A DNA stretch of 64,000 nt from Eledone cirrhosa (taxonomy: Eukaryota): NCBI GenBank assembly GCA_964016885.1, contig OZ024740.1, forward strand, positions 182,528,001-182,592,000, given 5' to 3'. Position numbers and translations under genes: made by a program. Positions 1 through 64,000 of the stretch are shown here, in pieces; position 1 is the first letter of the stretch, and each line of letters opens with the position of its first letter. The notes below the pieces were generated by a model. It was not told where the DNA came from and ran no database searches. It saw only the letters and a program-made list of their open reading frames with translations.

Positions 1-182
1 TTTACCAGTCATTCATTTGGATTTGAGACAATATAATATCGGTCCAGGCAGTGGATGTGCAAACTTCTTAGAGCACTGGACAAGATGCCTAGTATGTGTT
101 TCAAAGCTTTGTGATCTAAATTCAAATCCAATCTAGGCATACTTGGAAAATAGATTTAATCAACTGTCTAGTTTAACATCAC

Positions 183-282
183 CTGAACCTTGGGTATCTT
201 GCACAGAGTCAACTCTTTTGCAAGCATTCGGGTCATTTTGGCTCCAGAAATGATCAGGGACACTTCCCTTCCATCAGATTAA
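183..282 (-). CDS. Candidate host-gene exon (5'UTR + start; ATG at 236 gives MTRMLAKELTLCKIPKVQ), gene would continue left out of the window
   Basis: Minus strand reads TTTTCTAATTTTTTACAG| (branch-like CTAAT, polyY, AG) ...CAG|GTGATG; 54 nt in-frame from ATG to donor. Product not recognised. Confidence 0.35.
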
Positions 283-505
283 CTGTAAAAAATTAGAAAA
301 AAATCTAACATGATCAGATTTTTGTTTACATGTTTACATATAGACCAAACTGAGATACATATTCAGAAAACTGTACTTGAAAATCTGCATGGTGCACTCT
401 ATCATATAGTGTTTGGTTTATCGGAGCAAAATGCAAGCAGTCTAGTCTTGGTACACCAGGTTTTCTGTCTAATTGGCTTGGTTATAGCGGGATATCTTTT
501 GAATA

Positions 506-542
506 ACTAGCAGAAAAACCACCTGGGTGGTTTTCTGCTAGT
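506..542. repeat. Short fold-back palindrome
   Basis: ACTAGCAGAAAAACCACC-TG-GGTGGTTTTCTGCTAGT (one 1-nt indel). Confidence 0.8.
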
Positions 543-760
543 ATGTGTAGTGTGTATATTGATATTATACGCAAGTATATATACATGTAAATATGATACA
601 TCAAATAAAATCGTAATTGACAATATAAACAGAAATTTAACGAAGGCGTTGTTACACTGTCTTATGTAATCAGTAACGTAATCCATGATACATTAAAAAA
701 GACGATATTATATATAAACTGCATTAGGAGGAAATTAGTATGTTTATATAAGTGTTGCCA

Positions 761-768
761 CCGGAAGT
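761..768 (+). promoter_or_regulatory. ETS/GABP-type motif CCGGAAGT, possible promoter
   Basis: Exact CCGGAAGT about 480 bp upstream of the candidate minus-strand exon, in CpG-poor DNA; single motif only. Confidence 0.3.
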
Positions 769-945
769 GTTGACATCACACGCTCTCTCTTTCTATATAT
801 ATGGTAGTTGAAGTGGTGGTGACAACGATATACCAGAAGTGCAACTTTGAAAAGAAGTCAATTTTAAATTATTTATTTTTACGAAATTATTTTTGTTTAC
901 GAAATTTAGTAGATAAATTATGTAATATTCATTCATTATTTATTC

Positions 946-1127
946 TTGGCAGTATCGGTAGAGAGTCGGACGCCATGCTTTGACGCATAGAGTTACGACC
1001 CTTGCCATTCTGAGTTCAAATCCTGCCGAGGTTAACTTTGCCTTTCATCCTTACGGGGTCGATAAAATAAAGTACCAGTAATGCACTGGGGTAATTGCTG
1101 TCCTTGTGCTAAAATAGAAACAATTAT
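946..1127 (+). mobile_element. tRNA-derived SINE family A, with 11-bp TSD
   Basis: A box TGGCAGTATCGGTAGA, B box GAGTTCAAATCC, central GCCTTTCATCCTTACGGGGTCGATAAAATAAAGTACCAG; TSD ATTATTTATTC at 935-945 and 1123-1133. Confidence 0.9.
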
Positions 1128-1440
1128 TTATTCAAAGTAATCCAACTTATTTTACTAACGGGTTAAAATAAATAAACCGTACGCAGTCCTGCAGACCTTC
1201 CTTTATTTTAGTTTAGATTGAATACATAATTATCTTCAGATACCTCAAGCTATCAGCATGCTGAAATAAGCAATGAAATGCTGATACATCGTAAGAAAGG
1301 TACTGAAAAAGATATTTTAAAAACAATATTTAAATCTAATGTATCACTTTTACAATTATCTAAGCAAACTATGGCATGAACATTTTGTTGTCCATACCAT
1401 AGTTATTGATATTTTACAATGCTTATGTGTGGAATATAGA

Positions 1441-1590
1441 CACAGTATGACTGAATGAGTGAGAACTTGCTTCACAATTAGGTAATTCCACTATGTGGAA
1501 TCTTCAGCAAGTGTCTTTTAGTACAGCCTTAGGTCATCCCATATCTTGTGAGTGAAATTGAGTAGACAGAATCTATTTGGATGCCACACT
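1441..1590 (+). mobile_element. Decayed tRNA-derived SINE family B
   Basis: Degenerate tRNA-like head then CAAGTGTCTT...CTTGTGAGTGAAATTGAGTAGACAGAA; related fragments near 3735-3810 and 63490-63560 (-). Confidence 0.55.
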
Positions 1591-2359
1591 AAATCTCCCT
1601 TAGAATTATGTTAAGTTAACAGTTGTCTGTGGTATACCCAATCATTTATACAGACATTTATTATATAAGCTATTCCCTTAAGCAAACAATTGAAATACTC
1701 ATTGAGAAAACCGGTGGAGGTCCATTTATTTATATGTGCAGAATGTCTGAGGGTACTTGTCCTATTTTTTAAGCTACTTTGAGAAATTAATGAAATTCTT
1801 GTAGCTAATAAACAGACATGAAATAAGAAGTAGAACTTATTTTATAATTCAAGCGAACTGGAGCATTCAAAATTAGGTCCCTTGTACAGGATTATTGGAA
1901 TAAGAACTTACAAATAGGTTTTACTCCTTTAATTCTATAATACTTTTCACTTCACTTTGTAAGTACTTGGGAGAATTGCTCAAGTGTATAGAAGGTCAAG
2001 GAAGTAATAATACTATATAGTTCTACATATTCTCGGGGTTTTGAGAGAATTCATGGGTTATGTGATTATCATATTAGGCATTGTTCTATCATTGAAGCAT
2101 AACTGGATATTATGTTATTAGTCATTCAAATAACCTGACACAGATGGGTAAGTTTTCAATAGTATTAGATTATAAGATAGTTGATTTGCATTATAGTATT
2201 ATGGGAAATTTCAATGGTGCATTGTTATAAAAATAATTTTGAATACCATTATATTGGTGGAGACCTTTTTAAAAAGATGTAATTATGAATCAGATGTTTG
2301 AATAACATTATTTGAGTGTCTTCGAAAGATTTTACAGTATTAAACAATATTTTTTCAAG

Positions 2360-2730
2360 TGTCTGTGTGTGCCTGTAAATGTATGTGCTTGTGAATAAAT
2401 ATGTGAGAATGTGTGTGCCTGTAAGTGTATATGCTTGTGAATAAATATGTGAGAGTGTGTGTGTGTGTGTGCTTCTAAGTGTATATATATATTTGAGTGT
2501 ATATGTGAGAGTGTGTGTGCTTGCAAGTGTATGTGCTTGTAAATGTGCATCTCATCTGTGTTTGTGCTTGTAATTGTGTATACGTGAAAGTGTGTGTCTG
2601 CTTATAAATAATTGTGCTTGTGAATGAATTTGTGTATGTATGAGTGTGCTTTTAAGTGAGTGTGTGTGTGTTTGCGCTTGTGAGTATGTGGTGTGTGTGT
2701 GTATGTGTGAACATGTGTGTGAGTGAATGT
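2360..2730. repeat. GT-rich degenerate minisatellite (unit about 45 bp)
   Basis: Repeated GTGTGTGCCTGTAAATGTATGTGCTTGTGAATAAATATGTGAGA-like units. Confidence 0.85.
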
Positions 2731-3019
2731 AATATAATACCTCTTAGCTTTGTCTTATCAATAGACTATTGAATTACTTTACAATGGTAATTCCAGAACT
2801 AATGTTACAAAATCTTTGATTCACCAATCATCATCAATATCACAATCTTTTTAATGTCTGCTGCTTTTCCATGCTTGTATGGGTTGCCGGACAAATGTGT
2901 CCAGTCAGAGTGTTACTGCTTGTCATGATAGAATGCTAACATATCTGCAGAACCAGACATCTTGAGATCATATCTAACTACAGTTTTTCCATTCTCTATT
3001 ACAACAGATTTCCGAGGGA

Positions 3020-3142
3020 ACTTAACCTTGTGATGGACCGACATCCTGTCTGAAAGAATGTCTTGTAATCTCAGTCACTTCACACCATGGAAACGGAGAT
3101 AAGCACCAGCCTTATAAGCCCATAGGCTTGAGACAGACTTTA
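3020..3142 (+). mobile_element. 3' part of SINE family C (V-domain-like)
   Basis: CCTTGTGATGGACCGACATCCTGTC...GAGATAAGCACCAG; homologous to the fuller copy at 56127-56400 (-). Confidence 0.55.
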
Positions 3143-3926
3143 AACGTTTTCTCTACACACTGACTGCAAAATGTCATTTCCTGTAATGGAAAAATGGTGA
3201 CATTATAAGACTAGGATCTCTATCATTAAAACACCACAAAAACCTCCTGTGCGATGCACCCTCATAGTTAGCTAGTTATACCAGTGCAGTTATAAGCCTT
3301 AACAACCATAACAGCACTATCCATTTCTAATTCACATTCGTAGTAGCAGAATCATCTCTCCTATATTAGTGATTTTATTAATTCACAGCCACCCTCTTAG
3401 TTGTCTTGCTCCAGAATATATTTAAGTTAACATTGCATGTCATTCTTAGTTCTATTCTCACCAGTTTCAACAGGTATTTACACATTTAAGGTCCATGTCA
3501 CATTACAATGCAACACTATCACACTCTAGAACATGATTCACACTTGAATTCCTTAATGAAATTTATTTCTACTCTTAATCTACAACAATTTGGTGAGTTG
3601 TGAATTGTTTTAGAGCAAGGCTAGATGTACTTATATAACTAGTGGCAGATAGCCAACATTGACAGAAGTAATACATAACTTAAAGAAATTACTTCACAAC
3701 TAAACATTTATATAGTTGTAAGGAAATTTCATCAAATGTCTTCAACTATAGAAAGAAAAAAACAACCAATGACTTTTGAGTAGATGAAAACTGTGAGAAA
3801 GCCTGTTGTTTATTTATGTGTATATATATATATATATATATATACATTCCCGTCTAAACCCATGCTAGTGTGGAAGATAGACGTTAAACGATGATGATGA
3901 TGATGACGATGACGACGCAATCTCTC

Positions 3927-3995
3927 ATATATTTTATCTGATGAAAACGTACTGAAACACCATTGTATCTTTGAAATATGTATAATAAAATATAT
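3927..3995 (+). ncRNA. Minimal type I hammerhead ribozyme motif (decayed, PLE-type)
   Basis: ATATATTTTAT-CTGATGA-stemII(weak)-GAAA-TATGTA-TA-ATAAAATATAT; 11-bp stem I; same layout as 49324-49394. Confidence 0.6.
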
Positions 3996-4050
3996 ATTTT
4001 GGTTATGAAAATATTTTTCATTTATTAATATTTTGAATAATATATATATA

Positions 4051-4247
4051 TAATAATTGTTTCTATTTTTGGCACAAGGCCAACAATTATCCTAGTGTAT
4101 TACTGGTACTTTATTTTATCGACCCCGTAAGGATGAAAGGCAAAGTTAACCTCGGCGGGATTTGAACACAGACCATAAAGGGCCGTATCTCTTTTGCTGC
4201 AAAGCATGGCGTCCGACCCACTAGCGATGCTGCCAATCCACCGCCCT
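4051..4247 (-). mobile_element. SINE family A, full length
   Basis: Reverse complement of GGGCGGTGGATTGGCAGCATCGCTAG...B box...GTCGATAAAATAAAGTACCAG...AGAAACAATTA. Confidence 0.9.
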
Positions 4248-4290
4248 TATATATATAATAACAGTCCTATATATATATATAATAATATAT

Positions 4291-7200
4291 AGGACTGCGA
4301 GCACTCCTCTTTGTTTCGACCGTGGAAGGCTAACATAACCCCATCGCCCCCCGCCCACCACCGCCCCCAACCCCCAAACGCAATCCAAAACTTCAGAGTT
4401 GGTACCATAAATGTAGGCACCTTAAAGGGTCGCGCTAACGAGGTTGTAGAAATGCTTGAACATAAGGAGGTCGATGTTTGTTGTATTCAAGAGACCAGGT
4501 GGAGGGGTGGGTCTGCTAGATTCATTGAGGGTAAAAAACGATGTTATAAGCTTTTCTGGGTGGGAAATGACGATGGGCTGGGTGGAGTAGGTATGATGGT
4601 AGCAGAAAAGTGTGCAGATAAGATAATAGACGTAAATAGAGTGAACGACAGAATAATTAAAATAAGACTTGTCCTCAATAGAACTACGGTGATAGTAATA
4701 TCTGCGTACGCACCCCAATCCGGACTGCCCGGCACTATAAAAGACAGATTCTATGAGACACTGATGCTCACTACCTCCCAAATAACCGACAGTGACTATA
4801 TCATTATCGCAGGCGACCTAAATGGTCACGTTGGACAACATTGTGACGGCTACGACGAAATCCATGGAGGCTATGGGTTTGGTACTAGAAATGAGGAAGG
4901 CTCCAGAATCCTGGAATTCTGTGACGCAAATAACCTAACTATCTGTAACACTAACTTCAAAAAACGTGACAATCACCTGATCACCTATAGATCCGGGGAA
5001 CACACAAGCCAGGTAGATTATATCCTTACCAGAAGACGTGACAGAGTGTCTGTTGTAAACACTAAATCCCTCCCCCATGAAGAATGCACCTCGCAACATA
5101 GACTGATAATTAGCGACCTCATAGTCAGGAGGAGACGTACTCGACAGCAGAAGAGGATTATCCTCAGGAGAAAAATATGGAAGCTAAAGGACCCCACAGC
5201 CAGAAATAAATTTCAAAGCATATTACTTGATGCTTTCGACAGTAAGGAAGAGCATTTAGAGTCGGACAATATAGAGGGACAGTGGGAATTTCTGAAAGCA
5301 AACTGGCTGATGGCGACAGACGAAGTCTATGGCTGGAGCAGGCCTGTAGGCAGGAGGAGAGTAACATGGTGGTTGAACAGTAGGGTGGAGGGGTCAATTA
5401 AGGCCAAAAAGCAGGCTTGGAAAGTATGGCGGGATGGGGGAAGTAGAGAAGAATATCAAGTGGCCAGGAGGGAAGCTAGGAGACAAGTGTACTTTGCAAG
5501 AAGGGAAGCAGAGGAAAGAAAGTTCAAGCATGTTCTACAACGCGAGGACCAAAAACGTGAGGTGTTCAGGATTGCTAGGCAATGTGTCAAGGAAAACCGT
5601 GATATTGTCGGGGAGAAGTGTGTACTTAATGATGACGGCGTACTTGCCATCACCGACGCTGATAAGAAGGTAGCTTGGAAGTGTCACTATGAAAGGCTAC
5701 TAAATAAGGAGAATAAATGGGAGAAAGACAGTCTCCCCCACATCGACCCAATAGAGGGACCAGCAGTGTTAGTCGAGGGTAGTATAATGAGTAAGGCAAT
5801 CAAGGATATGAAAACGGGTAAGGCGGCTGGGCCTTCGGAAATAGTTGCTGAGATGCTGAAGGCATCTGACTCGGTGGGACACACCTTGGTCACCCGGATA
5901 GTTAACCAAGTCGTACAGAATGGGGTTGTTCCGAAGGACTGGCATAGCAGCATCATCGTTAACTGTTATAAGGGTAAAGGAGATGCCCTAGATAGGAGTA
6001 ACTATAGAGGCATTAAACTAATCGACCAGGTCATGAAGGTCACGGAAAAAGTAATAGCGCAACTAATCAGAGAGAGAATTGACCTAGATGAAGTTCGGGT
6101 TTGTGTCAGGCAAAAGTACCACAGACGCTCTTTTCATTGTACGTCAACTACAGGAGAAGAACCTAGCTAAAGGTAAACCCCTCTACTTAGCTTTTGTCGA
6201 CTTGGAGAAAGCCTTCGACAGAGTCCCCCGTTCCATTATCTGGTGGGCCCTTAGAAAACTATGTGTCGACGAATGGCTTGTGAGAGCTATACAAGCCATG
6301 TATAAAGAAACAGTCAGCAAGGTTAGAATTAACAACGAATATAGTGAAGAGTTTAGCGTAAAAGTTGGCGTCCATCAGGGCTCTGTTCTCAGCCCCCTAC
6401 TATTTATTATTGCCCTTCAGGCTATAACAGAGGAGTTCAAGACTGGCTGCCCATGGGAACTCCTATACGCAGAAGACCTGACACTCATAGCTGAATCAAT
6501 GGCCGAGCTAGAGAAGAAATTCCAAACATGGAAGCACGGCCTAGAATCAAAAGGCCTTAAAATTAACCTGGCTAAGACTAAAGTTCTAGTTTGTAGGAAA
6601 GAAAATAAGGCGGCGGTCCCTTCCGGGAAATGGCCATGCTCAGTGTGTAGGAAAGGTGTAGGTAGAAACTCCATTTTATGTCCCAAATGCAAAGTGTGGG
6701 TGCATAAAAGATGTAGTGGGATCACAGGTAAGCTAACTAAGAACATAGATTTTACATGTGGGCGGTGCTCTGGTGCAATAAGTAGCAGCGAGTGCCCACA
6801 AAATACTAATTCTTTCAATTGCCCAGAGGGCTCTATAGAAATAGTGGACAGCTTCCGTTACTTGGGTGACAAAATCAGCAGTGGGGGAGGGTGCTCCGAA
6901 AGTACAGTAGCTAGAGTCAGAACTGGATGGAAAAAGTTCAGAGAGCTTATACCACTATTAGCCACTAAAGGGTTCTCCCTAAAAATGAAAGGCAGGTTGT
7001 ATGATGCCTGCATACGAACAGCAATGTTGCATGGCAGTGAGACCTGGGCATTGTGCGCAGAGGATATACGCAGACTAGAGAGGAACGAAGCTTGCATGCT
7101 CCGCTGGATGTGTAATAGTAATATACGTGAACGGCAAAGCATAAACGAACTAAGGAAAAAATTAGAAATAAGAGGGATCAGATGTTGTTTACTCGAGAGA

Positions 7201-7805
7201 AGGCTACGTTGGTACGGACACGTGATGCGCATGAAAGTCGATAGCTGTATAACAAAGTACAGGGCAATAAAGATAGACGGTAGCCACGGAATAGGCAGAC
7301 CTAGAAAATCCTGGGACGAGCTGATAAACTCCGACCTCACACACTTACACCTCTCCAAGACAATGTCACTGGACCGAGACCTTTGGCGGTACTCAGTAAT
7401 AGAGAAGACCCGCCTTACCTAAATACATAGTAAAACCTACTACAGCCAGTAGGCATCTCTAACAATATACACCCCCGTCCCACCACCCACACCCCATCCA
7501 CACCACCCCTCCTATGTAAAGTTATGTTGGTGCCACAACATCCAGGCCGAAACAAATGAGATCGTGTAGGTGTCACGACAAAAAAACACACAGTCCACGC
7601 TGTAACGTGTAGGCAACACGGTAAAAACCTCCCAGTCCCACACTGTAAATGTGGTTGGTGTTAGGAAGGGCATCCAACTGTAGAAAACCTGCCAGACAGT
7701 CCTATGCGAGCAAGACAATCACTCTTGCCTCAAGTGGGAATACCCCCGTCCAAACCCATGCAAGCGTGGAACACGGACGTTAAACGTTGATGATGATGAT
7801 GATGA
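4291..7805 (+). mobile_element. Near-full-length RTE-clade LINE (family RTE-1) with (GAT)n tail
   Basis: APE (GTINVGTL, CIQETRW, SAYAPQ, GDLNGHVG, VDYI, QHR) + RT (AFVDLEKAFDRVP, GVHQGSVLSPLLF, YAED, FRYLG) + RLRWYGHVMRM; about 380-bp 3'UTR ending AAACGTTGATGATGAT. Confidence 0.97.
4311..7422 (+). pseudogene. RTE endonuclease-reverse transcriptase ORF, frameshifted near 6090 and YADD>YAED
   Basis: ORFs 4311-6170 and 6088-7422 join at DLDE/(Q)FGF through a small deletion; sister copy at 47 kb retains YADD. Confidence 0.93.
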
Positions 7806-8073
7806 TATATATACACACATGTGTTTGACTCCTTATATCTTCATATCCACACAAATTAGAGTAAGTGGTAACATTTTTTTATGTCCTATTTGATTTGAGC
7901 TATACACCCCACAGCTAACTAGTTCCACAATGATGTGTGACATATAGCATATTCTTAAAATAAATAAAACAACAAAATATGGTTTGATACCAAGGTCATC
8001 TAGCCATAGAAAAACTGCCTAAAAAATAACTCCTTCAATCTATGCCAGCATCAGAAATCATATGTAATGATAT

Positions 8074-8238
8074 TTCTTTCTACTTTTGGCACATTACTGG
8101 TACTTTATTTTATCGACCCCGTAAGGATGAAAGGCAAATTTAACCTCGGCGGGATTTGAACTCAGACCGTAAAGGGACATAACTATGCTGGAAAGCATGG
8201 CATGTGACTCTCTACCGATACAGCCAATCCACTGCCCT
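8074..8238 (-). mobile_element. SINE family A (small internal deletion)
   Basis: Matches family A consensus; lacks the AGGCCAGCAATTACCCAGTG segment. Confidence 0.88.
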
Positions 8239-8524
8239 CTATAATGATAATATATGAGTTTTCTTCCAGCTTAATTCTTTATAGCAACAGAAATATGTGT
8301 GCAATGTCTGATGGTACAAAATTGAAACAGAACAGTAAACCCAAGAAAAAAGTTCACATCAATTTTGTACATATTTTAATTAAATAAATGCAAAAGATAG
8401 TATAGCAAATAGAATTGTATCATACTATTGATATTTAACTAGTAAAACATTATCAAAACCTGTTTACATCTAATAAAATTGATATATTGCATTAAAAATT
8501 ATAGAAAGACTTATAACTCCTTCA

Positions 8525-8662
8525 AACCATCTCCAATTGATCCAGCTTGATCGCCAACTCATGTTATCCAACCATCTTCCTCAGGGTCTACTCCTGGGTC
8601 TCCTGCTGGATGGTTCTGCCCAGCGATTCCTTCCTGAAACATTCTAACCTCATGTCCATAAT
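8525..8662 (-). mobile_element. Ancient RTE-like RT C-terminal fragment
   Basis: Minus strand translates YGHEVRM...RPRSRP*GRWLDNM (GHVxRM...RGRPxxRWxD pattern). Confidence 0.5.
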
Positions 8663-10331
8663 ATCAGAGCTATGATCTTATAGCTATAGATCAAATATTA
8701 AATAGGTTTGATATGTAATTTATTTTATGTTCAAATTTAGATAGAATGTTTTTTAATTTTATATGTAATCTTAGTTTTGAATCTTGAATTAAATTTATAC
8801 AGCTACATATGTCATTGACATAGTGAATAGGGCAATTACTGGCTAACATTCGTATTTCAAGCCCCACCACCACTCAATTTCAGTGTAAATGCTTTTAATG
8901 CTGTTGCTCAGACAACATTAATTTTATTCCCCATCAGAGTGTGAAATGAGTGATTAAGCAGATTTAAACAATAACAAGATAAATCAAAAAGCTATTTCTA
9001 TATCATTCTCTAAACCATGCTGTATAATTATGAAGAAATTTAATGCAAAGTTTCTGGTCATGAACATATAATAATAGACTGGTAAATACTTCCATGTCTT
9101 TTGCTGGCTGTTCTCTCAAATATCATTAAATATTCTTCATACAAACCATATTTAACCCAAACTCTGATTCTTGCATCACATATAGCTTTTTCACATTCCA
9201 TATGCTGAGAATAAAGGCAGTGAATTAGCAGAGTTGTTAGGATGTCAGATATAATGCTTTCGGTATTCATTTTGGCTCTCTGTTCAAATCACACTGAGGT
9301 CCACATTGCCTTTCATCCATTCCATGTCAATAAGCAAAGTACCAGTTATTTCTCCCTCTATATCATTTTCTGACTTCCATTCTCCCACTCTCTATTCTTC
9401 TCTGAAAGAAATATACTGTTTTCAGACCAGGAAGGGGTATGGGTTTTGTCAGGTTTTAAAATGCCTTAGAAAGGCTATATATTAATATGGCACTCTTCGA
9501 CTCCCTCAGGAGTTATGGGATTAAAAGAAGAAAGAATATGCTGACAGCAACTACATCAGAGTTATTACAGAAGATATATATAAACATCTATTAATATAAT
9601 ATGTAGCGTGTAATCTGTTTGTGTCGGCCTTGGAACACTAAAATTATCCTCCCTAGATTAAATAGTGAACTGATATATGCACATACAGGCATGCTCATAC
9701 ACACACACATACACATACATGCATGCACATACACATAGACATACACACAGACACATACACATACACACAAGAACTTATCAATGAAGGGCAAATGCTTATG
9801 CCATGTGTTTGAAGTAATATTGCCTTGGAATACACATAGAGATAAAGAAATCTTGCATTTCTCAATTTCTTTTCTTTTCTTCTCAAATACTGCTTTCTTT
9901 AAACTTTTTCAAGTGGACAGATTTTTGTGAAAATGAACTGTAAACCAAAGTAATGTAGTCATAGTGCTGTTTTGTGGTTTCATGTAGTGCAGGAGGCTAA
10001 TAGTTAACACTATATTTGTAATGTTTGAGTATGATCAATATATGATAATATATAACATTACTTATTTATTGGATTTACTTTATCTTATTTTAAGTTAATA
10101 ATTATTTTTCTTTCAAAATTAACATTTATTCCATTACTTTGTATGGACGCCATGAATTTAAAGAAAATTGTAATTATTTAACCTAAAAAATTATCTTGTT
10201 ACATATAGTGACAAAATTACAATCCCCAAATTCCCTGTTATATGACTGGTAACAAATAAGTATCTTTAATAAAGAAGAGCCCTCCAAAAAGCAACACACA
10301 TAAACAAATATCATTATAATCATGTAAAGTA

Positions 10332-10503
10332 GGGCGGTGGATTGGCCGTATTGGTAGAGGGTCGGACGCCATGCTTTGCCACAAAGAGTTACGTCCCTTT
10401 ATGGTCTGAGTTCAAATCCCGCTGAGGTTAACTTTGCCTTTCATCCTTACAGGGTCGATAAAATAAAGCACCTGGCCTTGTGCCAAATGTAGAAACAATT
10501 ATA
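10332..10503 (+). mobile_element. SINE family A, with 16-bp TSD
   Basis: Full head GGGCGGTGGATTGG; TSD ATTATAATCATGTAAA at 10313-10328 and 10498-10513. Confidence 0.92.
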
Positions 10504-12124
10504 ATCATGTAAATATGCTTCTTGACTTTTTGTGTTTACTTTAAATTGTTAAGCCACAGATTTCAATAATATAGAAACGTCCAGCCTGAGTAATCTATAG
10601 GATTCCATAGCAGAAAATGCTCAGTCACATGTGAATAAAAAGGCAAGTAAGGGCCCCTTTTGAGTGGAAGCTAGAAGCCAGAGCATAGGAAATGAAGCTG
10701 TGAAGATTTAGTTTATGTCTGTGGAGGAGGACCTAGAAGAAATGGGCTTGCAACCATGCTGGCAGGAGATCTTTCTTGTCTAATGCTTTAAAGGGACCAG
10801 AAACTAACTTAATGACTAATAGTATCAAAAGCTTCAACTACAGTTAGGAGAGGTGTTTGAGGTTCTCAGTTTGAATCCAGTTTGGTACAATGTAGAAATA
10901 ACTCAACTAGACAATTAAAAATAAATCTATTGAAAAAGTAGCATCAATGTAAATATTAAAACATTTGTCTGAAAAATTATAATCATATACTTTAGTTCCT
11001 AGATTTTATCTATGGCATGGTCCCGTAACTCTTCAGGGAGTTGTGGGGGTGCTGTAGTGGCACATGGCCTTTCTTGAGAATTTTAAGCCTGATGGAACCC
11101 ATCCTTCTCCAGGTCTGTACATAGCATATTCCTTCTAATATATGTTGCTGAGGAGGTGTAATAAAACTGAAACAATTATGAAATAGTGTTTTCTCCCAGC
11201 CCTATAGAAAGATTCAAAATGATATTCGTCAATGAACAATACTGTGTTTTTCCTTACCACAGATTCTTTTCCTTGTAAGCTTTTTGATGCTCCCTGTACT
11301 TTAACTCAGGTGAAGTAGTTCCCTTCTATTGAAATTAATCATTTTACAAATCACAATAATCCTTATGATCATACTTGTCTCAGGTTTCTGAGCTGAACGA
11401 TAGAGGAACTTCCTTGTGGATAAAATGCTATTCTAGAAGCTGGCAAGAAATGGTAGATCTTCTCTAAAAGAACTGGCAAACATAAACCAATAGATTTAAG
11501 TGCCATCTCTAGAGATATTATGAAATGTCTGTCTTGTGACATGAACTACCGAGTCATGAGCTGGATATCCATTATTGTAATCACAAAGATATTTCACCTT
11601 TTCATTATATTACCTTTGAAAAGAAATCCATTTCTTAACAGGTTTTGGACATATTATTTAAAGTGATGTTGGATCCCATTAGAATATATTATAGAATGTA
11701 CAAATATTTAGATCTATGAATTATGTCAACTTACATAAATCATTTCCAATCCTTAAAAGGAAAGTAGAGATATAAACGAAAAAAAAAACAACACATTTTT
11801 TCACTATAAATGTTAATATCTCCAAGAAGGCTGGATAAACAAATTGGATTTTTAGAAATTTGGATATTTTTATAGATCAGCATATACAACACAAATAAAA
11901 AGCAAAATGAGGGATATTTTTAAATGGGAGGTGAGCCGTGCTAGAAACTGCAGCAAATCTTCCTGACATCATTCCCTAAGAACATAAAAGGAAGGTCATT
12001 CCATATACCTTGTATAATATACTCTTAGAAATATTGACTTAAAAGAATGGGAGAGTATGACTTGGTGTTAGAGAACAACATTTCAAATGTACTCAGAGAA
12101 CATCAATAATGTGTTGTTTCTTTC

Positions 12125-12265
12125 TTTCTACCTATCCATCTATCAATTTACCTATCAACCTACATATCTACCTACCTACCTAGTTATCTACCTAATGACC
12201 TACCTACCAACCAACCTGCCTATCTACATATTTACCTACCTACTTATCTATCTATTTATCTATGT
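12125..12265. repeat. (CTAC/CTAT)n tetranucleotide microsatellite
   Basis: Direct reading. Confidence 0.85.
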
Positions 12266-12660
12266 CACCACATGTGTCAATATGGTTAAGCATGTAAACC
12301 TAAGCTAGTGACATGACTTCCATCCTGATATATTACTTCGATAGTAATGTCATATCTCATAATTTTATTATGTTATTTTCTCATATTGCAATAAACCATA
12401 TATAAATGCAACAACATAACTCCTATGCTAATAACAATGAATGAATAGTTCATGCAAAATATTATAGTAACAGCAATGTCCTATTTTCTGAGAAGCTACT
12501 TTATTCACATAAAATTTAAACACAAACTATCAGACGGCGAAACTTTCACTTGTCCATCAAGTATAAATATAGTAACATACCTGCACAAATACACACTCAC
12601 ACACACATACACACATATATATATATACATACATATATATATATATATATACATATATAT

Positions 12661-12696
<36 letters not shown>

Positions 12697-12698
<2 letters not shown>

Positions 12699-14758
12699 GA
12701 GGAGGTTATAGTTCACTTGAAGCATTGTGTAATGAGGTATAAACGTTTGAATATGTATAATAAAGCCAAAACAATGCAGGTATGGACATAGAAAAAAGAA
12801 TGCAATTGCAAAAGATATTGTTGACAATTCGTCTTTTACCTTAGATTTATTTAAATGTCCTTAATTTTCGAGATAATATCTCTTCTTCAGAGGGAAATAA
12901 AGGTCTCAAACCAGCGTTCTAAATATCTTGCCAAGCCATGCTGACAGGAAATAGTATAGAGTATCTGTTCTATCTCTAATGTCAAAGAGTTAAAATTAGG
13001 TGGATAAAGAGTAGTCTCCCTTTAAAAGGGGTTTGTTTAGGGGTTTTTTTTTTGTATATACATGCCTGTTTAAGTGTGTGGGAGAATGCATGAAGGTGTA
13101 AGTATGTGAGTGTGTGTGTGTGAGTGTGAGAAGATAAGTCTATTCGTAAATGTGGGGGATAGGTGTTATCTGGTGTCAGAACTGGTTTTGTGTATGTATG
13201 TGTGAGAGAGAATAAGTGGAGGTGTAAGCGTGTGTGGGGTGTAAATATGGGGCTAGAAGCCCTATCAGGTTATAAATTGGGTGTTGAGTTCTAGTCTATT
13301 ATTGATTGGTGGTTGTGTTTTATCTATAATTAGTGCTTCCTTAATTCTAAGATTGCCGAGGTTTCTTTCCTTAGTTTCTATCCTAACTGTTATGGTTTTG
13401 TCGGTGTTTTTGCATTTAACTAGGTGTTTCTTAAATGAGGAAGCGTTAGTATTGAGGTGTTCTTTTATTCTTATGTGGAGTGGTCTGGTGGTGCTACCTA
13501 CGTAGAAGTTGTTGCATTTGTCACACTCTAGTCTGTATACGACGTAAGCCTGGTGGCATAGGTTTGTGTCGTTGATGGGGCAGTTGGCTAGTCTGCAGCA
13601 GTTGTCATGTCTGGTGGAGTGTCTTTTGGTTAGCTGTCCGCGTAGAGAAGGACCTGAGTGGGCCAGTTGGATATCTAGTCCCTCTCGTCTGATGGCTCTG
13701 CGGATGGCTGTTGTTGTTTCTTCACTGAAGTGTGGGAGCTTCAGGAAGCAAGTGTTAGTGCCTCGGGTGTGGTGTCCTCTGTTCTTTCTGGCACGGTTTG
13801 TGGTGGATGTCTTGTATCCGTTCAGTTTGAGTACTTCCAGGAAATGTGTGGTGTGTGTGTCTCGGTCTCTAGCGTCGGTGCTTTTGTTCCGGATACGTGC
13901 CAGTTCGTTCCTTATGTATCCGAACTTGGAACCGAGTGGGAGGGCCGATCTGAAATGTACGAACAGGTCCCTGCTGGCGGCTTTTTTTATAGAAGCAGGT
14001 GTGGATGTTGCCTTCCTCTGTTATCCTGAGTTGGAAGTCCAGTAGGGATAGAGATCCGCAGTCATCGGGGTGTTCCATGCTGAACTTTATACTGGCGTCC
14101 ATGCTGGAGAATGTTGTGTATATTTTATCTGCCTCCTCACGGGATGATGTAAGGATGAGTATGTCATCTACATATCGGGTGAAGAAGGCTTGGGAATGGC
14201 AGGTGTTGAGGGCTCGGCATTCTAGCTGGTTCATGTAGGTGATGGCCAGCAGGCCCGATAGGCTGGATCCCATGGGTAATCCTGTTGTCTGTCTGTATGT
14301 GTGGTGGTGGAAGGTGAAGTACGTGTTGTCTACTGTGAAGGACAAAAGCTGGTGTATGTCCGTCGGGTGGAGGCCGTAGCAGTGGATGTCCTCTGCGACC
14401 ACGCAGTCCGTCAATAAATCGACAGCTGGATGAGCGGGGACTGTAGTGTAGAGGGAGACAACGTCGAGGCTAAAAGCGTATTTATTTAGTTTCAGTTGTT
14501 CTGGCTGGAGTTGGTGTAGTCTACGTATAACTTCGTCGGAGCTACTGACATGCCCGGGAAAGGTGGAGAGTAGAGGCTTGAGGACCTGGGAGAGGAGCCA
14601 GGAAATTTTGTATAGGGGTCCTTCTATGCTAGAGACGATGGGTCTTATTTGCGTCTTAGTACTATTCTTGTGGGTCTTGATGAGGTGGTAGAAAGTGGGC
14701 AGTCTGCTATTTCTAGTGGTGTAGTTGAGCTTAACTTTATTTGGGAGTTGTCTTCTAC
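12697..14758 (-). mobile_element. Penelope-like element family P1, 5'-truncated: RT + GIY-YIG EN + 3' pLTR, flanked by (TA)n on both sides
   Basis: PTFYHLIKTHK, IRPIVS, SLDVVSLYT, GLPMGSSLS, RYVDDI, LSLLDF; C-terminal VVYRLECDKC..FYVGSTTRPLHIRIKEH; +1 frameshift in A-run near 13985. Confidence 0.95.
12858..12894 (-). ncRNA. Minimal HHR motif in the P1 pLTR
   Basis: CCT-CTGAAGA-A-GAGAT-ATT-ATCTC-GAAA-AT-TA-AGG; stem I only 3 bp. Confidence 0.55.
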
Positions 14759-14794
14759 ATATATATATACACATATATTTATATATATATATAC

Positions 14795-15000
14795 ATTTAT
14801 TAAAATAACAGATTAAAGTTTAAGCAAAGAATCGCTGCTTTCACCCTTAACGGGATCTTCTGAAACTAAAAAATCAATCTGTGAACGCAGAAGGAAATAT
14901 TTCGAAAAACGTTGCAACCGAAGGAAAACAGGAAGATGATACTTTGGTTCGTGAAGACGTTCCCTGGCAATGAACAGAAAACAGCGAAGATAATAAATAC
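14795..15000 (-). mobile_element. pLTR-like remnant of another PLE family with degenerate HHR core
   Basis: Minus strand CAGAAGA-TCCC-GTTAA-GGGT-GAAAGCAGCGATTCTTTGCT...; same sequence at 53070-53135 (+). Confidence 0.55.
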
Positions 15001-15004
15001 ATTC

Positions 15005-15950
15005 TGGCTATGGAAACAGCAGTTGGAAGCAAGAGGACAGAGATTGTACCTAGCTCAAAGTTTTGATGAGTAGAAAAGAGGAAAAAACTCTGATTCCATC
15101 AGGGAAATGGCCATGTTCGATATGCAGAAAAAGAACTGGCATAAATTCTATAAAATGCACACAATGCAGATCCTGGGTACACAAGAGATGTAGTGGGATA
15201 GCAGGCAAACTATCAGGTAGGGAGAAATACGTATGCAGTAGATGTACAGGGAAATTAGACTGTAGAAGTCGCATTGATAGATGCATTTTTCAAATGCAGG
15301 CAGGTGCTATAGAAGAGGTGGATAGCTTCCGGTGCCTTGGAGATCAGATTAGCATGGGAGGTGCGTGTTCCGAGGCCATAGTATCTGGAATAAGGACGGG
15401 TTGGAAGAAGTTTAGGGAGCTGCTTCCTCTGCTGACGAAGAAGGGTTTCTCCCTGCATATGAAAGGCCGGTTATATGATGCCTGTGTGAGGAGCGCGATG
15501 CTGCATGGTAGTGAGACATGGGCAGTAACTGCAGAGGACATGCGACGGCTGGAGAGAAATGTGACAAGCATGCTTCGTTAAATGTGCAATGTCAATGTAT
15601 GTGAACGACCCAGCATGGAAGTGTTGAGAGAGAAACTGTGTCTGAGAGGGATATAATGTAGCGTGCGAAGGAGGAGAATGCGGTGGTATAGACATGTGAT
15701 GCGCATGGAGGATGACTGATGGGTGAAGAAGTGTCAGGAAATGGCAGTTGAAGGAAGACGTGGTAGAGGTAAACCACGAAAAACATGGGCGGAGGTGGTC
15801 AGAACAGACCTCAGATCGCTGAAGCTCACGGTGGAGATGATGAAGGACCGTGACAAGTGGAAAGATGCTGTGCTGAATAAGACGCGTCCCACCCTTGCAA
15901 GCAGGGAAAAGCAGACGTAAAATGATGATGATGATGATGATGATGATGAT
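15005..15950 (+). mobile_element. 5'-truncated RTE family RTE-2 (PHD-containing RT end, short 3'UTR, (GAT)n tail)
   Basis: GKWPCSICRKRTGINSIKCTQCRSWVHKRC...AMLHGSETW...RGRGKPRKTW; internal stops. Confidence 0.92.
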
Positions 15951-15952
15951 AT

Positions 15953-16003
<51 letters not shown>

Positions 16004-16111
16004 TATATATATACATATATATATATACATATATACATATATATATACACATATATATATATATATATACACATATATATATTTACATATATACATATAT
16101 ATACATATATA

Positions 16112-16174
<63 letters not shown>

Positions 16175-16284
16175 TTATATAATCATATATACATATATAT
16201 ATATACATATATACATATATATATTTATATATGCATACACATACACACTTAAGTTTACTACACATCACATTCATTGATATAGAT

Positions 16285-18328
16285 CAGGGGTCACCAAACT
16301 ACGGCCCGCGGGCCGGATCAGGCCCGCGACGTCAGTTCAACAGGTCCGCCGACGGTGCTTGCATTTTCGTGATAAAACGGATGGAACACGAGATGTTTCT
16401 AATTCAATGTCTTTTTCATTTTCAGATCCCGTTTTTTTTCACCCTTTATTATGGCTACTAAGAAAAGAAAAGTGGACGCCGAGTGTCGCGTTTTAGATGA
16501 ATGGGGGGTGAATACTCCTTTGTGGAAACAAAGGACCAGAAAGCTAGTTGCGTGGTATGCAGCGAAAGTATTGCCGTTTTGAAAGAGTACATTCTTCGGC
16601 GTCACTATGAAACAAAACATCTATCAACATATTCAAAGTTTTCTGGAAAGTTACGCTCTGAGAAATATGAGTCCATGAAACGTGGTTTAGAAACTCAAAG
16701 AAATCTCTTCACGAGAAAGTTTGCTGAAAATGAATCTGTCACTCGTACAAGTTACAAAATAGTGCATAAGTTGGCAGAGTGAGGAAAACCGTTTACTGAT
16801 GGCAACTTCATCAAAGAGTGTATAATGGAAGCAGCAAATAACTTGTGTGTCCTGAGAAAGCCGATTTGTTTGGAAGTATCAGCCTTTCGGCAATTTCAGT
16901 TGTGCGGAGAACAGAAGAACTTGGAGAGAACATAGTGCTACAGATACGCGAGAAAGCGAGGAACTTGTGGTATTCTCTGGCGCAAGATGAGTCTACTGAT
17001 CTCTCGAGTACATCACAACTTCTTGTGTTCATTCGTCGTGTCAATTTGGACTTTCAGATAACGGAAGAGTTGGCATCCATTTGCTGCATGCATGGAACAA
17101 CAACTGGAAAAGACATTTTCATGGAAGTGCAGAAAACTTTGCTGTGAACTTTATTCGGGGACATGCACTCAATCACCGTCAGTTCCAGGCTTTTCTTGAA
17201 GAAATTGATTCTGATTTCTGTGACTTGCCTTATCACACAGCAGTGAGGTGGCTCAGCTGCGGTAAAGGCCTGTTTCGTTTTTACACGAAATTATTTTTAA
17301 ACGAAATAGATGTTTTTCTCACTGAAAAAGATAGAGCTGATCCACAGCTGTCAGATCCTACCTGGCTGTCAAAGTTGACATTTTTGGTCGACATCACATC
17401 CCACATGAATGAACTGAACTTGAAACTTCAGGGAAAGGATAACCTCGTCTGTGATCTCTACAAAATTATCAAAGGATTTCGGAGAAAGCTGTCATTGTTT
17501 GAAGCACAACTGGAAGAAGAAAACTTCTCTCATTTTCACTGTTTCAAAGAGTTTTGCGCTACAATTGCTGAAGATGTCAACCTCGATTTTCCTGAAAAGA
17601 TTATTTGTGACTTGAAGAAGCCTTTTTTAGAGAGATTTTCAGATCTCGACAGAATTGAGAGTGACATTCTTCTGTTCCAGAATCCGTTTGATTGTAACCT
17701 TGATGATGTGCCAGTTGAACTGCAGTTGGAGCTCATTGATTTGCAAGCAAATGACTTGTTGAAAGAGAAGCATAGAGAAGGAAATCTTGTTGAATTTTAC
17801 CGCTTCTTACCTGATGTTGAGTTTCCACAATTGAAGAAATTTGCCGCTGGTATGGCATCATTGTTTGGAAGAACTTATGTCTGTGAGCAAACATTTTCAA
17901 AAATGAAGTATGCGAAGTCAACACATCGAACGAGATTGACTGATGAACATTTGAAAGCAATTCTCTTGATTGGATGCCAAAATTCCAAACCAAACATTGA
18001 TGATATCTTGAAAGCCAAACGTCAGTTTCACAAATATCATTAAGCTTTTTTGCTGTTTAGTTTGTAAGATTCGGATATGTGCACACTAGGTCTGATGTAA
18101 CTATATTTTTGCTAACGTTGCCTTCTTTGATAACTTTTTAGTAAATAAATATGTTGGTTGTCTTTGTTTTCTGTGCTTTGCTTGCCCATGATTAACACGG
18201 AATGCTAAACGTAGTGTTTCGTCTTTTTTCCCAGAGCTTTCGTTCTGGCTTGCAAGTATTGAACAGAATGATTATGCGGCCCGCGCTCGTCATTCTTTCA
18301 GTTATCCGGCCCACTGTGAAAAAAGATC
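16285..18328 (+). mobile_element. hAT (Charlie/SPIN, GTF2IRD2-like) DNA transposon, internally deleted, 3' TIR missing
   Basis: 5' TIR CAGGGGTCACCAAACT followed by CGGCCCGCG subterminal repeats; CGGCCC repeats again at 18277-18315; preceded by NNNTANNN 8-mer ATATAGAT. Confidence 0.92.
16451..18043 (+). pseudogene. hAT transposase pseudogene
   Basis: MATKKRKVD NLS, BED finger CVVC...RRHYETKH, DESTD, VRWLS, TYVCEQTFSKMK..RTRLTDEHL; frameshifts and stops; TDGA and CxxH block absent at about 17145. Confidence 0.92.
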
Positions 18329-18713
18329 ATTGAGTGTTATATAGTTATTTTCTAATGGCTTATATAAAAGAGAACGGGGGAACCCACAATACCTATTTCT
18401 GGGCATCCAAGATCAGTTGGAGGAAAGGAAGTAGTTATTCTCAGACATGAGATTTAAGCTAAATGCTTATTACTAAGTGGACTGTACTAAAGTTAATCAT
18501 GGGGTTCAGGTGCTGGAACAATGATTCCATTATCCCCAATGGATTTAATTAAATAGATAAAAGGTTCAGAATCATACAAACTGATATTCATCAAAATCTT
18601 GTTTACTGACTTTTCAATATCTTTTCATTTGGACTTTGTCAATTTCCTAACCAACCTCAAAACTCATACAATGACTTACTTCTACCCATTCTAATTATTC
18701 CAAATTCTAAAGC

Positions 18714-19009
18714 AAGCATGGGAACCTGTGGCCTTAAGGATGCATGTCAACTTCTGAAAGAAGCACAGTATTCAAAGAAAAACTCTCAAATTGAATTATA
18801 TTTTTGATGATTTCGTTTGTTTTAACGTCTAACTTTTCAACTAATTATGACTCATAGAAAAACCCACAAGTTTCTTTATTTCTATTTGTAATTTTATTTT
18901 GTTAAATAACTGAACTCTAGTGAGACAATATTATTTTCAAAGTGTGGCCTTACTGGATGTCAGGTAATTTTAATGTGGCCATCTAACATATTAAATTTCC
19001 CCACTCCTG
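18714..19009 (+). mobile_element. Old non-autonomous hAT-type MITE
   Basis: Degenerate ends CAAGCATGGGAACCTGTGGCC ... TGTGGCC...TTTCCCCACTCCTG. Confidence 0.4.
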
Positions 19010-19579
19010 CACAAGAAACATTATGAAATATCTTGTGACATGAGCTGGATATCTAATATCATAATCACAAAACATTTCAGCTTTTCCTTGTATTTCCTTC
19101 TTACAAAAGAAATGTATTTCTTAACAGGTTTTGGATACATTAAAGTGATGTTGGAACCCATTACAATACACTATAAGATTGAATATACAAACATTTAGTT
19201 CTATGAATTATGTCAACTTTCATAAATCATTTCCAATCCTTGAAAGGAAATTATAGACATAAACAAAAAAAATCACACCTCTTCGCTCTATTTGTTAGTA
19301 TTTCCAAAGATGTTGGATAATCAAATTCAGTTTTCACAAATTTCTGTATTCTCATACAGAACATATACAACAATATATGGGTTGAGCCATATCAAAATAT
19401 ATTTATCACTCCTTTCACAGAACTATATTCCTCTGCATCTCTTTAAAATTGTGAACACCCCTATGTGTTCTACTCTATCTACTATAATGGTAATAATTGT
19501 ATGAAGCATTTATAGCACTAATTGACACCATACAGTTAGTTTTCCTATGTTTTCAATGTTCCCTTCAAACAATCATGAA

Positions 19580-19695
19580 TGTGCATGGCTTAGTGGCTAC
19601 AGATCTGAATTTGCAATCAAGAGGCTGTGTGTTTGATTCCTGGATTGGGTGATGTGTTAGGTCCTTGTGCAACACACATTATTTCACATTGCTTT
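19580..19695 (+). mobile_element. Decayed tRNA-SINE head (family C); similar copy at 21878-21990
   Basis: TGGCTTAGTGG A box, GTTTGATTCC B box, then TGTGTT..GTCCTTG..CAA. Confidence 0.55.
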
Positions 19696-20574
19696 TTCTG
19701 ATAGTATCAGCAATGGAAAGACCAATGGAAACATTGTTTCCTTGGTCCTATTTGGCAGGTACCACAAGAAATTGGAATGTGACAAGTGCAGCCAATTCAA
19801 CATTGGTAGCACTATTTGACCCTTACACCACCAAATTAAAGAACACATCAACATAAACTCTTCTTCTTTCCACATACACATCATGAAATGTTGAGACAGG
19901 GAGAGAAAAATAACCACCACATCTTGGCTACCAAGTGCAGTATAGGCACACAACATTTTCAAAGTTTCTCTCTGAGAACCCCTCCCCCATGAATTCCCCT
20001 TCATAATGGCTCGTAAATCCGAAAATATTAGTGATTATTAAAAAAACGTCTTATAATCCTCTCTCTTTTACTTCACTGTGTTCTTTTTTCATCTAATTTG
20101 TTATTACATTGGCATTTTTATCAAACACACATTGTCGGGCTTCCAATAATCAAATTTATTTCGTATTTGTATCTGAATCTCATATACCATAATTCTTTAA
20201 GCAAACTACCACAACTTTTATATATATAGGGAAACCTTTTTTTGGTGAATTAATGAAATAAAGAACAAGCACGTACTTGGGTTGATTTCATCATCTACTA
20301 TCCTCTCTCACAAATTTGTCAATCAGTGCCAATATAAGAAATCAGTGTTACTTTAAATGATGTACAATACCTCTTATGTGCTATAGAGAGAATACTTCAA
20401 TAAGAATTTAATTTATGTAAATAACAATGAAATTGAAGTTTTTGCATATAAATTATTGAATTGAAAATAAAGCTAATCAGCATTTTGTCACAAACAGTTA
20501 TCATGCAAACTGCAACTGCATAGTTAACTTTAATTGCAGTATATATATATATATATATACATACATATATATAC

Positions 20575-20759
20575 GTTATTCCAGGTTGAATCGGAGGTAA
20601 CCACAGTAAGTAAGGTACTCAATACATTGCAGAGTATAAAAGTTTTAATATAGATGAGATTCTACAGGACTAGAACTGTTTCATTCTTTAGAAATCATCA
20701 GGAATCTGATTCCTGATGATTTCTAAAGAATGAAACAGTTCTAGTCCTGTAGAATCTCA

Positions 20760-20762
<3 letters not shown>
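20575..20762. mobile_element. PLE-type pLTR end folded into a perfect 55-bp-arm palindrome, with an HHR core on both strands
   Basis: 20652-20706 and 20708-20762 are exact reverse complements; arm contains CTGATGA-T-TTC-TAAA-GAA-T-GAAAC-AGTTCTA-GTC; related fragment at 53169-53192. Confidence 0.75.
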
Positions 20763-20794
<32 letters not shown>

Positions 20795-20799
20795 GTATG

Positions 20800-20831
<32 letters not shown>

Positions 20832-22724
20832 CTGCAATTAAAGTTAACTATACAGTTGCAGTTTGCATGATAACTGTATATATATATATATATATATATA
20901 TACATGGACAGGTTGGTATATTGCCACAAGGGCTAACTGCTTTCCGTGACCACTGTGTAGCCATTATTTTAGTAACCAGTGATTATGTTTTGTATTACAG
21001 TTTGGAATGTGTCTTCTGGTTCATGCCAGAAACTGAAATAATATGCTTTAACTCAAATTTTAATTTTCAGTTGGAATTGATGAAGAGTAGAACAATGCCT
21101 AAATGTTTCAAATCATGTTCACATATTATTCTTTTAAAACTGAACTTCATTGAATTAACTTATAATTGAGGATGTTACCTTTCCATTTTTTCCTATGTGC
21201 TTGTACTTCACGTGAATGTTTTTCCATTGCAATTCTTTGATTTTTAGTGAACACCATAATTCAGAAATACAAACAAGACATTATTATGTCAGACTTTGAG
21301 ACATTGTGTGTTAACAATAGTTTCTTACACAGGCATGTGGTCTCAAATTAGAGAGAAGGGTATAATTGATTTTAGCGATGCTAATAATATTTGAATGGTA
21401 TTTTATTTTATTGATCTTGAAAGGCAATGTTGATCTCAGTAGGATTTAAAACTCAGGATGTGAAGAGATAAAAATAGATACCACAAGGAATTATATCCAA
21501 TGCTGGAAGAATTTCACCAATTTACCAAGATGTCAAATTTAATAATAGTCTGCAGAAACAATAAAAGAAGGCAGGGCAAACTCTGTACCCTCAGCTGGAC
21601 AAAGTATCTACTGTCTTTCCAATGGACAAGATGGCAAAACTGTTATCATGCTTGAGCAGCAATTCTACCTTACAGGGCTCCTTCTTCAGACATGATGCCA
21701 TCTTCTTGATTTTGTGGAGGAATATAGAGTCTGAAAATTGAGGATGTTGGAGCTCTCAATTGAATAAAACTATTTGTGATATCTATTAGATTTGTTGGAT
21801 TACCCTTTACAAACTCTAGTATTTGTTTAATTATATAATAAGGTTATTTTTCTTAACTTAATAAATATTTATGAAACTGCATGGTTCAGTGGTTACATAA
21901 TTGGATTAACAAATGCGAGGTTGCAAGTTGGATTCCTGGAGCAGGTGATGTGTTATGTCTTTGAGTAAGGGATTTTATTTCCTATTGCTCCTTCAAGCAG
22001 GAGTTGTGATCGGTAGATAGTATCAACAATAGAAAGTCCAATGGAAATATTTTCTTTGGTCCAATTTGACGAGTTCTACCGATTCAGTTAGTGAGTAAGG
22101 TCTGACATCATATCAATCAGCCTCCAGTCAAAATTAATATTCAAAATATTTGATTATTTTTTTTTCAAAGATTATTATTACACTACACTGTTAATGCACT
22201 AATGTAGTACTGTTGATTGGAGTGGTTTGTCAATCAATATATAAATATTTAATTGAATTTTTATATTATTTCTTTGCAAATGATCTAATATATGTATATA
22301 TGTTTGGTCCTGTAACTTCTGAGGGCATCGTAGGTGCATTTCACTGACATATGAGAAAGAAGATAAATAGTGTTTCAACTGACAATATAATAGGGTAAAA
22401 GTTAAAGATAGAATGAGAGATAAAAGGAGAAATAAGATAGACAATAGTAAGGAGAGAAAATAAGGGGAAACATTTTGGAGGGAAAGCATGTGTGTTTAGC
22501 CAACCACAAGACATGTCATCTAACACTAACAATTCTGCTCTGGACCGGTGCTTTATTTTATTAATGCTGAAAGCATGAATCTCAAAGTGGGTTTTAGTGG
22601 ATTTTCAACCCAGAGTGCAAAGTGTTGGAACAAATACCACAAAGTATTTAATCTTTACATATCATATAATCTTACAACTCATGAAATTTCCATCTGGAAT
22701 GCATTGGATCATACATCTGTTTGA

Positions 22725-22980
22725 TCAATTTAAATGTCCGTATAGAGCTATTAAACCATGACAGTCTAGGTGAGGTATCTAGTATTTATTACAGTAAAGA
22801 AACAAAATACAAGATATACACAGACAAGTGAATATAAAAATAAAAATATAACTTTAAAGGTATTAATGAAATTAAATAAAATGTAAATAGGGAAGGCCAA
22901 CTGTTGGTACAATAAGCATTAAAAAAAAGATTTTTAAAAGATGGGAAGCAAGGGAATCTGTAAAGCAGCTAGGTGGTTTT
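22725..22980 (-). mobile_element. Old interspersed repeat (probable LINE 3' end); second copy about 52185-52490
   Basis: Both copies share GGGAAGCAAGGGAA(T/G)CTGTAAAGCAGCTAGG and GTATCTAGT..TT.TTACAGT. Confidence 0.5.
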
Positions 22981-24338
22981 GTTGTTGAATCTTTTCATAA
23001 CCTACATCTACTTAAAGATTTTGTTTATAGTTGGTAGAATTTTTACAATATATTGTATCTCCAATCTTGGTACTTTTTTAATGATCGCCTTCAAGATGTC
23101 GTCTCTCTCAGACTAAAGAACAACACTCTGATTTAGAAATGCAATTACATATTCATTTCAATTTTCTATTATAATTCCATTGCAAAATAAATTACCATCT
23201 ATTGCAATGAGATATCATATATATGAAATAATGCAAAAGCTTTTAGAAAAGAAAAATTATGTGAACTTTATTTGTCTCAAAACTATTTAAGCAAATACTT
23301 TTTAAAATATTTTCTTTAAAATGTATTTTTCATCTTTATTCAATAATAAGTTTGAGTTTTGTGATTCATATTTAGGGATTTTGATTGAAACGTTTGTCTT
23401 TTAAAACATTTCTTAAAAATATGTATCAAGTTATTTTCCAACCTTTTTCTTAATGTAAATAAATCTAAATTCTTTGTTGATTTTTATTTGTCTGTTTTTG
23501 GAAGTTGTGCAGTTTTAAAATTCATTCTTGTTTTTTGTTTAAAATTCATTCTTGTGAGTGATGTGATAAGGATACATTTATGTTATTTGTAGGACCATAT
23601 CTATATGTTTGTGATGTGATGACTATATGTTTATATTATTTGTAAGATTCTATCTATATGTTTACAATGTAATGATAATACATTTATGTTATTTTCTTTG
23701 CCTCAATGTGTTTTTTACTCTTGCATCTTTATTTTATAAGACAACAAAAACGCCCTTATTTCCTCTTTAATTTGTTTTGCATGTTTCCATGATACCTTAC
23801 CATCTATATTTATACAAAGTTGTATGTTGTACTTATATTAACACATTTATATGAAATAATGAATGTGTGTGAGGACTGTTCCCACACAATAAATGGGAGT
23901 ATTTATACATATATTACATCTATAGAACTACATATATATTCAAAATGCAGTACTAATATGTGCATATATATGTGGTGGGGAGCATGTCTGTGTTTGCAAA
24001 TGTGTGCGGATGGGCATTTATGTGTGTATTGGGGTGGCATGTGTATGTATGTGTGCATGGTTATTTGTGTGTGTATCTGGGGGCATGTGTATGTGTGTAT
24101 GTGCATAATTGTGTGTGTATCTGTGGGCATGTGTATGAATGTGTATGAATGTGAGTATGTGTATGTGGCTTATGTTCTCTTTTGTATTTAGCAATATTTG
24201 AATTTTGGCAACTTTGAAATTTCTCTTAGAATGTTTCAAAATATTTTTCTTGTATTAATATGTTTATGGCATAGACCTTTCTATTAGAGCAGAAATTTAT
24301 ACTCACTAAGCTGATTTAACAACATATTATAACAAACA

Positions 24339-24409
<71 letters not shown>

Positions 24410-25844
24410 GCACACCAAAACACAATTTGTTTTTGTTGTATGAATTAATATATAATATTTTTTTAAAGAGATTTTCCTACAAAAGTATCCAAGTAAAATC
24501 ATTTGCATATATTTTATATATGTACAAAGGATATAAACTTTAGTTTTTATTGTCTTCAAAAAATATTAGAACATATTTCTTCAAATAAAATGCTATGTAT
24601 GCAGATATTGCAGAAATCATAATACTTTTTCCGCTTCAAATTTGTTAACTAGTTCACTGAACTGTCAATGATATTTTGAAACTTATTCTGAGTTTCTCAG
24701 TTTTTCATTAATATATTAATGTGATATATGAAAGAACATTCTGAATATTTAAAACACATTTTTTTATTTTTTTTATTTTAATAAAATTTCACTGTCAATG
24801 TAATTGTGTATGTTTATATGTGTGTATGTTTATACATGATGGCGATCATCATCATTTTATGTCTGCTCTCCATACTGGCATGGGTTGGATGGGTTGCTAA
24901 AGGCCAGGTAGATTCTTACTTTGACATATTTTCTAATGCTGATGCCCTTCTTAACAGTAGTTGCTTTACAGAATGTATTGGGTGCACGTGTATCATGGCA
25001 CAAATACCATAGACAACTTTCTTCACTGGAAGGCTAAAGAAATCTTTCTACTATATAGTCCCTGTTCTTTCAAGGCAAATGTTACTGAAATTGTGATTAG
25101 AAGGGAAGAATTAGCCAAGTGTTGGAAGAGGATAATATGATTATGAGTTTGAAGAGGTAGGAGAGGATAGTTTAACAATAGCAGCTACATATTGGTTGTT
25201 GGCAATAGCTAGGAGCTTGAATAAAACAAGATATGAGCAATATGAGATGACAACAATGAAATTGTTTTAAACAGGTTTCATCCTGATGTTTCAAAGCCCT
25301 TTATTACAATACAAACATTGCTAGCATTGCTACTGGCCTTTTATTAAACCCCTTTTTACTGTGTAACCCATCTCCTTTCTTTTCTCATTCAGCTTTTCTT
25401 TCTTCCCCTACCTATTCTATAAACTTGTATTCTTAGTCATATCACAAACATTTTTTAAAACTCTAAATCAGGGCCTATGAGAAAGTGGGGAGTATTATTG
25501 AATGGTGATCTGATCTAAATGTTTGCAACAGAGTATATTTGCTAAAGACACCTAAGTGGCATGTGGTTGTTTTAAGGTGGGCAGTACACATAATATCATT
25601 ACTTTTATTTCTTATGTCTGAAATAACTGCATCACATTAAAAACTAATGTCTTTAATTTACTATAAATTTTCAAATTGATGTATCTCCTAGTATAGATAT
25701 TATAAACATTTGAATTAACAGCCCATTTTAGGATATTTTCTGATAAATACTTAGTGTTAAAAGGTAAAATTCAATTCATAATAAGATTAAATGAAGTAGT
25801 AAAGGCATAATTCTGGGTTCTTTTTAAGAGAAACAAGAGTATAA

Positions 25845-26365
25845 TAGCTAGAATAGGATGGAAGAAGTTTAGAAAGCTACTCTCACTGTTAACAACAAAA
25901 GGTTTCTCCCTACATATAAAATGATGGCTGCATGATGCTCATGTGAAAAGTATTATGCTGCATGATAGTGAAACATGGGATGTGATTGCAGAGAACATGC
26001 GTAGACTGGAGAAGAATGAAGCAGCCAAGCTTCGGTGGATGTTCAATGTAAATGTGAGAGAAAGGCAGAGCTTGGACAAGCAGAGGCAGAAGCTGGGGTT
26101 AAGATAAATCCGAGATGGTGTTGAGGAGAGATGACTGCATTGTTATGGACGTGATTGATGAGTGAAGAAATCCCAGTGGAAGAAAGCCGCAGTAGAGAAT
26201 GACCAAGAAAGACCTACGCAGAGATTGTGAGACCTGACCTCAAATCACTGAGACTTACAGAGGATATGACAAAGGAACATGACAAGTGGAGGAATGCCAT
26301 GCTAAGGACCCATCCAACATATGCAAGTGTGGAAAAACAGACAGAAAAATTATGATGATGATATA
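25845..26365 (+). mobile_element. Old RTE RT 3' fragment with (GAT)n tail
   Basis: IARIGWKKFRKLLSLLTTKGFSL, MLHDSETW, MRRLEKNEA recognisable with indels. Confidence 0.8.
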
Positions 26366-28281
26366 TATGATGCACTTAAAAGACAAAATAAAATAATTAT
26401 TTGCAATGACTAGAACTGAGAGCAATCATCATCACTATCATTATCACCATCACTGTTTGATGTCCATTTTTCCACACTAGTATAAGTTACATGAGGGATC
26501 AAAGAAGTCAGAATTTAAAATTGGGTAGTTATTTTTGCTCCTAATATTCATTCATTTTATTGAATATTTTAATATATGCATTTAAAAATAAACTATGTAT
26601 TGAGATGATAATGACGATGATGATGATGTTATCATCAACAACATCACCGTTTAACATCTTATTCCATCTACTATATAAATGGCAATATCTGTGTATAACC
26701 AGTTGGCACCTACACCAGTGATTCTATCATGATGAAACTTTACACACATGTTATGTTAATATTCAGGAACAGGACTGGCAAATTGGATTTTAATAGAAAT
26801 CAATAATGGAACCCCTCGGGACATCTTTACAATGGAGGAGGAAAGAAGAGATGTTTTAGTGAGAGAGGAGGAAGTGGAAATACTACTGTATATTAAATCC
26901 TCTATCTCACTATTTCCCTTCCTCCTCCCACAACTCTTTCGAGGCAACAACAAATGAGGCAACAACTTATTAGAAATGAGTTTATTTTGTTGATAGTTAG
27001 AGGTGTTGGATTGTGGGAAGATTGTTCTTGGTATATAATCGTGTGTGTTCCATATTGAATTTACATTACACGAATTGTCCTTTTAAATGTAAGTAACTCC
27101 ATTTTCACTTAAACAACTGTCTTTTTGCTTGCAACCTTAACACTAATTGGCAAGCCCGCATTGGATTTTCAATAAAACCCATGTTTAATGCCTTTATATT
27201 AGAGTACTATATCTAAGCAATTCCATTTCTTAACATTTAAACACCAAGTTTTGAACTTAATAACTTAGCATTACAGAAAGCAACCCACATGGTGTGTGTA
27301 TTTAACTTGCAATGTCAGGTTGCAGAAAGCCAACAGTGTCATTAGTGATTAACAGTTTCACTGCTTATTTACTTAGCAACACAGCTCATCAGATGACTAC
27401 TATTGTCAAGCTTCTGAAGTGCGCTAAATCGTCACTTTGCTCTGTTTTTGCAGTTACCTATGAAACTAACATTTTAAATCTTTTGATTTTCCTATCGCTC
27501 AACTTATATCATGCAAAAAGGACATAGGGTGACGATTCAGGGTAGTTCAGGAGCTTTCAGCAGTTGTTAACAAAACGGGGTCTGCTGATAAGATTCAATG
27601 CGATGACCGACGACCTGGAAGTTGGCTCACTATGTTATTGTTTAGAAGAATTAATATCAAATTGTATGTCGGCATATATTCATGCTACCTGTATGTTAAT
27701 TGTTTGCAGCAGTTTTTGAGGTGAAACTTCATTTGGGTTGTTCTCGGTAACAAAAACGTAGGTGTTTACTAATGACTCACACCAGTGAGAAGATTAGCCG
27801 CCTGAGGAATTCCCTTTCCCGCCACCCTTTTATGTTATTCCCTCTCCCCCATTATGAGCCAGGTAATGTTTAAGATTTGATGACTGCCCCTCTACAGACA
27901 CTGCTCCATAGACCTTTTGGATTCTTCCCCCCTCCTACTTAAAGGCATATGTAATGGTGTGCCTTCTCCTCCTAACCTTATAGCTCTGAAATATAAGAAC
28001 GCAAAGTCACTACGAAAGCGAGTAAGGTTGAACTCTCAAACTGTTTTCGCACGAAAAATGTGGCAAAGGCGTCCACAGGTATGCCGTTCTAATAAATCAC
28101 ATCTCTCATTTTTTTATGTTACCCATACACCATCAAGCATTCCACTCTCTGTCTACCACCCCATGTCACACATTTCCCTGATCTCTCATCATTCATTGCT
28201 GCCATTAGCACATCGAAAATATGCACATTTTGTTAGAGTGGCAACTCACAAGTAAACTTACCCATCCTTTTTATTCACTAA

Positions 28282-28389
28282 GAGACAGCGGCAGAGAGAG
28301 ATGCTTGCCTGACTGCAAATAGAGCAGCTCTCACAAGAGCAAGACAAGTGGAGACGTCCACAGACAGAGAAGTTCGCCTAGCTGCAGAC
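28282..28389 (+). mobile_element. Helitron-type STPR (23-aa) repeat remnant
   Basis: ETAAERDACLTANRAALTRARQV / ETSTDREVRLAAD: ET..ER..RL pattern at exact 23-aa spacing. Confidence 0.65.
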
Positions 28390-29305
28390 ATCTAACAATA
28401 ACATACCACTCTTGTATGGTCTCCGCAAAGACCATAAAACAACTAACGACCCTATGACGAGACCACCAAGAAGGCCTCTATGCGGAGCCAATATTGCTAG
28501 CAACTACAGGATCTCCTACTTCCTCCCTATGATTGTACGCCTCATAATTAAGATGTCCCCAGATGTATGTGGCAGCACAGAGGAATCAATGACTGCAACA
28601 ACAACAAAGATTTAACAAGCTGCATAATAGGCAGTATGGATGTAGTGTCTCTGTACCCATCCATTGCCATTGATTTTGTTGTGGAAAAATATGTGGAAAT
28701 AATTAGTGAGAGTGAGGGAGTGTTCTGTGATGTTGACACACATGAACTGGGCTTCCTACTTAGACTTACATGTGACAGTGAATACTTAAATAATTATGAA
28801 CTTGGCAGTTTCTGCCCCAGTAGGCCAATAAGACGTAGACCCCCACCATAACTTCAATGGCTAAAAAGACTCATATAGGAAGATGGAATGGATGGACCAA
28901 GCCATACAGACACCCAGGAACAACGATCAGGTGAGAACAATGATCGCACATGCAGTAGGAGCTAGTAGTAAAACTACCCTGAAGAGCCACATATTTAAAT
29001 TTAATGGGAACATTTACACCCAGGACGAGGGAGCGGTCATTGGCGTCAGCATAGCTGGCGATATTGCCAACCTATTTATGGTATGGTGGGAAAGGAGACT
29101 CAGTGTACTCCTAGAAGAAAACTCCATAGGCCTCATCATGTACTCTCATTATGTAGATGATATCAATATAGCAATAAAAACACCCCCAGAAGAGACTACC
29201 AATAAACGCGTATTAGAAACTAACACAATGGACAGCATCCAGCAGATAGCTAATTCCATACACCAGAGCATAACAGTAACTATCAACTACCCTTCCAAAC
29301 AAACT
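28390..29305 (+). pseudogene. Penelope-like RT fragment, family P2 (divergent from P1)
   Basis: PLLYGLRKDHK, RPLCGA, GSMDVVSLYPSI, FKFNGNIYTQDEGAVIGVSIAGDIANLFM, YVDDIN; several frameshifts. Confidence 0.88.
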
Positions 29306-29664
29306 ATTTGTTTACAATACAAGGTTTTATCTAGATATAGCTGATTTATGAATGTAATAGTAGAGATATGCTAGTATAATAAATAAACACCTTTATTTAT
29401 CTTTAACAATTACAATCTTGCTTAATCCATTCAAATCTTCATCTACTAGTTTTCAAATATCACTTTTAATTGACTGAATGCTTTATAAGCAGGGAAAAAA
29501 TATCAACAAAATGTTTAAATATTTGTTCCAAAAATATGTAAATGTTTCACTCTACAATATATAGAAATGTACTTCAATGAATATTGAAAATGTTCCAATA
29601 ACTATTGGAATATGAATATAAATTATTTAAAGTCTAAACAAATACAGTTTTGAAATGTTTCATA

Positions 29665-31133
29665 GTCATCCTTACATCATCCCGTGAGGAGGCAGATAAA
29701 ATATACACAACATTCTCCAGCATGGACGCCAGTATAAAGTTCAGCATGGACGCCAGTATAAAGTTCAGCATGGAACACCCCGATGACTGCGGATCTCTAT
29801 CCCTACTGGACTTCCAACTCAGGGTAACAGAGGAAGGCAACATCCACACCCGCTTCTATAAAAAAGCCGCCAGCAGGGACCTGTTCATACATTTCAGATC
29901 GGCCCTCCCACTTGGTTCCAAGTTCGGATACATAAGGAACGAACTGGCACGTATCCGGAACAAAAGCACCGACGCTAGAGACCGAGACACACACACCACA
30001 CATTTCCTGGAAGTACTCAAACTGAACGGATACACAACATCAACCACAAACCGTGCCAGAAAGAACAGAGGACACCACACCCGAGGCACTAACACTTGCT
30101 TCCTGAAGCTCCCACACTTCAGTGGCGAAACAACAACAGCCATCCGCAGAGCTATCAGACGAGAGGGACTAGATATCCAACTGGCCCACTCAGGTCCTTC
30201 TCTACGCGGACAGCTAACCAAAAGACACTCCACCAGACATGACAACTGCTGCAGGCTAGCCAACTGCCTCATAAACGACACAGACCTATGCCACCAGGCT
30301 TACGTCGTATACAAACTAGAGTGTGACAAATGCAGCAACTTCTACGTAGGTAGCACCACCAGACCACTCCACATAAGAATAAAAGAACACCTCAATACTA
30401 ACGCTTCCTCATTTAAGAAACACCTAGTTAAATGCTAAAACACCGACAAAAGCATAACAGTTAGGATAGAAACTAAGGAAAGAAACCTCGGCAATCTTAG
30501 AATTAAGGAAGCACTAATTATAGACAAAACACAACCACCAATCAATAATAGACTAGAACTCAACACAACTTGATAGAGCTTCTAGCCCCACACACGCACA
30601 CACACACGCACGCACACACACACACACACGCTTACACCACCACTTATTCTCTCTCTCACACACACACACACAAAGACCAGTTCTAACACGAGATAACATC
30701 TATCCCCTACATTTACGTATAGACATATCTTCTCACACTCACACACACACACTCACATACTTACACCTTCATGCATTCTCCGACACACTTAAACAGGCAT
30801 GTACAAAAAAAAACCTTTTAAAGGGAGACTACTCTTTATCCACCTAACCTTAACTCTTTGACATTAGAGATAGAACAGATACTCTATACCATTTCCTGTC
30901 AGCATGACTTGGCAAGCTATTTAGAACACTGGTTTAACCGCCTTACTTCCCTCCGAAGAAGAGATATTATCTCAAAAATTAAGGACATTTAAATAAATCT
31001 AAGGTAAAAGACTAATTGTCAACAATATCTTTTGCATTTGCATTCTATATCCATACCTGCATTGTTTTGGCTTTATTATACATATACAAACGTTTATACC
31101 TCATTACACAATGCTTCAAGTGAACTATAACCT

Positions 31134-31135
<2 letters not shown>
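29665..31135 (+). mobile_element. Second copy of PLE family P1 (more 5'-truncated): thumb + GIY-YIG + pLTR
   Basis: Near-identical to reverse complement of 12700-14160; 24-bp tandem duplication near 29719-29772; premature TAA at 30436; HHR core mutated at 30949-30986. Confidence 0.95.
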
Positions 31136-31185
<50 letters not shown>

Positions 31186-31366
31186 AAAAACAATAATGAG
31201 TGCATGCATAATTCAGAGTTCAAAATAATGTCTATAATAATTTTTAGTTTGGATATTTTCTCTATATTTGAATCATATATATGGAAATGTGGTAGGTATA
31301 TTGAAAAATATTGAAAAATATATAAAATATAATATATAACTACATACATATTATAATACATTATAT

Positions 31367-31635
31367 TATAAATAAGAGATCAAAAGTGCAGCAAAAATTC
31401 ACATTTATATATAAGTTTGAATCTATCTTAAATTTTAGATTTTATAGTGCAGTAAATATATTTAAAAGAAATATATGCATATACTATATTATATTATACT
31501 ATAAATAAGAGATCAAAACTCATTAAAAATTCAACAGTTATAGATAAGTTTCATAAAAAATTGACTATTAAACTAAAATTTAAAAGAGATCAAAAATGTA
31601 TTAAAAATTCACAGTTATATATAAATTCCGTAAAT
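31367..31635. repeat. Degenerate AT-rich tandem repeat, 3 units
   Basis: AAGAGATCAAAA...AAAAATTCACA.TTATA.ATAA.TT at about 31374, 31507 and 31584. Confidence 0.7.
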
Positions 31636-32855
31636 ATGTAAGGATTAGGTATTATACTAAATTATAAGCATAGATAGGAAGATAGATAGAGAAATAAAGA
31701 AATGATGGTATTGATCAAAGTTAACAAAATAATGTTGTGTATCAATGTTTAGGCATGTTATTGAACAAGTGTCATTCATTCGAGAGTTGTTTCTTCTATA
31801 GATAGCTATAAAATAAAGCAATATTAAAGGCCATTAATGTTTTTCACTGTTGATTATATATTCCTGGTAACCGAGTTATTATTGGTTTGGTGTTATTGCT
31901 TCTTTTTTTCTCTTTTATGTGAGGCTAAAAAAGTGGACGTAGCTTTATGAAGGCAACTAGAGAATAATTCACTTTTTTTGTTAATTAGCGTCTCATAGTT
32001 ATTAATAATCAACAGGGTCTCCATTGTACATCGCAGTTATTGCGGGCAGTTTTTGCTGCTTGGAAGAATGGGACAGGTTGTAACAAATGAAGTCAGTACT
32101 CACTCAAAGCCACTGATCCTCAAGTAAGCTGGAATCGTGATTCACTTACATGTTTCTATACTCTACTGGGTGCTCTAGGAGCATTTTACCATTGCACTAG
32201 CACTAGGAAGCTTGCCAAATCTTTGATACAAATGAAGAGTCTTCTTGTCCCTTTTTATAGTATGGAAACCCATCCTAACAACAACCACCTTACTGAGTGT
32301 ATAGGCACCAGAACAAGGGAGATTGTTCAGTAATTGACATAAATGAGGAGCCTCCTCTACTTCATGGATAAATAAGATGGGATATATATATAAAAGGAAG
32401 AGAGTTATGACATACAACCTTCTCTATCATATGGTGGGGTGTGAGAGAATGGCATGTGAAATGTGTATATATATATATATATATATAATTTTTTTCACAT
32501 TCCTTCCTCTTTTCACTCTCTATCTTTCTATTTCTCACTCTATCTGCTATTAAAGAAATAGTGTTCGAAACATAACAACTCGTTGCCAACCAAATTAAGC
32601 ATTAATATAATATATTTCTTCATTGTACTGTCTCATTTGTTTATTATTTCTGTCTATTATGACTAAGTTGTGAGCTTACTTACTCTGGGGTTCACCTGCA
32701 CACTGACAGAATCATCAGGCACGACTACATTTTCATTTATACTATCTGTGCTATCGCAAATATAGTCTTGTCCGATGATCCTTAGCTATAATAAATAAAT
32801 ATTTTAACTTTACTTTCGTATTGAATACTCATTCTCACATCCATCAATGACACAT

Positions 32856-32894
<39 letters not shown>

Positions 32895-34181
32895 TGAGGT
32901 ACACTCAAGAAAAGTTAAGACTTTTTCTTTTCAGGCACATTTAATTGGTTTATGTAACTGTTACTTTAATACAGCCATGATATGTTTATAATAAACTAAC
33001 ATACCAAATCTTTTTTCCAGGTTATGGTTCAGGCTGCTACACCACTTTAAACACTAGCTGTCATTCACATCTAGTCACAGCTGACTGGTTCCACAAGGCA
33101 GTCAGGATGTGAAGACAACTTGGAGACTCAATATGCAATAAAGTTTTCTTTAAGCTCGGCAAAAGTGCTGCAGAAACTAATGAAGTGGTCAAAACTGCTT
33201 ACATACTAACTTTCATGAGCCAAGCGACTCTTTTATGTTGGCACAAGAGGTTTCATGAGGGTAGGGAGCAGCCGAGGCACAACGCCATGTGTGGCTTGGC
33301 AAGGGACATCAAAAAGCCAAAGTTGGTCAAGAAAATTTGCAAATATCTGGATGAGGACCCTCATGCAACTCTTTTAACAATTGCTAAATAATATTAAGTG
33401 ATTGAGAACAGTGCATTCATGATGATCTGAACATGCACAAAGTTTGTGCAAACTTTGTTCCCAGAATGCTCAATGAAGATCAAAGGCAGAGGTATGTTGA
33501 TGACAGCAGGGAGATGGTCGAGTGGTTCACTTTGAATTCATGTGTCCTTCTGTCTGTGATAACCTGTGACATGAGCTGGGTCTACTGTTTTGATTCAGAG
33601 AACAAGAGACAGAGAGTCCAGTTGAAACATTCTGATTGCCCAAGATCCAAGAAGGCCAGGCAAATCAGATCCACTGAGAAGCTGATGATGATAACATTCT
33701 TCTACACCAAGAGTAACATCTACATCAACTGAGTCACCCATGGCAAGAGAATCAAGAAAGAGCACTATGCAGCGGTTTTGAGGTAGTTCAGAAAGAAACT
33801 TTCCAAGTCTGGTCAGTGGCACCTGTACAAGGACAATGCCCCCTGCCACAAATCAATCCTGGTGACCAACTACTTGGCCAACATGGGGATGATGACTGTT
33901 CCTCATCTTCTCTACAGTCCAGACTTAGCTCTATGCAGCTTCTGGATGTTCCCAAAGCTGAAGGAGAAGCTCAGAGATATCCATTTTTAGGATATGGAGA
34001 AGATTATGGAGACTGTGACAAGCGTCCTGGATGCTTTCATTCTGGAGGACTACCAGAAGAGACTAGAATGGTACAACAAGTGCATTGAAGTTGGAGGATC
34101 CGACGTTAAGAGTTTTGTGTTAATCTGAGTTAAATAAATATATCTCTGATAAAGGTCTAAAAACTTCTTAAGTGTGCCTCA
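32895..34181 (+). mobile_element. Full-length (1.29 kb) decayed mariner transposon
   Basis: TA-TGAGGTACACTCAAGAA... / ...TTCTTAAGTGTGCCTCA-TA TIRs; FVPRMLN, ITCDMSWVYCFD, WHLYKDNAPCH, YSPDLALCSFWMFPKLK; stops and frameshifts. Confidence 0.93.
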
Positions 34182-34194
34182 TATATATATATAT

Positions 34195-35072
34195 CATCAT
34201 CATCATTTCACGTCCGCTTTTCCCTGCTTGTAAGGTTTGGGCGGGTCCTACTCAGCACAGCACCTCTCCACTTTCACAGTCCTTCGTCATCTCCTTCATG
34301 AGTTTCAACGATCTGAGGTCTCCTCTCACCACCTCCGCCCTTGTTTTTCGTGGTCTACCTCTACTGCATCTTCCTTCTACTGGGATTTCTTGGCACTTCT
34401 TTACCCAGCGATCATCCTCCATGCATCACATTTCCATACCATCTCAGTCTTCTCTCCTGCACACCACAACTTATCCCTCTTATGCCCAGTTTCTTTCTCA
34501 ACTCGTCTATGCTTGGTCATTTCACGCACATTGATATTGCACATTCAACGGAGCATACTTGCTTCATTTCTCTCCAGCTGTCACATATCCTCTGCAGTTG
34601 CTGCCCATGTCTCACTATCATGCAGCATCACGCATCTCACACAGGCATCATATAACCGTCCTCTCGTATGCAGGGAGAAACCGTTCTTTGTCAACAGAGG
34701 AAGCAGCTCCCTAAATTTCTTCCAGCCCGTCCTTATTCTATATACTATGGCCTTGGAACACCCGTCTCCCATGCTAATCTGATCACCTAGGTACCGGAAG
34801 CTATCAACCACTTCTATGGAACCTACCTGCATTTGAAAAATGTGTCTATCACTGCGATTACTACTGCCAACTTTCCCTGTACATACGTAGTTTTCCCTAC
34901 CTGTTATTTTGCCTGCTGACCCACTACATCTCTTATGTACCCATGTATGTGCATTGCGTACATTTTATGGAATTTATGCCAGTTCCTTTCCTACATATCG
35001 AACATGGCCATTTCCCTGATTGAATCAGAGTATTGTCCTCTCTTCTACTTATCAACACTTTTGTCTTAGCTA
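34195..35072 (-). mobile_element. 5'-truncated RTE-2 copy
   Basis: AKTKVLISRREDNTLIQSGKWPCSICRKG...VMLHDSETW; (ATC)n tail at 34195. Confidence 0.9.
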
Positions 35073-35114
35073 TGTATGTATGCATATGTATGTATATATA
35101 TGTATGTATATGTA

Positions 35115-35598
35115 TGGCTTGATTTCTACAGCTGGATGCCCTTCCTAACACCAACCTCATTTACAGTGAGTGCTGAGTGCTTTTTCGTGGCGCATACACG
35201 TCCACTTTATAGTGTGGGCTGGGTGCTTTTTTGCCGTGGCACATCCACGACTACCTTGCAGTGGGAGGGTGTGGGGGCATATTGTCTATATGCTTCAGCT
35301 TGTACCCATGGGAGGTCGGGTACTCTGTATTACTGCGTGACACCAGAGGTCATGGTCATGTGTCATCGACTTTGAGAGGTGTAATTGGGTAAGGTCGGCT
35401 TTTATCACCTTGGGTCTCCCCACTCCATGGTTTCCATTGACCTCTAGTGCTCTGCACCTTTTTATGCAGCTGTCATCCATCATACGCATCACATGTCCAT
35501 ACCAACGCAACCGCTTCTCCTGCACACAGCATTTGAATCCTCTTATGCTCAGCCCCTCTCTCAATACATTTATGCCTTGTCATTCGCGTATATTACTA
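35115..35598 (-). mobile_element. RTE family RTE-3 fragment (RT end + 3'UTR module)
   Basis: RLRWYGHVMRMMDDSCIKRC; UTR matches 41229-41460 and 44752-45010. Confidence 0.85.
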
Positions 35599-35653
35599 TG
35601 TGTGTATGTATATATATACATATATATGCATATATATATATATATGTATGCCA

Positions 35654-35846
35654 GTGATGGAAGACGTGGTAGAGGTAGACCACGAAAAACATGGCGGAAG
35701 TGGTGAGAACAGTCCTCAGATCACTGAAGCTGACGGTGGAGATGACGAAGGACCGTGACAAGTGGAGAGATGCTGTGCTGAATAAGATCCGTCCCACCCT
35801 TGCAAGCAGGGAAAAGTGGACTAAAATGATGATGATTATGATGATG
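35654..35846 (+). mobile_element. RTE-2 3' end
   Basis: [12 protein letters not shown]...[10 protein letters not shown] + (GAT)n. Confidence 0.88.
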
Positions 35847-35881
35847 TTATATGTATGTATCTATACATACATATATATGTA

Positions 35882-36011
<130 letters not shown>

Positions 36012-36031
36012 CATATATATATATATATATA

Positions 36032-36189
36032 TCATCATCATCATCATCATCATCCATCTACCACGCTTGCATGGGTTTGGACAGGAGTTTTCCCACTTGA
36101 GGCAAGATTGGTTGTCTTGCTGTCTTGCTCGTATAGGACTGTCTGGAGGGTTTTCTACGGCTGGATGCCCTTCCTAACACCAACCACAT

Positions 36190-36190
<1 letters not shown>
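36032..36190 (-). mobile_element. RTE-1 3'UTR end
   Basis: Matches 7650-7805. Confidence 0.88.
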
Positions 36191-36239
<49 letters not shown>

Positions 36240-36244
<5 letters not shown>

Positions 36245-37137
36245 CTTTGCCGTTCACGTATATTACTGTTACACATCCAGCGGAGCATGCAAGCTTCGTT
36301 CCTCTCTAGTCTGCGAATATCCTCTGCACACAATGCCCAGGTCTCACTGCCATGCAACATTGCTGTTCATATGCAGGCATCATACAACCTGCCTTTCATT
36401 TTTAGGGAGAACCCTTTAGCAGCTAATAGTGGTATAAGCTCTCTGACGTGAACGGCAAAACATAAACGAACTAAGGAAAAAATTAGAAATAAGAGGGATC
36501 AGATGTTGTTTACTCGAGAGAAGGCTACGTTGGTATGGACACGTGATGCGCATGAAAGTCGATAGCTGTATAACAAAGTGCAGGGCAATAAAGATAGACG
36601 GTAGCCACAGAATAGGCAGACCTAGAAAAACCTGGGACGAGCTGATAAACTCCGACCTCACACACTTACACCTCTCCAAGACAATGTCACTGGACCGAGA
36701 CCTTTGGCGGTACTCAGTAACAGAGAAGACCCGCCTTACCTAAATACATAGTAAAACCCACTACAGCCAGTAGGCATCTCTAACAAAATACACCCCGTCC
36801 CACCACCACCACCCCATCCACACCACCCCATTCTATGTAAAGTTATGTTGGTGCAGCGCCATCCAGGCCGAAACAAATGAGATCGTGTAGGTGTCACGAC
36901 AAAAAAACACACAGTCTACGCTGTAATGTGGCCGTGTAGGCAACACGTTAAAAACCTCCCAGCCCCACACTGTAAATGTGGTTGGTGTTAGGAAGGGCAT
37001 CCAACTGTAGAAAACCTGCCAGACAGTCCTATGCGAGCAAGACAATCACTCTTGCCTCAAGTGGGAATACCCCCGTCCAAACTCATGCAAGCATGGAACA
37101 TGGACGTTAAACGTTGATGATGATGATGATGATGATG
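36240..37137. mobile_element. RTE-1 copy with 5' inversion (36240-36446 minus, 36447-37137 plus)
   Basis: Minus part corresponds to 6940-7143 of the reference copy; plus part starts at the equivalent of 7126 and runs to the (GAT)n tail. Confidence 0.9.
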
Positions 37138-37988
37138 TATGTATATATACATACATGTATATTTTTACATTCGCACATACATACAAACATGTATGCATGT
37201 CTACATACATACAAGCATTTATCTATGTACTTATATACAAATTCCCCCACGCACACATACATACATACTACAAATAAAATGAAAATTGGAATATAGAATC
37301 AGATTTAAATATTTACTCACTCTACGAAAGAGACTAAATATATGAAGCATAGAAACATCAAAATTAACTCATAGAAATAAAAAAGAAACAATAAAAAATC
37401 AGAAAAAATAAGTTTTGAAGTATGTCATACATTACTCTAAAGGTTATAATCTCTTAGACTATTCATATACATATATGCAATGTGATTGCCAGAAAATATT
37501 ACCCTAGAAATATGGGAATTAGTTTTAAATATTTAGCCTGTGTATGAAAGAGAGCAAATGTGGAAACTATTTTAAGCATTTATCCAGTCATTCAAAATGT
37601 GTTTTCTTTCGCAAGTCCAAATAGGTTTCTAGAATATGCTTAATAATTTATGAGAAAACATGTAAATGCAGACGTCTGAAATTAAGTTAAAGCAAAGATA
37701 TTATGAGGTTTCTGTTGTTATGTAGCATATTGATTGCACAGGGTGCAAAAATGTTAGTTCCATTATGGTAAATCTGACCAGTAAAATGTACTTTATGATT
37801 GCAGTGGGAGAAATTTTAGAGAGGGCAAGATTAAATTTAGTAATATATGGTGTCTATAATCTGAGTGGACATCTCACTGAGGTCAACTTTGTCTACCGTC
37901 TCTCTAAGGAGTTTAGATTCAATTAAATACAACTAAAAATGTTAAAGCATTTTGCTAATGTGAGAAATCATCATTATTATTAGGTGTA

Positions 37989-38850
37989 TTGGCAGTATCG
38001 GCAGAGGGTCGGACGCCATGCTTTGACGTATAGAGTTACGGCCCTTGCCATTCTGAGTTCAAATCCCGCCAAGGTTAACTTTGCCTTTCATCCTTACGAA
38101 GTCGATAAAATAAAGTACCAGTAATACACTGGGTAATTGCTGGCCTTGTGCCAAAAGTAGAAACACTTATTTTTATGGATTGGAAGTATCAGTAGAGAGT
38201 CGGGCACCATGCTTTGAAGCATAGAGTTAGGTTCCTTTATGATCTGAGTTCAAATCCAGCCGAGGTTAACTTTGCCTTTCATCCTTACGGGGTCGATAAA
38301 ATAAAGTACCAGTAATACACTGGATAATTGCTGGCCTTGTGCCGAAAGTAGAAACAATTATTATTATATTAATATTGTAAAGGGCAGTCAATTGGCAGGA
38401 ACAGTAGAGTGTTGGACAACATACTTTGCAGCATTGAGTTATGGCTCTCTACATTCTGAGTTCAAATCCTGGTGAGGTCAGCTTTGCCTTTCATCCTTAT
38501 GGGGTTGGACAAAGTTAAGTACCAGTAAAGTGCCAGTAATGCACCAGTAATGCACATTCCTCTCCCAAAAAATTGTTGGCCTTGTGCCTAAATCAGAAAC
38601 CAATATTATATTAATATTATCATTTTATCATCATCATCACTTTTGTTATCCAATGTTAGTGGATTGATTGAATTGTTAAGGCATTCACCAGACACAATAT
38701 ATATATATTCATGTGTTTTTATATTGTGTTCAAATCTCATCAAGGTCAATTTGGGGGTTGATAAAATAAAGTATCAGTAAAGTACTGGTATCAATGTTAT
38801 CGACTCTTCATTTCCCAAATATTGCTGGCCTTGTATTGAAATTAAAAATA
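37989..38850 (+). mobile_element. Head-to-tail cluster of four family-A SINEs of different ages
   Basis: Copies at about 37989-38168, 38176-38362, 38380-38606 and 38658-38850. Confidence 0.9.
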
Positions 38851-38962
38851 ATTCTCATAATTATTACTGTTACCTGATAATGATACAAGGCCAGCAATAT
38901 TTGGGAAATGAAGAGTCGATAACATTGATACCAGTACTTTACTGATACTTTATTTTATCAAC
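38757..38962. repeat. Perfect 80-bp inverted repeat, 46-bp spacer
   Basis: 38757-38836 is the exact reverse complement of 38883-38962. Confidence 0.95.
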
Positions 38963-40459
38963 TTTTATCATCTGATGCTCTAACAACTTTGCCAATTCAC
39001 TGCCTCATAAAAGATTTACAGAGGAGATGACAAAGGAACGGAATGAATAGAAAGATCCTGTGCTGAAAATGACTTGTCCAACCCATGCGTGCATGGAAAA
39101 ACGGACATAAAAATGATGATGATGATGATAAGAGAATTAGTTGTTTGTAGTAAACCCTTCTTTCATATAGAACTTGGCTCATATACTTAGCTGAAAGAAA
39201 TCAATGTAAAGCTGTGGCCGAAAATTGCTGGCAGCTGTAAAATATCCATTTAGAATGTATATGGAGTGAGGAACTCATATGGTATCCAAAATCAAGAATC
39301 TTAATGTTCGCAACATTTGTTTATTGCTCTACTATCAATGGTAAAACCTTATTTTAAGAGTCTCCATACAAAAGAAATCAATTGCATGATAATGCCTTTT
39401 GTCTAACAGTGAAGAGACACAGTCCACTGGCTGACAATATGATGGAGATAACAACTATTGCCATGAATAATACTGGTTTGCCCATTTCTCATTGTCTCAT
39501 GAATGACTTCATAAGACACTTTATTTATAGTTAGGACTCTTGATGGTCTTGGTTTCATCATGTGGAATAATTTTCAAAAAGCACTCTTATCTTCACTATA
39601 ATTTATAGCTGCATCTTAAACACCTCAAAGTCACCTATATTGTAATGTGGTCAGTCAACATTCTGTTGCTGACATCAAAGAGGGAATAATGTTAATTTTG
39701 GTTTTTATTGAGTTTAATAGCTCATTGTTAATTGCTAGTGGCTATGGCGTTCTAGATCATTAAGACTTCTAAATCACTGGCATATATTATATACTCATAA
39801 AATCTAGCTATCTTAGCGTAAATTAAATTTGTGTTCTGTAATGAGAGAAACTTAAAAATAGAAACATGACTATTTGGAGTAGACCAGCGAAAAGCTTCTA
39901 AATCTTTGTAAATTTGCAAAGTTTATTTAGATAACTGTGGCATATATTGATTGCTCAGAGTTTCAATATACAATAAAATAGAGAAATGATACTTTTCTGT
40001 AAAACCAATTAAAATTTAATTTAAGGCTTATAATCATTTTATATATAAGTAGAAAACTTTTTCAGAGATACAAACATTAGAAGTCATCATGCATATAGAA
40101 ATGAAATGCGAAGGGTTTACATACAAAATGTTTGTCTTTCTTTAATTTAACTGAGAAAATATAAACATCATTCATGAAATGTTAGAAGATGTAAGACATC
40201 TGTTTATTTCCTGTATAATTTACATGTTAAAGTATGTCTATATATGTGCATTCATTGATTACTACTATATATAGTAACATATACTTGCTAACACAGTAAG
40301 TGGATAACAAGAATTAATTTAAGTCTTCCATTAAATGTTGTATTAAAACTACATGCATTAAGAAATAGTTTCCATTTCTCAGTCTCAGAGAACATTCATA
40401 TTACTGTTTTGTATTCTGCAAATATTTTCATATAAACTCTCATTAACTATTTGGACTTG

Positions 40460-40642
40460 TGGCTTGGCAGTATCGGTAGAGGGTCGGACGCCATGCTTTG
40501 ACGCATAGAGTTACGGCCCTTGCCATTCTGAGTTCAAATCCCGCCGAGGTTAACTTTGCCTTTCATCCTTATGGGGTCGATAAAATAAAGTACCAGTAAT
40601 ACACTGGGTAATTGCTGGCCTTGTGCCAAAAGTAGAAACAAT
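40460..40642 (+). mobile_element. SINE family A, with 18-bp TSD
   Basis: TSD ATTAACTATTTGGACTTG at 40442-40459 and 40641-40658. Confidence 0.95.
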
Positions 40643-41228
40643 TAACTATTTGGACTTGCCAATAAATATACTTTAAAATAAGTAAAAATCCAAAGCTAAG
40701 TCTGATTGCTCTTATTGCTATTTTGTTTATTGATTCATTGGTAGCCATGTTAAAATAAGTTAATTATTTTGTATGGGTTGTATAATGTGAACTTAGCAGA
40801 AGAATTTGAGTGCAAAAAAGTTGATTAGGAAAGTGATTTGAATATATTTATAGGCAATATATTTACATTACATCTTTAAACTCCTAATATGTTGGAGACA
40901 ACATATAACTAGTTTAAAGATGTAATATAAATGAATGAAAGTTGAAGTGAAAATGTCACGCATAATGATACTAAAGTCTACAAAAATCAAAGTTGGTCTT
41001 AAAGATCATAGCAAAAATAGTTAAAGCAACTTTAAATATGAACAACACTAAAATCAGATACACTTATACTGAATAATTGGCATACTTATGCAGGCAGAGC
41101 CGGATTTATTGGAGGCTAGGGTGGAGGGCAAATGTCCAAGGCCCCTCTCATCAAACAGAGTGCCCCTCACCAAATAGAGCGCCTTCTCTCGCTTTTTCTA
41201 TTTATGTATACATATATATATATATATA

Positions 41229-41460
41229 GCACCCAGCCCACACTGTAAAGTGGACGTGTAGGCGCCACGAAAAAGCACCCAGCACTCACTGTAAATGAGG
41301 TTGGTGTTAGGAAGGGCATCCAACTGTAGAAATCAAGCCAAATCAGTTCCTGTATGAGCAAGGCATGGTCAGCCGACCAGACACTGCCCACAACAGGACA
41401 ACCTGTCTAACCCATGCTAGCGTGGAAGAACGGATGTAAAACGGTGATGATGATGATGAT
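41229..41460 (+). mobile_element. RTE-3 3'UTR module with (GAT)n tail
   Basis: GCACCCAGCCCACACTGTAAA repeats, GTTAGGAAGGGCATCCAACTGTAGAAA, CCCATGCTAGCGTGGAA..GATGATGAT. Confidence 0.85.
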
Positions 41461-42459
41461 ATATATATATATATATATATTTATAAATTTAAAGATATAG
41501 TACTAGGAAAAACAATGACTAGGCATGAAGTAGAGGTTAGAGAAGAAAAATTTAATTAGACTCCGTTCTTTAAAATGTTTCACTAAAAACATCAGTCTAT
41601 GAGTGCTGATTGCATATTATTATTGTGCTCAATCAACAAGCATTACATAAAATACTACATTTCATCAGAAAGTGTTCATAGTTCAAGGTGAGGTTGTGGC
41701 ATCTTGCAGTAAGGATTTTTTTATGCTATCTACTCAGACTTAAAGGCAACTGTTTTACACTAATAGAGATGAAGCAGAAAAGGTAGGCGTGGGAGAGACA
41801 AGATGAGTAAAGTAAGCAACAATAATATAAAATGAGCGAGGATAAAAACAAAATAATAATAATTTAAAGGGTGTACGTTTACATGCACACTTGTATATAT
41901 ATATATATTTATATATATATGTATGTATATATGTAGATATGCACATTTACATACATATACACACACACATATATATACATACATACACACATATATATAT
42001 ACACACACATATGAAAATACACAGGAAGACATATACCCATAAAGGGGCGTTGAAGACCAGTAAGCAGTGAGAATAGAAAATTAAAGAGCAAATAGTTTAG
42101 TAAATTGGAAGGGAAATTGTAGATAAGAAGTCAGTGAAGGAAAGAAGAAGGGGGGGGGGGGACGGTGGTCGAAGCATCTAGAATAGATAAACTAAAGAGT
42201 GATGACGGTAATAAATGTTTTCTTACCAGACTTTCCCTGAAGGAAAAGATAGATTGGGGAATCCATTAATATGTAGATTGTCACCATAAGATCCTGGCAG
42301 TTGTTGATTGGGTAGGAGCAATATGTAGAGTGGAAAATGAGATGAAAGATCGAACCTAATGCTAGTCAAAGAGGAAATTATTGTTTTAGTTATGTAGTTA
42401 AAGGGGCTTAGAGGAAACATGTTATAGGAGCAGGCTATCTAGACAAGAGAATAGGTATT

Positions 42460-42860
42460 ATGCTAATCAGGGTGGTACCTGGCAAAGGTACGTAAATCCC
42501 TGTGTTGGCAATTAAAAATCCTGTTCTGGCAAGAGTTCAACAGATCCAAGCCAGTCATAATCTTCATTACCTCCATCAAAGGTCGCAAGAGCAACTTTCA
42601 TTTTTGTTTGGGTGTGTGAACCTTAATACGGACCAGGAGAGTGTATAATCCATATTGTTTTGCTTCATATCCTAGATCTTTTTGGCAAGGGTGGTTGACT
42701 TGTTCAGCCTAGGGTTCTTGAATGAATGTGAGTGCACGTACCATCTCTTCTTAAAAAAGTTAGAAGTTGCACACATACTTATATGCCCCAAAATAGTTTT
42801 GATCACACACTGGTAAACCATGTTCTTATGCACTTTCCATTTAAGGGATAGCTTCATATA
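42460..42860 (-). pseudogene. Decayed PLE GIY-YIG endonuclease C-terminus, family P3
   Basis: PLNGKC..NMVYQCVIKT...FKKRWYVHSHSFKN..STTLAKKI*DMKQNNMDYTLSWSVL...CSCDL...LLN...CQHR...HPD*; followed by pyrimidine-rich pLTR-like DNA to about 41760. Confidence 0.75.
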
Positions 42861-44544
42861 CATGATGTTTGTTTACATCTGATAGCTGAGATTCAGCTTT
42901 CTAATTTTAGCAGTAATAGTTGTCACAGTCTCTTGACTTAAAGGTTTAAATCACATAGCTGGTATCTGGTAGATGTGGGGTTTGATTCCTCATTATGGCA
43001 GATGGCAACTTCTTTATCCATCTTTAAAGGTCTTCCCCCTGTATTATAAGCTATTTATAGCATCTCGATGCATAAGCACATCATTCTTTACATTAACGTT
43101 TTCTTCTCAAAGCGATTGGCTATGTATACACAATGATAGTTTTTATTATTTTTAAAACATTCTCACATTAGTAGTTTAGTTCAACCATACTCATACAATG
43201 TGTAATTTCCCCCAATTTTCTTCTAAGAAATTGTCAAATACCTTTAGCATTCCTAGAAAAAAGATTAGCTAAGATGAGATGCAGTTCATATTTGAAGGCT
43301 GGATTGTATAATCTTTGTGTAGAAAATTGCAATGCTGCATTCTGAAAAAACATAGGTATGTGTAGAATGGAAGGAATCAGGTATAGTGTGTAAAAGAAAA
43401 GACTAAGCTAACATACCCATATGATGCATATTGAGGATGGCAGTTGGGTAAAGAAGTGCCAAGTGATCCAAGGATCATGCAAATGGGGAAGACTAAATAA
43501 AGTGTAAAGAAGTGAGGAAAGCAGGCTTAACCTCACATATAAATGATAAAAGGCTACATCAACTAGTCTGACAATGTGTTGGAGAATACTCATCCAACTT
43601 ATGCAAGCATGGAGAAATGGGCATAAAATAAGAATGATCATTCATTTTATCACACGAAATCATGCTAAAATAAATCAGTTTAGATATTCTTCAGATGTTA
43701 GAAGAGGTAATTTTCAATTCATTTAATGTGAGAAATTCAACATTTCTACGGACCCTCCACATGTTAAAAATTTGAAATTTTATCAATTTCCATACAATTT
43801 ATAATGCATCAAATTTCTTTGGAATTAATCACGTTCTCTCACCAAAACATGCTGAAGAATCATTTAAATGATTCTGAATATTTTACGGTAGAAAATAATT
43901 CAACTTCTTTAATGTGTGTAATATAGAAATTCCCTCAATAATTCATATTATGAATAATTTTACGAATAGCTAGCTCATGGAATTCTCTAAAATAAATAGT
44001 ATGTAACAGTGACTACAAGAAGACATTCAGTGAAAATACAATTTATATATAAAGAAATAACTTGTGAATATTTAAAGACCATACTCATTGATGCCTCTAT
44101 AAAATACCAGGATGGTATCTTTGTATATTAAACCTAATATTTGGTGTATAAAAGCATAGTGACATCAGCTGTCCATCAATAAATATCAAGCCTCTTACAT
44201 TCTTCCAAACCTCTCAGCAATTACTAATGTTGAGGACATTTTAAATTTATAGCAAAGTAGCATGGACTATATGTTTGTGTTGTGTTGAATAATGCATCAA
44301 ACATCATGAAATAAAACTGACATTTATATATTCATGGCAATTACTATTATATGAATAGATAATGGAATATTTAGGTATGAGTCAAGTCATAACATACTTG
44401 CAAACATACAAACAATGCCAATATGAAAAACAGATGTAAAATGGTCATCATGATGATTACGATGATATATATGTATATATGTGTGTGGGTATATATTTTT
44501 GTATATGTATATAACATATTTATATATATATATATATATACAAT

Positions 44545-44679
44545 TGTTTCTACTTTTGGCACAAGGCCAGCAAATACCCAGTATATTACTGGTACTTTAT
44601 TTCATCGACCCTGTAAGGATGAAATAAAGTACCAGTAATGTACTGGATAATTGCTGGCCTTGTGCCAAAAGTAGAAACA
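44545..44679. repeat. Fold-back SINE-A (3' halves joined as a hairpin)
   Basis: Arms about 62 bp (44545-44606 / 44618-44679), about 3 mismatches. Confidence 0.9.
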
Positions 44680-44751
44680 TGTATATAATGTATTTATATA
44701 TATATAATGTATTTATATATGTATATAATGTATTTATATATAAATACATAC

Positions 44752-45010
44752 TACAAAGTGGTCGTGGAGGTGCCACGGCAAAAAAGCACCCAGCCCACAC
44801 TGTAAAGTGGGCGTGTAGGCGCCACGGAAAAAAAGCACCCAGCACTCACTGTAAATGGGGTTGGTGTTAGGAAGGGCATCCAGTTGTAGAAATCAAGCCA
44901 AAATCAGTTCCTGTATGAGCAAGGCATGGTCAGCCGACCAGACACTGCCCACAACAGGACGCTAGCATGGAAGAACGGACGTAAAACAGTGATGATGATG
45001 ATGATGATGA
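44752..45010 (+). mobile_element. RTE-3 3'UTR module with (GAT)n tail
   Basis: Matches 41229-41460. Confidence 0.85.
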
Positions 45011-45100
45011 TATATATATATATATAATGTATATATATATATATATATATAATGTATTTATATATATATATATAATGTATTTATATATGTATATAATGTA

Positions 45101-45888
45101 TTTGGCACGGGTGGTCTTGTCCAACCGCCTCTTGAGCACATCCCTTATGCCGTTGAACGCCTTCCATCCGGCCCTTACTCTCTGCGAGAACTCCCTCTCA
45201 ATGTCTCGGCGCATGTTCACTTCTTGTCCCAAGTAGACATATACCTCCACCTCCTTTATTTCATCACCGCCAACCACCATTCGACCTGTTGGTACGTTGT
45301 TGGACCGCATGAACTTCATTTTCATGCAGTTCCTCTTGAGGCCTACTGCAGAGCTTTTGATGTCGAGCTCCATCAGCATGGTCTGCAGCTGATCCGTGGT
45401 TTCAGTGATGAGTACGATGTCATCAGTGCAAACCTCTTCAATAGCACAGTTTTACCTGCAATGTTATATGGCAGTGAAACTTGGGCTACAACGAAGAGAG
45501 AAGAGCAGAGGCTGGTAACGGCTCAAAGAGCCATGGAGAGATCAATGCTAGGAATCTCGTTGAGAGAGCACATCAGGAGCGAAGTCATCAGACAGAAGTC
45601 CGGCATGAGGGACGTCATCACGGAATATATGTGCAGCAAGTTCAGATGGGCTGGACACGTCGCCCGGTTTACCGATAATCGGTGATGCCGCACAGTTGCC
45701 GAGTGGTACCCGCGCGAGTCGAAACGACCACTCGGAAGGCCTCCACGAGGGTGGAGTTACGATTTTGAGAATACGATTGGGAATACATGGATGAGGAAAG
45801 CACGATCCAGAGAGGAATGGATGGCGTGCTGTGACCAGCGGTGCTGAATGGACGTCCGGCAGACTGGTCGGTCAAGGTGGTCAAGGTG
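45101..45888. mobile_element. RTE family RTE-4 (no PHD, GC-rich) with 5' inversion; tail TCAAGGTGGTCAAGGTG
   Basis: Minus 45425-45101: DDIVLI...VGLK...YVYLGQEV...AGWKAF..TTRA; plus from 45426: ANLFNSTVLPAMLYGSETW...KFRWAGHVARFTDNR...RPLGRPP; ATAATGTATTT on both flanks. Confidence 0.9.
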
Positions 45889-45933
45889 ATAATGTATTTA
45901 TATATATATATATATATATATAATATATTTATA

Positions 45934-47521
45934 TCATCATCATCATCATCGTTTAACGTCCCTGTTCCACGCTTGCATGGGTTTGGACTGGGGTTTTCCC
46001 ACTTGAGGCAAGAGTGGTTGTCTTGCTCGCATAGGACTGTCTGGCGGGTTTTCTACAGCTGGATGCCCTTCCTAACACCAACCACATTTACAATGTGGGA
46101 CTGGGAGGTTTTTACCGTGTTGCCTACACGGTCACATTACAGCGTGGACTGTGTGTTTTTTTTTGTCGTGACACCTACACGATCTCATTTGTTTCGGCCT
46201 GGATGTTGTGGCACCAACATAACTTTGCATTGAAGGGGGCGGTGTGGATGGGGTGTGACAGGGGCGTATTTTGATAGAGATGCCTACTGACTAGTAGGTT
46301 TTACTTTGTATTTAGGTAAGGCAGGTCTTCTCTGTTACTGAGTACCGCCAAAAGTCTCGGTCCAATGACATTGTCTTGGAGAGGTGTAAGTGTGTGAGGT
46401 CGGAATTTATCAGGTCGTCCCAGGTTTTTCTGGGTCTGCCTACTCCGTGGCTACCGTCTATCTTTATTGCCCTGCACTTTGTTATACAGCTGTCATCTTT
46501 CATGCGCATCACGTGACCATACCAACGTAGCCTTCTCTCGAGTAAACAACATCTGATCCCTCTTATTTCTAATTTTTTCCTTAGTTCGTTTATGCTTAGC
46601 CGTTCACGTATATTACTATTACACATCCAGTGGAGCATGCAAGCTTCGTTCCTCTCTAGTCTGCGTATATCCTCTGCACACAATGCCCAGGTCTCACTGC
46701 CATGCAACATTGCTGTTCGTATGCAGGCATCATACATCCTGCCTTTCATTTTTAGGGAGAACCCTTTGGCGGCTAATAGTGGTATAAGCTCTCTGAACTT
46801 TTTCCATCCAGTTCTGACTCTAGCTACTGTACTTTCAGAGCACCCTCCCCCACTGCTGATTTTGTCACCCAGGTAACGGAATCTGTCCACTATTTCTATA
46901 GAACCCTCTGCGCAATTGAAAGAGTTAGTATTTTGTGGGCACTTGCTGCTACTTATTGCACCAGAACACCGCCCACATGTAAAATCTGTGTTCTTAGTTA
47001 GCTTACCTGTGATCCCACTACATCTTTTATGCACCTATACTTTGCATTTGGGACATAAAATGGAGTTTCTACCTACGCCTTTCCTACACACTGAGCATGG
47101 CCATTTCCTGGAGAGGACCGGCGCCTTATTTTCTTTCCTACAAACTAGAACTTTAGTCTTAGCCAGGTAAATTTTAAGGCCTTTTGATTCTAGGCCGTGC
47201 TTCCATGTTTGGAATTTCTTCTCTAGCTCGGCCATTGATTCAGCTATGAGCGTTAGATCATCTGCGTATAGGAGTTCCCATGGGCAGCCGGTCTTGAACT
47301 CCTCTGTTATAGCCTGAAGGGCAATAATAAATAGTAGAGGGCTAAGAACAGAGCCCTGATGGACACCAACTTTTACGCTAAACTCTTCACTATATTCGTT
47401 GTTAATTCTAACCTTGCTGACTGTTTCTTTATACATGGCTTGTATGGCTCTCACAAGCCATTCGTCAACACCTAGTTTTCTAAGAGCCCACCAGATAATG
47501 GAACGGGGGACTCTGTCGAAG
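45934..47521 (-). mobile_element. 5'-truncated RTE-1 copy
   Basis: Near-identical to 6215-7805; YADD intact; stop in the PHD (W>*). Confidence 0.95.
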
Positions 47522-47674
47522 TCTTTATATATATATAATTCATTTATATATGTATATAATGTATTTATATATGTATATAATGTATTTATATATGTATATA
47601 ATGTATTTATATGTATATATAATGTATTTATATATATATATATATATAAAATGTATTTATATATATTTATGATG

Positions 47675-48616
47675 TCATCATCATCATCATCATCATCGTT
47701 TAACGTCCGTGTTCCATGCTTGCATGGGTTTGGACGGGAGTTTTCCCACTTGAGGCAAGAGTGGTTGTCTTGCTCGCATAGGACTGTCTGGCGGGTTTTC
47801 TACAGTTGGATGCCCTTCCTAACACCAACCACATTTACAGTGTGGGGCTGGGAGGTTTTTACCGTGTTGCCTACACGGCCACATTACAGCGTGGACTGTC
47901 TGGCAGGTTTTCTACAGCTGGATGCCCTTCCTAACACCAACCACATTTACAGTGTGGGACTGGGACGTTTTTACCGTGTTGCCTACACGGTCACATTACA
48001 GCGTGGACTGTGTGTTTTTTTTGTCATGACACCTACACGATCTCATTTGTTTCGGTCTGGATTTTGTGGCACCTACATAACTTTACATTGAAAGGGGCGG
48101 TGTGGATGGGGTGGGGGGTGGGGCGTGGAGTGTATTTTGTTAGAGATGCCTACTGACTGTAGTAGGTTTTTCTTTGTATTTAGGTAACGCGGGTCTTCTC
48201 TATTACTGAGTACCGCCAAAGCTCTCGGTCCAGTGACATTGTCTTGGAGAGGTGTAAGTGTGTGAGGTCGGAATTTATCAGCTCGTCCCAGGTTTTTCTG
48301 GGTCTGCCTACTCCGTGGCTACCATCTATCTTTATTGCCCTGCACTTTTTTATACAGCTGTCGTCTTTCATGCGCATCACGTGACCATACCAACGTAGCC
48401 TTCTCTCGAGTAAACAACATCTGATCCCTCTTATTTCTAATTTTTTCCTTAGTTCATTTATGCTTTGCCGTTCGCGTATATTACTATTACACATCCAGCG
48501 GAGCATGCAAGCTTCGTTCCTCTCTAGTCTGCGTATATCCTCTGCACACAATGCCCAGGTCTCACTGCCATGCAACATTGCTGTTCGTATGCAGGCATCA
48601 TACAACCTGCCTTTCA
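47675..48616 (-). mobile_element. 5'-truncated RTE-1 copy with a tandem duplication of about 110 bp in the 3'UTR
   Basis: GGACTGTCTGGC...CACATTACAGCGTGGACTGT present twice (about 47781-48010). Confidence 0.93.
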
Positions 48617-48639
48617 CTGTATTTATATATATATATATG

Positions 48640-49424
48640 TAGGAGGTGTGTTTTATTGTAGCACAATAAAGCAATGTAAATATCAGATAAGTAGCACTCA
48701 ACAGTTTATAGGACTGGAGTATAACAAATGTAAAATCAAAAGATGGTTAAAAGAGTTCCATGTATTTTATTACGCGCATTTCAAAAACATAAGTTCATAA
48801 TTCATTTAACCTTATCTTCATTCACCTTATCTTCTTAATATATTTTATTTTAATAATACATTTTAATAAATTCCTTTTAGCACATCTTATTAAACCCTTC
48901 AATATATAAACCTTAAATAAATAGTATTCTTAATTCCTTTTTCTTTAATCATAAGCATCACCATTCATAAACCTCATTAACTTTTAATTTCTAAATTTGT
49001 TTAAATTATGTATTATCTTACAACGTTTTTTTTTATTTTACTCTGTGAGACATTGTTTCTCAGTATTAAAGGTTATATCTCTCTCTCACTCATTTTCTTC
49101 TCCTCCTCATCCTTCCTTCTTATACTCCTCCTACGTCATTCTTTCCTTATTATTATTTTTTCTTTTTCTTCTATCTCTATGTTTTCTTCCTCTTCCTTAC
49201 CTTTTCTTTCCCACTTCATTTCCTTTTTTCCAATCTCATATATTCGTCTAATTTTATTTTTCATATGTTGATTTGACACTTCACTGCTCGCAAGTGTTTT
49301 TTAAGCTTCATATCATGTCCCCCTATTTTATCTGACGAGAACGCAAATATCATCCCATGATGATATTTGTTTTTGAAATGCGCATAATAAAATACATGGA
49401 ACTCTTTTAACCATCTTTTGATTT

Positions 49425-49428
<4 letters not shown>
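48640..49428. mobile_element. Non-coding PLE-type pLTR pair in divergent orientation (48640-48788 minus, 48790-49428 plus)
   Basis: About 60-bp inverted repeat 48729-48788 / 49368-49427; HHR in the plus copy; (TA)n both sides. Confidence 0.75.
49324..49394 (+). ncRNA. Minimal type I hammerhead ribozyme (best conserved in window)
   Basis: TATTTTAT-CTGACGA-[GAACGCAAATATCATC-CCAT-GATGATATTTGTTTTT]-GAAA-TGCGCA-TA-ATAAAATA: 8-bp stem I, long stem II, palindromic stem III ATGCGCAT, AUA cleavage triplet. Confidence 0.8.
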
Positions 49429-49471
<43 letters not shown>

Positions 49472-49487
49472 GTATTTATATATATAT

Positions 49488-49620
49488 ATAATTGTTTCTA
49501 CATTTGGCACAAGGCCAGCAATTATTCCAGTGTATTACTGGTACTTTATTTTATCGACCCCGTAAGGATGAAAGGCAAAGTTAACTTTGGCGGGATTTGA
49601 ACTCAGAATGGTAAGGGCTG
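49488..49620 (-). mobile_element. SINE family A, 5'-truncated
   Basis: Consensus match from tail to B box. Confidence 0.88.
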
Positions 49621-50249
49621 TATATGCATATAGTAATGTGCACGTGTGTGGGTGTATACACTAACAAACAAATAAAAGTGAAAAAGAAATCACTGAAACA
49701 TTGAATATACTTATTAGTTATAAAACAAATAGACTTCGTTAATAAGTGCTATTGGATTCCTAAATATTATTTTATTCTATGGATGTTAGCAGAAAATAGT
49801 ATAGTTGGTGAATTGGCTGAGTTGTTAAAGCAGCATATAGATTGTTTGTGTTATTTGGTTTAGTTTTTTGTGCTTTGAATTCAAATACCATCTACGCTAA
49901 CTTTACTTATCTCACTACCGGGGTCAATGAATAAAGTACCAGTAACGTACTGGGGATTGATTCTTTCTCTCTTTTCCTATCTTTCTCACTGAATCAGCTA
50001 CATTTGTCTGTGGGAAGAATCATATGAGATCGCCACTCACTGATTAGGGCCAATGCTTTTATCAGGTTTCATTATCTTTCATGACATTTTACACATTAAA
50101 AAAGCCACCCCTGTAGCATTGTATCAGAAGAATTTCAGATCAATAATGGTAGGTCATGAGTGTTGCATAGACAACATTTTTGGGGGAAACAAGAAATTTT
50201 ATATATTATCATCACCATCACCGTTTAACGTCTATTTTTCTCTGCTAGC

Positions 50250-50292
<43 letters not shown>

Positions 50293-50587
50293 AATAAAAG
50301 GCACAGTTAATAACTCATACTGATTATCCTGTAATTAACAAGCTCAAAGTATAAATACTGAGCATTTTAATAATATATGTAGTAATAAACACAGTAAATC
50401 ATGTGTCCAAAATGAGTTATTAATTCTGCCTTTTATTTGTATTTCGGCTCCCTAACTAGGTGAGTTTATAAGTTTTAGGCTATAGTTTCTAGCCAATCCA
50501 CTCACACCACTTTTGACTTCTAGCACACGAGGTGAAATATTCATTCGTGTGTCTTTTGGCTTAGGTGTTTGTTTCATTTAATCTAAT

Positions 50588-50673
50588 TCTCTCGCTGATG
50601 ATGCCCACGGATTATCTGTTACAAACATAATTCTCAGGGCGAAACAGATTAAATCCCTCATCTATTCGGGAGA
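50588..50673 (+). ncRNA. Type I HHR motif with full stem III (one core mismatch)
   Basis: TCTCTCG-CTGATGA-T-GCCC...GGGC-GAAA-CAGAT...ATCT-ATT-CGGGAGA. Confidence 0.6.
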
Positions 50674-52748
50674 TGTAATAGTTATTGAGGCAGTCTGTAT
50701 ATATTTTATTTTATTTTATGTATATTCCGTTTGCTTCTGGTTAAATTTCTCAAACAAATGTGGTATATCATCATCATTTCATTTTTTAACGTCCGCTTTT
50801 TCCCTGCTTATATATATATATTCATACACACACACATATACATGTATATGTATATATGTATGTGTGTGTACTTATAAACACTAATATAAGCAAAATATAA
50901 ATATGCTCTTACACACACACACATATATATGTATATATACTTAAACACACATAGAGAGATATGTGTATGTGTAATTATGTATTATGTATGTATGTATGTG
51001 TGTATGTATGTATACATGCATGTAGATCTTTCATAATTATTATAGATACCATTTTCAAAATTATTTCAATAGATATTAAATTGTATAAAAATTTAGTTGG
51101 TAATGTTTTCTGGAAAGAAAACATATTTCAAACAATTGACATATCTCTTTGCTTCATAAAATGAATTTTAATGACTTTTCAATCAAATTAAATGAAATAG
51201 ATTCTGTTGAATGAAAAATGATATTATGCTGACACTAAAAAAATTTGATTTACAAGCTGTACATAAAAGTACCAGCTTTTCACGAGCGAAATAGCTTAAT
51301 AGAATGTTTTTATCTCTTCCGTAGATCATACAAGAAGAAATTTTATATAGCAATTTGAATATCAAAGTTTTGTTTTAAGTTTAGCAACACTAAAATTATA
51401 CTTTAGAGAATTAACCAAAAAAAAAAAAAATGAAAGAAATTGGAAAAATAGAAAAAAAAGCTCTTTTGATGAGAGAATTTAATTGTTTGTCAAAATAGTG
51501 AGTATTCATCAATGAGATGTAGACAGTGAGATAATGTTTCTTAATATGCTGAATGAGTTGCTATTAGTAAAGGAGTTTGCATGGAGATAAGCAGATACAG
51601 AGATTATTATGCAAAGATAATAAATAATATCAAGACTTCACATTTTATCTGAGAAATGTGTTTTTTTTTGTTCGTTTGTTGATTTTCTTCTTCATCATGT
51701 TATAATATACCTCTATGACTGGTAAATTTGAAATGGTATGATTGTTAAAATCACTGATGTATATCGGAAAATCAAATTAGAATCAGTTTACTCTCTTAGA
51801 ATCAATACCTATAACTTAGGAAGAAATTTGGTTTTATATAACTTTTCTGAAATGTTATTCTTATTGGAAAGAAAGTTTGTAATTCTGTCTCTCTCTTCTT
51901 CAGTGATATCTAAGTATAATATTTAGTGGCATAATACTATTATTTATGCAGGTCTGTGTAGGTGTTTAAGTTATTCAGGTTAAATTATTCCAATGTTCTT
52001 TACATTCAATTTCTAATATTCCTCCATAAAACTAGATTTATTCTGGAAAATTTAATTTTGGAGATAAGATTTTATCTTTACTTCAATTTCTCCTATTAAC
52101 ATGAAATTTTACTTACAGTAAGTTATTGTACAATACGTGTGTTTTTAATGGTTACTAATTGGATAGGTATTTATTTATTTATTTAATCAATTTAAAAGTT
52201 CATATAGATCTAGTAAGCTATGCCAGGCAAACGGAAGTATCTAGTGCTTCTTACAGTTGAGAAACAAAAAAAAAGAAAAAGATATACAGAGCTAAACGAA
52301 TATATAAAAAAAAAAAAATGTTTAATGGAAGAGCAACAGAAGGTAAAATAAGCATAAAAAAAACAAAGAAAAAGGGGAAGCAAGGGAAGCTGTAAAGCAG
52401 CTAGGGAATTCTTTTGTTTTGAAATCCCTTTAGTCAAATAAAAATATGTATCAAAAGTTTTCAAATTAATAGTAGCGGTGCTATATTTCACACTTGACTA
52501 ACACGGAAATGTTATGGTATATTTGATCCTGTCCTGTTTCCAGTAAACGACACTCATTTGTTGTCCCCTGTCTCTATGTTGTGTTGTCTGATATGCATCT
52601 TTCCAACAGTGTGTTCTAAGCCATTTTGCCAACTGGGCTCAATATTTCTTTCTTTTTTGGGTGTGCTGTATATAAATACACACACACATATACATTTATA
52701 TATATGCAGTACTAATACGAATAAAGGTCTTACTAGCTTTAATTAGTA

Positions 52749-52804
<56 letters not shown>

Positions 52805-52806
<2 letters not shown>

Positions 52807-53047
52807 ATAATTGTTTCTACTTTTGACACAAGACCTGCAATTACCCAGTACATTACTGGTACTTTATTTTATCGACCCCGTAAGGATGAAAGGCAAAGTT
52901 AGACTCGGTGGGATTTGAACTCAGACCGTAAAGGGATGTAACTATACTGGAAAGCATGGCGTCCGACTCCATGCTTTCTAGTATAGTTATGTCCCTTTAC
53001 GGTCTGAGTTCAGATCCCGCCGAGGTTAACTTTGCCTTTTATCCTTA
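52805..53047. mobile_element. SINE-A (minus) with fold-back inverted duplication
   Basis: Arms about 79 bp (52881-52959 / 52969-53047), 9-nt loop. Confidence 0.9.
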
Positions 53048-53987
53048 TATATAGTAATAATAATAAATGTGAAGATCCCGTTAAGGGTGAAAGCAGCGAT
53101 TCTTTGCTCAAACATTAATCTGTTATTTTAATAATATATATATATTTGTTTAATATAGAAATGGCTTATACAGGACTAGAACTGTTTCGTTCATATGAGT
53201 GTACATCTATATATAGGATATGAATCAAAGTTGTAATTGTCATATAGCAGGTACTAATCAAGATGTTTGAGGCAATCACAAAACACTCAATGGATTGATA
53301 AGCTAAACATTATCATCCAGAGTAAAATACAACAGATAAAAAGTGTGACACCAAGAAAAACGACCGGATGCAGTGGCAAATGTTTATACCACCACAACAA
53401 TAAATACAAAAAGGATGAAGATGATTTATTAATATTCAAATAGGTTGAAGGTATATATATCCTTTTACTTTCACTTGATTTATTAAAATTCTGTGAACAT
53501 ATGACTATTATTCTTACCAACAAAGAAAGAGCACCATGACAGCAGCATTTCTGGATTTTTATGTCTTCAGAAAAGCTTACTCCTTTGCTACTAGCATTCA
53601 ATATAAGTGAGAAGAGAATGAATATTTTTTCTAAAGGGACACCAGTCAGGTTAGTGAGTTGAGAAATAACTAAAGAACTGGCAAAACATGTTAAGTAAAA
53701 GTACATTTTTGTGTTTAATTTAACTGGATACTCTTTTTGATATTTTGACTAAATCATATCTTGATGAGAAAATGTTTTAATAAAATAAATTAAGTACACG
53801 TGAAAAAAAATACAAAAAGACTATTAACTTTGACAAGAGCTTAGTGTACATCTAAAGTGCAAGATAGTTCAAAACTAATGTGAATTTTCTATATTCTGAA
53901 AAACGTTCTCATCACTGATAGAATCTATCATTGCTAATTATAGTTTTTTAAAATATAATTATATCATATGCAGTTTTATACAGCATC

Positions 53988-54040
<53 letters not shown>

Positions 54041-54497
54041 GTGAGAGCAAATACAATACTAATAATACATCTAAAATATTAAATATTGGGAAGAGCAAAT
54101 TATTTTTATGTAATTTAAAATCAATTTTGAAGTAATAGAAGCAACATGAAATAGAAATATATTTCAATCAAACCTCAATCCTTTTAATTACTTCATGATT
54201 TTTATTAACAAATTTTGCTTATCAACTTACTCTGTTTTGTTCAAAGCAATTAAAATTTCCTATTAGGCTTATTAGGTTTCAAAATATGTCTATTCTTATA
54301 ACAATTTGTTTGTTATATTGTATGTTTAGGCCTTTTAGAATTGAAACCAAAACTAGAATTATTTAGAAATAATTACAAATGGTTATGTGGTTTGGTTGTT
54401 TATGATTGTTTAGTCTGAAGTATTTCAACATAGTATTATCAGATCCTAACAGAAAGAAGCATTGTAGTGTCTTCTTAAAAAAAGACTAATTATTTAA

Positions 54498-54756
54498 CTC
54501 GCATTACCATATTTCTAATGGAAAACACTGCTTATGATTTTTCGAATGATTTCGAAACTAATCAAGAATTTGACGTGATATATTAATATGACTTTCTTAT
54601 TATTTATCTATTTTGATGATAAAATTTTGATAAAGTTGTTTTTAGATAAAATCAAGATAGATGGGGTTTAAATAAAAGAAACTTCAAAACAAGCAGTTTC
54701 AAATCGTTTATATAATAGAAACAGGGCAAGTTCAAAACAGTTTGGTATCAAATGGG
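54498..54756. mobile_element. Decayed piggyBac-type (TTAA) MITE
   Basis: TTAA-CTCGCATTACCA ... TGGTATCAAATGGG-TTAT. Confidence 0.5.
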
Positions 54757-56126
54757 TTATATCCCTTCTGAATTTAACCAATTTTGAAATTAAATGGACT
54801 CTGCTATTTAAAAGTTATCTAATAACACTTTGTCAACAGGAGTCAAGTTATATTGTGGTTTGTTATTTTGAATCTTAATAAATTTTACAGTTGAAATTCT
54901 TCCAATATTGACTTTTGTTTGTTCAAGTCAATTTAATAAGTATCAGTAGGATACTGGAGTTGATTTAATCACATACTCTGCTACTTACAGTGGTCTTGTG
55001 CTACTCTGAGAATTGAATGTTATGAAGTGCTGTTTCATTGACAGACCTAATATCCTCTGCATGAGCAACCAAGCATGCAAAGTCTGATCCCAGTCATGGG
55101 GCTAGATAGAAAGTCACATGATAGATATGCCTATGCTGTTCCCACGGATGTTGAAAACTGTTTCAATGTTGCATTTTCCTACTTTCTATTACACAAAACT
55201 GTATATCGATTCTTAGCCCTTGTCAGTCTGCTGTAATAAATGTGCCTCTTGGAATCCTATGTAGTAGCTGTGAATCCAATAACTAGGTATTTCTTTGCAT
55301 ATTGTACAAGTTTTCTTTTAGTGGTCATTGAAACAGATCATGGACTTACCAGTCCCGAACATATAAATAGAAACACACACACATTTCTAATCAACACAAG
55401 GGAACATACCTTAGGATTTTGTTTTTAAAAATGATATTTACTTTAATTAAAACAATATTTTGTTTGCTTTTCAGATTTTATTAAAAATATGGTATTGTTC
55501 CATAGCTTTTCAGTGAGTTGAAGCTGTGCCGTAATGGCATATGGTGTTTCCTGGGCATTTTAAGCCTGGTGGAGCCAATCCCAGTCTCCAGGTCTGAATA
55601 CAGCACATTTCTTCCAGAGAAGGATATAAATTGAGAGAGAAGTGAGAAAGAGATATAAAGGAAACATTGACCCCAGTACAAGACTTGTATTTTATTTTAT
55701 CAACCTCGAAAGAATGAAAGGGAAAGTTAATCTTGATGGGATTTGAGCCCAGAGAGCAGAGAGCTGGAATGAATACTGCAAAGCATACTCTTTAATGTGC
55801 TAATGAATCTGGCAATTCGCCACCATATTAAAAATACAATATATAATATATTCATAAACAAAATCTAATCCATTCTTCTGACAAATTGACTTTGCATTTA
55901 TTTGATCAATTATACTTGCTCGATGGTTTTGCAGTAATACATGCTGTAATTTCTAAACTACTGCAACTAAAGATACCTTGTAATTACAGTCTTTGATTCC
56001 AGTTTTTTAGAAGATTTAGTGCAAATTATCTGGCCAAAATACGAACTATTTTGAGAACAACCTACTCAAACCACGTCTGGCTCTCTGACCATCCCCCACC
56101 ACATTTCAAAGTCTAAAAAAGACAAA

Positions 56127-56400
56127 AGTCTTTCTCAATCACGAAGGTTAATCAGACTGGTGCTTATCTCAGTTTCTATGACATTAAGTTATTGAAAATA
56201 CAAGACTCTCCCCTGGACAGGTTCCTAGCCCATTGCAGGGTTAAGTCCCCAGGTATTTTTGGTCTCATTTTCACATGGGTACACTGAAGCAACATGAAAT
56301 GAAGTGTTTTACTGAAGAACACAACACAGAACCCAGCCCATGAATAAATCTACAACATTATGATCGTAGATCCAACACCTTTAGCATCAAACCACACACC
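56127..56400 (-). mobile_element. SINE family C, near full length, old
   Basis: tRNA-like head at the right end, TGTGTTGTGTTCTTCAGTAAAACACTTCATTTC, CCCTGCAATGGGCTAG...GAGATAAGCACCAG. Confidence 0.6.
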
Positions 56401-57138
56401 TGCATACATTTTAAAGGGTTCCTATTTAAATTAATATCTTTCAATGTAGCTTGATGTAAGGCGCTTTTGTTAAGTAAGGTTACAATGAAATAATAACTTA
56501 GCGATTCTCTCCAAATTCTTCATCAATTATTCAAATTCATTGTATATCATTAGAAATATATTAAAAGAAGTTTATGACTGGTTAAAAGAACATAAAGTGT
56601 TAATATTACCTATCATAAAAAACAATTGCCAAATATTGCAGAATTACCTGCAAGAATATTGTCACCCTTGTATATTGATAATATGCATGATATTGTAATA
56701 GAGGGTAGGCTATTATTTTGTAAATGTTATTCCATCAAATAATATCTTATGATGATATTTTCATTGCCTTGAGTGAATTAATCAATGCTTTTAACAAGAA
56801 AAACAAAACATGATGCCACCATACATTCTGTTTCTTTTATGTTTATTTGATCCTCTCAGGCATCCTATGGGAAAAAGATATTAATTCATATGTGGCACTA
56901 TCTTAGATGTTGAGATCCTTCCTTTTTTTATGGTTTATGTCAGAATGTTTTATTTGAAATATAACTAAACTTTCAATCCCAAGGAATTCATAGTTGTGTC
57001 TTAATATTTTTCTTATACTGTTTGTTGTAAAATTCTAGAAGGTACATTTTTAAGACCGTTTTCTACTATCTTTCTCTTATTCCATATATCGATATATATG
57101 TGTATTAATTAAAATCGATTAAAGTTGAATTCCTTTAA

Positions 57139-57359
57139 CCCTTTAGCATTTGCATTACTCTATATTTACTATTGTATTCTCAGAGTAAAGGCTTTATCTC
57201 ACATAAATATCTCACATAATGGCAAATCTAGGGGGTTTTTATATTATTTATTTTGAGAATAATACGTTAACATTAATATGAGTGGCTGGTTACAGCTGGT
57301 TTGAACAGAAAGAGGTGAGAGAATTCTGGCCGGATATGGCAGGTTTAAATACTAAAGTG
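57139..57359. mobile_element. piggyBac-type (TTAA) MITE
   Basis: TTAA-CCCTTTAGCATTT ... AAATACTAAAGTG-TTAA. Confidence 0.7.
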
Positions 57360-58397
57360 TTAAATATAATGAAATAAGAATATAAAGCTTATATCTGTCA
57401 GGCATTTCAATGAAATAAGATTTGCTATTTTACAAGAATTACAAATATCAGCTACAGATAAGAATAATTCTAAATAGCTATATTTTAATGAGATAGCAAA
57501 ACAGTTACTTCAAAATTATGATGGCATTCTATCTGTACAAACCTGCATTCCTATATTTCAAGCAGAACCTCTTATTTGCAAAAACCATTCAATTAATAGC
57601 AGAAGCAAAGAAGAAGAATACAACAAATATAAATTGGTTCAGAAAAGAAATATGAATTGATTTCCAAATTTTCTTTATCTAGAATATGATAGATTTTGTC
57701 TTAACATTCAATTTACACGAAATGAGACATAGCTGAAGACACTTTCTTAATATAAATACTTTATTTATTAGAAAAGTTAAAATGTCTACTGTCCATTTAA
57801 TCTCACCCAAATTTCCTGAGCAGTTGAAGAATAGCAAATATTTCCTATTTGTAGGTTAATAGCGGAAATGATATAAAACAAAACTATTTGGCATCACCCT
57901 ACAATATTCTCCAGACATCAATATATCATCATTGGACAGAGAATATATCTCAGATGTTTTAAGATAGTTTACATACTTATGTTGATATAACATTTTAACT
58001 GAATAATTCATGAATGCAAATGTGTTTTAAACTAAACTGCTTTATTATATTTACTGTAAATTTTACCAAAGTGTTCTCCTATATTTATCTGGTTAAAAAT
58101 CCTGTATGACTAAAACTGACATACTGTTAAGCTATCAATAGAAATTGAAAGACAGATATCAAATGTTATGTTTGATGTTGCTGTGTCTAAGAAACTCCTG
58201 TGTTTAGAGTAATAATAAAATATTACTTAAGTAAAATATTTTTATCATCTGATCAATATACATTATAAAAAATGTTGATAATCTTGATAATCTTGATATG
58301 ATAGATCCATTACCTAAGTAATAAACTCATAATCAAATATCTTTTTTATCTATCCAGAGAAATACATTGCTGGTTATTTAGCCTCTAGTTAAAATTG

Positions 58398-58445
<48 letters not shown>

Positions 58446-58447
<2 letters not shown>

Positions 58448-58957
58448 GGAAAAATTTGAACAGGGACAAAACAGAGAGGCAGTACAACGAATGTTTATTA
58501 ATTTCACGCTCTGGAAAGTGGGGTGTTGGTGGGGGACGACGTTTCGGGCATAAGCCCTTCCTCAGGTGAGAAGTGTGTGGGAACAGAGTTCAAAGGGTGT
58601 GTAGGGGAGTGGTGGAGAGACATATAGCAAAAGGAAACGGTGCGAATGAAAAAATAAAAAATAAAGATAAAAATAAAAATAAAGCATGATCAAAATACAA
58701 GGAATGAGATAAATTTAAATATAAAGGCATGATAAAAATAAACTGATATTAAAAGGGAGGTAAAACAGGTGGTGGAAGGGTGTGGTAAGGCACCAGATGG
58801 ACCATAACGCACCAGAGTACTCACTACTTAGGGTAGTAGAGTGGGTAATAGGAAAAAGTATGACCCCGCGGCAGAGCTCAAGCCGTTTCAATGGCTATAT
58901 CAGTCCAGAAATAGCCGTCGAAATGGCTTGAGCTCTGCCGTCGGGGTCATACTTTTT

Positions 58958-58962
<5 letters not shown>
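58446..58962 (-). mobile_element. PLE-type pLTR remnant with HHR and terminal fold-back hairpin
   Basis: HHR at 58535-58568; hairpin arms 58848-58898 / 58911-58962; (TA)n both sides. Confidence 0.75.
58535..58568 (-). ncRNA. Minimal HHR motif
   Basis: AC-CTGAGGA-A-GGGC-TTAT-GCCC-GAAACGTC-GT; intact core, palindromic ACGT stem III, very short stem I. Confidence 0.65.
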
Positions 58963-59002
<40 letters not shown>

Positions 59003-59329
59003 TTTCAATTTTAACTAGAGGCTATATATATATATATATATAAGATCATAAGTCTTCCAGCCATGACCATCGTCTTCTTTTAGCCAAAATTTATTGAGTA
59101 TTAGATTCTCCAACACCTCTTTCCTTTTATAAGATAGTAGGTTATCATTTGAGCGACATTTGACTGCAATTTCTATTGTTTTAGATATATTTCTTAGAAT
59201 TAGATAAGGTGAGTAACAAAAGGATTATGATTGTTCATGCTATTAACCTTGCCTATAGAGGTAAATAAGTTTGTTAATTATTTAGATTTACATATATTTT
59301 GATAATCTAAGAAGGGATTAAAAATGTGA

Positions 59330-59512
59330 AAGCTCACATTGTAAAAGTGGTTGTCGTTAGGAAGGGCATCCTGCTATAAAAGCCAAGTCAGAATAGAAAC
59401 AGTTCAGTATGAGCAAGTCAGGGCCACCTGAATTGACGTGCTTCAAATGGGCCAAGCCATCTAACCCATGCTAGCATGGAAAATGGGTGTTAAACGATGT
59501 TGATGATGATGA
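59330..59512 (+). mobile_element. Older RTE-type 3' module (GGAAGGGCATCC...CCCATGCTAGCATGGAAAA...(GAT)n); further copies 63075-63365 (-), 63605-63856 (+), 24845-25000 (-)
   Basis: Same motif order as the RTE-1 and RTE-3 3'UTRs, no adjoining ORF. Confidence 0.75.
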
Positions 59513-62500
59513 AAGCAATGTTTAGAATCAAAATATTTTAAAAGTGGAACTTAGCAAAGTCAATCGTTTTAGTTAGCAGGAAAAAGATGGGATGTGCAGA
59601 AAAAGATCACATAGGAATTCTATAGAGACGCTTAATGTAAATTATGAATGCATAAGTGATGCAGTGGGATCCCAGACAAGTTAAGGATTTCATAAGTAGA
59701 AGATGCACATGGGTAGTTAGCCACAACAACAGCCATAAAACAAATTATGTGCATGCTTGCAAGGCTACCTAAATATAGTTGACACATAAGTGACCTTAGT
59801 AAATGGGGTTATTTAAAAAGCACAGTAGCCTTAATAAGGACAGAGTGGAAATATTTCAGGGAGCTATTGCCTTTGCAGGCAATAAATAAATTCTCTCTGC
59901 AAGCAAAAGACAGCTTGCCTACAAAGTATAATATTAAATGGGAACAAAGCAGGGACACTAAATGCAGATTAGTGGTGGTCCACATCAATAGAACTTAGTT
60001 CAATGAATTTCACAAAATGGAAAATAATCACATTGATGACTGGTATGAATAAGACCATCAAAACTGTAAAATGGTGAGAGGTAACAAAAAGAATCATACA
60101 GCAAGCGATGCATTTAGGCCTTATATAGAAGGGCCTGTTTTAAAAATAAATTGTAAAAAAATCATGCTGTAAAAGTTGTAAAAGTATCATGCTGTAAAAA
60201 GTGGTGATGGGCCTGCGACTTATTGTGGGAGGCATGGGTCGGCTACACAAAGATTGCATATCCTAAGACCACAAAGAGGGTTTGGAAGGAAGCAACCATA
60301 ACAAAAATTGGAATAAATATATATTCTCTAAGAGAATTAAATAATTTGCTGCTGCATTAACAGTGTTGTTTTTGATTTTATAATATGCTATACAAAAGTA
60401 GTATAGATTTAGCCAGTATTGCAGTGGCACAGAAAGGTCTCTCAGCACCTGGGGCAAAGTTATTTTTGCTGTCCTTGCCTTAATTAACTGACATCAGGAG
60501 CCTGAGGAAATTTTGCAGCCCTTCTCATATGTCATTTGTTATGACTAGCCCTTCTCATATGTCATTTGTTATGCTTCTGTGATACTGTAACTTAAACAAA
60601 TTCTCTGTGAGCAGAAAAAGGGGAATCAACTGAATATATTTTATTACATTGCCGTCAGCAACCATTTAAACTCAGAGAATTATTCAATATCACTATTACT
60701 AAATATTTTACAAAACCAGAATACTAGAAGCCTTCTTATAAGGTAAATCAATTAATTGAATTTATTTGTATCTCTGATGTATTAGTAGAGTTTGCTTAAA
60801 AGGTTATAGTACACTATCAAACAAAGTTACACATTTTAGCCGTTGCTTCTTGTAGTAAAGATGGTTCGTTGTTTATACAATTTCTCTGTGAACAGAAAAG
60901 GGAGAATTTAAAAAATGATGTGTCCTCTCATTAAATATTTGGATATAGAATGATGATACTGAATATTATAAGACATTTAGTCCAGTACCTGGATTTCACT
61001 AATCCACTGCATCTATTTTTCAGGAAAAGTGTGAATCTGAACATTTCTCCCTCACAGCATTTTCTGAAGATAGCTTGTGTCGTGCTTACGTGTATCATTC
61101 ACTACAAGTTGTACTTAAAGAAGTAAAGAGGACAAAGATAAAATGAAATTCTAAATGTAAAATTGTCATACGAAGTCACATCAGTTAGAACAGTTGGACT
61201 TATGGTAGCTATAGCGACAAGATATTTTTGTTTACACATAAACAGAAATGCCATAAAATTATAAAGTCAGATTTTCTGAATTGTTGAACTCTTTTGTTTT
61301 GTTCTTTCCTTTGTTAGAATATTAAAAATTCTTCAATTTCTAATCAGCTATCTTTTGAACTTCGTGTTCAAAATAGAACTATATGATCTCTCAATAATAC
61401 TAAAATTTTCCCATTTGACTGTTTGGATGCAACTGATTTGTGACTCAAACAATCCACTCTATATGAAAATTTATTTGATTTATGTAATCTTAAGCATATT
61501 TAAATATTTTACACATGAAATTATTTGCATGAAATAATTTGCACTAAATTTGATGCACAACTATTAAAATAAAAGATTCCATTTCAGTATATAAATGAAT
61601 TTAAAAATTAGCATTATAGACAACCATTAAGGGCTCATATGCAGGCACACAAAAACATCACAATGAATTACTATACATAGGAGAGAGCATAACAAACAAC
61701 TCAAGCTGCTAGAAAAAACAGCCAGTCATACACACTAACAACGCAACAAATACTTTCACATAGAAATAACAGCTACCATGTGTGTATTTATGCCCCACGA
61801 CATAAATAATGGTTCAATAAAAAAGGGATCAATAAAATAACTCCTAGGGTTGATCCTCTAAAATCACTGTGGTGCACAGTGTAATGACTGAAACCAGTAA
61901 AAAAACGATTGATTAATGTTTGATTACATTTTTGAGTGACAATCAAGATTTCATTGAGATATATACTAATACTGAAATATATTAATATAACAAACAGATT
62001 CATGGAATATTTTTTAACTTAATTAAGTTCTTTTTAATGTTTTAAGCAGAAAATGCTTTAAAATATTTACTTTCTGATTCAATAAGATATTTTACATATT
62101 CTCTCAATAGTGAATTGAAATATGCTAGATTCAATTTCGATTTTTACTATGAAATGTAAGTATAGAAGATTTGAGATAGCAAACTATTTATTTTCTATAC
62201 AGTCCTCATGTATGTATATAAAGAATTTGGATTGTTTTCTGGTTAGCACATCCAATGGATAATAGTCAGCTTGTTTGTATAGCATATTTACATATATTAT
62301 ATGAAGATAATCTCAGTTTCCCCCCAAAATGTACACATAAACACACACACACATAATTTTTGTGACATTTTGTATGCCCAACTCATTCTTCTTTGTCTTT
62401 CCCTATGTTGATTTCCAATTGTGACTATCCACTCATTCTTAAAAGTGTTTCAGCTTTGACCATGTCCATTCCTTTTAAATGCCATTCAAACCCTATTCAT

Positions 62501-63073
62501 CCATCTTCTTTTTAAAGGTGCTCTAAACATGCCCTTCCTTTTTTTAAGGATACTCCAACCATCACCATCTACACTTGTTTTTAATGAAGCTGCCATGCTA
62601 GGTCATAGAAAATTGTGCACCTCTTTATATTACCTTTTTTAAATGTTTCCATGCATTTCGTTTTTGAGGATATTGCCACAATTTCTGAAACCTAATGAGA
62701 TGTGGTGAGAGAATCTTCAATTCAATCCCCACAGTGCTTCATCTTCAAAACCCCAGCATGAAAGGGACAACTATATTGAAATGATTGAAGGCTTGTCTGA
62801 TTTCAAAGAGATGCCTATGTCACAGTTTGTTGTGTCTGTTTCAACAACTCGCAGTGTTAAAAGCAATGTCATGGTATTGATAGGATTTGTAATGGTTTGT
62901 CATTGGACTGCAAGTATAGCAGGGAACCAACTTCAAAGCTTTTATTTCAATCTAGTTCTTGGTTTGTCAGATTTTATCTACTTTTAACTTTTGGCATACA
63001 GTGGTGCAATGTGATACCATTTACAACAAACATTATCAAACAAAAATTACCCCCCCCCCCCCCCTACCACCAC

Positions 63074-63106
<33 letters not shown>

Positions 63107-64000
63107 TTTACATCCAAGTTCAATGTTGGTATGGGGTGCATGTTCTGCCACAGTTGAAAAAAAGATGGTTTGGATCGAATACTATTTCTTATATGTTCCA
63201 TATTCAGCATGGTTTTTATAAGTCGATGCTCTTCCTAAAACCATCCATCTTACAAGATGTACTGGATGTGCTTTTTCATGGCCTCCCCACTACCACTTTA
63301 CAGAGTGTACTGAGTGCAATTTTCATGGCACCAAAACTAACACTTTACAGGATGTACTGGGTGAGGGTGAATTTTATTGACTGTATGGGTGAGTATGTAT
63401 ATGTAATGGGATGTCACACACCTCCTGGAAAGTAATTTAATTCAAATGATATTGGTCAACCTGAGGTTACATAAGAATGGCCTATGTGCACACACACAGT
63501 GGTATGATGTCTAGAACCACATGGTTGTGAAGTGAACCTCTTAACCATGTAACTATGCTGAACCTCTAATATATAATTTGCATACATCCCCCCATGACCA
63601 CACTGGTGACATGACAAAAAGCACCCAGTCCAACATGTCAGATGGTTGTTTTGTTGCCACAATACAAATCCCTCAGTCCATGCTGTAAATGTGATTGGTG
63701 TTGGGAAGGGCATTCAGCTATAGAAACCAAACCAGAAACAGTTCTGTATGAGCAAGAGATGTTCATCTGATATGACTTTTCTTACAACAGGCAAATCGTC
63801 TAACCCATGCTAGCATGGAAAAATGGATGTTAAACGATGAAGATGATGATGATGATATCCGTACACAGGCTTATATACTTACTTGTGAGTATATACAAAC
63901 TATGTGTGTGAATATTGTAGACATTGAACTATATATTATATACTTAATGATAAATGGTGTTTTTGGCAATATCCAATAAAATGCTAGTGAATGAATAATA

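Follow-up and report, generated by a model that had tools for sequence, protein, structure and literature searches.

A Penelope-like insertion within an inverted flank duplication in Eledone cirrhosa: possible stacking of TA snap-back repair and twin-primed integration

We analysed a 64,000-nucleotide stretch of the Eledone cirrhosa genome (the window), in which a Penelope-like element (PLE) lies between a target flank and an inverted copy of that same flank. In our preferred reading, to which we give about an even chance, the locus is a stack of two ordinary events: snap-back repair at a TA repeat and, afterwards, a standard twin-primed PLE insertion. We prefer this reading because every junction would then be of a kind that is frequent in the E. 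cirrhosa genome. Both layers of the locus, the hairpin and the inverted flank copy, have known counterparts, and the lone window locus reveals no new pathway. The signs of twin priming across the element family and the density of TA snap-back palindromes matter more than the window locus alone.

The locus consists, in order, of flank A, (TA)n, the element, its hairpin, (CT)7/(TA)n, the reverse complement of flank A, (TA)n and flank B. Flank A (20494-20540, + strand) is the single-copy original of the duplication and continues leftward into unique DNA. It is followed by the (TA)n tract that was the insertion target (20540-20573, with a 6-nt interruption at 20560-20565) and by a 5'-truncated copy of the PLE family that we call F1 (20574-20706, - strand), which has the 'long' 3' end of the family with a 66-77-nt tail that is absent from the other arm. 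A putative hammerhead-like motif (CUGAUGA ... GAAAC core, 5-6-bp stem I) is predicted at 20658-20706 (- strand). Beyond a 1-nt hairpin spacer (20707), an inverted 55-bp arm (20708-20762, + strand) terminates at the F1 'short' 3' end and is complementary at 55 of 55 bases to 20652-20706. The segment 20763-20831 holds (CT)7 (20763-20776) and then a (TA)n tract (20776-20831) with a mirrored interruption; the inverted copy of flank A (20831-20877, - strand) overlaps the next TA tract by 1 nt, and this last tract, (TA)13 (20877-20902), forms the return junction to flank B. Flank A and the reverse complement of 20831-20877 are identical at 46 of 47 bases, a match expected by chance at one offset with a probability of about 3e-23, and with the TA tracts included the flank inverted repeat extends over 74 nt at 96%. 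The order of parts, the inverted flank and the perfect 55-bp hairpin reported in the first-pass annotation are all found in the assembly as described.

The interruption is mirrored in both inner TA tracts of the window locus, which indicates that the inverted copy takes in part of the tract; it is present on both sides in 1 of 226 F1 hairpin units. An exact 25-mer of flank A has only two sites in the 3.0-Gb genome of the species, the original and the inverted copy, and a 160-bp flank A query matches only itself and the inverted copy, a count that is a lower bound as very common words were skipped. Public-run contigs X3 and X4 match the outer flanks of the window locus at 20000-20531 (0 differences) and 20915-21500 (2 differences), with the repeats between the outer flanks skipped in the matching, and no public-run contig bridges the structure. 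Runs X1 and X2 yielded family sequence only, and X4-X7, compared with 20790-21000, leave the copy uncovered, repeats being skipped here as well. At the level of the assembly, the structure is confirmed.

The first-pass annotation had described the element as the 3' end of a PLE, and this identification is upheld: F1 is a high-copy, TA-targeting family with an ORF that combines RT with a GIY-YIG at the C-terminus. The 132-bp piece at 20575-20706 (- strand) has many near-identical genomic copies. Exact-pattern counts over the genome were 162 for one long-end variant, 3,147 for the mid end and 220 for the short end followed by (CT)n, and a microsatellite adjoins 586 of the 598 F1 3' ends examined. 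Upstream of the F1 region, three loci (L224, L044, L243) have a same-strand ORF with RT motifs and a C-terminal IVY...YIG, R, H, E, N domain, a cysteine cluster precedes the GIY-YIG in three (L037, L079, L161), and the Atlas neighbours of the F1 ORF carry RVT_1 and GIY-YIG (score 0.93-0.94). Pfam returned no match for a 486-aa piece of the ORF, the RT part being without RVT_1; BLASTP of the ORF against the other PLE RT of the window and a PDB sequence search gave no match, and no intact full-length copy was seen among the fetched loci. Judged by its sequence, F1 is assigned to the Penelope-like (EN+) elements, with a predicted single ORF of RT plus GIY-YIG that is linked to the repeat.

Neptune PLEs, as presented in the available part of PMC8557442, and F1 both have a C-terminal GIY-YIG-like domain after a cysteine finger or cluster, and the microsatellite bias of Neptune is matched by the TA targeting of F1. 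By domain layout and microsatellite targeting F1 thus appears Neptune-like, and this clade is a lead only. Rfam found no hammerhead among 44 matches to the F1 repeat, which were only hairpin-shaped miRNA models below thresholds, and the MFE fold of the hammerhead-like region has a shape other than the hammerhead; PLE hammerhead variants are described in the available part of PMC4209133. In the F1 RNA, the ORF and the hammerhead region are apparently separated by a long stretch rich in TA/TG (L224:1-1530, L037:2850-3200).

The hairpin of the window locus is the normal form of F1, namely a 5' truncation with an inverted 5' copy and a one-sided tail. A non-random sample of 339 stretches (1,904,672 bases), picked around family copies, holds 364 F1 units, of which 226 are head-to-head. 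The 31-bp hairpin junction of the window itself occurs at 194 genomic places, and three other F1 hairpin junctions at 451, 263 and 48. A long end is paired with a short or mid end in 221 of the 226 hairpins and the short-short pair is rare (2/226), and half of the non-hairpin units also end at the short or mid site (69/138). In 152 units the two arms agree in subfamily variant; in 16 they differ, by sporadic-looking point changes with no subfamily swap (0 cases). This suggests a single template RNA; it does not separate twin priming from fold-back. Loop sizes of 0-2 nt were found in 76 of 206 units with the innermost pair counted, and we kept these counts out of the evidence because loop type had played a part in the choice of loci and the innermost pair was taken. 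We rejected the notion that a (CT)n run closing the arm is a mark of flank duplications: among the first 30 of the 220 exact copies that end in this way, one, the window itself, has a window-type copy. In the fetched loci, head-to-head units of this kind are also built by several additional hammerhead-like families.

An ORF arm stands directly head-to-head with a 3' end in 9 of the 15 loci that hold the ORF family (L018, L037, L039, L040, L058, L079, L159, L230 and L274). Fold-back of an element's own cDNA should not be able to make head-to-head arms from different parts of the RNA, whereas priming on two strands could. Together with the strict pairing of long and short ends, these non-overlapping units point to twin priming on one RNA. 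The inverted ORF arms end inside the TA/TG-rich stretch, a hint that the RNA paired with the TA target to allow priming. The 1-nt spacer at the window would fit two cDNA ends joined by one base. In L1 twin priming, as Ostertag and Kazazian are said to have described it in 2001, one RNA is also used by the second target strand, which primes at an internal site, and the inverted 5' arm is joined by microhomology. The nine F1 loci with non-overlapping arms resemble this process; unlike in L1, both arms of most F1 units cover the same 55-66 nt and form a perfect hairpin, and no TSD is readable inside TA.

The special fold-back by which the first-pass annotation had explained the hairpin is not supported: among F1 copies picked by their long 3' end alone 62 of 102 are head-to-head, nine loci have arms from different RNA parts, a 1-nt spacer would be hard to close in cis, and inverted 5'-truncated PLE copies are already described in the available part of PMC8557442, which states the formation of inverted PLE units as an open question. 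In vitro work on a PLE protein showed cleavage and extension of both strands and RT starts at two internal sites, which define the tail; a dimer is the model for this protein (PMC11167929). The PLE pLTR units of PMC8557442 (available part) and PMC11167929 share with F1 the 5'-truncated copies, the inverted 5'-truncated copy directly at the 5' end, the one-ended tail, the (TA)n targets, a hammerhead-like repeat motif and alternative RT start sites. The F1 tail measures 66-77 nt as against 30-40 in the PLEs described there, and the F1 start sites adjoin TA-like bases. Inverted target-flank copies, as at the window locus, go unmentioned in the available parts of these two papers. No report that links twin priming to Penelope and GIY-YIG turned up in a literature search whose scope did not extend to supplements or to the older and subscription literature on how Penelope is built.

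The structure that the first-pass annotation had described as its case 1 recurs at L050, L057, L154, L195 and a second site in the window (case 2). The cases were curated by eye from 125 + 12 + 8 candidate rows and 40 further rows. Flank copies at F1 are rare (6/364 units): F1 is the sole insert between flank and copy at the window, L050 (42-47 bp, identical), L057 (54/60) and L154 (215/218), and it is accompanied by further inserts inside the flank duplication at L167 and L231. Other repeats take this place at L195, at the SINE-like L093 and at case 2, where another hammerhead-bearing repeat family (58375-59028, - strand) lies between flank and inverted copy. Case 2 has a putative hammerhead core at 58541-58565 (- strand), its own 5' hairpin, a 22-23-bp flank and the same polarity as case 1. 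Inserts of either polarity, later ones, sit inside the flank duplications of L167, L231 and L093. A further 111 loci, selected because they hold mid-end or hairpin-junction copies, contained no case of the window type.

Thirteen cases contain only microsatellite between flank and copy (L036, L063, L074, L107, L137, L141, L146, L150, L153, L182, L189, L194 and L256). These element-free flank copies, found at 13 of 2,989 TA tracts, measure from 23 to at least 296 bp at 92-100% identity, and in 8 of the 13 no F1 end touches them; an F1 copy touches L141, L146 and L189 from outside and a related end lies beside L150. The copied piece is repeat-derived in L150 and L153, and L137 is a weak case. The outer junction has the same form in element-bearing and element-free cases, the copy ending in 1-3 A/T bases in register with TA (exceptions: L189, L256, L141, L194 and L146), and mirrored tract interruptions also occur in the element-free L063, L107 and L182. 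The palindrome at L036:935-1870 has no element and a TA tract as its centre, its arms measuring at least 296 bp and matching at 99.7%, and at L146:3896-4250 a whole F1 copy and 43 bp of flank are mirrored about a (TA)22 tract. At L189:4040-4313 a 70-bp exact inverted copy of the 5' flank is joined to the element with no TA between. Microsatellite-like candidate matches were left out of the event count. We also dropped repeat-family ends that match other loci equally or better (L022, L041, L056, L094 and others), L205, which looked like a real TIR pair, and weak or old candidates (L053, L076, L081, the second site of L107, L147, L202, L322 and L324).

We compared the frequency of flank copies at F1 units and at element-free TA tracts. 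With single inserts the rate is 3/363 F1 units (window left out) against 13/2,989 tracts (p=0.41), and with multi-insert cases counted it is 5/363 against 13/2,989 (p=0.038). Single-copy flanks in a 1.61-Mb subset give 3/150 against 9/1,210 (p=0.14), and tracts with single-copy DNA on both sides give 5/363 F1 units against 9/267 (odds ratio 0.4, p=0.11). Over all comparisons the odds ratio is 0.4-3.2 and p is 0.04-0.41; the rates are of one order and the outcome depends on the denominator. The first-pass annotation had considered that such structures may be no commoner at PLEs than at other TA tracts, and at the low power available this roughly holds: three comparisons out of four are non-significant, and the fourth has p=0.038. 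Its proposal of a PLE-specific pathway gains no clear support, the same flank copy with the same junction being found in the 13 element-free cases. Since the mirror copy also forms at TA repeats without an element, it likely reflects general break repair rather than a special insertion pathway.

On the other hand, the template switching through self-complementary (TA)n that the annotation had invoked is the best explanation of the inverted flank copy. After a break in the TA repeat, the 3' (TA)n end next to flank A would pair with itself, be extended across the remaining tract and on over 47 bases of flank A, unwind, and anneal to the other end by 1 base plus TA, which would give X-(TA)-rc(X)-(TA)-Y. 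This product is found 13 times without an element inside, the form that snap-back synthesis predicts. The GIY-YIG nuclease of the element would then cut the central TA tract on both strands. One of them would prime cDNA at the 'long' site and its partner at the 'short' site, which lies 77 nt upstream, and the 3' ends of both cDNAs would join with a 1-nt overlap. That snap-back came before insertion is itself something we infer.

Snap-back synthesis at breaks and foldback inversions are described in the available parts of PMC5728401 and PMC11724301, respectively, and TA repeats as break hotspots repaired by MMEJ in that of PMC13645644. As at the window, the SD-MMEJ and yeast foldback events of the first two involve self-priming at a break-side inverted repeat, limited synthesis and rejoining with 0-5 bases of microhomology, and TA/AT is a used primer repeat. 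The inserts seen here appear to fit the snap-back/foldback type: an inverted copy of break-side DNA, a local inverted repeat and a short rejoining microhomology. Unlike the SD-MMEJ and yeast events, the window-type copies are fixed in a natural genome, have a long (TA)n primer and range from 23 to ~300 bp; most yeast foldback inversions span 5-34 bp and some reach >150 (PMC11724301, available part). A literature search found no inverted target-flank copies at PLEs (older and subscription papers and supplements outside its scope, hence weak evidence of absence), and none at TA microsatellites in a natural genome (the same weak scope, no older or subscription papers).

The polarity of the inserts bears on whether insertion and flank copy are coupled. 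In all five single asymmetric inserts (window, case 2, L050, L057 and L195) the 3' or long end of the element faces the original flank (two-sided p=0.0625); once L167 and L231 are added, the count is 5/7 (p=0.45). The 5/5 polarity keeps a single-event path alive, and the two processes may be coupled. L154 is a full palindrome of the element and ~216 bp of flank, with the rare short-short pair and a 3-nt loop; L154 and L189 fit one-event products, and L189 is the best single sign that flank snap-back is possible during an insertion. Divergence is about the same in flank copies as in hairpin arms (46/47 and 55/55 at the window), so no age gap is visible.

The single-event path of the first-pass annotation, which we hold to be possible without being likely, would have a flank-A-primed cDNA turn back, recopy the element end to the short site, slip onto its own TA tract with the 77-nt tail skipped, copy 47 bases of flank A and join via TA. 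This path predicts the polarity of the five asymmetric inserts, accounts for the mirrored tract interruption, has a continuous version in L154 with its 3-nt loop, and agrees with both arms always having the same subfamily variant (152 concordant, 16 sporadic discordant). However, a 1-nt spacer closed by one C-G pair is probably sterically unfavourable for a cis fold-back, the arm ends coincide with the end sites of uninverted copies (69/138 at short or mid), the nine non-overlapping head-to-head units need a second primer, and the same flank copy forms without any element. Another one-event route appears improbable: after a break made by the nuclease of the element, the flank-B end would copy 47 bases of flank A and the TA tract with 1-2 bases of overlap, and only afterwards prime the second cDNA at the short site. 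Twin priming and polarity are retained by this route, and at L189 a target end extended into an inverted flank copy meets the short-site sequence of the element without TA; yet the end would have to invade unbroken DNA at a distance of 47 bases from the break, aided by next to no homology, and at L189 the copied flank is the one on that same side, not the opposite flank.

An assembly or chimeric-read artefact at the palindrome is very improbable: no read or contig bridges the structure, and palindromes and TA tracts are hard to assemble, but the window copy differs at 1 of 47 bases, the tracts differ too, L057 differs by up to 10%, later insertions lie inside L167, L231 and L093, and the junction type is uniform. 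That flank A and its copy represent the TIRs of a MITE which had picked up a PLE piece, a possibility raised by the first-pass annotation, is for practical purposes ruled out. The inverted 47-bp ends between TA do resemble a TA-targeting MITE, and L205 looked like such a pair; flank A, however, is single-copy in the 3.0-Gb genome and thus not a MITE end, neither TA nor a boundary lies on its outer side, and the sequence duplicated is local and differs from case to case. More doubtful than not is the view that the PLE machinery left all mirror copies as scars, whether an element is present or not; in this view GIY-YIG would cut (TA)n and the RT would extend self-primed TA ends and jump between target strands. 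In the biased sample, the palindrome density is ~7 per Mb. If it were true, successful and aborted insertions would leave thousands of 25-300-bp palindromes genome-wide, PLEs would be a source of local inverted duplications, and F1 would be a natural record of twin-primed PLE integration.

F1 offers a countable in vivo test of how PLE inverted units form, and the many fixed inverted flank duplications at TA repeats of this genome would be a natural footprint of snap-back repair making new palindromes.

Finally, the window and the fetched loci hold further repeats. TA tracts adjoin a repeat-family end on at least one side in 1,870 of 2,461 cases over all fetched loci. Pieces of a different PLE, with RVT_1 and GIY-YIG by Pfam, lie at 13265-14819 (- strand) and 29638-30438 (+ strand) of the window, and putative LINE-like EN/RT ORF pieces and a putative transposase-like ORF, labelled by their motifs, occupy 4293-7422, 46312-47799 and 17000-18043. 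A 132-bp direct pair (19567-19698 and 21863-21994, 70%) is an old dispersed repeat, unconnected with the inverted flank copy. At 48727-49430, a 63-bp inverted pair (97%) consists of the ends of another TA-abutting repeat family, arranged head-to-head.
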